This document shows positions 1-43,081 of a stretch of DNA of 43,081 bases, piece after piece. The stretch comes from Alphaproteobacteria bacterium. Lineage in GTDB: Bacteria > Pseudomonadota > Alphaproteobacteria > Rs-D84. The first letter of the stretch is position 1. Each line of letters starts with the position of its first letter. The notes under the pieces were generated by a model, which saw nothing but the letters and a program-made list of their open reading frames with translations, was not told the origin of the DNA and ran no database searches. The position numbers and the translations under genes are program-made. Location: positions 1-43,081 of the forward strand of contig WSMU01000003.1 in NCBI GenBank assembly GCA_013316395.1. Direction: 5' to 3'.

Positions 1-1707
1 GGTGGTGCACCTTCTGGGGCGGTAAGTGCGGCGCGTGCGGGGTCGATGCGTGTTTCGGCATCCGGTGGCACGGGTGGCAGTGTCGCGCCCAATCGTGGCA
101 CGACAACAACCGGCCGCGTTGCGACGGCGCCGCGACTGTCTATTGGCAAATATCTTGGTGGCGGCACATCTGTTAGCGGGGGGAGCTCTATAAAGAACCA
201 AAAGCCTGGCGGCAGTACCAGCAGCAGTAGCGGCAGCGGTTCTATGGACCCGGGTGTTATGGCAGATTTGGAAAGCCGTGTTGGCGAGCTGGAGGGGCAG
301 GTCGCAAATATTTACGTCAAGGATGATGTGGATTCTATGCTGCAGGACAAGCAGAATGTTTTGACGCCTGTTGATGATTATATTGAAATTGAAAACGATG
401 AAATTTATCTGAATGTTGACGCGCTTCGGGAAGGCTTGGAAGTAATTGCCGGCAAGGATGGGCGCGAGGTTGAAATCGGCTCGAACGCCACTCATTTGTT
501 GTGGCGCTACAAGGGTGACACTGCCTGGCAGGAGCTGATTGCGCTGGCTGATATTACAGGACCCCAGGGGCCGGCCGGTGAAAAAGGTGAAAAGGGAGAT
601 CCGGGCGAAGGATTGGACCCGGAACAGTATCCGACGAAAGAGTTTATGAATGCTGAAATTGCACGGGCGATAGATTCTGCAAATTATGTAACACCTGAGG
701 CGTTAAGCGAAGCTATTGCGGGCTTTGCGACCAGAACGGCGGTAGCAGAGAGTATTGCCGATGCGACATCGGGTCTGGCCTCTAAGGAAGAGTTGGCCGG
801 ATACGCTAAAACTGCGGATGTTTATACCAAGGACCAGGTGTATACCAAAGGGGAGGTTGATACCAAGGTTGCCGATGTTGTTGCAGGTGACATGAGCGAG
901 GCTCTTGCCGCGTATGCCAAGACGGCGGATGTAAACAGCGCGCTTGAGAAAAAGGCCGATGTTTCAGCTTTGTCTGATTATGCGACGAATGCTGTTGTGA
1001 CGGGATTGACCGGTCGTGTTTCGGCGGTTGAAACTGAAATGGATGATATTAACGATCTGGCGGCAAATGCGGCGACAGATGCGGCCACGGCGGTTACTTC
1101 TGCGACCGCGGCAAAGACGGCCGCGGATGAAGCCACGGCGGCGGCCGGTGTTGCATTAACAACGGCAAATTCTGCATCTGGGGCGGCTGATGCGGCCAAA
1201 ACACTGGCAGAGGGTGCAAAAACATCTGCGGATACGGCTGTTGCGACCGCGGGTGCGGCGAAAACAGCAGCAGATGCGGCGACGGCTGGTTTGGCGCTAA
1301 AGGCTAATGCGGATGATGTGTATACAAAGACCGCGGCGGATGAAAAATTTGCGCTAAAGGCGAATACATACACCAAGACAGAGGTAGATACCAAAGTTGC
1401 GGAGATTTCGGCCGGTAATATGGACGAAGCTTTGAAAGCTTATGCTAAAACCGAGTATGTTGATGCGGAGCTGGCAAAGAAAGCGAATACGGATTCTTTG
1501 GGGGCATTGGCTCTAAAGAATACGATTTCAAATGCAGACGTTGCAGATGATGCGGCGATTGCGAAAACAAAACTGTCGGCGGATGTTCAGGCGTCCCTGT
1601 CAAAGGCAGACCAAGCAGTTTCTATCGCGGATGCCCCTGAAACGGGTGACTTCGTGTTGGCGATTAGTGATGGTCAAAAAGGCTGGTTTGAGGTGGTTAC
1701 GGAGTAA
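1..1707 (+). CDS. Fibre/adhesin-like protein 1, 5'-truncated by the window (collagen-like and phage-fibre-like repeats)
   Basis: Frame is open from base 1. Contains a Gly/Ser-rich linker, a GREVEIG..HLLWRYKGD..W motif, a GPQGPAGEKGEKGDPG collagen stretch, repeated YTKxEVDTKVA..G.M.EAL.AYAKT modules, an Ala-rich coiled coil and a C-terminal FVL..W motif. Confidence 0.75.
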   Translation, partial: GGAPSGAVSAARAGSMRVSASGGTGGSVAPNRGTTTTGRVATAPRLSIGKYLGGGTSVSGGSSIKNQKPGGSTSSSSGSGSMDPGVMADLESRVGELEGQVANIYVKDDVDSMLQDKQNVLTPVDDYIEIENDEIYLNVDALREGLEVIAGKDGREVEIGSNATHLLWRYKGDTAWQELIALADITGPQGPAGEKGEKGDPGEGLDPEQYPTKEFMNAEIARAIDSANYVTPEALSEAIAGFATRTAVAESIADATSGLASKEELAGYAKTADVYTKDQVYTKGEVDTKVADVVAGDMSEALAAYAKTADVNSALEKKADVSALSDYATNAVVTGLTGRVSAVETEMDDINDLAANAATDAATAVTSATAAKTAADEATAAAGVALTTANSASGAADAAKTLAEGAKTSADTAVATAGAAKTAADAATAGLALKANADDVYTKTAADEKFALKANTYTKTEVDTKVAEISAGNMDEALKAYAKTEYVDAELAKKANTDSLGALALKNTISNADVADDAAIAKTKLSADVQASLSKADQAVSIADAPETGDFVLAISDGQKGWFEVVTE

Positions 1708-1762
1708 TCTCAAATCATTATAAACGGCCCTTGGGCCAAGTGTAAAAAAGGAAGTGAAAGAA

Positions 1763-2578
1763 ATGAAAGTAAAGAATGTCGCTTTTTCTGGGGTTGCAGC
1801 GGCTATGATGCTTAGTGCTGGTATCGGTGCGGCGGCGGCGGCTCCTCAAATCGCCAGCAAGCAATATGTTGACAATAAGGTTGCCACAGATGTTCAAACA
1901 CTGCAGACGACGATTGAAAACAACTATACCAAAACAGAGCAGTTACAGGATGTTATCGTAACAAATATCACAAACGAATTGCAGTCGGAAAACAGTGAGT
2001 TGAAAACCGCTATTGATGAAGCGTTGGATACCAAGGCGGATGCTGCGACGGTAACTCAGATTCAGAACAATGTTAACACAATGGCTACCACGGTTCAAAA
2101 TCTGGAGGCGGATGTTGCGGGCAAGGCAGATAAACTGAAGGGCGAGGCAATCAAGGCCGGTAATATCGCAACAATTGATGCGAATGGTAATTATGTTGCC
2201 GGAACAGTTGCGGCGGCGGATTTGGTAACAAATGCAACAGTTACTGAAAAGATTACATCTGCATTGGAAGGTAATGAGTCTGTAAAAGAAATCATTACGA
2301 CAATCGTTAGCAACGGCGATGTTGTCACAGATGCAATCGATACATCTATTGCGTCGGGTACGCTGAAGACAGAGCTAGATAAAAAAGCCAACGCAGCCGA
2401 TGTTTATACAAAGACAGAAACAGATGCAAAAATCATAAACCTGGCGATTCCAAAGCCACAGGGTGCGTGTGCGTCTGAATCCGGTCGTTGCGTATTGTCG
2501 GTTGACACAACTGGTAATTCTTTAATGTGGTTGGATGTGACCGCCCCTCTGGAAGGCACAACAACACCAGCAGAATAA
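1763..2578 (+). CDS. Secreted fibre-like protein 2
   Basis: Sec-type signal peptide, then IASKQYVD, coiled-coil and KANAADVYTK modules; C-terminal AIPKP..C..CVL..W. ATG 1763 preferred over GTG 1754. Confidence 0.75.
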   Translation: MKVKNVAFSGVAAAMMLSAGIGAAAAAPQIASKQYVDNKVATDVQTLQTTIENNYTKTEQLQDVIVTNITNELQSENSELKTAIDEALDTKADAATVTQIQNNVNTMATTVQNLEADVAGKADKLKGEAIKAGNIATIDANGNYVAGTVAAADLVTNATVTEKITSALEGNESVKEIITTIVSNGDVVTDAIDTSIASGTLKTELDKKANAADVYTKTETDAKIINLAIPKPQGACASESGRCVLSVDTTGNSLMWLDVTAPLEGTTTPAE

Positions 2579-2605
2579 TATTTAATAAATAAAAATGGAT
2601 AAATT

Positions 2606-3298
2606 ATGAAAAAACTTACAACTGGTATATTTACTGTTCTGCTGGGCTTGGTTGCTATTGATGCAAATGCGGCTATTACGTCAAAGGCCTATGTTGATGC
2701 CAAGGTATCGACAGAAGTTGGAAAGGTTAATACAAAGGTAACAGAGCTAAATACAACGGTTAATGATTTTACAACAAATATTGGTGATAGAATTAACACC
2801 ACTATTAACCAAGCGCTGACAAATGAAGATTCCCAAATCTACAAAGAGCTGGAATCTAAGGCTTCGACGGCGGATTTAAAGGCTATTGATGAGCGCTTAT
2901 ACAATGCCGAGGCTGATATTGATGCACTGGAGAGGACAGTTGGAACATCCGAACTGGCGACAGAGGAAAAAACACTGACCGAGGCAATCAATGAATTGAA
3001 TACTAACAAAGTAACACAGGCTAAGGTTACAACAGATATTGCCGCCGCGGTAAAGGTTGAAACAGACCGTGCAACAGCAGCAGAGCAGGCAAATGCAAAT
3101 GCTATTGCGGCGAATACAGCGGCTGTTGAACAAGCTCAGGCTGATGCGACACAGGCGCTGAATGAGTCTATTAAGCAGATTAAGGCAACCGGTGAAGACG
3201 GAACCTATGTTTTGACTATCAAGACAATCGGCGACCAGGCTACGCTGAAATGGGAGCAGATTGAGCGTGCAGAAGCCACACAAACACCAGAGGCTTAA
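2606..3298 (+). CDS. Secreted fibre-like protein 3
   Basis: Signal peptide MKKLTT..ANA, then ITSKAYVD, coiled coil, TLTEAINEL motif and C-terminal YVL..KWEQIER. Confidence 0.75.
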   Translation: MKKLTTGIFTVLLGLVAIDANAAITSKAYVDAKVSTEVGKVNTKVTELNTTVNDFTTNIGDRINTTINQALTNEDSQIYKELESKASTADLKAIDERLYNAEADIDALERTVGTSELATEEKTLTEAINELNTNKVTQAKVTTDIAAAVKVETDRATAAEQANANAIAANTAAVEQAQADATQALNESIKQIKATGEDGTYVLTIKTIGDQATLKWEQIERAEATQTPEA

Positions 3299-3395
3299 TG
3301 CAGTAAATGCCGACGACCGTATTATGCGGTCGTCGGATATAGTGATGTAATATTTTGCATCGTCGGCAGATAAAACAATATTGGTAAAATTAATT

Positions 3396-4313
3396 ATGAA
3401 AAAAGCAGGATTTTTAGCACTTTCTTTGGCTATTATGCTCATTGCTGGTGCTGCACGTGCGGATATTGCATCTACATCATATGTAGAAAACGCCATTGCG
3501 CAAAAAGAAGACGTATCAAACAAGGCTTCAGAAACCTACACATCCGACAGCACGACACAATACCCGTCAATCCGCGTTGCAGAAACGATTGCCGCCAAGG
3601 CGGTTCAGGGGCTGGGTGATTTGGCGGGCCTGGACCAGGTTGGTACGGATGAGATAAAGGACGGCGCTGTAACAAAGGTAAAGTTGGATACATCTGTTCA
3701 GGCATCGCTGGGCAAGGCTGATACTGCGGTTCAGTCGGCCGCGCTGACCGCGGAAACACAGGCGCGGACAAATGCAGATAATGCTATTAACACCAAAATA
3801 GGTACCGTGCCCGCCGGAAAGACAGTTGTCGGTATGATTGATGAGGCAAAGACCGCGGCAACATACGATGATACGCAGGTTAAGGCGGATATTGCAGCGA
3901 ATACAGCGGCTATTGAACAAGCTCAGGCTGATGCGACAAAGGGTATTGGTGACGCAGCGGCCGCTGCACAGACAGCTAATGCGGCCAAGGCAGCGATAGA
4001 TAATGCGTCTACTGGTCTTGGGTCTAAGTTGCCAACGGCAACATATAATACTCAGGTAGGTACGGTTAGTGCAGCAAATATGGGAACAACTGCGACAACA
4101 GTAGTTGCTGCAATTAATGAAGTATCGAAAGAAGCTGCGGCTGCGGATGCCAAGGCTGTGGCTGCAGATACCAAGGCGACCGCGGCACAAAGCGCGGCCT
4201 CTGCGGCAAATACATTGGCGGCGGCGGCGATTCCAAAGCCATCGGGTACATGTAAGGATTGTGTGCTGAAGTATAATGGCACGGCCTTTTCCTGGGAGGA
4301 AATCGGTCGTTAA
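3396..4313 (+). CDS. Secreted fibre-like protein 4
   Basis: Signal peptide MKKAG..ARA, then IASTSYVE, IKDGAVTKVKL and VVAAINEV motifs; C-terminal AIPKP..C..CVL..WEEIGR. Confidence 0.75.
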   Translation: MKKAGFLALSLAIMLIAGAARADIASTSYVENAIAQKEDVSNKASETYTSDSTTQYPSIRVAETIAAKAVQGLGDLAGLDQVGTDEIKDGAVTKVKLDTSVQASLGKADTAVQSAALTAETQARTNADNAINTKIGTVPAGKTVVGMIDEAKTAATYDDTQVKADIAANTAAIEQAQADATKGIGDAAAAAQTANAAKAAIDNASTGLGSKLPTATYNTQVGTVSAANMGTTATTVVAAINEVSKEAAAADAKAVAADTKATAAQSAASAANTLAAAAIPKPSGTCKDCVLKYNGTAFSWEEIGR

Positions 4314-4420
4314 CAGGTGGTATTCTATGGCGCTGTGATAAAATGTTTATGCGCCATATATCCTCTTGTTACGGGATGTAGATTTGTGATAATATAAAAC
4401 TGGTAGAGAGTTTTTAGGTT

Positions 4421-5650
4421 ATGAAGAATATAGCGGGTGTTTTTGCAGTTTCTTTTATCGCGATTATGTCTGTGGTTGCGGCCCATGCAGATGTTGCTTC
4501 TACGGATTTGGTTGATAGACGATTTGAAGCGTTGGCTACGGTGGCAAGTACGGGCTCTTATAACGATTTGACGAATAAGCCGACAATTCCCGCGGCTCAG
4601 GTTCAGCCGGACTGGAATGCAACCACGGGTATGGGGGCGATAAAAAATAAGCCTACGTTGGGCGCGCTGGCATCGAAAGCGTCGGTTACAAGTGCGGAGA
4701 TTACAGACGGCACTATTGTAAATGCGGATATTTCCGCAACAGCCGGGATTGCGCCTTCAAAGATTAACATAGATAAGCTTACTACATATGATACCACGCA
4801 TACAGACAATGATGAGCGAATCCCTTCAGTAAAGGTGGTAGAGAGCATTGCCGCCGTATCTGCGGATGCTGCGCTTGTCGCCGCTAAGAATGTATATCAG
4901 GTTAAGTCTAATGCGAATTACCAGATGGGTTCAGCAAATGGGGCTTGGACTACGATGAGTGGTTCTCAGCAAAATGCTTTGAATTCTGGCATTACAACGG
5001 CAAAAGTAACCAAGTACGATAATTATGCCACAGGTAAGCAAGATACTTTGACCCCTGGGAGTAATGGAAATATTAAAGGGGCTGGTAGTGTGACTGTGAC
5101 TAAGGATGCCTCTGGTGTTATAACCGTATCTGGAACAGACACAAATACAGTTACAACAGCGACAACAACCGGTACCGGAAATGTTGTTTCTGCTATTACG
5201 GCAAATAACGGTGCGCTTACGGTTACAAAAGGCGTTACAGCGGCAACACCTGGTGATATTACAAATGCTATAAACGCGTTGGATGTTGCGGCATCAACCG
5301 CGGCTGGAAATGTCGTTACAAATGTTAGTCAGACAGATGGAAAAATTTCTGTAACAAAGGGAACAATAAGTGTTCCGACTGTGAATAACGCTACGCTGAC
5401 AATTAAGCAGGGGGGAGCTGTTAAGGGTACTTTTACCGCGAACCAGGCCACCGCGGCAACAATTGAGTTAACTGATAATAATACAACATATACGGCCAGC
5501 GGTTCAAATGGTGTTTCTGCATCAGTTAGTGGTACGTCGGTGAACGTATCCGGTGTATCCGCAACGCGTGATGCGGTTGGGGTGGCAAAGCTGGGAGTTA
5601 TTCCGGTTGGAACCACTGGTACGGCAACCGCTACTATTTGGGTTGAATAA
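4421..5650 (+). CDS. Secreted Thr/Gly-rich fibre-like protein 5 (copy 1)
   Basis: Signal peptide ending AHA. Contains LATVASTGSYNDLTNKPTIP, QPDWN..IKNKP and ITDGTIVNADI motifs typical of phage tail-fibre-like proteins, GNVV..I beta repeats and C-terminal ATIWVE. Confidence 0.75.
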   Translation: MKNIAGVFAVSFIAIMSVVAAHADVASTDLVDRRFEALATVASTGSYNDLTNKPTIPAAQVQPDWNATTGMGAIKNKPTLGALASKASVTSAEITDGTIVNADISATAGIAPSKINIDKLTTYDTTHTDNDERIPSVKVVESIAAVSADAALVAAKNVYQVKSNANYQMGSANGAWTTMSGSQQNALNSGITTAKVTKYDNYATGKQDTLTPGSNGNIKGAGSVTVTKDASGVITVSGTDTNTVTTATTTGTGNVVSAITANNGALTVTKGVTAATPGDITNAINALDVAASTAAGNVVTNVSQTDGKISVTKGTISVPTVNNATLTIKQGGAVKGTFTANQATAATIELTDNNTTYTASGSNGVSASVSGTSVNVSGVSATRDAVGVAKLGVIPVGTTGTATATIWVE

Positions 5651-5710
5651 AGTTTCCCGCAAGGGGGGAGTCTGGAGGAGGGCGTCTTGGCGCCCCATAA
5701 GGAGAGAAGA

Positions 5711-5735
5711 CAGCGGCCACGGCCGCTGGTTTTTT
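5711..5735 (+). terminator. Intrinsic terminator of the fibre array
   Basis: CAGCGGCC-AC-GGCCGCTG followed by GTTTTTT. Confidence 0.7.
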
Positions 5736-5759
5736 ATTCGATTAAAATGGTGCTGCGGA

Positions 5760-6332
5760 CTATAGCAGCATCATCAAGCCAATACCCAGTCCTGCTGCGA
5801 CAATCGCGAACATGGTAAGTGGCCAGAAATATTTTTTTACGATTGCATTTGCCTGTTCCTGGAAGCGCCACAGCAGTGCCGCCACCAGCGCAAAGCGCGC
5901 GGTGCGGAACACCGCCGATACACCCAGGAATAGGGCCGCCGGGAATCCCATAAAGCCCGCGCATATCGCCATTAGTTTGTAGGGAATTGGGGTAAAGGCG
6001 GTCAGAACTATTATAAATAGGCCATGCTTTATGAACAACTGCTGAGCCATTTCAAATTTTTCCATTGTGGCAAAGTTTTCAATCAGCCATATTCCGACAG
6101 AATCAAACAGCCAGAAACCAATAAGGTATGCGATTGCGCCGCCTATCAATGAACCGGCGGCGGCGGCGATTGTTATCGGTATCGCCCGGCGACGGTTTGC
6201 GATAATGGGTGGTGTCATGAATACTTCGGGCGGGACAAATAAAAATATTGATTCACATATTGTTAAAACAAAAACTATCCATGCATAGGCTGGATGTTCT
6301 GATTTTTTAAGAATAGATTCTATAAGTTTCAT
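5760..6332 (-). CDS. YqaA/DedA (VTT-domain) membrane protein (copy 1)
   Basis: ESIFLFVPPEV, GSLIGGAIAYLIG and FTPIPYK motifs; several hydrophobic helices. Confidence 0.88.
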   Translation of the reverse strand: MKLIESILKKSEHPAYAWIVFVLTICESIFLFVPPEVFMTPPIIANRRRAIPITIAAAAGSLIGGAIAYLIGFWLFDSVGIWLIENFATMEKFEMAQQLFIKHGLFIIVLTAFTPIPYKLMAICAGFMGFPAALFLGVSAVFRTARFALVAALLWRFQEQANAIVKKYFWPLTMFAIVAAGLGIGLMMLL

Positions 6333-6417
6333 TTTTCCCCCGATTTCTCAAAATTTTTCTTGATTGTACATAAATTTAGTCTAATTTACAAATCATAAGT
6401 ACAAAAAAGATAACAAT

Positions 6418-7143
6418 ATGCAGAAAAAACGTACAAATTCAAATCGACCCGACCGCATTGCGGCCAAGGTTCAGGTGCTGGTTGCGGAAATATTGCGTGA
6501 TAATTATGGAGAGGACCCCATTTTGCGCGGGGCATCGCTGGGCAAGGCTGATACTGCGGTTCAGTCGGCCGCGCTGACCGCGGAAACACAGGCGCGGACA
6601 AATGCAGATAATGCTATTAACACCAAAATAGGTACCGTGCCCGCCGGAAAGACAGTTGTCGGTATGATTGATGAGGCAAAGACCGCGGCAACATACGATG
6701 ATACGCAGGTTAAGGCGGATATTGCAGCGAATACAGCGGCTATTGAACAAGCTCAGGCTGATGCGACAAAGGGTATTGGTGACGCAGCGGCCGCTGCACA
6801 GACAGCTAATGCGGCCAAGGCAGCGATAGATAATGCGTCTACTGGTCTTGGGTCTAAGTTGCCAACGGCAACATATAATACTCAGGTAGGTACGGTTAGT
6901 GCAGCAAATATGGGAACAACTGCGACAACAGTAGTTGCTGCAATTAATGAAGTATCGAAAGAAGCTGCGGCTGCGGATGCCAAGGCTGTGGCTGCAGATA
7001 CCAAGGCGACCGCGGCACAAAGCGCGGCCTCTGCGGCAAATACATTGGCGGCGGCGGCGATTCCAAAGCCATCGGGTACATGTAAGGATTGTGTGCTGAA
7101 GTATAATGGCACGGCCTTTTCCTGGGAGGAAATCGGTCGTTAA
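6418..7143 (+). CDS. Chimeric ORF: RbfA residues 1-38 fused in frame to the C-terminal two thirds of fibre protein 4
   Basis: N-terminus identical to 9248..; remainder identical to the 3702-4313 translation. The fusion point is the duplication junction at about 6531. Confidence 0.85.
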   Translation: MQKKRTNSNRPDRIAAKVQVLVAEILRDNYGEDPILRGASLGKADTAVQSAALTAETQARTNADNAINTKIGTVPAGKTVVGMIDEAKTAATYDDTQVKADIAANTAAIEQAQADATKGIGDAAAAAQTANAAKAAIDNASTGLGSKLPTATYNTQVGTVSAANMGTTATTVVAAINEVSKEAAAADAKAVAADTKATAAQSAASAANTLAAAAIPKPSGTCKDCVLKYNGTAFSWEEIGR

Positions 7144-7250
7144 CAGGTGGTATTCTATGGCGCTGTGATAAAATGTTTATGCGCCATATATCCTCTTGTT
7201 ACGGGATGTAGATTTGTGATAATATAAAACTGGTAGAGAGTTTTTAGGTT

Positions 7251-8480
7251 ATGAAGAATATAGCGGGTGTTTTTGCAGTTTCTTTTATCGCGATTATGTC
7301 TGTGGTTGCGGCCCATGCAGATGTTGCTTCTACGGATTTGGTTGATAGACGATTTGAAGCGTTGGCTACGGTGGCAAGTACGGGCTCTTATAACGATTTG
7401 ACGAATAAGCCGACAATTCCCGCGGCTCAGGTTCAGCCGGACTGGAATGCAACCACGGGTATGGGGGCGATAAAAAATAAGCCTACGTTGGGCGCGCTGG
7501 CATCGAAAGCGTCGGTTACAAGTGCGGAGATTACAGACGGCACTATTGTAAATGCGGATATTTCCGCAACAGCCGGGATTGCGCCTTCAAAGATTAACAT
7601 AGATAAGCTTACTACATATGATACCACGCATACAGACAATGATGAGCGAATCCCTTCAGTAAAGGTGGTAGAGAGCATTGCCGCCGTATCTGCGGATGCT
7701 GCGCTTGTCGCCGCTAAGAATGTATATCAGGTTAAGTCTAATGCGAATTACCAGATGGGTTCAGCAAATGGGGCTTGGACTACGATGAGTGGTTCTCAGC
7801 AAAATGCTTTGAATTCTGGCATTACAACGGCAAAAGTAACCAAGTACGATAATTATGCCACAGGTAAGCAAGATACTTTGACCCCTGGGAGTAATGGAAA
7901 TATTAAAGGGGCTGGTAGTGTGACTGTGACTAAGGATGCCTCTGGTGTTATAACCGTATCTGGAACAGACACAAATACAGTTACAACAGCGACAACAACC
8001 GGTACCGGAAATGTTGTTTCTGCTATTACGGCAAATAACGGTGCGCTTACGGTTACAAAAGGCGTTACAGCGGCAACACCTGGTGATATTACAAATGCTA
8101 TAAACGCGTTGGATGTTGCGGCATCAACCGCGGCTGGAAATGTCGTTACAAATGTTAGTCAGACAGATGGAAAAATTTCTGTAACAAAGGGAACAATAAG
8201 TGTTCCGACTGTGAATAACGCTACGCTGACAATTAAGCAGGGGGGAGCTGTTAAGGGTACTTTTACCGCGAACCAGGCCACCGCGGCAACAATTGAGTTA
8301 ACTGATAATAATACAACATATACGGCCAGCGGTTCAAATGGTGTTTCTGCATCAGTTAGTGGTACGTCGGTGAACGTATCCGGTGTATCCGCAACGCGTG
8401 ATGCGGTTGGGGTGGCAAAGCTGGGAGTTATTCCGGTTGGAACCACTGGTACGGCAACCGCTACTATTTGGGTTGAATAA
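7251..8480 (+). CDS. Secreted fibre-like protein 5 (duplicate copy)
   Basis: Identical translation to 4421..5650. Confidence 0.75.
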   Translation: MKNIAGVFAVSFIAIMSVVAAHADVASTDLVDRRFEALATVASTGSYNDLTNKPTIPAAQVQPDWNATTGMGAIKNKPTLGALASKASVTSAEITDGTIVNADISATAGIAPSKINIDKLTTYDTTHTDNDERIPSVKVVESIAAVSADAALVAAKNVYQVKSNANYQMGSANGAWTTMSGSQQNALNSGITTAKVTKYDNYATGKQDTLTPGSNGNIKGAGSVTVTKDASGVITVSGTDTNTVTTATTTGTGNVVSAITANNGALTVTKGVTAATPGDITNAINALDVAASTAAGNVVTNVSQTDGKISVTKGTISVPTVNNATLTIKQGGAVKGTFTANQATAATIELTDNNTTYTASGSNGVSASVSGTSVNVSGVSATRDAVGVAKLGVIPVGTTGTATATIWVE

Positions 8481-8540
8481 AGTTTCCCGCAAGGGGGGAG
8501 TCTGGAGGAGGGCGTCTTGGCGCCCCATAAGGAGAGAAGA

Positions 8541-8565
8541 CAGCGGCCACGGCCGCTGGTTTTTT
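8541..8565 (+). terminator. Intrinsic terminator (duplicate)
   Basis: Copy of 5711..5735. Confidence 0.7.
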
Positions 8566-8589
8566 ATTCGATTAAAATGGTGCTGCGGA

Positions 8590-9162
8590 CTATAGCAGCA
8601 TCATCAAGCCAATACCCAGTCCTGCTGCGACAATCGCGAACATGGTAAGTGGCCAGAAATATTTTTTTACGATTGCATTTGCCTGTTCCTGGAAGCGCCA
8701 CAGCAGTGCCGCCACCAGCGCAAAGCGCGCGGTGCGGAACACCGCCGATACACCCAGGAATAGGGCCGCCGGGAATCCCATAAAGCCCGCGCATATCGCC
8801 ATTAGTTTGTAGGGAATTGGGGTAAAGGCGGTCAGAACTATTATAAATAGGCCATGCTTTATGAACAACTGCTGAGCCATTTCAAATTTTTCCATTGTGG
8901 CAAAGTTTTCAATCAGCCATATTCCGACAGAATCAAACAGCCAGAAACCAATAAGGTATGCGATTGCGCCGCCTATCAATGAACCGGCGGCGGCGGCGAT
9001 TGTTATCGGTATCGCCCGGCGACGGTTTGCGATAATGGGTGGTGTCATGAATACTTCGGGCGGGACAAATAAAAATATTGATTCACATATTGTTAAAACA
9101 AAAACTATCCATGCATAGGCTGGATGTTCTGATTTTTTAAGAATAGATTCTATAAGTTTCAT
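8590..9162 (-). CDS. YqaA/DedA membrane protein (duplicate copy)
   Basis: Identical translation to 5760..6332. Confidence 0.88.
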   Translation of the reverse strand: MKLIESILKKSEHPAYAWIVFVLTICESIFLFVPPEVFMTPPIIANRRRAIPITIAAAAGSLIGGAIAYLIGFWLFDSVGIWLIENFATMEKFEMAQQLFIKHGLFIIVLTAFTPIPYKLMAICAGFMGFPAALFLGVSAVFRTARFALVAALLWRFQEQANAIVKKYFWPLTMFAIVAAGLGIGLMMLL

Positions 9163-9247
9163 TTTTCCCCCGATTTCTCAAAATTTTTCTTGATTGTACA
9201 TAAATTTAGTCTAATTTACAAATCATAAGTACAAAAAAGATAACAAT

Positions 9248-9610
9248 ATGCAGAAAAAACGTACAAATTCAAATCGACCCGACCGCATTGCGGCCAAGGT
9301 TCAGGTGCTGGTTGCGGAAATATTGCGTGATAATTATGGAGAGGACCCCATTTTGCGCGGGGTATCGCTGGTAGGGGCGGTGGCGCATGGCGGTTTGCAG
9401 TTTGTGCGGTTGTATTATTATTCGCGAAACGAAGACATTGCCGCGGTGCAAAAGCGCCTGGACGAGGTTGTGCGGACTGTTCGCTTTGAGTTGGCGGCCA
9501 GAATGAATCAAAAGTATGTTCCTGATATTCGTTTCGAATATGATGATACGCTGGAGCGGGCCGAGCGTATTGATGAATTGTTGGAGAATATTGCGAATGA
9601 AAAGATATAA
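9248..9610 (+). CDS. rbfA: Ribosome-binding factor A (divergent)
   Basis: 120 aa; N-terminal R..RIA helix, DP motif and C-terminal YVPDIRFEYDDTLERAERIDELL signature. Confidence 0.88.
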   Translation: MQKKRTNSNRPDRIAAKVQVLVAEILRDNYGEDPILRGVSLVGAVAHGGLQFVRLYYYSRNEDIAAVQKRLDEVVRTVRFELAARMNQKYVPDIRFEYDDTLERAERIDELLENIANEKI

Positions 9611-10067
9611 CGATTTTATACCAAAAGGCGATGTGCATTTATGTTCTAGTGTTACGGACAGTTTGTTGCGGGATTTCTATATGATTGCCAATCAAACACG
9701 CCCGAATAATGCAGAGATGATTTTTAAAACACTGCAGCATGAAGTACATGATCTGCATCATATTCTGCTGGTATATAAGATGCGCGATTATGTATATGGG
9801 TTTATCTCAGGTCATCTTATTCCAGGGAACGACAATGTTCAGGCAGAAGCTCGTATAAACTGGCTGTTTGTGGAACCGATAGCACAGAAAAAAGGCATAG
9901 GTTCAAAGCTTATCTCTGGATTTGAGAATCATTTAAAAGAAGTTTGGAAGGTATATCGGATACAGGTTCAGCCAGTGCCAACTTTACAGTCCAAGAATTT
10001 TTATACCAAGCATGGATATGCTCCGGGAATTATACCGTATCTGTATGCAAAAGATTTGTCGCGCTGA
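9597..10067 (+). CDS. GNAT family N-acetyltransferase
   Basis: INWLFVEPIAQKKGIGSKLI (motif A, QxxGxG) and NFYTKHGY. The ATG at 9597 overlaps the end of rbfA. Confidence 0.82.
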   Translation: MKRYNDFIPKGDVHLCSSVTDSLLRDFYMIANQTRPNNAEMIFKTLQHEVHDLHHILLVYKMRDYVYGFISGHLIPGNDNVQAEARINWLFVEPIAQKKGIGSKLISGFENHLKEVWKVYRIQVQPVPTLQSKNFYTKHGYAPGIIPYLYAKDLSR

Positions 10068-10130
10068 TAATACAGAAAATCCCATAAAAAACCGATTGCA
10101 AGTTTTAATATACTGGTGTACCATTGCCGC

Positions 10131-11921
10131 ATGAGCCAGAATAATATTAGAAACTTTGCAATAGTTGCACACATAGACCACGGTAAATCCACTTTATCCG
10201 ACAGATTGATTGAGTTCACAGGCGGCCTGGCATCGCGTGAAATGAAGGCCCAGGTTTTGGACTCTATGGATATAGAGCGCGAGCGTGGCATTACAATCAA
10301 GGCCCAGACAGTACGTCTTAGCTACAAGGCAAACGATGGGCAGGTATATCAGCTTAATTTAATGGATACGCCCGGGCATGTCGATTTCTCGTATGAGGTA
10401 TCGCGTTCTTTGGCCGCGTGTGAAGGGGCGCTGGTTCTGGTTGATGCAACCCAGGGGGTTCAGGCACAGACGTTGGCGAATGCTTATCTGGCATTGGATA
10501 ATGATTTGGAAATGCTGCCTGTTTTAAACAAGGTAGACCTGCCGTCAAGCGATGTTGACGCGGTGCGGGAACAAATTGCGGATGTTATCGGACTGGATGC
10601 GTCCCAGGCGCTGGCTGTTTCTGGTAAGACGGGGGCGGGTGTTCCCGAACTGCTGGAGGAGATTGTTCAAAAGCTGCCTGCGCCGCGGGGGAATGAAAAT
10701 GCGCCGACGCGCGCGTTACTGGTCGATTCGTGGTATGATTCATATCTGGGTGTTGTGATATTGGTGCGTGTTGTTGACGGAAAGTTGGCACGTGGTCAAA
10801 AAATTAAATTCATGGCCACCGGGGCGGAGTATGTTGTAGATAAAATCGGATACTTTACGCCCAAAATGGTTAATACAGAAGAGCTTAAGACCGGTGAAAT
10901 TGGTTTTATTATTACAGGTATGAAGACCATACATGACTGTAAGGTTGGTGATACTATCTTAGATGTTCGTGGTGGCGGGGATGCATTGCCCGGGTTTAAG
11001 CCATCGATTCCCGTTGTATTTTCATCATTCTTTCCGGTAGAAGCCGATGATTATCCAGCATTGCGTGAAAGTGCAGAGAAGCTGGCGTTAAATGATGCAT
11101 CGTTTATGTTTACGACGGAAAAATCATCTGCGCTGGGCTTTGGTTTGCGATGCGGATTTTTGGGCCTGCTGCATATGGAAATCATAAGCGAGCGTTTGTC
11201 GCGTGAATTTAATTTGACGCTTATTAACACTGTTCCCAGTGTGCTCTACAAGCTGTATCTGCGTGGTGGTGACGTTATGGATTTGGAAAACCCTGCGGAT
11301 ATGCCGGAACCTACAAAAATAGAACGGATAGAAGAACCTTGGGTGCGTGCAACAATTATGATGCCCGATAAATACATGGGTGGGATTATGGCCCTGTGCT
11401 CGGAGCGGCGCGGTATTCAGGAAAATATTTCCTATGTCGGAAACCGTGCGGTTTTGGTATATCTGTTACCGCTGGCGGAAATAGTTTTTGATTTTTATGA
11501 CCGGGTAAAATCGATATCTTCTGGTTATGCGTCTTTTGATTACGTATTGCAGGGATATCAGGCATCGGATTTGGTAAAGGTATCTATTTTGGTAAATGAC
11601 GAAAATGTTGAGCCACTGTCGTTTATGTGTCACCGCAGTTTTGCAGAAAAGCGCGGGCGCCAGATTGTGGAAAAACTAAAAGACCTTATACCGCGACACC
11701 AGTTTAAAATACCGTTGCAGGCGGCAATCGGTGGAAAAATTATAGCGAGAGAGACTATTGCGGCATACCGCAAGGATGTTACCGCAAAATGTTACGGTGG
11801 GGATATAACACGTAAGCGCAAGTTGCTGGAAAAGCAAAAAGAAGGCAAAAAGCGTATGCGTACGTTCGGCAGTGTTGAGATACCGCAGAGTGCATTTATC
11901 AACGCGCTAAAAGTAAGTTAA
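10131..11921 (+). CDS. lepA: Elongation factor 4 (LepA)
   Basis: [22 protein letters not shown] and C-terminal [24 protein letters not shown]. Confidence 0.98.
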
Positions 11922-11942
11922 TCAAATATAAGGAATAGTCAG

Positions 11943-12377
11943 ATGTTTGCAAATTTTGTTCAAAAGTGGAATGCATTTAAGGCAGATTTTGAAGAATATA
12001 AAAAGTTGCGTCGTATTGCATCTATTGCAAAGCGTAATTTGTTAGAGCTTCGTGGAAAAATAACAGTGTTTATTTCAATGGATGAAAAAATTTCTCGCAA
12101 GCGCTGTATTCAATCAAAACTGTTGGAGGTGCCGAGAAGGGACGTATGTGATACTGTCTTGGAGCCGGCCGGTGCTCATTATGTTCAGTGTGAACACTAT
12201 TGCCCAAATTTTCGTGCTGTCAAAGATAAGGAAAATGCTCAGCCCTGCACGGATACAGCATGTCCGTGTTATGCCGCAAACAAAGCCTATGCAGAAGCGG
12301 CGGTTCAATATACGGATGCGGTAAAAAAGCGTCGTGCGTTTTGGAACAAAAATAATACAAACGTAAAACAGATGTAA
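11943..12377 (+). CDS. Hypothetical protein with Cys cluster
   Basis: 144-aa ORF with AAGGA RBS; C..C and CxxxxCPC cluster; no recognisable family. Confidence 0.7.
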   Translation: MFANFVQKWNAFKADFEEYKKLRRIASIAKRNLLELRGKITVFISMDEKISRKRCIQSKLLEVPRRDVCDTVLEPAGAHYVQCEHYCPNFRAVKDKENAQPCTDTACPCYAANKAYAEAAVQYTDAVKKRRAFWNKNNTNVKQM

Positions 12378-12389
12378 GCGGGGGCGGCT

Positions 12390-13397
12390 GTGGCTCATCA
12401 GTTCTATTTTAACCCATATATTCTGGATAATTTGCCGGCACCAAATTCGGGCTTTGACGTTGTCCAGGATATATCAGAGCCACGATTGAGAATGTATGTC
12501 ACAAGCCGCGGTGTAAAAACTTTCTTTGTACGCAAGCGCATCGGTGGTCGCGACCGAAGAATTATAATCGGAAATTATCCAGATATGGATATAGAGCAGG
12601 CCCGTGATAGTGTTTCATCTGTGTTGGCAAGTGCGGCGGAAAAGCCAAAGACGCGTCGTCGTAAAATCTCGTTTGGAAGACTAACAGATATGTATCTAAA
12701 CGAACGTGTTCGACGCAGCGAAGATGGAATGGTAAAACTGCGGCGTGCGATTGAACGGCACTTAGGCGAATTAGATGAGAAAAATATTTCCGAAGTAACA
12801 TTTGAAGATGTCATGGATGTGATTGGCTCCATCCATGGTGCGGCGATTGCGCGTCGCATGCAGGAACTGGTTCAGAGTATTTTTAAATATGCTCTCGAGA
12901 CGGGATATATAAAAGAAAATCCCATTTCCAAAATGCCAAAAGTTACGCAGCATCGACGTGTCCGGCCATTAACTAAATCCGGGATAGTTAGATTGATTGC
13001 CGCAATTGACGACGAGCCGTCGCCGGTTCTACGTGCTGCGTTTATGATGCTGGTATATGGATTCGCGCCAAAGTCGCAGGTGTTTTCGATGCGCTGGTCT
13101 GATTTGGATTTCAATCATTATATGTGGGGCGCGCGCCCGCTATCGGATGCCGCGGCCGTATTGCTGCAGGATTTGCCGCAGGACGGGAACTGGGTTTTTT
13201 CCGTGCGCGGTCGTATGCGCTTAACAGACCCGCGTGTGGCCTGGCGTCGTGTGGTTGCCGCGGCTGGAATTCCGAATTTAACAATGGATGATGTGCATAA
13301 ATTTATGATGCGACATTTGGTTTGGGCATCGGGCGCCGAAGACTTGCGCACAAATATGAATGAGCTGATTGATGAAATAAATTCTTCAAACATATAA
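12390..13397 (+). CDS. Integrase-derived protein (Arm DNA-binding/DUF4102-type N-domain) with degenerate tyrosine-recombinase catalytic domain
   Basis: N-terminal D..L.MYV..GVKTF..R..G..R..IG.YP.M.IEQAR arm domain; MRWSDLDF, PLS and WVF motifs retained; catalytic residues absent. Confidence 0.8.
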   Translation: MAHQFYFNPYILDNLPAPNSGFDVVQDISEPRLRMYVTSRGVKTFFVRKRIGGRDRRIIIGNYPDMDIEQARDSVSSVLASAAEKPKTRRRKISFGRLTDMYLNERVRRSEDGMVKLRRAIERHLGELDEKNISEVTFEDVMDVIGSIHGAAIARRMQELVQSIFKYALETGYIKENPISKMPKVTQHRRVRPLTKSGIVRLIAAIDDEPSPVLRAAFMMLVYGFAPKSQVFSMRWSDLDFNHYMWGARPLSDAAAVLLQDLPQDGNWVFSVRGRMRLTDPRVAWRRVVAAAGIPNLTMDDVHKFMMRHLVWASGAEDLRTNMNELIDEINSSNI

Positions 13398-13438
13398 ATA
13401 TCGTTTTGTCAAGTTTTGTTATCGTTTGTTATAATTTC

Positions 13439-13467
13439 TTGACACCAATGCCATAAAATGATAGCGT
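13439..13467 (+). promoter_or_regulatory. Sigma70 promoter of acpP-fabF
   Basis: TTGACA-17 nt-TAGCGT. Confidence 0.55.
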
Positions 13468-13524
13468 TAAGTAATGACACGCCCAGAGCAGGGCCACACA
13501 TTTAACTGAAACAAAGGAAAAAAA

Positions 13525-13758
13525 ATGACAACTTTTGAAAAAGTAAAAAAAATCGTAGCTGATAAGCTGGGCGTTGACGAAGCAAAAGTCACCGAAACAG
13601 CTGCATTCGTAAACGATTTGGGTGCTGATTCTTTGGACGTTGTTGAATTCGTTATGGAAGTTGAAAAAGAATTCGATATTACAATTCCTGACGAAGAAGC
13701 CGCGAAACTGGCAACAGTTGGCGATGCGGTTAAATACATCGAATCCCACAAAAAATAA
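13525..13758 (+). CDS. acpP: Acyl carrier protein
   Basis: [11 protein letters not shown] phosphopantetheine motif; 77 aa, acidic. Confidence 0.98.
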
Positions 13759-13896
13759 TTTTTGTTAGGGTATTTTATCGTGAGATAAACAAATCCGTCG
13801 CAATGTATTTTTGTTGGCGGATTTTTTTCTGTATTTTCGCCGGCCAAAGGTTTATTATATGGCCATAGACAGATAAGTATAAAAGGAATATAGAAA

Positions 13897-15150
13897 ATGA
13901 GAAGAGTAGTTATAACAGGCATGGGAATCGTATCACCGGTCGGTACCGGGATTGAACATGCGTGGAAAAATATTTTGGAGGGTAAATCCGGCGTTCGTAA
14001 AATTGACACGTTTGATGCGTCTGATTGCGCATCCCAGATTGCCGGTTTGCCTGTATGCGGGACAGAGCCCGGTCAGTATAACCCCGACAGTGTTGTTGAA
14101 CCGCGCGACCAGCGCAAAATGGACAAGGGTATTGTTTATGGTGTTGTTGCCGCAGACGAGGCAATGCGCGATGCGGGGCTGATTGACTATACCGGCGACA
14201 AAGAACGTATCGGTGTATCGATTGGTATGGGTATCGGTGGTTTGAATACAATTTATGATAATTGTGTTGAATTATATACCGGTGGCCCGCGTCGTATCAG
14301 CCCATTCTTTATCCCAAAATGCATTATTAACATGACAGCTGGACATGTATCCATTCGTTATGGACTAAAAGGGCCGAACTTATCCGTTGTAACGGCGTGT
14401 GCATCTGCGGCGCATTCAATCGGCGAAGCCGCGCGTCTGATTCAGCATGGCGATGCAGATATTATGCTGGCCGGTGGGTCCGAGGCGGCGGTTGGTAAAA
14501 TCGGCGTTGCCGGATTTTCAGCGATGAAGGCACTGTCAACGCGTAATGATGAACCGGAAAAAGCATCCCGTCCATGGGACAAGGGGCGCGACGGCTTTAT
14601 TATGGCCGAAGGCGCCGGTATTTTGGTTTTGGAAGAATATGAACATGCCAAGGCACGCGGTGCAAAAATTTATGCCGAGGTTGCAGGATACGGTATGTCT
14701 GGCGATGCGTATCATATCACTGCGCCGGCCGAAGGCGGCGAGGGCGGCCTGCGCGCGATGAAGGCGGCTTTGCGTGATGCAAATCTGACACCGGCCGATG
14801 TTGACTATATCAATGCGCATGGAACATCGACGGGCCTGGGTGACATTGGTGAATTAACAGCTGTAAAAGGGTTGTTTGGCGACCTGCCGGTTTCCATGTC
14901 ATCTACTAAATCTATGACGGGGCATCTGTTGGGCGCAGCTGGCGCGGTAGAGGCTATATTCTGCACGTTGGCGATTCGTGACGGTATTGCGCCGGCGACA
15001 ATCAATCTGGAAGATCCGGTTGACGAAGTTGGCAACTTTGACCTGGTTCCGAACAAGGCTAAAAAGCGCAAACTCGATGTTGCAATCAGTAACAGTTTCG
15101 GTTTTGGTGGCACAAATGCGTCCCTGGTTCTGAAAAAGGTTACAGAATAA
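13897..15150 (+). CDS. fabF: 3-oxoacyl-ACP synthase II
   Basis: TACAS, NAHGTST, GHLLGAAG and SNSFGFGGTN motifs; follows acpP. Confidence 0.97.
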   Translation: MRRVVITGMGIVSPVGTGIEHAWKNILEGKSGVRKIDTFDASDCASQIAGLPVCGTEPGQYNPDSVVEPRDQRKMDKGIVYGVVAADEAMRDAGLIDYTGDKERIGVSIGMGIGGLNTIYDNCVELYTGGPRRISPFFIPKCIINMTAGHVSIRYGLKGPNLSVVTACASAAHSIGEAARLIQHGDADIMLAGGSEAAVGKIGVAGFSAMKALSTRNDEPEKASRPWDKGRDGFIMAEGAGILVLEEYEHAKARGAKIYAEVAGYGMSGDAYHITAPAEGGEGGLRAMKAALRDANLTPADVDYINAHGTSTGLGDIGELTAVKGLFGDLPVSMSSTKSMTGHLLGAAGAVEAIFCTLAIRDGIAPATINLEDPVDEVGNFDLVPNKAKKRKLDVAISNSFGFGGTNASLVLKKVTE

Positions 15151-15151
15151 T

Positions 15152-15177
15152 AAAAAGCCCCAAAACGGGGCTTTTTT
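15152..15177 (+). terminator. Intrinsic terminator after fabF
   Basis: AAAAAGCCCC-AAAAC-GGGGCTTTTTT. Confidence 0.85.
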
Positions 15178-15318
15178 AGTGTAGAAACAATTTGTTAAAA
15201 AGAAAAAACGGTGCCTATTCAAAAGGACCGTTTTCCTACATTGTTATTTTTAATAATTTTATCCCAGATTTTCGCTATATGTCAACCCAAAAAATTGCCG
15301 AAAAAAAACGGTGGTTTT

Positions 15319-15816
15319 ATGTTCAAGAAAGTTGTTGTGTTGGCGATTGTTGCGCTGTTGTGTTGGGAAAATAATTCGTTGGGTGGACGTTTGGTGCAAT
15401 GCTGTTTTCGAAAGAACGAGGAAGGCATATTTGCGCCTGTTACGGCGGAATCCTGCTCAAAATGTCCGCCCGGATGCAATGATTTATGCGATGAAGGGGG
15501 GCTTGACCCGATTCTGACATGTGGGGATGAATGTAAAGGGCTGACTGATTGGAGCGCCCCTAATGGAGTTTTGATAACAAAAGCTACTTATCAAACCCGC
15601 TGTAATGTTACATATTGTGAGTATAGGTGTATTGCGGGGTATTATGGACGCGGAAAAAATTGTATGGCGTGTCCAGGCTCTTTTTTGTTATCGGGAAATG
15701 GTGAGGTTGGAACCAGCAATGTGGGGGCGACACTAATAACGCAGTGCTATTCCGTATCCGGTAAAGATACATCTGGAAATTTTGTCTTTTCGCCCGCGTG
15801 TTTCTATTCGGAATAA
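15319..15816 (+). CDS. Secreted Cys-rich protein, paralogue A
   Basis: Signal peptide from ATG 15319; C-terminal CEYRC..GYYG.G..C..CP...ITQCY...D.SG.F...C.YSE module shared with two other genes. Confidence 0.75.
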   Translation: MFKKVVVLAIVALLCWENNSLGGRLVQCCFRKNEEGIFAPVTAESCSKCPPGCNDLCDEGGLDPILTCGDECKGLTDWSAPNGVLITKATYQTRCNVTYCEYRCIAGYYGRGKNCMACPGSFLLSGNGEVGTSNVGATLITQCYSVSGKDTSGNFVFSPACFYSE

Positions 15817-15847
15817 AGCCGGGGACAATCGTCCCCGGTTCATTTTT
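15817..15847. terminator. Bidirectional terminator between convergent Cys-rich genes
   Basis: AGCCGGGGAC-AATC-GTCCCCGGTT hairpin. Confidence 0.65.
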
Positions 15848-16649
15848 AATCATGATGGCAGTCATTGTTTACGATTGTAAAACTGCCTGTTTGATCGCCG
15901 TATTGCGTACCTTTGGGTATATAGCAGTCTGTTTGCAGGGTAGAGCCAGGTGCAGAAGTTGCCGGCCCCGGATAGGCTGGCCATCTGTTACAGGTTGATG
16001 TGGCTGATGTTGGTGTGCCGTAATAATGTTCCGCACAGCGATAATTGGTCGTCTGGGACCAGCCAGAAGATGCACATGTATAAATGCTTTCCTTTTCAAT
16101 CATTGGTACGTTATAGGTCGAGTCTTTCTTTGCCGTTTCCCAGTAAGTGTTTTCTGGTTTGGTGTCGATATAACATTTTTGCGTACATTTTCCGCTTATG
16201 CATATATAGCCTTTTTCGTTGTCGCATTGGTTGTTGTTGGTGCAATAGTTTGAAATTTGGAGACACCGGCCATATATTTCATTGATGTTTTTTTGACACT
16301 TAAATCCACTTACGCAATCGCTGTCGGACTGGCATGAGCATATTATATTGCTTAATACGCCTATTATACTGTTGTCGTTAAATTCTTGTAGCCCCATTGC
16401 GTTTATAAGGTTGGCCTGACATGCTGCGGTGACATTTAATGCGCAGTTGCCACCGCCCCAGCCATTTTTTGTTACCAGGCGCCAGTAGTTGTCACGATAG
16501 TTCAGGCTTTCTATGCCGTAAACATTTATGTATTTTGATGTGCATTCTGTAAAAAGGCCGCCAGGGTAATAGGTGCTGGTATCCGCGGCCCCGTGGCATG
16601 CCCCGGTTGCCAGGATGAATGCAGCGAACGCTGTTGTTATTTTTTTCAT
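15846..16649 (-). CDS. Secreted Cys-rich protein, paralogue B
   Basis: Signal peptide MKKITT..CHG; two C..D/N..C...C repeats; C-terminal YRC..YYG...C...TDCYIP....DQTG.F..NDC module; AAGGAG RBS. Confidence 0.8.
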   Translation of the reverse strand: MKKITTAFAAFILATGACHGAADTSTYYPGGLFTECTSKYINVYGIESLNYRDNYWRLVTKNGWGGGNCALNVTAACQANLINAMGLQEFNDNSIIGVLSNIICSCQSDSDCVSGFKCQKNINEIYGRCLQISNYCTNNNQCDNEKGYICISGKCTQKCYIDTKPENTYWETAKKDSTYNVPMIEKESIYTCASSGWSQTTNYRCAEHYYGTPTSATSTCNRWPAYPGPATSAPGSTLQTDCYIPKGTQYGDQTGSFTIVNNDCHHD

Positions 16650-16905
16650 TTTCTAACTCCTTGTTTGGTAAACAAAAAACCACCAAGGATTTGGTGGTCG
16701 GGGAGTTAAGAAAATCATACAACATAATGACCCCGCCAGCTTTTGGATAAACCTGTGGTATGGCTGACGGCTCCCCGACGCTATGCGGGGGGTACAATAG
16801 CGGGCGCAGAAAAATGCGCCGCATATATGCGGATTACGATGTATCGATACACCGATGTTGTATGGGATTTCTTAAGTCCCAGAACCCACATCCCTGTAGA
16901 TTCAA
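16650..16905 (-). promoter_or_regulatory. Structured 5' leader, copy 1 (target site, antisense module, terminator, anti-SD)
   Basis: Colinear homology with 39301..39567, with compensatory changes in the stems. Confidence 0.8.
16692..16779 (-). ncRNA. Candidate C4/CI-like antisense RNA, copy 1
   Basis: Closing stem GUCGGGGAG/CUCCCCGAC, internal hairpins CCGUCAGC/GCUGGCGG and GGUCAU/AUGAUU, 3' ACCA. Loop and bulge are complementary to the upstream site 16855-16880. Confidence 0.6.
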
Positions 16906-16909
16906 GGCA

Positions 16910-16938
16910 ATTATAAAAAATATGGGACTTTAAAACAA
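16910..16938 (-). promoter_or_regulatory. Sigma70 promoter of leader copy 1
   Basis: Minus-strand TTGTTT-17 nt-TATAAT directly before the conserved TTGAATC block. Confidence 0.6.
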
Positions 16939-16942
16939 TAAT

Positions 16943-16970
16943 AAAAAAACGGGGGGGGGCCCCGTTTTTT
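16943..16970 (-). terminator. Terminator after the acyl-CoA synthetase
   Basis: AAAAAAACGGGG..CCCCGTTTTTT inverted repeat with flanking A/T runs. Confidence 0.7.
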
Positions 16971-18648
16971 ATTTTTCTTCTTTGTTTATCCCCAGCGTAT
17001 CTTTTACCGGTTCTATAATTGTTGTTTTCGCACTGTCTAGTGTTCTTATAAGTGCGCGCCGGATTTTGCCGCTGATTGTCATAGGCAGGCTTTCTACGAA
17101 TTCTATCACACGCGGATATTTATATGCCGCGGTGCGGGAACGGACATGATCCTGCAACTGGCGTACAAGTATGTCGCCGGGTTGGAAGTACTTGTTTAAG
17201 ACGATTGTTGCTTTTACGGCTTGGCCGCGGGATGGGTCGGGGATGCCGGTTACGGCTACCTCGCGGACGGCCGGGTGTTCCAGTAACACGCTTTCTACCT
17301 CAAACGGGCTAATGCGGTATCCGCTGCTCTTTATCAAATCATCGTTACGGCCCACAAACCAGAAGTAGCCGTCCGCATCGCGGAATGCCACGTCGCCGGT
17401 ATGATAGTAGCCGTCACGGTACACAGATGCGGTTTGTTTTTCGTTTTTATGGTATCCCAGGAACAGGCCGACGGGGCGACGTTCTTTTAAATTAACGCAT
17501 ATTTCGCCGACAGTGCCGTTGGGTACGGGGCGACCGCGCTCGTCCAGCAGTTCAACATCCCAACCTGCCGCGGGCATTCCCATGCTGCCGGGTTTTGGCT
17601 CAATCCATTCATGATTAAACAGCATTACGCATGTTTCCGTCTGGCCAAAGCCTTCGCGCATTTTTATCCCTGTGGCCTTTAGAAATCTTTCATATACCTC
17701 CGGATTCAGGGCTTCGCCGGCAATGTCGGCCTTGGTCAGTGCCGTCAGGTCGTATTTGCTTAAATCCGCATGCAGCAACATCTTATATACCGTTGGCGGT
17801 GCGCAGAAAGATGTAACATGATTTTCTGATATCGCCTTTAGCAGGTCGTGCGCGGTAAAGCGGCCGGCAAAATCAAACACAAACACTGTGGCCCCGGCCA
17901 ACCACTGGCCGTACATTTTTCCCCAGCTGCATTTTGCCCAGCCCGATTCGGACAGTGTAAAATGAATGTCGCCATCGCGCAGACGCTGCCAGAACAGGGC
18001 GGTGTTAATATGCCCCAGGGGATATGCAAAATTGTGTGCGACCATTTTTGGTAAATCCGTTGTGCCGCTGGTAAAATATAAAACCATGGTATCGCCTGTC
18101 TCGTTCGGGATACGGGCGAATGTTGTTGGGGATTGTTCTATCCCGGCGGCAACATCTTCGCATGGGATAAGCTGAATATTATCATCACCAATTGCGTTGC
18201 GGATTTCGTTTACAATATATCCGTCATCAAATGCTATTATGTTTTTTACATCAGCGGTATTTATTCGGTATTTAATATCCTCTGCCTTTAGTTGATTCGT
18301 CGAAGGAATTGGAATCGCACCCAGCTTGTGCATCGCCAGCATTAAAATCCAGTATTCCCAGCGCCGACGCATGAACAGTAAAACTGTGTCGCCTTTTTTT
18401 ATTCCGCGAGCGCTTAAAAAGTTTGCCGCCGCATTTGATGCACGCGCCAAATCGCGGAATGTAAATGTTTTTTTGTCACCTGCGTCATCATTCCATATTA
18501 ACGCAACCTTGTCCGGGCTTTCTATTGCCAGTGCATCAATTACATCATATGCGAAATTAAAGTTATCCGGAACCTGGGGGATTGCGTTTTGTTTATAGTC
18601 CTCGTAGCTGTCAAAATTGGCCTTTGACAAGAATTTTAAAGCGAACAT
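16969..18648 (-). CDS. AMP-forming acyl-/acetyl-CoA synthetase (ANL superfamily)
   Basis: YFTSGTT..PK, GFGQTET, YHTGD, GRNDDLIK and P.TISGKI motifs. Confidence 0.93.
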   Translation of the reverse strand: MFALKFLSKANFDSYEDYKQNAIPQVPDNFNFAYDVIDALAIESPDKVALIWNDDAGDKKTFTFRDLARASNAAANFLSARGIKKGDTVLLFMRRRWEYWILMLAMHKLGAIPIPSTNQLKAEDIKYRINTADVKNIIAFDDGYIVNEIRNAIGDDNIQLIPCEDVAAGIEQSPTTFARIPNETGDTMVLYFTSGTTDLPKMVAHNFAYPLGHINTALFWQRLRDGDIHFTLSESGWAKCSWGKMYGQWLAGATVFVFDFAGRFTAHDLLKAISENHVTSFCAPPTVYKMLLHADLSKYDLTALTKADIAGEALNPEVYERFLKATGIKMREGFGQTETCVMLFNHEWIEPKPGSMGMPAAGWDVELLDERGRPVPNGTVGEICVNLKERRPVGLFLGYHKNEKQTASVYRDGYYHTGDVAFRDADGYFWFVGRNDDLIKSSGYRISPFEVESVLLEHPAVREVAVTGIPDPSRGQAVKATIVLNKYFQPGDILVRQLQDHVRSRTAAYKYPRVIEFVESLPMTISGKIRRALIRTLDSAKTTIIEPVKDTLGINKEEK

Positions 18649-18727
18649 ATTTATTCCTTATTTATATACAGGATAAAATATGGTTCATTAAATGATAATT
18701 ACAAGTGAATTTTATAAATAAAAATAG

Positions 18728-18762
18728 TTGCATTTTATAAAAAACAGGTGCATAATCCCGCC
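18728..18762 (+). promoter_or_regulatory. tRNA promoter with GC-rich discriminator
   Basis: TTGCAT-17 nt-CATAAT-CCCGCC. Confidence 0.65.
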
Positions 18763-18766
18763 ATAT

Positions 18767-18843
18767 CGGAGTGTAGCTCAGTCTGGTAGAGCGCTGCGTT
18801 CGGGTCGCAGAGGTCGTAGGTTCGAATCCTGTCACTCCGACCA
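18767..18843 (+). tRNA. tRNA-Pro(CGG)
   Basis: 77-nt cloverleaf: acceptor CGGAGTG/CACTCCG, anticodon arm CTGCG-TTCGGGT-CGCAG, GGTTCGAATCC T-arm and encoded CCA. Confidence 0.97.
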
Positions 18844-19026
18844 AAAATTTAACCGCCCCTTGTGGGCGGTTTGATTTTTGGATTGTGGTGCGGATGAGAA
18901 CCGTAAAGGTTCGACTACGACTTGGTGGCCGCAATGCGGACACCGTAGGAGTGCCCCGCAGGCGCTGTGCGCCGAGGGAATCCTGTCACTCCGACCAAAA
19001 ATTTAACCGCCCACAAGGGGCGGTTT
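18824..19026 (+). repeat. 35-bp direct repeat of the tRNA 3' end plus terminator arm (18824-18858 and 18978-19012) enclosing a short structured insert
   Basis: GAATCCTGTCACTCCGACCAAAAATTTAACCGCCC occurs twice, 154 bp apart. Confidence 0.9.
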
Positions 19027-19074
19027 CTTATTAGCGTTTGCAAAATCTTTTTTATCTGCAATAATATCCGGGTT

Positions 19075-20082
19075 ATGAAACGCAGAAATTTTAAACAAAA
19101 AAAATTCATGATTTTCTTCGGTTTGGCAATGCTGGCCGCATTGATTACCGGTGTTTATATGGTCGGGTTTTACTCGCCACTGCGCAGCAGCGTGGTTATA
19201 AATGTTCCGCGCGGGGCCAGTGTTTCATCTGTGGCACGCCAGCTGGTTCAAAAGGGGGTAATTGATTCGGTTCCTTTGTTTAAAATGTGTGTCCGCATGG
19301 CCGATGGGCGTGTCCAAAGCGGCGAGTATGAATTCCCGCCGTATGCCAGCGCATGGCGTGTGGCGCGCATGCTGGCGACGGGTGATGTTGCCGCTACAAC
19401 GGTCGTTATTCCCGAAGGCCTGACAATACGCCAGATAAAGCAGTTGTTGTTGCAGGCGCAGGGGCTGAGCGGGGTGGTTGAGTGCGATGGCCCCAGTGAT
19501 ATGCCTGTTTGCAATCTGCGTGACGGTGATGTTTTTCCTGATACGTACCGGGTGGCACGTGGGACATCGCGATTGGCGCTGCTGGATTTGGCACGTAAAA
19601 AGATGGTGGCTATTCATGACGCCTGGGAACGGGCAGGGCGTATCGCGCCATCGCCGCTTAAAACCTGGAATGAGGTGATAACGCTGGCGTCTATTGTTCA
19701 AAAGGAAACGCCGCGTGCCGAAGAAATGCCGACCGTTGCCAGTGTTTATGTTAACCGTCTGCGAAAAAATATGCGGTTGCAGGCGGACCCCACGGTTGTT
19801 TATGCACTGACCGGTGGGCTGGGGGATATGCAGGGGGCGGCGCTGTTGCGTGGTCATCTTAAGGTGGATAGTCCTTATAATACATATACACATTATGGTC
19901 TGCCGCCGGCGCCAATCGCCAATGTCGGCCAGGCTGCAATTCGCGCAGTGCTAAAGCCTGCGGATACAAATTATCTGTTTTTTGTCGCAGATGGGCGTGG
20001 CGGACATCGGTTTTCGAATTCGTATGAGCAGCATATGCGCTATCATGCTGACTGGCGCGCGATAAAAAAAAGTAGAAATTAA
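19075..20082 (+). CDS. mltG: Endolytic transglycosylase MltG
   Basis: N-terminal TM helix; IPEG, FPDTY, LASIVQKE, LQADPTV, SPYNTY..GLPP.PI.N motifs. Confidence 0.95.
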   Translation: MKRRNFKQKKFMIFFGLAMLAALITGVYMVGFYSPLRSSVVINVPRGASVSSVARQLVQKGVIDSVPLFKMCVRMADGRVQSGEYEFPPYASAWRVARMLATGDVAATTVVIPEGLTIRQIKQLLLQAQGLSGVVECDGPSDMPVCNLRDGDVFPDTYRVARGTSRLALLDLARKKMVAIHDAWERAGRIAPSPLKTWNEVITLASIVQKETPRAEEMPTVASVYVNRLRKNMRLQADPTVVYALTGGLGDMQGAALLRGHLKVDSPYNTYTHYGLPPAPIANVGQAAIRAVLKPADTNYLFFVADGRGGHRFSNSYEQHMRYHADWRAIKKSRN

Positions 20083-20153
20083 AGTCTTGCAATCGACAAA
20101 AACATTAAAAATCATAATAATTTAATTATATAACGAAATTGACGCTTTGTATT

Positions 20154-20181
20154 AAAAAGCCCCGTAAATCCGGGGTTTTTT
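20154..20181 (+). terminator. Intrinsic terminator after mltG
   Basis: AAAAAGCCCCG-TAAATC-CGGGGTTTTTT. Confidence 0.75.
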
Positions 20182-20347
20182 GAATGTTTTTTAGGAAGTT
20201 TTTCCGATTCGAAAGCCGGCTTAGCATAGCATATTTATAGGGGTTTTGCAAAAATCTTTTCCCTTGCGGGTGGTCTGAGGCCAATAGTAAAATATTCTTA
20301 AGAACTAGAAAAAATGTCTAGTTGTTAACTTAAAGAAAGGATAGAGT

Positions 20348-21121
20348 ATGAAAAAATTAGCTTTGACTTCTTTGTTCGCCGTATTTGCTGTTTCCGGCGC
20401 GCATGCGGCCAATATCATTGATGGTAATCCGTTGTATCGTCCGGACCAGGGTCGTTTTTACAGTGTAACCACGGTTGGTTCAAATACTGAAAATACAAAG
20501 ACTGTCGCTCTGAATGAAGAATTTGCGTATGGAATTACCAAGAATTTGGCGGTGGTTTTGGCAACAAACGTATCGCAGACAGATTGGTTTGATACCGCCG
20601 ACTGGGGGATGACATCCTTTGGCTTGAATTATCGTGCAATCGATATGGGCAACTGGAAGGGTGACCTGTTCGGTGCTTATTCGGTAACGCCGGTTTGGGG
20701 TGACCATGCATCGTTCTTGGATGAAGATAATACAGACTATGTCTGGACATTGGGTGCGCGTGCCGGTTACGTATCTGATAATGGCTGGACGGTTGCCGGA
20801 CATATCGCGTTTGATTATGCGAACACGGAATCCTTTAACTGGGATGACGAAGGTCTGCACCAACTGCGCCTGGGCTTGGATGGTCAGGTCCTGCTGAGCA
20901 GTGAATGGAACCTGGTTGCGGGTGTTGAATATACCACTAATACAGATAACTGGGATGACAAACCGGGTGTTTGGACAGGTAAAGTCGGTGTAAACTACAA
21001 TATCGATGAAACCAAGTTTGTTGGTGCATATGTCGGCAAAGAGATGTCTCATGAAGCCGAAGGCAAATGGAAGGTTCAGGATGGCTTTGCATTTGGTGCC
21101 AAATTCGGTATTGATTTCTAA
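20348..21121 (+). CDS. Outer-membrane beta-barrel protein
   Basis: Signal peptide ending AHA, alternating amphipathic strands rich in aromatics, C-terminal FGIDF BAM-type signal and strong RBS. Confidence 0.8.
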   Translation: MKKLALTSLFAVFAVSGAHAANIIDGNPLYRPDQGRFYSVTTVGSNTENTKTVALNEEFAYGITKNLAVVLATNVSQTDWFDTADWGMTSFGLNYRAIDMGNWKGDLFGAYSVTPVWGDHASFLDEDNTDYVWTLGARAGYVSDNGWTVAGHIAFDYANTESFNWDDEGLHQLRLGLDGQVLLSSEWNLVAGVEYTTNTDNWDDKPGVWTGKVGVNYNIDETKFVGAYVGKEMSHEAEGKWKVQDGFAFGAKFGIDF

Positions 21122-21142
21122 GTCTTTATCATAATGAAAATT

Positions 21143-21171
21143 GCGCGCCCCGACAGCATATCGGGGCGCGC
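21143..21171 (+). terminator. Strong 3' hairpin after the OMP gene
   Basis: GCGCGCCCCGA-7 nt-TCGGGGCGCGC; short U tail. Confidence 0.55.
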
Positions 21172-21304
21172 TTGTACAAACATGAAAATAGTGCGAAAAA
21201 ATGCCGGTACTAAATATATTTTTGTGCGTTTGCGTTATTGGATAAATCCGCCGAAATGTGCGGGTTTGACATTTATTCCTTTATTATTTTTTCCTAGATT
21301 TTTC

Positions 21305-21333
21305 TTGACAATCTTGGGGGGCGCGGTTATAGT
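21305..21333 (+). promoter_or_regulatory. Sigma70 promoter of the str operon
   Basis: TTGACA-17 nt-TATAGT. Confidence 0.75.
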
Positions 21334-21479
21334 ATGTTCGCTTTCCGTGTAAATAAGGAAAGAAAAAATACAGAAATCTGCACGATTTGACAGATTTATA
21401 ATCACCCGGTACGCCTGGTGAAGTAAGTCTGACGGGCAGTTTTTGTGGACAAAAGTTATAAGGAAAAAAGAGATTTTGA

Positions 21480-21851
21480 ATGCCAACAGTAAACCAACTG
21501 ATTCGGAAACCGCGTAAAAAGGTTGTTGTGAAATCCACGGCACCTGACATGGTTGAATGCCCGCAGAAGCGTGGTGTTTGCACGCGTGTTTATACGACTA
21601 CACCTAAGAAACCTAACTCGGCGCAGCGTAAGGTTGCTCGTGTTAAACTGGCGAACGGTCATGAAGTAACCGCATACATTCCGGGCGAAGGTCACAACCT
21701 GCAGGAACATAGCGTTGTTATGATTCGTGGCGGTCGTGTAAAGGACTTGCCTGGTGTTAAATATCATATTATCCGTGGTGTCTTGGATACCAAGGGTGTT
21801 GATAGCCGTAAGCAGGGTCGCTCCTTGTATGGTGCAAAGGTAAAGAAATAA
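21480..21851 (+). CDS. rpsL: 30S ribosomal protein S12
   Basis: PKKPNSA.RK and RVKDLPGV motifs. Confidence 0.99.
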
Positions 21852-21918
21852 TGCAAAAACATGCGGCCTTGCCGTGTGAGTAATCCGGACATCCGGGTGA
21901 AGAATAAAAGGAAAAAAA

Positions 21919-22392
21919 ATGTCAAGACGTAAAAGCGCAGCTAAACGTGAAATATTGCCAGATTCCAAGTATAACAATCTGGTTGTTGCAAAATTGATTA
22001 ATAATGTAATGTGGGACGGCAAGAAAGAAGTTGCCGAAAATATCGTTTACAGCGCGATGGATGAACTGAAGAAAATCGCAAAAGACGGTGATGAATTGGC
22101 TGGATTGTTGGAGGCTATTGATGCCTTGAAACCTTCTGTTGAAGTTAAGGGCCGCCGTGTTGGTGGTGCGACCTATCAGGTGCCAGTAGAAGTTCGTCCT
22201 GCACGTCAGCAGACATTGGCTTTGCGTAACTTGGTTATGTATGCGCGCAAGCGTGGTGAGCGTAATATGGCGGCTCGCTTGTTCGGTGAACTGCGTGATG
22301 CATTGAATGGCCAGGGTGGCGCGTTCAAGAAAAAGATTGATACGCACAAAATGGCAGAGGCGAACAAGGCGTTTGCACACTTCCGCTGGTAA
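21919..22392 (+). CDS. rpsG: 30S ribosomal protein S7
   Basis: [11 protein letters not shown] and [15 protein letters not shown]. Confidence 0.99.
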
Positions 22393-22431
22393 TATAAAAA
22401 ATATAAGACAATTTAAACTAAGGAAAGACAC

Positions 22432-24513
22432 ATGTCTGTTGGAAAAACCGCTCCTTTACATATGTACCGCAATATCGGCATTATGGCCCATATTGACGCT
22501 GGTAAAACAACTACGTCGGAACGTATCTTGTTCTATACCGGAAAAAGCTATAAAATCGGCGAAGTGCACGACGGGGCCGCGACAATGGACTGGATGGCCC
22601 AGGAACAGGAACGCGGTATTACTATTACATCTGCGGCGACAACATGCTTTTGGCGTGACCATCGTATCAACTTGATTGATACCCCGGGGCACGTTGACTT
22701 TACAATGGAAGTAGAACGTTCTCTGCGCGTTTTGGACGGTGCGGTTGCGGTATTTGAATCTGTATCCGGTGTTCAGCCTCAAACTGAAACTGTATGGCGC
22801 CAGGCTGATCGTTATAATGTTCCGCGTATTTGCTTTATTAACAAGATGGACCGTATTGGTGGAAACTTCTTCCGCTGTGTTGATATGATTCGTGAACGTT
22901 TGGGGGCAAATCCTCTGGTTTTGAACTTCCCGATTGGTGCGGAATCCGACTTTAAGGGCGTTGTTGACGTTCTGGAAATGAAGGGTATCGTATGGCAGGA
23001 TGAAAACGGCAGCAACCCTGTTGTTGTTGACATTCCCGAAGACCTGAAGGCAAAGGCCGAAGAACTGCACAATCGTTTGATTGAAGAAGTTGTAACACTT
23101 GATGATGCGGTAATGGAAGCCTATATGGAGGGCACAGTACCGGACCACGACACAATTAAAAAGCTGTTGCGCAAGGGTACAATTGCACAGAACTTTGTTC
23201 CCGTAATGTGCGGTTCGGCGTTTAAGAACAAGGGTGTTCAGCCGCTGTTGGATGCGATTGTTGACTATCTGCCGTCCCCGTTGGATATTCCGGCGATTAA
23301 GGGTACAAAGATGGACGGTGAAAGCGTTGCAGAACGCAAACCCAGCGTAAATGAGCCGTTCAGCGCTCTGGCGTTTAAGGTTGCAAATGACCCGTTTGTT
23401 GGAAATTTGATGTTTATCCGCGTATATTCGGGTAAATTGACATCCGGTTCATATATTTATAACTCCAACCGCGACAAGCGTGAGCGTGTTGGTCGTATGT
23501 TGCTGATGCACGCGAATAACCGTGAAGAAATCAAAGAAGCAACAGCAGGCGATATTGTAACGTTGGTCGGTATGAAAGAAACAATCACTGGCGATACGCT
23601 GTGTGATGAATCAAATCCGATTATTCTGGAAAACATTCATGTTCCAGAGCCGGTTATCAGCATTGCTGTTGAGCCCAAGACCAAGGCGGACATTGAAAAG
23701 ATGTCGCTGGGCCTGCAGGCGCTGGCTAAGGAAGACCCGTCTTTCCGTGTATCGGTGGACGAAGAATCCGGTCAGACAATTCTGGCAGGTGTGGGTGAGT
23801 TGCATTTGGAAATTTTGGTTGACCGCTTGCTGCGTGAATTTAAAGTTGATGTTGCTGTGGGTGAACCTCGCATTGCATATCGTGAAACCTTCCGCAAGGC
23901 GATTACCGAAGAATATACTCACAAGAAACAGTCGGGTGGTTCGGGTCAGTATGCTCAGGTTAAGATTGAATTTGAACCTGTAGAACCGGGCGAAGGATAT
24001 TCGTTTGACAATAAAATTGTTGGTGGTGCGATTCCGAAAGAATACATCCCCGGCGTTGAAAAGGGTTTGAAGATAGCGCAACAGACAGGTGTTCTGATTG
24101 GCTATCCCACAGTGGATTTCAAGGCAACATTGGTCGATGGTAAGTACCATGAAGTTGACTCCAATGTTCTGTGCTTTGAAATTGCGGCGCGTGCCTGTTT
24201 CCGTGAAGCGATGAAAAAGGCCTCGCCAAAGTTGTTGGAACCGATTATGAAGCTTTCGGTAAATACACCGGAAGAATACGTTGGTGACATCATCGGGGAC
24301 CTGAACAGTCGCCGCGGTCAGATTAACGGTATTGAGACCCAGTTCGGCAACCAGCTGATTTCGGCTTTCGTGCCGCTGGCTAATCTGTTCGGATACGTTA
24401 AGACATTGCGTTCTTTGTCACAGGGCCGCGCAAATCCGTATATGGAATTGTCGCACTATGCCGAAGTTCCGTCTAACGTTGCAGACGAAGTAATAAAAAA
24501 GCTGACAAAATAA
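22432..24513 (+). CDS. fusA: Elongation factor G
   Basis: [18 protein letters not shown] and [10 protein letters not shown] motifs; operon position. Confidence 0.99.
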
Positions 24514-24557
24514 AAATAGAGTTTTAAACTAAACAAGCAAAGCCTAAGGAGAAAACT

Positions 24558-25745
24558 ATGGCAAAAGAAAAGTACGTAAGAACCAAGCCGCATGTTAACA
24601 TCGGTACCATTGGTCACGTTGACCACGGTAAAACGACGACAACTGCAGCTATTGTACAGTGTTATGGTGTTGGTGCTGACAAATCGAAGGGCGTTAACGA
24701 AATTGATAACGCGCCGGAAGAAAAGGCACGCGGTATAACAATTAACACTGCCCACGTTGAATATGAAACAGAAACACGTCACTACGCTCACGTTGACTGC
24801 CCGGGACACGCCGACTATGTTAAAAACATGATTACCGGTGCCGCGCAGATGGACGGTGCTATCTTGGTAGTTGCGGCGACAGACGGTCCGATGCCTCAGA
24901 CACGCGAACACATTCTGTTGGCTCGTCAGGTAGGTATTCCGAAAATCGTTGTATTCTTGAACAAGTGCGATTTGGCGAATGATCCGGAACTGTTGGAATT
25001 GGTTGAAATGGAAATTCGCGAACTGTTGTCTGCGAACGATTTCGACGGCGACAATGCTCCGATTATCCGTGGTTCTGCTATATCCGCTTTGGAAGGTAAA
25101 AACGACGGTTTGGGCAAAGAAGCGATTGACGCTCTGTTAAAGGCTTGCGATGAATACATCCCGATGCCGGAACGCCCGGTTGACAAGCCGTTCTTGATGC
25201 CGATCGAAGACGTATTCTCTATCACAGGTCGTGGTACCGTGGTAACAGGCCGTATCGAATCCGGTGTTATCAAGGTTGGTGACGAATGCGAAATCGTTGG
25301 TCTGCGTCCGACACAGAAAACAACAGTAACCGGTGTTGAAATGTTCCGCAAATTGCTGGATCAGGGTGAAGCCGGTGATAACGTTGGTCTGTTGCTGCGT
25401 GGTACAAAGAAAGAAGATGTTGAACGTGGTCAGATTATCTGCAAACCGGGTTCCATCACACCGCATACAGAATTCGAAGCTGAAGTTTATATTCTGACGA
25501 AAGAAGAGGGTGGTCGCCACACAGCGTTCTTCTCGAACTATCGTCCTCAGTTCTACTTCAGCACAACAGACGTAACTGGTACAATCACATTGCCGGCTGA
25601 CAAAGAAATGGTTCTGCCGGGTGACAACGTTCGTATCACAGTGCAGTTGATTGCACCGATTGCTATGAGCGAAGGTCGTCGCTTTGCTATCCGCGAAGGC
25701 GGTCGCACAGTTGGCGCCGGTGTTGTATCGAAGATTATCAAATAA
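24558..25745 (+). CDS. tuf: Elongation factor Tu
   Basis: [21 protein letters not shown] and [11 protein letters not shown] motifs. Confidence 0.99.
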
Positions 25746-25825
25746 TACAACCAAACGGGTCGGTGTAACTGGATGAAATAGCGCCAGTGATTACCGGCCC
25801 GGATAAAAATAAGGAAAACGAACAA

Positions 25826-26137
25826 ATGGTACCTGCATCTAAAATTCGCATCAAGTTGACGGCATTCGACCATAGAGTCTTGATGGAATCTGTGGAAGAA
25901 ATTGTCAAAACTGCAAAGCGCACTGGCGCGGATGTCGTTGGACCCGTTCGCTTGCCGACTTTGATTCAGAAATTTACGGTGAATCGTTCGCCGCACGTTG
26001 ACAAGAAGTCGCGTGAGCAGTTCGAAATCCGCAATCATAAGGCGGTAATCGACATTGTTAACCCAACCCCTCAGACTGTTGATGCTTTGATGAAGTTGGA
26101 TTTGGCGTCCGGTGTTGACGTAAAGATTAAATTATAA
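25826..26137 (+). CDS. rpsJ: 30S ribosomal protein S10
   Basis: [14 protein letters not shown]; ATG 25826 with AAGGA RBS. Confidence 0.98.
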
Positions 26138-26207
26138 GGCTGTTAGGTTGGCGTGGGATGCAAATAATAAAACGCGCTAACCTCTGACATAAATAAAGGC
26201 AACAAAA

Positions 26208-26918
26208 ATGAAACGTAGCGGATTAATTACAACAAAAATAGGAATGACGCGTCTGTATGACGACGCGGGGGCGGCCCATGCGGTGACGGTCCTGGCGGTC
26301 GGCGATTGTACAGTTATCGGAAATCGTACGGCGGACAAGAACGGTTATATCGCAAATATCGTAGGTATGCGCGAGGCCAAGGCAAAACATATTGCAAAAC
26401 CCCAAGCGGTCGCAGCAGAGAAGGCGGGTGTTAAACCATTCCGCAAGGTTGTTGAATTCCGCGTATCAGATGACTGCATTATCCCGGCGGGTACTGCACT
26501 GTCAGCGGAGCATTTTGTTGCCGGTCAATTTGTTGACGTTCAGGCGACAAGCAAGGGTAAGGGATTCCAGGGCGCGATGAAGCGTCATAATTTCGGCGGT
26601 AAAGAAGCGACACACGGTGTTTTGAAAGCGCATCGTTCCATCGGTGGTACGGGTATGCGCGAATGGCCAGGTCGTGTTTTGAAAGGTAAGAAGATGGCCG
26701 GTCAGATGGGTAATGAAACCGTCACCGTTCAGAACTTGAAAGTATTTGGCACGGACGCAGCTGACAATTTGATTTTTGTCGAAGGTGCTGTTCCGGGTGC
26801 AAACGGTACATTCGTATTGGTAACGGATGCCGTTAAGAAAGAACACAAAGACCTGCCGATGCCGACTAAAATGGGTGAGGCGTCGAAAGCAACCGAAACA
26901 GAAGCTGTTGCGGAATAA
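26208..26918 (+). CDS. rplC: 50S ribosomal protein L3
   Basis: KIGMT, SKGKGFQG.MKR and GKKMAG.MG motifs. Confidence 0.98.
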   Translation: MKRSGLITTKIGMTRLYDDAGAAHAVTVLAVGDCTVIGNRTADKNGYIANIVGMREAKAKHIAKPQAVAAEKAGVKPFRKVVEFRVSDDCIIPAGTALSAEHFVAGQFVDVQATSKGKGFQGAMKRHNFGGKEATHGVLKAHRSIGGTGMREWPGRVLKGKKMAGQMGNETVTVQNLKVFGTDAADNLIFVEGAVPGANGTFVLVTDAVKKEHKDLPMPTKMGEASKATETEAVAE

Positions 26919-26954
26919 TAAATAATAGTAACAGCAAGAGTAAGGTGAAAAAAA

Positions 26955-27575
26955 ATGCAAATAGATATCGTAAATTTTGATGGAAAATCGGTCGGCAAAG
27001 TTGAATTGTCGGACCTGATATTCGGATTGGAACCCCGTGCGGACATCTTGCATCGCGTAGTAACTTGGCAGCGTGCCAAGTCACGCGCTGGCACACATGC
27101 GGTAAAGACTGTATCGGATGTAGAAGGCAGCGGTAAGAAAGCGTTCAAGCAGAAAAAGACTGGTAACGCGCGTCAGGGTGAAAAGTATAACGTTCACATG
27201 CGTGGCGGTGGTGTTGTTCATGGACCGGTTGTTCGTGACCACTCTATTGACCTGCCGAAGAAAATCCGCAGCCTGGGTCTGAAGATGGCTTTGTCATCCA
27301 AGGCGAAAGAGGGCAGCTTGATTGTTATCGATTCTGAAAAGTTGTCTGAGGCCAAGACGGGTGCTTTTGCAAAACAGCTGAAAAAGATGGGTTTGACATC
27401 TGCGCTGTTTGTTGGCGGTGAAACGCTGGATGAAAACTTCAAGAAGTCTGCGGCAAATATTGTGAATATCGACGCATTGCCGACGATTGGTTTGAATGTT
27501 TTGGATATTCTGAAGCATGAAAAATTGGTTTTGACAGCTGATGCGGTCAAAGCGGTAGAAGCAAGATTGGCATAA
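26955..27575 (+). CDS. rplD: 50S ribosomal protein L4
   Basis: QKKTGNARQG and RGGGVVHGP motifs. Confidence 0.98.
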   Translation: MQIDIVNFDGKSVGKVELSDLIFGLEPRADILHRVVTWQRAKSRAGTHAVKTVSDVEGSGKKAFKQKKTGNARQGEKYNVHMRGGGVVHGPVVRDHSIDLPKKIRSLGLKMALSSKAKEGSLIVIDSEKLSEAKTGAFAKQLKKMGLTSALFVGGETLDENFKKSAANIVNIDALPTIGLNVLDILKHEKLVLTADAVKAVEARLA

Positions 27576-27593
27576 TAAAGAAAGGTCAATGAA

Positions 27594-27926
27594 ATGGCAG
27601 AAAAAAAAGTGAATACAGAGAAAAAAATCGTTGCGACCGCTGATACTTATGGTATACTGCGTCGGCCGATAATCTCGGAGAAGGCAGCAAAACTGTCTGA
27701 AAACAATGGTGTAGCATTCGAAGTTGCGGCAGATGCCACAAAAGAAGATGTTGCACGTGGGGTTCAGGCAATCTACAATGTAAAGCCGACCAAGGTTAAC
27801 ATTGTGGTTACCAAGGGTAAGGTTAAAACCTTCCGTGGCCGCAGCACAGGTACACAGCGCACCGTTAAAAAGGCATACGTTTCGTTGCCGGTGGATGCGA
27901 AACTGGACCTGTCCGCAAACATATAA
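27594..27926 (+). CDS. rplW: 50S ribosomal protein L23
   Basis: PIISEK and KKAYVSL motifs; position. Confidence 0.97.
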   Translation: MAEKKVNTEKKIVATADTYGILRRPIISEKAAKLSENNGVAFEVAADATKEDVARGVQAIYNVKPTKVNIVVTKGKVKTFRGRSTGTQRTVKKAYVSLPVDAKLDLSANI

Positions 27927-28000
27927 TAAAATAAACCGTTCTGGCAGAGAATCCGGGGGAACTGGACGTTAGTGTCAGAACAAAACAAAGGTAAGACAAA

Positions 28001-28834
28001 ATGGCATTAAAGCATTATAAGCCGAATACGCCGGGTATGCGTGGCCTGACACAGGTTGATCGCAGCGAACTGCATCGCGGCAGCCCGGAAAAATCGCTGA
28101 CCGTTGGTTTGAAGTCCAAGGGTGGTCGTAATAACTTCGGCCATGTTACCGTCATGCATCAGGGCGGCGGTCACAAGCGTAAATATCGTTTGATTGATTT
28201 TAATCGTAAAAAGACAGGAATTCCGGCGACGGTTGTTCGTTTGGAATATGACCCGAACCGTACTGCGTTTATCGCATTGATTGAATATACGGACGGTGTT
28301 CGTTCCTATATCTTGGCGCCGCGTGATTTGAAGGCGGGCGATACTGTTATTTCCGGCCAGCGCGAAGATATCAAGCCGGGTAATGCAATGCCTTTGAAGA
28401 ATATGCCGATTGGTACAATCGTGCACAACGTCGAACTGAAACCGGGTGCCGGCGGCCAGCTGGCGCGCAGTGCCGGTTGCTATGCCCAGTTGATGGGTAA
28501 AGACGGCGTATACGCTCAGATTAAGATGAACAGCGGCGAACTGCGCAAGGTTCATTCTGACTGTCTGGCGACAGTGGGCAGCGTTTCTAATCCGGACCAG
28601 CGTAATGTAAACCTGGGTAAGGCTGGTCGCGCACGCTGGTTGGGTATTCGTCCGTCCGTACGCGGTATGGCGATGAACCCGAACGATCACCCGATGGGTG
28701 GTGGTAACGGTCACTCGAAGGGTCACGAACCTGTATCTCGTACAGGTATTCCGGCCAAGGGTTACCGCACTCGTAGCAACAAGCGCACTGCTAAGATGAT
28801 TATCCGCAGCAGACATTTGGCAAAGAAGAAATAA
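28001..28834 (+). CDS. rplB: 50S ribosomal protein L2
   Basis: EYDPNRTA and MNP.DHP.GGG motifs. Confidence 0.99.
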
Positions 28835-28888
28835 TAAATAGGTCGGCCATCTATATGGTGGCCGACAAAAGAAAAAACGGAGTTATTA

Positions 28889-29173
28889 ATGTCTCGTTCA
28901 GTTTGGAAAGGTCCGTATGTTCATCCCTCTGTCTTGAAAAAGACGGCCGCGGCGATTGAAAAAGACGACCACAAGCCGATTAAAACTTGGTCCCGTGGCA
29001 GCACAATTGTGCCGCCGATGGTTGGACTGACCTTTGAAGTTCACAACGGTAACAAATTTATCCCGGTATCTATCGTAGAAGATATGATTGGGCACAAGTT
29101 GGGTGAATTCGCGCCGACACGTACATTTAAGGGGCATGCCGCTAATAAAAAGGCAGCGGCCGGCAAGAAATAA
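28889..29173 (+). CDS. rpsS: 30S ribosomal protein S19
   Basis: [13 protein letters not shown] motif. Confidence 0.99.
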
Positions 29174-29185
29174 AGGTAAGTAGTT

Positions 29186-29590
29186 ATGACAACGACAAGA
29201 TATGGAATTAAAGAGAATCAGGTTCGCGCCTTTAACAAAATGATTCGCGTCAGCCACCAGAAATTGAACTTGGTGTGCGATATGGTTCGCGGTTTGCCGG
29301 TTGAGCGTGCAGTTGATGTCTTGAAGTTTTCGAAAAAGCGCGTTGCGGGTGAAGTTTTGAAAACTTTGCTGTCTGCGGTCGCTAATGCAGAACACAACAA
29401 AAATCTGCCGGTTGACAGCTTGTTCATCAAAGAAATTTGGTGTGGCAAAGCGCTGACGATGAAGCGTATTATGCCCGGACCGCGCGGTAGTGCACGTCCG
29501 ATTTTGAAGCCGTTCTCGAATCTGACAATTGTTTTGGAATCGGGTGTCGCGCCGACAAGCAAGGCAAAAAAAGAAGAAAAAGCAAAATAA
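29186..29590 (+). CDS. rplV: 50S ribosomal protein L22
   Basis: SAVANAEHN motif; position. Confidence 0.97.
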   Translation: MTTTRYGIKENQVRAFNKMIRVSHQKLNLVCDMVRGLPVERAVDVLKFSKKRVAGEVLKTLLSAVANAEHNKNLPVDSLFIKEIWCGKALTMKRIMPGPRGSARPILKPFSNLTIVLESGVAPTSKAKKEEKAK

Positions 29591-29680
29591 TAAAAGCCAG
29601 GGCCAGTGGTATGGAGCAATCCTGAATAAAACCTATATGGTTTCAAGAACACGGTGCCCTTAATATAAGGAAAAAAGAAA

Positions 29681-30382
29681 ATGGGACAGAAAGTATCGCC
29701 AATTTCACAGCGTCTGGGTATTAACAAGATTACAGACTCTCGCTGGATTGCGGGTAAAAAAGATTACGCCGCATTGGTTGCTGAGGATATCAAAATCCGC
29801 AAATTTATTGAAAAGAAACTGAAGAAAGCCGGACTGGCAAAGGTTGTTGTTGAACGCTTTGCAAAGAAAGTAGTGGTAACAATCCACACATCTCGTCCTG
29901 GTATGATTATCGGCAAAAACGGTGCGGATATCGAAGCACTGCGTAACGATATCAAGAAATTGGTTAAAAATGATCAGGTTGTCGTTAACATTTATGAAGT
30001 TCGTCGTCCTGATTTGAATGCCCAGTTGGTAGCGCAGAACATGGCTCAGCAGATTGAAGGCCGTGTATCGCCGAAGCGCGCCATGAAGAAAGCTGTTCAG
30101 AATGCTCAGAAAGCGGGTGCCCAGGGTATCAAGGTTATGTGCTCTGGCCGACTGAATGGTGCGGAAATCGCGCGTAGCGAACAAATCCGCGAAGGACGCA
30201 TTCCGCTGCATACATTGCGTGCGGATATTGACTATGCGTCTATCCAGGCGAAAACTACATACGGTGTTATCGGTGTAAAAGTTTGGATTTACACAGGTGA
30301 TGTTGTAAACAAGGAAAAGCTGGCATCTGAAATGGCGAGACCCGCCGAATACGCCGGCAGCAGCGAAAGAAAAAGCAAATAA
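29681..30382 (+). CDS. rpsC: 30S ribosomal protein S3
   Basis: MGQKV.P, RPG..IG and PLHTLRADIDY motifs. Confidence 0.99.
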   Translation: MGQKVSPISQRLGINKITDSRWIAGKKDYAALVAEDIKIRKFIEKKLKKAGLAKVVVERFAKKVVVTIHTSRPGMIIGKNGADIEALRNDIKKLVKNDQVVVNIYEVRRPDLNAQLVAQNMAQQIEGRVSPKRAMKKAVQNAQKAGAQGIKVMCSGRLNGAEIARSEQIREGRIPLHTLRADIDYASIQAKTTYGVIGVKVWIYTGDVVNKEKLASEMARPAEYAGSSERKSK

Positions 30383-30450
30383 ATTTTTGTCGGCCCCTAT
30401 ATGGGGCCGGGGAAACAAAAATTGTAAAAAGTAATAAAAGGTAGTTAATT

Positions 30451-30864
30451 ATGTTGATGCCAACAAAAACAAAATTTCGCAAACAGCACAAGGGCCGCAT
30501 CCATGGTGCGACCAAAGGTGGCAGCGAATTGGCATTTGGTTCTTTTGGACTGAAGGCCATGACTCCGGAACGTGTTACGGCACGCCAGATTGAAGCGGCA
30601 CGTCGCGCAATCACACGTCATATGAAGCGTATGGGTAAACTGTGGATTCGCATTTTCCCGGATGTTCCGGTAACTAAGAAACCTGCCGAAGTTCGTATGG
30701 GTAAAGGTAAAGGTGCGGTTGAATACTGGATTTGCCGTGTAAAACCGGGCCGCATTATGTTCGAATTGGACGGTGTAAAGCCGGAAGTAGCATACGAAGC
30801 GTTCGCATTGGCCGCTGCAAAATTGCCGGTTAAGACAAAGATTGTTGAACGTAAAGTTAACTAA
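30451..30864 (+). CDS. rplP: 50S ribosomal protein L16
   Basis: [12 protein letters not shown] motif. Confidence 0.99.
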
Positions 30865-30920
30865 TAAAAAGGTTGCATGTGGCACAATATGGTGCCAAGA
30901 TGCAAAAAAAGGTAGCTAAA

Positions 30921-31115
30921 ATGGCAGACAAGAAAGTTGAAAAAGAATCTTTGACGGTGGAAGCTTTGCAGAGCAAACTGGTTGATTTGAGCAAAGAGCA
31001 GATGAACCAGCGTTTCCAGCATGTCGCGGGTCAATTACCGAAAACACACGTTATTCGTCAGACTCGTCGTGAAATTGCACGCGTCAAAACAAAGCTGAAT
31101 GCAGCAAAAAAATAA
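30921..31115 (+). CDS. rpmC: 50S ribosomal protein L29
   Basis: RFQ..GQL..TH.IRQ.RREIARVKT; ATG 30921 with AGGT RBS. Confidence 0.95.
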   Translation: MADKKVEKESLTVEALQSKLVDLSKEQMNQRFQHVAGQLPKTHVIRQTRREIARVKTKLNAAKK

Positions 31116-31259
31116 AAAAAATTGCCGATTTTTGTTGAGATTTCTAAATTTTTAGATATCATATGCCGAAATTGGTTTAAAAAACAAGCAACTTAACCGT
31201 CGTGTCTGGCGCTGTGTGCGCCGGAAACTGGGGGTTAAAATAGGTAAGGGACATAAGTT

Positions 31260-31526
31260 ATGCCAAGACGTATACTGCAGGGAACAGTTAAAAGTACAGC
31301 AAACGACAAAACAGTTGTCGTTGAAGTGGAACGTCGTTTCCGTCATCCGCTGTATGGTAAGTTCGTAAAGCAGAACAAAAAGTACAAGGCGCACGATGAA
31401 AACAATGAATTCAAAGTTGGTGACATTGTTGCGATAGAGGAACATCGTCCGATTTCCAAGACAAAATCTTGGGTCGTAAAGGGACGCGTAGGCGTTTCCA
31501 AAAACGACGAGGTCGAGGTAGCCTAA
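31260..31526 (+). CDS. rpsQ: 30S ribosomal protein S17
   Basis: HPLYGK, AHDE.N and RPISKTK.W motifs. Confidence 0.99.
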
Positions 31527-31637
31527 GCTCACTGGGGTTCTTTGAGGTTCGGCGTTTGGGATTGGAACGCTGTGACAGTCGGAGCCCGTAACAAAGCGAC
31601 GGGGGATTGCCCCGTTCGCAGGATATAGGGTAAAAAA

Positions 31638-32012
31638 ATGATTCAGAATGAAACAGTTATGACAGTTGCTGATAACTCTGGTGCGCGTAAAGCAATGTGC
31701 ATCAAGGTTTTGGGCGGTTCTCATCGCCGTTATGCAACAGTTGGCGACAAAATTGTTGTCGCAATCAAGGAAGCGATTCCCCGTGGTAAGGTTCAAAAGG
31801 GTACGGTTCAGCGTGCGATTATCGTTCGTACCAAATTCCCGGTAAAACGTCCGGATGGCTCTATCATCCGCTTTGACGACAATGCGGTTGTTTTGATAAA
31901 CAAGAACAACTTTGAACCGATTGGTACACGTATTTTCGGGCCGATTGCCCGTGAAGTACGTCGCAAGTATGACGTTCAAAAGATTGTCTCCTTGGCGCCA
32001 GAAGTTATATAA
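31638..32012 (+). CDS. rplN: 50S ribosomal protein L14
   Basis: VADNSGA, FDDNA.V and SLAPEV motifs. Confidence 0.99.
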
Positions 32013-32055
32013 TATTTGGCCTATAGGTAATATCAAAAGATAAAAGGCGAGCAAA

Positions 32056-32358
32056 ATGAAAATAAAGAAAGGCGACGAAGTCGTAGTTATCTCCGGGAAG
32101 TACAAGGGCGTCAAGGGCAAGGTTCTTGAGGCACGTCCGACTGAATCCCGCGTTGTAGTTGAGGGTGTGAACCGCCGCAAATGGCATATCAAGCCCACAC
32201 AGGAACAGGCTGGTCATATTATTGACCGCGAAGCGCCGGTACATGTATCCAATGTTGCGCTGATTGACCCAAAAACCAAAAAGGCCACACGTGTGGGCTA
32301 CAAAATGGAGCAGGGCAAGAAAGTTCGCATTGCAAAGAAATCCGGAGCCCAAATATAA
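32056..32358 (+). CDS. rplX: 50S ribosomal protein L24
   Basis: KOW motif and EAP.HVSNV. Confidence 0.98.
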
Positions 32359-32404
32359 AAATGTTTTCCCGCTGTTACGGGAAAGAAACTGTAAGGAATA
32401 AGAA

Positions 32405-32950
32405 ATGCAAAGCAGATTGCGTGAAATTTATGAAAAGAGCATCGTGCCTGAATTGGTAAAAGAATTCGGCTATACGAATGAACTGGCGGTGCCGAAACTG
32501 ACGAAGATTGTGCTGAACATGGGTGTCGGCGAAGCTGTTTCGGATAAAAAGAAATTGGATTCTGCGGCGGCTGATTTGACAGCTATTGCTGCGCAAAAGT
32601 CAGTTATTACACGTGCAAAGAAATCCATTGCGACATATCGCCTGCGCGAAGGTCAGCCTATTGGTACAAAGGTTACATTGCGTGGAAAAAGAATGTATGA
32701 CTTCTTGGATAAGCTGATTACGGTTGCATTGCCGCGTGTAAAGGACTTTCGTGGTTTGTCCAAGTCCAAGTTTGATGGTCGTGGTAACTATGCTTTTGGT
32801 ATCAAAGAACATCTGATTTTCCCGGAAATTTCGGTTGATAAAATCGATGCTATCCGCGGTATGGATATTGTTATTGCTACAACCGCAAAGACAGATGATG
32901 AAGCACGCGCACTGCTGACTAAGCTCGGTTTACCGTTGGTGTTGAAATAA
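32405..32950 (+). CDS. rplE: 50S ribosomal protein L5
   Basis: LPRVKDFRG and FDGRGNY motifs. Confidence 0.99.
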
Positions 32951-32968
32951 TAAGAGTAAGGAAAAAAA

Positions 32969-33271
32969 ATGGCTAAATTAGCGTTGATAAACAAACAGAA
33001 AAGACGTGAAAAGCTGGTCGCGCAGTATGCCTCAAAGCGTGATGCGATTAAGGCCAAGATGTCCGTCAATGCCACGCCTGATGAACGCATGGAAGCGATG
33101 AAGAAGCTGGCAAAACTGCCGCGTAATGCGAATCCGACGCGTTTGCGCAATCGTTGCAGCGTCACAGGACGTTCCCGCGGTTTCAGCCGCATGTTCGGTC
33201 TGTGCCGTCAGCAGGTTCGTACAATGGCGTCCGAAGGTAAACTGCCGGGCGTACGTAAGTCGAGCTGGTAA
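32969..33271 (+). CDS. rpsN: 30S ribosomal protein S14 (long form)
   Basis: RNRC..TGR.RG and LPGVRKSSW motifs. Confidence 0.98.
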
Positions 33272-33341
33272 AAACAACAATCGCAGCTGTGGACAATGCA
33301 GCTGTTTGAGCCGGAATTATCCGGCATAATAGGAGTAAAAG

Positions 33342-33740
33342 ATGTCATTATCACACCCGATAGGAGATATGGTGACCCGCATTCGCAACGGGCAGAATGC
33401 AGGTAAGGAAACCATAACCGTTCCGGCAAGCAATCTGCGTGCCGCGGTTTTGTCCGTACTGAAAGATGAAGGTTTCATCACTGATTTTCGCAAAGAACAG
33501 ATTGACGAACATCGTTCGAACTTGGTCGTTGAGCTGAAGTATGTCGGTGGAAACGGCGCGATTCAGGAAATTTCTATAGTGTCCAAACCGGGACGTCGCG
33601 TTTATTCCGGCAGTGCAAAAATGCCGAAAGTATTAAATGGCCTGGGTATTGCAATCGTATCAACCCCCAACGGCGTCATGACTGACCACAAGGCTCGCCT
33701 GATGAACGTAGGTGGCGAAGTATTGTGCAAGGTTATATAA
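33342..33740 (+). CDS. rpsH: 30S ribosomal protein S8
   Basis: DM.TRIRN, SKPGRRVY and GGEVLC motifs. Confidence 0.99.
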   Translation: MSLSHPIGDMVTRIRNGQNAGKETITVPASNLRAAVLSVLKDEGFITDFRKEQIDEHRSNLVVELKYVGGNGAIQEISIVSKPGRRVYSGSAKMPKVLNGLGIAIVSTPNGVMTDHKARLMNVGGEVLCKVI

Positions 33741-33759
33741 TTGAAGTGAGGAACAAGTT

Positions 33760-34311
33760 ATGTCTCGTGCAGGAAAATATCCAGTAAAAATCCAGGACGG
33801 TGTTTCTGTTGAAATGACGGAAGCGGTTCTGGTCGTAAAGGGCCCGAAGGGCGAAATCAAGCTGCCGTTGGATACAAAAAATGCAGCTTTGGTTGATATT
33901 AAAATTGAAGACGGTCATGTGACCATTACTCCTAAGGATGCAGAAGATAAAACTTCGCGTGCAATGTGGGGTACAATGGCGCGTAATGTTCGTTGCGCAA
34001 TCCAGGGTGTGTCCGCCGGCTTCCAGAAAGCTATGTATATGAAAGGTGTTGGTTACAAGGCATCGGTTAAGGGCAACGATTTGGTTTTGGTTGCGGGTTA
34101 TTCGCATGATGTTGTTATCCCGATTCCGGCTGGCTTGTCTGTTCAGATGGGCGATGCGCCGACAGAATTTACCATCAGTGGTGTTGACAAGTGCCTGGTA
34201 GGCCAGTTTGCTGACAAGGTTCACAAGGTTCGCAAGGCCGACCCATACAAGGGCAAGGGTATCTTCTATAAGGGCGAAAAAATCCGCCGCAAGGAAGGTA
34301 AAAAGAAATAA
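33760..34311 (+). CDS. rplF: 50S ribosomal protein L6
   Basis: GVGY, GYSH and PYKGKGI motifs. Confidence 0.98.
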   Translation: MSRAGKYPVKIQDGVSVEMTEAVLVVKGPKGEIKLPLDTKNAALVDIKIEDGHVTITPKDAEDKTSRAMWGTMARNVRCAIQGVSAGFQKAMYMKGVGYKASVKGNDLVLVAGYSHDVVIPIPAGLSVQMGDAPTEFTISGVDKCLVGQFADKVHKVRKADPYKGKGIFYKGEKIRRKEGKKK

Positions 34312-34358
34312 TAAGTAGTGATTCCCGCTGTTACGGGGATATGCAAAAAGGAAACAAA

Positions 34359-34715
34359 ATGTTGAAACATTTGTCTACAGAAGAAAGACGTACGCTGGCA
34401 AATCGCGGCGCGCTGAAAAGAAAGAATCCGGGCAAAATCCGTCTGTCGGTTTTCCGTTCCGGTCGTCACATTGAAATCCAGGCTATTGATGATGTTAAAG
34501 GTCACACTGTTTGCGCCGCATCGTCAAAGGAAAAAGACTTTAAGGGCCAGGGCTGGAATGTTGCCGGTGCTGAGCTGGTCGGCAAGGTATTTGCTGAACG
34601 CGCAGTAAAGGCGAATATTGCTGATAACTGTTATTTTGACCGCGGCGGCTATCGCTATCACGGTCGTGTCAAAGCCTTGTGCGAAGCTGTTCGTGCTGGT
34701 GGCGTCAGAATATAA
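34359..34715 (+). CDS. rplR: 50S ribosomal protein L18
   Basis: RLSVFRS and [12 protein letters not shown] motifs; ATG 34359 with AAGGA RBS. Confidence 0.97.
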
Positions 34716-34739
34716 TTGTAATATACGGAGTACATAAAA

Positions 34740-35294
34740 ATGGCACGTTTTGATGATAAAAAATTGCAGACGGATAATTTGGTAGACAAGTTGGTTTCTA
34801 TCAATCGCGTCTCGAAAACAGTTAAGGGCGGCCGCAACATGTCTTTCTCGGCATTGGTTGTGGTTGGTGACAAAGCCGGTCGCGTAGGTTTTGGTAAGGG
34901 CAAGGCGCTGGAAGTGCAGTCTGCTGTTCAGAAAGCGACTAAGGCCGCAAAGGCAAAAATGATTCGTGTTCCTTTGAAAGAAGGTCGTACACTGCATCAC
35001 GATAGCGCGGCGAAATATGGCGCCAGCAAGCTGGTTGTACGCAGCGCGGTTCCCGGTACCGGTATTATTGCGGGTGGTGCCTTGCGTGCGGTATTTGAAT
35101 GCTTGGGCGTTCAGGACGTTGTTGTGAAATCCCAGGGCTCTAACAACCCCAACAACATGATTCGCGCAGCTTTCATGGCATTTGCAAAAATGAATTCGCC
35201 GAAGACGGTTGCGGCACGCCGCGGCAAGTCTGTTGCGGAAATTATCGCAGGCCGTGACGGTAAAAAGCTGGAAGAAGCTGGCGAAGATAAATAA
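34740..35294 (+). CDS. rpsE: 30S ribosomal protein S5
   Basis: [10 protein letters not shown] and PGTGIIAGG motifs. Confidence 0.99.
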
Positions 35295-35332
35295 CGCTTT
35301 GCGTGATTTAAAGAAAACGGAGTACTTTAGTT

Positions 35333-35512
35333 ATGTCTAAAATAGTTGTAAAGCAGGTAAAGAGCCTTATCGGTCGTCCGGAATCTCAGCGCAAGGTTAT
35401 TGCATCTTTGGGATTGGGCCGCATCGGCAAGACAAAAGAGCTGAACGATACGCCGGTTGTGCGTGGCATGATTGCCAAAGTTGCACACTTGGTTGAAGTT
35501 GTTGAGCAGTAA
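35333..35512 (+). CDS. rpmD: 50S ribosomal protein L30 (59 aa, absent from the supplied ORF track)
   Basis: Hand translation MSKIVVKQVKSLIGRPESQRKVIASLGLGRIGKTKELNDTPVVRGMIAKVAHLVEVVEQ; expected position after rpsE. Confidence 0.97.
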   Translation: MSKIVVKQVKSLIGRPESQRKVIASLGLGRIGKTKELNDTPVVRGMIAKVAHLVEVVEQ

Positions 35513-35594
35513 ATATAAAAAACCGAGTAGGGCGACACTTGTCGCCTTGCGAAAAAAGACTATATTGGTAGTCGTAGGATAAAAGGATAATAAA

Positions 35595-36053
35595 ATGAAA
35601 CTGAATGCACTGATGGATAATTATGGCGCGCGTGCGGATGCAAAGCGTGTAGGGCGTGGTATCGGCAGCGGTATGGGTAAGACAGCCGGTCGCGGTCACA
35701 AGGGTCAAAAGGCGCGCAGCGGTTCCCGCAAGCAGGCGACATTCCAGGGTGGACAGATGCCGATTTTGCGTCGTTTCCCGAAATTTGGATTTAACAATCC
35801 GTTTGCGAAGGAATATGTAACAATCAACCTGGGCGATATTGAAAAATTCATCGCGTCTGGTAAGATTGATGCCAAGGCACCGATTACTATTGATTCCCTG
35901 TTGGCGGCCAAAGTTATCAACCGCAAAATGTCTGGCTTGAAAGTTTTGGCGAAGGGTGAAATCAAATCTAAGGTTGAAATTGTTGCGGCCAAATGGTCCA
36001 AATCAGCCGAGGAAGCGATTGTAAAAGCCGGCGGTTCTATTAAGGCTGAATAA
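35595..36053 (+). CDS. rplO: 50S ribosomal protein L15
   Basis: RVGRGIGSG.GKT.GRGHKGQ motif. Confidence 0.99.
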   Translation: MKLNALMDNYGARADAKRVGRGIGSGMGKTAGRGHKGQKARSGSRKQATFQGGQMPILRRFPKFGFNNPFAKEYVTINLGDIEKFIASGKIDAKAPITIDSLLAAKVINRKMSGLKVLAKGEIKSKVEIVAAKWSKSAEEAIVKAGGSIKAE

Positions 36054-36055
36054 TA

Positions 36056-36355
36056 ATGATATCTCCCAAGCGTTACGCGCAGCACGTTAAGGATAATATG
36101 ACTGCTTCTTTCTCGAATGAGATTGCAGATGTTGTTATGGCGCGTGCTGGTTGTCAGCCGGATGTGTTCGCGCGTATCGTTGGGGAAATTCCGCGTTGTA
36201 TCCCGGCGAAATATCATAAGATACTGAGTGAGATTTTAATCACTGCCTGTTTTAGTAAGTTATGCAAAAAAGCAACTTACTCAATTCCATTGAGTGAAAA
36301 GCATAAAGTACTACAGCGTGCGCTGTTATACGCGGGAAATGTAAGAGAGAGTTAA
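36056..36355 (+). CDS. Hypothetical protein between rplO and secY
   Basis: 99-aa ORF exactly filling the gap (2 nt after rplO, 4 nt before secY); no family recognised. Confidence 0.6.
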   Translation: MISPKRYAQHVKDNMTASFSNEIADVVMARAGCQPDVFARIVGEIPRCIPAKYHKILSEILITACFSKLCKKATYSIPLSEKHKVLQRALLYAGNVRES

Positions 36356-36359
36356 GCCG

Positions 36360-37679
36360 ATGAAATTTTTGAAAAACTTTTTTGGAAATCTGACAGATTT
36401 GCAAAAGCGTATTTTGTTCACACTGGGGGCGTTGATTGTTTATCGCGTGGGGTCTTTTATCCCGTTGCCGGGTGTAAATGCGTCGGCTGTTTTGCATTTA
36501 TTTAGCGGCGAAGGCAGCGGTATGATGGGCATGTTCGACATGTTTTCCGGTGGTTCGTTGTCGCGTATGTCGGTATTAGCGCTTAATATTTTCCCATATA
36601 TTTCCGCATCGATTGTTTTGCAGTTGTTAACAGCGACTAGCAAATCGTTAAATGAATTGCGCAAAGAGGGTGAGTCCGGCCGTATTAAAATCAATCAATA
36701 TACGCGCTATCTGGCGGTAGTCCTGGCCGTCGTTCAGGGTTGGGCCGTGGTGCGTGGTCTGGAGGCGATGGCACCTGTAAATGGCGTTGCTGCGGTTGTT
36801 AATCCGGGTTTTGCGTTTGAGCTGTCTGCAATTATCGCCCTGGTTGGGGGAACGGTATTTGTTATGTGGCTGGCGGAGCAGATTACTGCACGTGGTATAG
36901 GGCAGGGGGCTTCGTTACTGATTTTTGCTGGTATTATCGCAGAAGTGCCGGGTGGAATCGCAAAAGTATTTTCTTTGGGTTCCGTCGGTCAGATGTCGCC
37001 GGCGATGATTGCATTGGTTGTTGGATTTGTAGTCGGTATTGTTGCGCTGATTGCGTTCTTTGAACAGGCACAGCGTCGTATCCAGATTTTATATCCGCGC
37101 CAAGTTATGGCAAACGGTGTTACAAATACAAACGCCTCTTATCTGCCGATAAAGGTTAATATGTCGGGGGTTATGGGACCGGTATTCGCAGCCAGTATAA
37201 TGATGCTGCCGGCGTTTGTTCAGCGCTTTGTTCAGAGCGAGAATCTGCTGGTTCAAAATATTATGGGATTCTTTACGTATGGCGCATGGTCTTATATAAT
37301 CATGTATACGATATTGATTGCGTTCTTTGCGTATTTCCAAACGGCGGTTATCTTTAATTCTGAAGAGACAAGCAACAATTTGAAAAACGCAGGTGGCTAT
37401 ATCCCCGGTGTTCGTCCCGGCGAACAGACCATTCATTATCTGGATGCGGTTGTATCCCGTACAACGGCAATCGGCGTAATGTATTTGATTGTTGTTTGCG
37501 TTGTTCCGATTATTCTGAACACTCATTTTGGAATGCCGCTGGCGATTGGTGGGACAAGTGTTCTGATTGTGGCGGGTGTTGTACTTGACACTATGAACCA
37601 GGTTCAGTCTTATCTGGTCGCAAAGCAATATGGTGGTGTTATTAAAAAGGCACAAAAGAAAGGACGTTTCCGCGGATAA
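36360..37679 (+). CDS. secY: Preprotein translocase SecY
   Basis: PYISASI, W..EQIT.RGIG.G.S, IPGVRPG and GGTS.LI motifs; multiple TM helices. Confidence 0.99.
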   Translation: MKFLKNFFGNLTDLQKRILFTLGALIVYRVGSFIPLPGVNASAVLHLFSGEGSGMMGMFDMFSGGSLSRMSVLALNIFPYISASIVLQLLTATSKSLNELRKEGESGRIKINQYTRYLAVVLAVVQGWAVVRGLEAMAPVNGVAAVVNPGFAFELSAIIALVGGTVFVMWLAEQITARGIGQGASLLIFAGIIAEVPGGIAKVFSLGSVGQMSPAMIALVVGFVVGIVALIAFFEQAQRRIQILYPRQVMANGVTNTNASYLPIKVNMSGVMGPVFAASIMMLPAFVQRFVQSENLLVQNIMGFFTYGAWSYIIMYTILIAFFAYFQTAVIFNSEETSNNLKNAGGYIPGVRPGEQTIHYLDAVVSRTTAIGVMYLIVVCVVPIILNTHFGMPLAIGGTSVLIVAGVVLDTMNQVQSYLVAKQYGGVIKKAQKKGRFRG

Positions 37680-37707
37680 GCAAATAAAGCGGATGCGTAA
37701 ACAAGAT

Positions 37708-37735
37708 TTGACTTTTGCTGAATTTTGTATAAAAT
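37708..37735 (+). promoter_or_regulatory. Sigma70 promoter of rpsM-rpsK
   Basis: TTGACT-16 nt-TAAAAT. Confidence 0.5.
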
Positions 37736-37843
37736 GATTTGGCAAAATAAAATACCCGAAAGATTTATAATATAATTTTTCGGCGTTTATACCCAGGGCG
37801 GGATGACCGAATCCTGGCAGTAAAATAAAAAGGAAAACAAAAG

Positions 37844-38221
37844 ATGGCACGTATAGCAGGTGTGAACATTCCGACAGAAAAGCGTATTGAGGTTGCGCTG
37901 CAATACATTCATGGTATTGGCCCGGCCAAAGCGGCGCAGATTTGCGAAGCCCTGAAATTGAAAGAAGGACTGCGCGCAAAAGATTTGACTGACGAGGATG
38001 TTGTTAAAATTTCGAACTATATCGAACAGAACTTTAAGGTAGAAGGTGATATTCGTCGCGAAGTTGCGATGAACATCAAACGTTTGCAGGACTTGAAGGC
38101 ATATCGTGGTATTCGTCACCGTAACCGTTTACCGGTTCGCGGTCAGCGTACACAGACCAATGCACGTACTCGTAAGGGTAAGCGCGTAGTGGTCGCCGGT
38201 TCCGCAACCAAGGGTAAGTAA
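37844..38221 (+). CDS. rpsM: 30S ribosomal protein S13
   Basis: MARIAG and [16 protein letters not shown] motifs. Confidence 0.99.
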
Positions 38222-38384
38222 AATTTAATCTAATGCCGCGTCTGTTTGATGTTGGCGCGCTGGTGTCGCTTGTTGTACACTTCGCTTACCAACATCGGGG
38301 TATTCAAAGCATTATCTTAAATTTTGAAATAAGGTAGAGATTAACACGACAGTTAATTGAAGACATCTAAAAAGGTAAAAAATA

Positions 38385-38768
38385 ATGGCAGTAGCAAAAA
38401 CAAAAAAGAAAGTTGTTAAGAAAGTATCGCATGGCATTGCGCATGTTGTTGCGACAAATAACAACACTCGTATCACAATCACAGACCAGTCCGGCGCCGT
38501 TTTGACATGGGCGACGGCCGGTGCGAATAACTTTAAGGGCGCCAAAAAGTCCACGCCGTATGCGGCGACGGTTGTTGCGGACGCTGTTGGCAAAAAAGTT
38601 GCCGAAATGGGTATGAAAACAGTTGACGTTCTGATGCGTGGTATCGGCCAGGGACGTGAATCCGCCGTGCGCGGTTTGGCAAACGCCGGTCTGATTGTGC
38701 AGAGCATTACGGATACAACACGTATTCCGCACAATGGCTGCCGTCCTAAAAAGGTTCGCCGCGTGTAA
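38385..38768 (+). CDS. rpsK: 30S ribosomal protein S11
   Basis: NNT.ITITD, KSTPYAA and PHNGCRP motifs. Confidence 0.99.
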   Translation: MAVAKTKKKVVKKVSHGIAHVVATNNNTRITITDQSGAVLTWATAGANNFKGAKKSTPYAATVVADAVGKKVAEMGMKTVDVLMRGIGQGRESAVRGLANAGLIVQSITDTTRIPHNGCRPKKVRRV

Positions 38769-38781
38769 ACGTGCATCTTAT

Positions 38782-38819
38782 AAAAATAACGGGGCCATGT
38801 TGCCCCGTTTTTATTTTTT
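38782..38819. terminator. Bidirectional terminator between rpsK and the inserted Cys-rich gene
   Basis: AAAAATAACGGGGC-CATGTT-GCCCCGTTTTTATTTTT. Confidence 0.75.
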
Positions 38820-39300
38820 AATCACTATAGTAACAGTCGTTTATGTATTGATAAGTGCCGCTCTGGTCCCCCATCTCGATGTCGGCGGGCTGATAGCATT
38901 CGGTAATTACACTTGCGCCCGCAGCGGCGGTTGTGCCATACATGCCGTCCGACACGGGGCAGCGCGTGCATGATGTCCCTTTGCCGTAATAGCCTGTAAA
39001 ACACCGGTATTCGCATAATGCATTTGTTGCTGTTTTTCTGCATCTTATTTGATAATGCATATTGAGGATACTTGTCCATGTGGTCTTGGGACATGCGGCT
39101 GGGCATTCCGCCGGGTCGATTATCGTGCTAATACAGCCTGCCTCGGCGCATGTTTCACTACTGCTGCGACAGCAGGTGGGTTCGCCTGGCTTAATCGGGC
39201 AGTGAACAATGTATATGTTGTCGCAGGTGCGGGCAATGGCATTGTTGGCAAGTATAATGCCAAAGGCGGCTCCGCATAATAAGGTAATCGTTTTTTTCAT
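38818..39300 (-). CDS. Secreted Cys-rich protein, paralogue C
   Basis: Signal peptide from ATG 39300 (MKKTITLL..AIA); CEYRC..GYYGKG..C.RCP...ITECY...DQSG.Y..NDCYYSD module. Confidence 0.8.
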   Translation of the reverse strand: MKKTITLLCGAAFGIILANNAIARTCDNIYIVHCPIKPGEPTCCRSSSETCAEAGCISTIIDPAECPAACPKTTWTSILNMHYQIRCRKTATNALCEYRCFTGYYGKGTSCTRCPVSDGMYGTTAAAGASVITECYQPADIEMGDQSGTYQYINDCYYSD

Positions 39301-39567
39301 GCTTTCAAATCCCTGTCTTTGTGTTAAACAAAATGCCGCCATGGAATTGGCGGCCGGGGATTTCAGAAAATCATAACATAAAATGACCCCGTGGCTTTTG
39401 GATTAAACCTGTTATATAGCCACGGATCCCCGACCGGTTAAAATCGGGTGATATAAAACACACGGCGCATTATTGCGCCGACGCATTTTGTCGGATTCAG
39501 TGCGTATCATCGCACAGTTATGTTATGGGATTTCTGAGGTCCCTGAGCCAACATCCCTGTTGATTCA
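39301..39567 (-). promoter_or_regulatory. Structured 5' leader, copy 2
   Basis: Homologous to 16650..16905 with covarying stems. Confidence 0.8.
39348..39435 (-). ncRNA. Candidate C4/CI-like antisense RNA, copy 2
   Basis: Closing stem GGUCGGGGAU/AUCCCCGGCC followed by GCCA; hairpins CCGUGGCU/AGCCACGG and GGUCAU/AUGAUU; complementary to 39518-39543. Confidence 0.6.
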
Positions 39568-39573
39568 AAAAGA

Positions 39574-39602
39574 AGTATATAAATTGTGTGTGCTTAAGTA
39601 AA
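39574..39602 (-). promoter_or_regulatory. Sigma70 promoter of leader copy 2
   Basis: Minus-strand TTTACT-17 nt-TATACT at a similar position relative to TTGAATC as in copy 1. Confidence 0.55.
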
Positions 39603-39665
39603 GAATAAAAGAGTGGTTTTGGGAATCAAAAGTAAAAAAATTGTATATGCATGGGGCTTAACAGA

Positions 39666-39694
39666 TTGACTTTCTGATATTATTGATATAAGAT
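39666..39694 (+). promoter_or_regulatory. Sigma70 promoter of rpoA
   Basis: TTGACT-17 nt-TAAGAT. Confidence 0.65.
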
Positions 39695-39765
39695 GTTATT
39701 CGCATGAAAAACTCATGCATGCCGAAATGGTGAAAATGATAAACTAAGCCAAATGGAGCAACATC

Positions 39766-40794
39766 ATGATTGAAAAAAATTGGATGACTTTGATTAAGCC
39801 GAAAAAGCTGAATATCAAAGTGGATGAGCATAATCCAAACCTGGCAACATTGGTTGCCGAACCCCTGGAAAAAGGATATGGTTTAACATTGGGTACCGCA
39901 TTGCGTCGCGTATTATTGTCGTCGTTGCAGGGTTGCGCACCTATTTATATCAAGATTGACGGGGTACAACACGAATTTTCTTCGCTGCAGGGTATTCGCG
40001 AAGATGTAACTGATATCATCCTGAACCTGAAGGGTGTTTATTTCAAAGCCCTGACCGAAGGTCAGCACAAGGCCATACTGAAAGTAAAAGGCCCGGCCGT
40101 TGTTACCGCGGGGATGATTGAAACATCCGGCAGCGTTGAGGTTATGAACAAAGATGTTGAAATCTGCACACTGGACAAGGGCGCATCTTTGGATATGGAA
40201 ATAACATTGGCCACAGGTCGTGGTTATGTTCCGGCATCTGCGCATGCAGACGGGCTGCCGCTGGGTGTGATTCCGGTAGATTCTATTTTCTCGCCGATTT
40301 TGAACGTTGCAACAGAAGTTTCTGCAACCCGTGTCGGCCAATCTACGGATTTTGACAAACTGGAACTGACTGTTAAAACAAACGGCAGCGTTTCGCCCGA
40401 AGATGCGATTGCATACGCCGCGCGTATTTTGACAGACCAGTTGGTTGTATTTATCAACTTCGAAGACCCGGCGCAGATTAACGCTCCGACCGAAGAAGAG
40501 AAGGCGAAAGACGCATTGCCGTTTGACCCGAAATTGCTGAAGCATGTTGATGAGCTGGAACTGTCTGTTCGTGCAAATAACTGCCTGAAGAATGACAAGA
40601 TTAACTGGCTGGGTGAACTGGTCCAGAAGACAGAAGCCGATATGCTAAAAACACCGAACTTTGGCCGCAAGTCCTTGAATGAAATCAAGGTTCAATTGGA
40701 GGCCATGGGCCTGGGCTTGGGTATGGAAGTACCGGGCTGGCCGCCGGAAAATATCGCGGAATTGGCGAAAAAATACGAAGACCCTTATAAATAA
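39766..40794 (+). CDS. rpoA: RNA polymerase alpha subunit
   Basis: EPLE.GYG.TLG.ALRR.LLSS, LELSVR..NCL and [12 protein letters not shown] motifs; alphaproteobacterial WPPENI tail. Confidence 0.99.
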
Positions 40795-40804
40795 TAGGGT
40801 AGGG

Positions 40805-40835
40805 AAAGCAAGGGTAAAAATCCCTTGCTTTTTTT
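40805..40835 (+). terminator. Intrinsic terminator between rpoA and rplQ
   Basis: AAAGCAAGGG-7 nt-CCCTTGCTTTTTTT. Confidence 0.8.
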
Positions 40836-40947
40836 ATAAAATAATTTAAAATTAACCGGCTGCATATTACTGAAGCTATGTGTTTTAGGGTATGCGAATA
40901 TAACAATCCCCGTATTCGGGGCAGAAACAGATAATAAGGAGTAGTCG

Positions 40948-41457
40948 ATGAGACACGCAAAAGCAGGTCGCACTTTTAATCGCGACACAAATGCACGCAA
41001 GGCATTGTTTGTTGGCCTGGCGAAAAGCTTGATTGAAAAAGAACAGATTAAAACTACATTGCCCAAGGCAAAAGACTTGCGTCGCGTGGTTGAAAAATTG
41101 ATTACCCGTGCAAAGAACGACACTGTTGCAAACCGTCGTTTGACGGCATCTGAACTGGGCAACAGCTCTGAAAAAACAGTTAAGAAGCTGTTTGATGTTT
41201 TGGGCCCGCGCTATGCGCAGCGCCCGGGTGGTTACACACGCGTTTTAAAGGCCGGTTTCCGTTATGGTGATGCGGCACCGATGGCGATTATCGAATTGGT
41301 TGACCGTGATGAAAATGCAAAGAAAGTAGCAGCGCCTGCGGCGGAGACTCCGGTGGCCGAAGAAGTAGCCGAAGCACCGGCGAAAAAAGAAGCCGCAGCA
41401 GAAAAGAAAGCTGCAAAGAAAGAGCCGGCAAAGAAGTCTGCAAAGGCTGCGAAGTAA
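40948..41457 (+). CDS. rplQ: 50S ribosomal protein L17 with Ala/Lys/Glu-rich C-terminal tail
   Basis: MRH, I.TTLPKAK, RPGGYTR and GDAAPMA motifs. Confidence 0.98.
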
Positions 41458-41473
41458 TCGAATAATAGTACCT

Positions 41474-41505
41474 AAAAAGCATCCCCAAACGGGGATGCTT
41501 TTTTT
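41474..41505 (+). terminator. Intrinsic terminator after rplQ
   Basis: AAAAAGCATCCCC-AAAC-GGGGATGCTTTTTTT. Confidence 0.85.
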
Positions 41506-41545
41506 ATTTAATGCATGGCTAATAGCTTCTTAGAGGTGCTTATAT

Positions 41546-41569
41546 AAAAATCCCCCGTTTGGGGGATTT
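41546..41569 (-). terminator. Terminator of the final minus-strand gene
   Basis: AAATCCCCC-GTTT-GGGGGATTT with an A run on the left. Confidence 0.7.
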
Positions 41570-41572
41570 GTT

Positions 41573-43081
41573 TTAGAACTGGGTGTCCGTACAGGTTTCC
41601 ACCGGGTCGGCCCAGGCTTTGCAATACTTGCTGCCGAACAGGGGATTGCCTTTCTTGTTACAATTTTGTGCACGTACACATTTATGACAATTTAGGGTAT
41701 CCCATTCGAATGTCGATGTGATTGTCTCTTTGTAGTTCCACTGGTTCAAGGACTTAGAGCCAATCAGCTCGCGCTGGATGCCGCCATCGGCACCGTTTGC
41801 TTTTCCGCCACCGCTGCTGGCCAGACCTATGCCTGCTATTGTGGCGCCTGCGGCGGCTGCAGCAATTCCGGCTGTAGAAATACTTCCTATACCGGCAATT
41901 GCGAATGTTGACAGCCCTCCTGTAAACGGTATTGCGACCGCAGCGCCGGCAATTGCCACGACCGACAGGATTTTACCAAACGCATTTCCGGGCGGGTTGG
42001 GTGACTTTGGCAGGGCGGATGCATCTGCGAAGTTTATGCAGGCCACACGTGCGATTTCGCGGCGTGCATCCAGCGCGTTTTCGCCGGCGATTTCTGCCAT
42101 ACGCTCGCCAATCGTTGCATAGTCTTTCAGCATCTTTTCATTAAGCTCGTCATACTTTTTATAATAGTTGCCTTTTGCGATTTTTAATGCGGATGTTGCG
42201 ATTATCGTGCGCATTTGCTTAGTAAGCTCCGGGAAGCGGGCCGCATCGGCTGAGCGTTCGCCTATTTTACGACGGGTGTCGCCGCTTTTCATGCCTTGAA
42301 CCTCGCGGCCTGTCATACAGAACTGGACCGTCGGGTCTGCCTCGATTGCTTGGATTGCGGTATCTACATTCTTTTGTAGTACTGCCAGCTCAGAGCGTAT
42401 TTTTTCCTTAGATGCGGCGCTCATATTCTTTGGGGTGTCGATTTTAGTCAGGTATTCGTCAACAGATGACAGGCGGCCGTCGTCGTTAACTTCGACGCTT
42501 TCCCAATATATTGTACCGTCTAAAACGCCAGCGAACGGTGTTATCGGACCCAGGCCAGATTGGGTGGATCCAACAACGCGCCCCAGTTCAGTATCTTGGA
42601 TTTGTGATACGTCTGTGCGGCATCCGGCGTAAGATATATCCAGTGACTCGCCAGAGCTCTTATATTCACAAATCTTATATTCCAGGGATCGCGCACCAAT
42701 ATTCTCATCTACTGCAATACCGTTACAGTCTTCTGTAGAGCCACAGACTTTAATCATTGCTTCATTAGCAGCGTTTTGGCATTGGTTTAAGAAATTGTTA
42801 TCGATATTGAGCATGATACCCTGAACCATAGTAGCGAGTTCGTCGTATACCTTTTGTCCTGTGATATCGACACCTTGTTCTTGATAAACCTTTTGGCAAC
42901 CGACAAGTTTGTCATAGGGGCACATTCTGATAATAGTATCAGTGTCGAGTCCGATACATTGAGTATAATCTGCGCCACATCTGTCATCAGATTGGAGACA
43001 TTCTTTGACTTCGTTAGTACAGCTATCGACTCTCATTGCGGACAGTCTGGCATATACGTAATCTAATATTAAGGGCTCGGC
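41573..43081 (-). CDS. Large Cys-containing hypothetical protein with a hydrophobic hairpin, 5'-truncated by the window
   Basis: Frame remains open to the window end; many Cys; AIPFTGGLS-containing Gly/Ala hydrophobic stretch near the C-terminus. Confidence 0.75.
   Translation of the reverse strand, partial: AEPLILDYVYARLSAMRVDSCTNEVKECLQSDDRCGADYTQCIGLDTDTIIRMCPYDKLVGCQKVYQEQGVDITGQKVYDELATMVQGIMLNIDNNFLNQCQNAANEAMIKVCGSTEDCNGIAVDENIGARSLEYKICEYKSSGESLDISYAGCRTDVSQIQDTELGRVVGSTQSGLGPITPFAGVLDGTIYWESVEVNDDGRLSSVDEYLTKIDTPKNMSAASKEKIRSELAVLQKNVDTAIQAIEADPTVQFCMTGREVQGMKSGDTRRKIGERSADAARFPELTKQMRTIIATSALKIAKGNYYKKYDELNEKMLKDYATIGERMAEIAGENALDARREIARVACINFADASALPKSPNPPGNAFGKILSVVAIAGAAVAIPFTGGLSTFAIAGIGSISTAGIAAAAAGATIAGIGLASSGGGKANGADGGIQRELIGSKSLNQWNYKETITSTFEWDTLNCHKCVRAQNCNKKGNPLFGSKYCKAWADPVETCTDTQF

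Follow-up and report, generated by a model that had tools for sequence, protein, structure and literature searches.

Lineage-specific expansion of c4-like leader RNAs with copy-specific upstream targets in a reduced alphaproteobacterial genome

RNAs of the c4 type are known mainly as single-copy immunity devices of phages. The CI RNA of phage P4 pairs with seqA and seqC, a target lying upstream of the processed RNA, and IsrK of Gifsy-1 acts in trans on its own read-through transcript, with two alternative structures (PMC4825925, in the passages on these RNAs). The sRNA-Xcc1 family is known from integron cassettes of Xanthomonas, islands of Xylella and APSE phages, and five tandem copies are described in Xylella (PMC12189769, in part). 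Group 1 of Acinetobacter baumannii constitutes a large chromosomal set of C4-like sRNAs with variable loops in one genome, released from longer transcripts by processing at a GGW motif (PMC5320573, in the passages on this group). Chromosomal multi-copy RNAs of this kind being in print, the leaders described below do not qualify as the new type of system that the initial annotation had proposed. Finally, the alphaproteobacterium Bartonella possesses nine genus-specific, highly structured Brt RNAs of ~200 nt, each ending in a terminator-like structure directly before a trp gene, a small, poorly transcribed gene of the XRE-type HTH class (PMC5387305, in part).

The window, that is, the whole stretch of 43,081 nucleotides analysed (contig WSMU01000003.1, assembly GCA_013316395.1, lineage Rs-D84), carries two leaders on its minus strand, upstream of the genes of paralogues B and C. 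Leaders B (16650-16938) and C (39301-39602) are homologous (335 aligned columns, 80% mean column identity), and the seven colinear elements reported in the initial annotation are all in place (Table 1). Their conserved 5' elements differ by one base, and their modules fold alike, with a closing stem of 9-10 bp and two hairpins. For the announced sigma70 promoters there are promoter-like sites: B combines a perfect TATAAT with a weak TTGTTT -35, seen by eye but below the threshold of the consensus scan, which finds none in B, and C is at chance level (3 sites in the region for 2.0 expected). Likewise, the RCCA end ascribed to both modules is strict in C (GCCA), while an extra C comes first in B (C-ACCA). 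The 5' arm of the B terminator hairpin shares the last bases of the closing stem; shuffled sequence yields a background of 0.5-0.7 terminator-like hairpins with a T run per region in B and C. To note, the B spacer holds a C-rich stretch immediately 5' of the module and a hairpin at 16819-16832.

Table 1. Features of leaders B and C. Positions refer to the window; (-) denotes the minus strand
Feature	Coordinates	Details	Basis
B promoter-like site	16910..16938 (-)	-35 TTGTTT 16933-16938, 17-nt spacer, -10 TATAAT 16910-16915	by eye
B conserved 5' element and 5' hairpin P0	16882..16905 (-)	TTGAATCTACAGGGATGT 16888-16905, forming P0	MFE fold
B 4-bp hairpin GGGA/UCCC	16864..16880 (-)	loop holds target 1, TTAAGAAA 16868-16875; equivalent of P1 a1	
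B target 2	16855..16864 (-)	CATACAACAT; single-stranded hairpin tail; equivalent of P1 b1	
B spacer	16780..16854 (-)	variable hairpins, e.g. CCGCAT/ATGCGG, GCGCA/TGCGC	sequence, folds
B module, c4/sRNA-Xcc1-like	16689..16779 (-)	order: closing-stem 5' arm, hairpin 1, hairpin 2, junction strand, 3' arm, tail	fold, covariance-model scores, family covariation
B module closing stem	16771-16779 and 16697-16705 (-)	5' arm and 3' arm, respectively	
B module recognition parts	16716-16725 and 16706-16713 (-)	hairpin-2 loop, complement of 16855-16864; junction strand, complement of 16868-16875	
B module tail	16692-16696 (-)	CACCA	
B intrinsic-terminator-like hairpin with T run	16672..16699 (-)	hairpin 16678-16699	
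B SD and ORF	15846..16660 (-)	SD GGAG 16657-16660, start codon 16647-16649, 267-aa ORF	
C promoter-like site	39574..39602 (-)	TTTACT-17-TATACT	9/12 consensus matches
C conserved 5' element	39551..39568 (-)	TTGAATCAACAGGGATGT	
C hairpin GGGA/UCCC and tail	39518..39543 (-)	hairpin 39527-39543; loop target 1 TCAGAAA 39531-39537; target 2 CATAACATAA 39518-39527	
C module	39344..39435 (-)	hairpin-2 recognition loop 39372-39381, complement of 39518-39527; junction strand 39363-39369, complement of 39531-39537; tail GCCA	
C terminator-like hairpin with T run	39335..39354 (-)		
C SD-like site and ORF	38818..39314 (-)	AGGGA 39310-39314, start codon 39298-39300, 160-aa ORF	

Both ORFs start with a signal-peptide-like N-terminus and are rich in cysteine (7.1% in B, which belongs to no Pfam family, and 10% in C); the AlphaFold2 model of the C protein has a mean pLDDT of 48. 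As already noticed in the first reading of the DNA, no phage gene adjoins either copy. The neighbours of B are FabF-like, AMP-binding, tRNA-Pro and YceG, while the C cassette is antisense between rpsK and rpoA, next to S13, S11, RpoA and L17. This rpsK-rpoA site measures 137 to more than 1500 nt among 30 members of the genus, and the C gene occupies it only in this genome. Between this genome and a related strain, there are 0 differences in the 256-nt B leader (16650-16905) vs 9-10 in the 804-nt ORF. The stretch is also present in four mouse-gut RNA runs as 30-kb contigs; these span the whole region at flat depth and are therefore uninformative on transcripts, their ends or processing.

Both leaders address themselves. 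The junction strand J of the module complements its own target 1 (T1), and the hairpin-2 loop L2 its own target 2 (T2). This copy-specific match, put forward in the initial annotation, is borne out: L2/T2 complementarity is exact over 10 nt in both copies, and that of J/T1 over 8 nt in B and 7 nt in C. The cognate duplexes reach -17.9 and -17.4 kcal/mol vs -11.5 and -5.9 kcal/mol for the B/C cross duplexes.

A covariance model built from 10 copies, R1, retrieves many further copies in the genome and in its relatives. It has 44 strong matches in the genome (E <= 1.2e-5), and scores 47.2 bits on B and 58.3 bits on C. Out of 57 matches, 10 antisense echoes were dropped and 47 copies retained, three of them weak matches with the same anatomy. 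This represents about one unit per 18 kb of the 0.82-Mb genome. The family is present in 23 of the 24 other genomes sampled in the genus, with 2-52 matches each. In the wider class, 9 of 149 other sampled families have 1-4 weaker matches; of 8 of these loci that were inspected, 6 have both targets at the expected places. The MAGs carrying the family are labelled Candidatus Enterousia or Alphaproteobacteria.

The anatomy of the units is conserved: promoter, 4-bp hairpin with T1, tail with T2, module, terminator and, usually, one gene. The module is a three-way junction of 74-92 nt, the 74-nt class being devoid of the apical part of hairpin 1. By eye, most other copies have TTGCAA/TATAAT-like hexamers at the position of the B promoter. 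Most modules begin with GGT or GGC, and the tail following the stem reads RCC in 29 of the 47 copies and RCCA in only 6. Seven stand-alone modules without targets of their own form two head-to-tail arrays, and copy C45:9994 is degenerate, its downstream gene being a 69-aa remnant. A tRNA identity was considered for the modules; ARAGORN calls none of them tRNA.

Among Rfam families, only sRNA-Xcc1 (RF02221) aligns end to end with the modules (model positions 1-87), with 29-45 bits in ten copies (best 44.7), including B (29.5 bits, E 0.003) and C (40.5 bits, E 7.6e-6), all below the gathering score of 53. Neither the C4 model (RF01695, gathering score 45 bits) nor c4-a1b1 (RF03163, 46.7 bits required) matches leaders B and C or one leader of the short class at E <= 10, and over the whole genome the best C4 score, 12.5 bits, is at an unrelated place. 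As positive controls, P1 c4 scores 68.8 bits with the C4 model and P1 scores 51 bits with c4-a1b1; conversely, R1 gives only 7.8 bits on P1 c4. The isrK model, which yields 35 bits on the a1b1 part of P1, has no match on the leaders' strand in B and C and none in the short-class leader, the sole row for B and C being 14.3 bits on the opposite strand of C (E = 1). At its present thresholds, Rfam overlooks this branch of the c4 clan (CL00128).

The genes downstream are more diverse than the first two copies suggested. The association with Cys-rich exported proteins holds for 11 of the 47 copies, plus one degenerate copy before a truncated remnant, so that a gene for a Cys-rich secreted protein follows in only 11-12 of 47 cases. 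Since, moreover, 10 of the 21 ORFs of the Cys-rich family are leaderless, the RNA family is not tied to these proteins. Another 14 copies precede ORFs of 62-119 aa, and 7 of the 10 scanned look XRE-like. No Pfam family is above cut-off for 10 secreted proteins, the ESM Atlas search of regulated proteins gives no usable match, their only 9 homologues are all hypothetical, and, of 10 small proteins, 4 have PHROGs matches, all of them weak and to generic HTH families. The two classes likeliest to take part in interactions with a host or partner, orphan Cys-rich secreted proteins and small XRE-like regulators, are those that the units precede. A phage origin of the family was also examined: the family pattern has 0 matches in viral contigs, and blastn finds no match in phage and plasmid collections.

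Self-addressing is a property of the whole family. Cognate pairing was assessed by an exact-match score, which replaced an RNAduplex half-module test because the latter was noisy (cognate first in 18 of 47). A cognate score of at least 13 is reached by 37 of the 47 copies vs 43 of 2162 non-cognate pairs in this genome, and by 66 of 92 vs 196 of 8372 in other MAGs, where the 66 passing units comprise 62 distinct recognition pairs. When 35 sequences of one spacing class are aligned, pairing amounts to 98.2% and 89.1% in the two long-range helices, vs 34-49% for slid controls; both partners change in 11 of the 18 pairs, and none of 500 shuffles attains these values. These compensatory changes support target-module pairing. 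The module fold covaries as well: in 94 distinct sequences, pairing holds for 99.1% of the cells, both partners change in 14 of the 19 pairs, and none of 500 shuffles attains this. The family as a whole thus shows that the pattern exceeds chance, with strong covariation between antisense and target. A putative helix between a small "anti-5'-arm" element upstream of the module and the closing-stem 5' arm is 76.6% paired, with no compensatory change, in a part of the alignment that is in poor register.

Sites beyond the own leader were sought as well. In a genome-wide search for colinear T1/T2-like sites, 20 of the 47 modules have their own leader among the six top scores (sense-strand label); the other sites among the matches listed score at background, and many correspond to the antisense strand of other modules. 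Two of the seven stand-alone modules have a strong candidate target in another leader; no convincing one was found for the five others, nor for the target-less copies C28:142 and C45:9994. Matches to a downstream target of the a2/b2 type are at chance level across the family, and the RBS region is only weakly complementary to the cognate module (median rank 6 of 25, p = 0.04; p = 0.10 without the stem arm). In B alone, the RBS surroundings complement the junction strand and 3' arm with -12.6 kcal/mol, rank 1 of 25, in line with a 13-of-14 match seen there by eye.

Folding predicts that the target-module helices and the module fold exclude each other, the precursor being self-masked in one state and the module free in the other. 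Under equilibrium, not co-transcriptional, folding, 36 of 38 units have the leader-paired fold as the MFE of their precursor, and the module fold is 0-17.5 kcal/mol (median 6.6) less stable. Blocking T1 and T2 in silico in 36 units brings the closing stem from a probability of 0.00 to 0.55 on average and lowers that of the terminator stem from 0.93 to 0.63; the terminator is nearly unchanged in B (0.95 to 0.81) and C (0.98 to 0.91). In these models the precursor is thermodynamically bistable, and both of its folds covary across the family. As for the processing setting, RNase P RNA is found in the genome (189 bits), Hfq is not found in the assembly, which is 93% complete, and the head-to-tail arrays would need endonucleolytic release of their modules.

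The reading that we consider moderately probable is that B and C are members of a lineage-specific, expanded family of c4-type leaders working as locus-specific feedback switches in trans. Each unit is a self-contained cassette with its own promoter, T1/T2 leader, module, terminator overlapping the closing stem and, usually, an SD and a single gene. In state A, the self-masked precursor, T1-J and T2-L2 would be paired and the terminator intact, the hairpin 5' arm extending the pairing to the start of the closing-stem 3' arm; the closing stem and hairpin 2 would remain unformed. In state B, the module would be folded, resembling an RNase P substrate, with J and L2 exposed. Free modules, released by processing or supplied by stand-alone copies, would act in trans wherever a transcript with their address is being made: by occupying T1 and T2 they would move this nascent RNA out of state A and into state B, altering terminator read-through and/or ribosome access, and provide each gene with a locus-specific feedback switch. 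We infer that the leaders are transcribed and cleaved by RNase P and that modules act in trans, as well as the direction in which they regulate; equilibrium folding leans toward activation.

The strongest competitor, though an unlikely one in our view, is a leader acting purely in cis as an attenuator, a thermosensor or a ligand or protein switch. T1-J and T2-L2 would then be helices of a single 5' UTR fold, the module would never be released, and its sequences would be copy-specific since only pairing, not sequence, is selected. This reading accounts well for the nested leader-paired fold being the MFE in nearly all units and for its helices carrying most of the compensatory changes, as well as for the lack of genome-wide trans targets above background; most units are indeed single-gene cassettes with their own promoter, terminator and RBS, and the Brt RNAs upstream of XRE genes have been proposed to be riboswitch-like (PMC5387305, in part). 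It does not explain, however, why the module fold also covaries, including hairpin 2 (5 of 5 pairs) and the closing stem (4 of 9), both absent from the nested fold, nor why seven head-to-tail modules stand alone without a leader target, nor the end-to-end match with a free sRNA family, sRNA-Xcc1. Furthermore, 62 recognition pairs in 66 units, within nearly invariant flanks, look like diversifying addressing rather than neutral drift.

Somewhat less probable again, the modules could be trans-acting sRNAs whose real targets are other host mRNAs or phages and mobile elements, T1 and T2 merely masking or chaperoning them until processing. The predicted self-masking of the precursor and the existence of stand-alone modules would fit, and such a role, on bacterial or phage RNAs, has been proposed for the C4-like sRNAs of A. 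baumannii (PMC5320573, in part). Yet the genome-wide search brings the own leader among the six best-scoring sites for 20 of the modules and only background among the other sites listed, and the viral contigs and the phage and plasmid collections searched hold no similar sequence. In addition, the units consistently stand directly before a gene, with a terminator and RBS in at least 26 of them, which argues for control of that gene. Lastly, a selfish or decaying repeat (a remnant of phage immunity or a mobile cassette) without any host regulatory role seems very improbable: accessory cassettes such as C, the 2-52 copies per genome and the degenerate C45:9994 with its gene remnant would suit it, but most copies keep both pairing partners through compensatory change, it is the ORF of B and not its leader that varies between strains, promoter, terminator, SD and intact ORF are kept in the units, and genomes of 0.8 Mb with about 90% coding density (PMC12306168, in part) are unlikely to tolerate ~47 useless units of 200 nt. 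RNA is not mentioned in the available passages of PMC12306168, a paper on this group.

The feedback switch in trans may be carried one step further, into a speculation to which we give little credence for now: each unit could form an autocatalytic ON/OFF switch made of RNA alone and answering to a private address. While the switch is OFF, all transcripts would be self-masked and terminate; once some free module exists, it would open nascent transcripts that carry its address, leading to read-through or translation and to more module, with the stand-alone array modules as possible master inputs. If this were true, dozens of orthogonal addresses would switch Cys-rich secreted or surface proteins and small regulators heritably with the DNA unchanged, a bacterial RNA-based counterpart of variant-surface-protein switching in a 0.8-Mb gut symbiont. 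Irrespective of this, the family offers more than 60 orthogonal RNA-RNA address pairs that share one scaffold, a library made by nature. Its precursor, predicted to be self-masked and having two folds that covary, is a case open to testing, and the family provides a lead on how uncultured gut Alphaproteobacteria regulate their genes.

Relatives of the family are the a1b1 and c4 RNAs of phage P1, P4 CI, IsrK and sRNA-Xcc1. The Brt RNAs, likened here by architecture from their published description alone, share a structured leader and terminator before an XRE gene; their copies are 74-100% identical, and address-like variable sites are not described in the passages concerned (PMC5387305). The C4-like sRNAs of A. 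baumannii match the Rfam C4 motif, unlike the modules, and the corresponding passages describe neither cognate upstream targets, nor a self-masked precursor, nor a link to a downstream gene (PMC5320573). With sRNA-Xcc1 the modules share the fold and the multi-copy or tandem occurrence seen in Xylella; self-addressed upstream targets or a role in leaders of secreted-protein genes are not described in the passages of PMC12189769. As in IsrK and P4 CI, an RNA from the 5' part of an operon would act on transcripts of its own locus, termination or translation being controlled (PMC4825925, in part). IsrK, however, corresponds to the target-bearing leader and ends at a terminator before the downstream part, whereas the terminator follows the module here, and both IsrK and P4 CI are single-copy in prophages or satellites, unlike this multi-copy family.

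The topology matches that of P1, on the basis of the annotated P1 record, used for the a1/b1/a2/b2 sites, its folding and Rfam, and the C4-like topology recognised in the initial annotation is indeed seen on that record. The immI region of P1/P7 has its elements in the same order: a promoter, a 5' hairpin and a 4-bp hairpin whose loop carries the first target, the second one lying just 3' of this hairpin; the Rfam c4-a1b1 consensus places the first target likewise. A spacer then leads to a three-way junction of the same kind, where the first target is recognised by the 3' junction strand and the second by the hairpin-2 loop, and specificity resides in two short variable stretches in both systems. 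There are also differences. P1 has a2/b2 over the RBS, with no downstream counterpart here, and icd/ant or other phage genes, absent here; its closing stem is 17 bp long instead of 9-10 bp, and its precursor keeps c4 folded, while that of the present family is predicted to be self-masked (36 of 38 units). Unlike in P1, an intrinsic terminator directly follows the module, and the genome contains 47 copies with different addresses: a c4-type device, with its upstream target region intact, is now the commonest regulatory element of a reduced genome.

The non-coding regions upstream of the B and C genes, two cassettes on the minus strand, align as colinear homologues over 335 columns with a mean column identity of 80%, as the initial annotation had proposed, and all the elements it named are found in both copies. 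Two details held only in part. The B promoter shows a perfect -10 by eye, but its -35 is weak and a consensus scan returns none; C carries a promoter-like site, but the count of such sites is no higher than chance. A strict RCCA directly follows the stem in C but not in B. The proposed match between unpaired module parts and each copy's own upstream sites was borne out as exact complements, of 10 and 8 nt in B and 10 and 7 nt in C. Duplex energies are -17.9 and -17.4 kcal/mol for the cognate pairs (module against its own leader), versus -11.5 and -5.9 kcal/mol for the two B/C cross combinations. Between an AMP-binding enzyme gene and the B promoter (window 16944-16970) lies a terminator that is bidirectional and whose stem is a G/C homopolymer (AAAAAACGGGG CCCCC CCCCGTTTTTT); in a related strain it carries three substitutions and a one-base deletion, the B leader itself being identical.

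Features of the B and C leaders in the window and of the c4 region in the annotated phage P1 genome
Feature	Location	Position	Strand	Remark
B ORF	B	15846-16649	minus	267 aa
C ORF	C	38818-39300	minus	160 aa
Conserved 5' element	B	16888-16905	minus	TTGAATCTACAGGGATGT
Conserved 5' element	C	39551-39568	minus	1 difference from B
4-bp hairpin GGGA/UCCC, then tail	B and C		minus	variable hairpins after
Module	B	16689-16779	minus	~91 nt; 9-10-bp closing stem + two hairpins
Module	C	39344-39435	minus	~91 nt; 9-10-bp closing stem + two hairpins
Terminator-like hairpin + T run	B	16678-16699	minus	
Terminator-like hairpin + T run	C	39335-39354	minus	
SD + start codon	B and C		minus	after the terminator-like hairpin
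Promoter P1c4	P1			5' of a1
a1	P1	48255-48261		
b1	P1	48269-48276		
c4	P1	48343-48419		
a2	P1	48423-48429		
b2	P1	48452-48459		
icd	P1	48470		start

At gathering thresholds, Rfam recognizes tRNA-Pro alone in the whole window. At permissive thresholds a sole family, sRNA-Xcc1 (RF02221), aligns with the modules, end to end and below its gathering score of 53 (B 29.5 bits, C 40.5 bits). In the source genome (824,636 bases, 53 contigs, 93% complete) it marks 8 more sub-threshold places besides B and C; none of these RF02221-like places is called a tRNA by ARAGORN. A covariance model built here from 10 copies (R1) and searched at E <= 1 yields 57 matches: 44 strong ones on the sense strand (E <= 1.2e-5), 3 weak ones with the same anatomy and 10 antisense echoes. 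Leaving out the echoes, 47 copies remain, about one per 18 kb, of which the window holds B and C alone. One ~80-nt sequence recurs 3' of three different units, at C12:1-80 and C45:1-80, both contig ends, and at C47:14330-14480. Two contigs stop at it, so the assembly is broken by unit arrays and 47 may be an underestimate of the true number of copies.

The family is also found outside the source genome. Of 24 further genomes of its genus, all but one are positive for R1 (23 genomes, 2 to 52 matches each); weaker matches occur in 6 of 16 genomes from other families of the order, and in 9 of 149 (1-4 each) from other families in an even class-wide sample. At 6 of 8 inspected loci of those distant families both upstream targets are again present, and several of the ORFs that follow begin, by eye, like signal peptides. 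An exact-pattern scan of species-representative genomes returned at least 116 stretches. Among the 80 listed, nearly all come from gut MAGs whose titles read Alphaproteobacteria, Candidatus Enterousia, Rickettsiales or proteobacterium, the odd titles being Muribaculaceae (twice), Bacteroides fragilis and Leptolyngbya. Judging by these titles and by the matches within its genus, the source genome probably belongs to this gut group, which published passages describe as having reduced genomes, under 1 Mbp, from animal guts (PMC12306168).

From 5' to 3', a unit comprises a promoter-like site, a hairpin P0, a 4-bp hairpin (mostly GAGG/CCUC) with the first target, T1, within its 8-nt loop, and the second target, T2, immediately 3'. 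A spacer with 0-2 hairpins and a short element resembling the 3' arm of the closing stem lead to the module. This consists of the closing stem, hairpin 1, hairpin 2 with its loop L2, and a 3' junction strand, J, that runs into the 3' arm of the stem. Next comes a tail, which reads RCC in 29 of the 47 copies, and then a terminator-like hairpin that shares the final 2-4 nt of the closing stem with its own 5' arm, a T run and usually an SD and one ORF, 34-80 nt past the module. J is complementary to T1, and L2 to T2. In the 74-nt class the hairpin-1 loop GAAUAUAUUGAAUAAG is near-invariant over copies and genomes (e.g. L007:1501-1574, minus strand); since it is so although unpaired in both predicted folds, its conservation suggests a protein-binding or tertiary-contact site. 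Seven modules stand in arrays and have no targets upstream: four at C12:268-565 (minus strand), arranged head to tail and separated by 0-1 nt, as in a tRNA operon, and three at C24:15498-15950 (plus strand), 113-120 nt apart, each with its own promoter-like site 5'. The junction sequence of one C24 array module recurs in the leader of the gene that comes next (C24:16292).

The pairing between leader and module is specific to each unit. For scoring, the J/L2 region was compared with an upstream region, and the two best exact complements lying in colinear order were summed. In the source genome 37 of 47 cognate combinations reach 13, versus 43 of 2162 non-cognate ones. The ten below comprise the 7 array modules, which lack a leader of their own, one degenerate copy, the imperfect C28:142 (score 9) and C12:79 (score 12), where both targets are 6-nt matches. 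In other MAGs the same score is reached by 66 of 92 distinct cognate units versus 196 of 8372 non-cognate combinations, the 92 being derived from 97 of 98 hits after removal of one partial hit and of incomplete-flank and identical units; 62 different recognition pairs are represented among the 66. When 35 sequences of the constant-spacing class are aligned, the two long-range helices are 98.2% and 89.1% paired, with changes on both sides in 11 of 18 pairs; sliding by 1-3 columns leaves 34-49% paired, and none of 500 shuffles reaches the observed values. The predicted antisense/target covariation is present in the larger alignments, as compensatory changes in these 35 sequences and in the units of other MAGs. 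Independent support for the module fold comes from 94 distinct sequences, in which it is paired in 99.1% of cells with changes on both sides in 14 of 19 pairs; the search pattern that gathered them held part of the closing stem constant. Unit-specific RNA-RNA pairing between leader and module is real and selected.

When leader and module are folded together, 36 of the 38 complete units have a nested fold, and not the module, as their minimum free energy (MFE) structure. J is then bound by T1, in a helix that continues where the 5' arm of the hairpin joins the initial bases of the 3' arm of the closing stem, and L2 is bound by T2; the closing stem and hairpin 2 are absent. The module state is less stable by 0-17.5 kcal/mol (median 6.6). 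Both folds appear to be under selection, since hairpin 2 and the closing stem covary and the long-range helices do so too. The pairing core, in which 5 bp join J to the T1 loop and 6 bp join L2 to T2, is compatible with the folded module, so a kissing or pseudoknot version also fits the counts. A bound partner was mimicked in equilibrium calculations by blocking T1/T2 in the partition function of 36 units. The closing-stem probability rises from 0.00 to a mean of 0.55 (at least 0.8 in 17 units), and the mean terminator-stem probability falls from 0.93 to 0.63 (0.5 or less in 17 units, among which C45:80 was already at 0.03 before blocking). In B the closing stem goes from 0 to 0.81 and the terminator stem from 0.95 to 0.81; in C, from 0 to 0.39 and from 0.98 to 0.91.

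By analogy with P1 c4, P4 CI and IsrK, we lean modestly towards a locus RNA acting on transcripts of the same locus, a behavior for which the published account of IsrK and P4 CI gives precedent (PMC4825925). The self-masked precursor would terminate and be inert; a free module, arising by processing or from a stand-alone copy, would occupy T1/T2 and let the module fold form, weakening the terminator in many units and/or altering ribosome access. The sign of regulation could be in either direction. RNase P RNA is present in the source genome. Among the 7 array modules, which could supply free module, 2 have a strong candidate target in another leader. For B and C, translation control may outweigh termination. 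Less likely readings are a purely cis-acting switch, an sRNA with targets elsewhere and a selfish repeat.

The link to Cys-rich secreted-protein genes stood for part of the family: 11 units precede such ORFs, but 14 precede ORFs of 62-119 aa, of which 7 of 10 scanned give sub-threshold XRE-type HTH matches. The remaining units lie before very short ORFs or nothing clear, at contig ends, or stand alone. The 11 (9 flagged by script and 2 whose ORF start over-extended into the leader) encode proteins of 110-373 aa whose N-termini are signal-peptide-like and whose Cys content is 2.7-10.7%, compared with 1.5% for the proteome over rough ORF calls. Six unit-associated proteins, including B and C, have in common a Cys-rich C-terminal domain of ~65-80 aa (alignment A5; pattern C..C..GYYG...C..CP...G.TT...CY.P.G..F.D.TG.G.Y...CYY). 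This domain gives weak sub-threshold matches to eukaryote-type Cys-rich modules (Dickkopf_N, laminin EGF, TNFR-like), and the 9 homologues found are all hypothetical. No Pfam family is found in the Cys-rich unit-associated proteins, and an AlphaFold2 model of the C protein is too poor for use. The source genome holds 21 ORFs of the Cys-rich families; besides the 11 preceded by a unit, one is a 69-aa remnant behind a degenerate copy and the rest are without a unit. A 201-aa B/C paralogue (15211-15816, plus strand, 8.5% Cys), directly preceded by a FabF-like gene, is convergent to B and has no leader unit.

By rough ORF calls, at least 12 units are one-gene cassettes, since their one ORF is followed by a convergent gene. 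No phage genes flank B or C, in agreement with the initial annotation. Within the conserved ribosomal-protein/alpha operon (window 38385-40791), the C cassette sits in antisense orientation, with rpsK (38385-38765) on one side and rpoA (39766-40791) on the other. Of 30 genus members, 13 have S11 and rpoA 137-1352 nt apart, and 17 have more than 1.5 kb between them; the C gene occupies this site in the source genome alone, and R1 matches occur there in two of the 30, one of them weak. Elsewhere in the window, two 409-aa ORFs without a Pfam family (4421-5650 and 7251-8480) have the same flanking ORF set at a 2830-base spacing, suggesting a direct duplication of ~2.8 kb.

Rfam models do not recover the C4 likeness: C4 and c4-a1b1 are both unlisted at E <= 10 for B, C and one short-class leader, and C4 finds nothing in the whole genome. 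On P1 they score 68.8 and 51 bits, and R1 gives 7.8 bits on P1 c4. On phage P1 the Rfam isrK model gives a sub-threshold match of 35 bits, which falls on the a1-b1 part of the c4 leader (48230-48311), in agreement with a published remark that IsrK resembles the target-bearing seqA region and not the processed RNA. The folded P1 c4 has hairpins 1 and 2 on a long closing stem; b' occupies the hairpin-2 loop and a' lies in the 3' junction strand. In the Rfam c4-a1b1 consensus, a first hairpin precedes one of 4 bp, whose 8-nt loop carries the a1 target. The topology is the same as here, where the counterpart of a1 is T1, that of a' is J, that of b1 is T2 and that of b' is L2. The MFE structure of the P1 precursor keeps c4 folded, whereas here it is the nested fold in 36 of 38 units. 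P1 also has a2 and b2 downstream over the RBS, whereas downstream complementarity here is at chance level, and at the RBS the cognate module shows only a weak trend towards complementarity, its median rank being 6 of 25 (p = 0.04; B ranks 1).

The c4 clan is already known, and published passages describe multi-copy chromosomal C4-like sRNAs with variable loops in Acinetobacter baumannii (PMC5320573), tandem sRNA-Xcc1 copies in Xylella (PMC12189769) and the Brt/Trp architecture of Bartonella (PMC5387305). Searches of open-access text brought up no description of this leader family. What is new with respect to these systems is a divergent branch below Rfam thresholds, its density and spread in reduced gut Alphaproteobacteria, an upstream target kept and diversified unit by unit (37 of 47 pass the pairing score), a predicted self-masked precursor, and the placement of units before genes for orphan Cys-rich secreted proteins and before small XRE-like genes.
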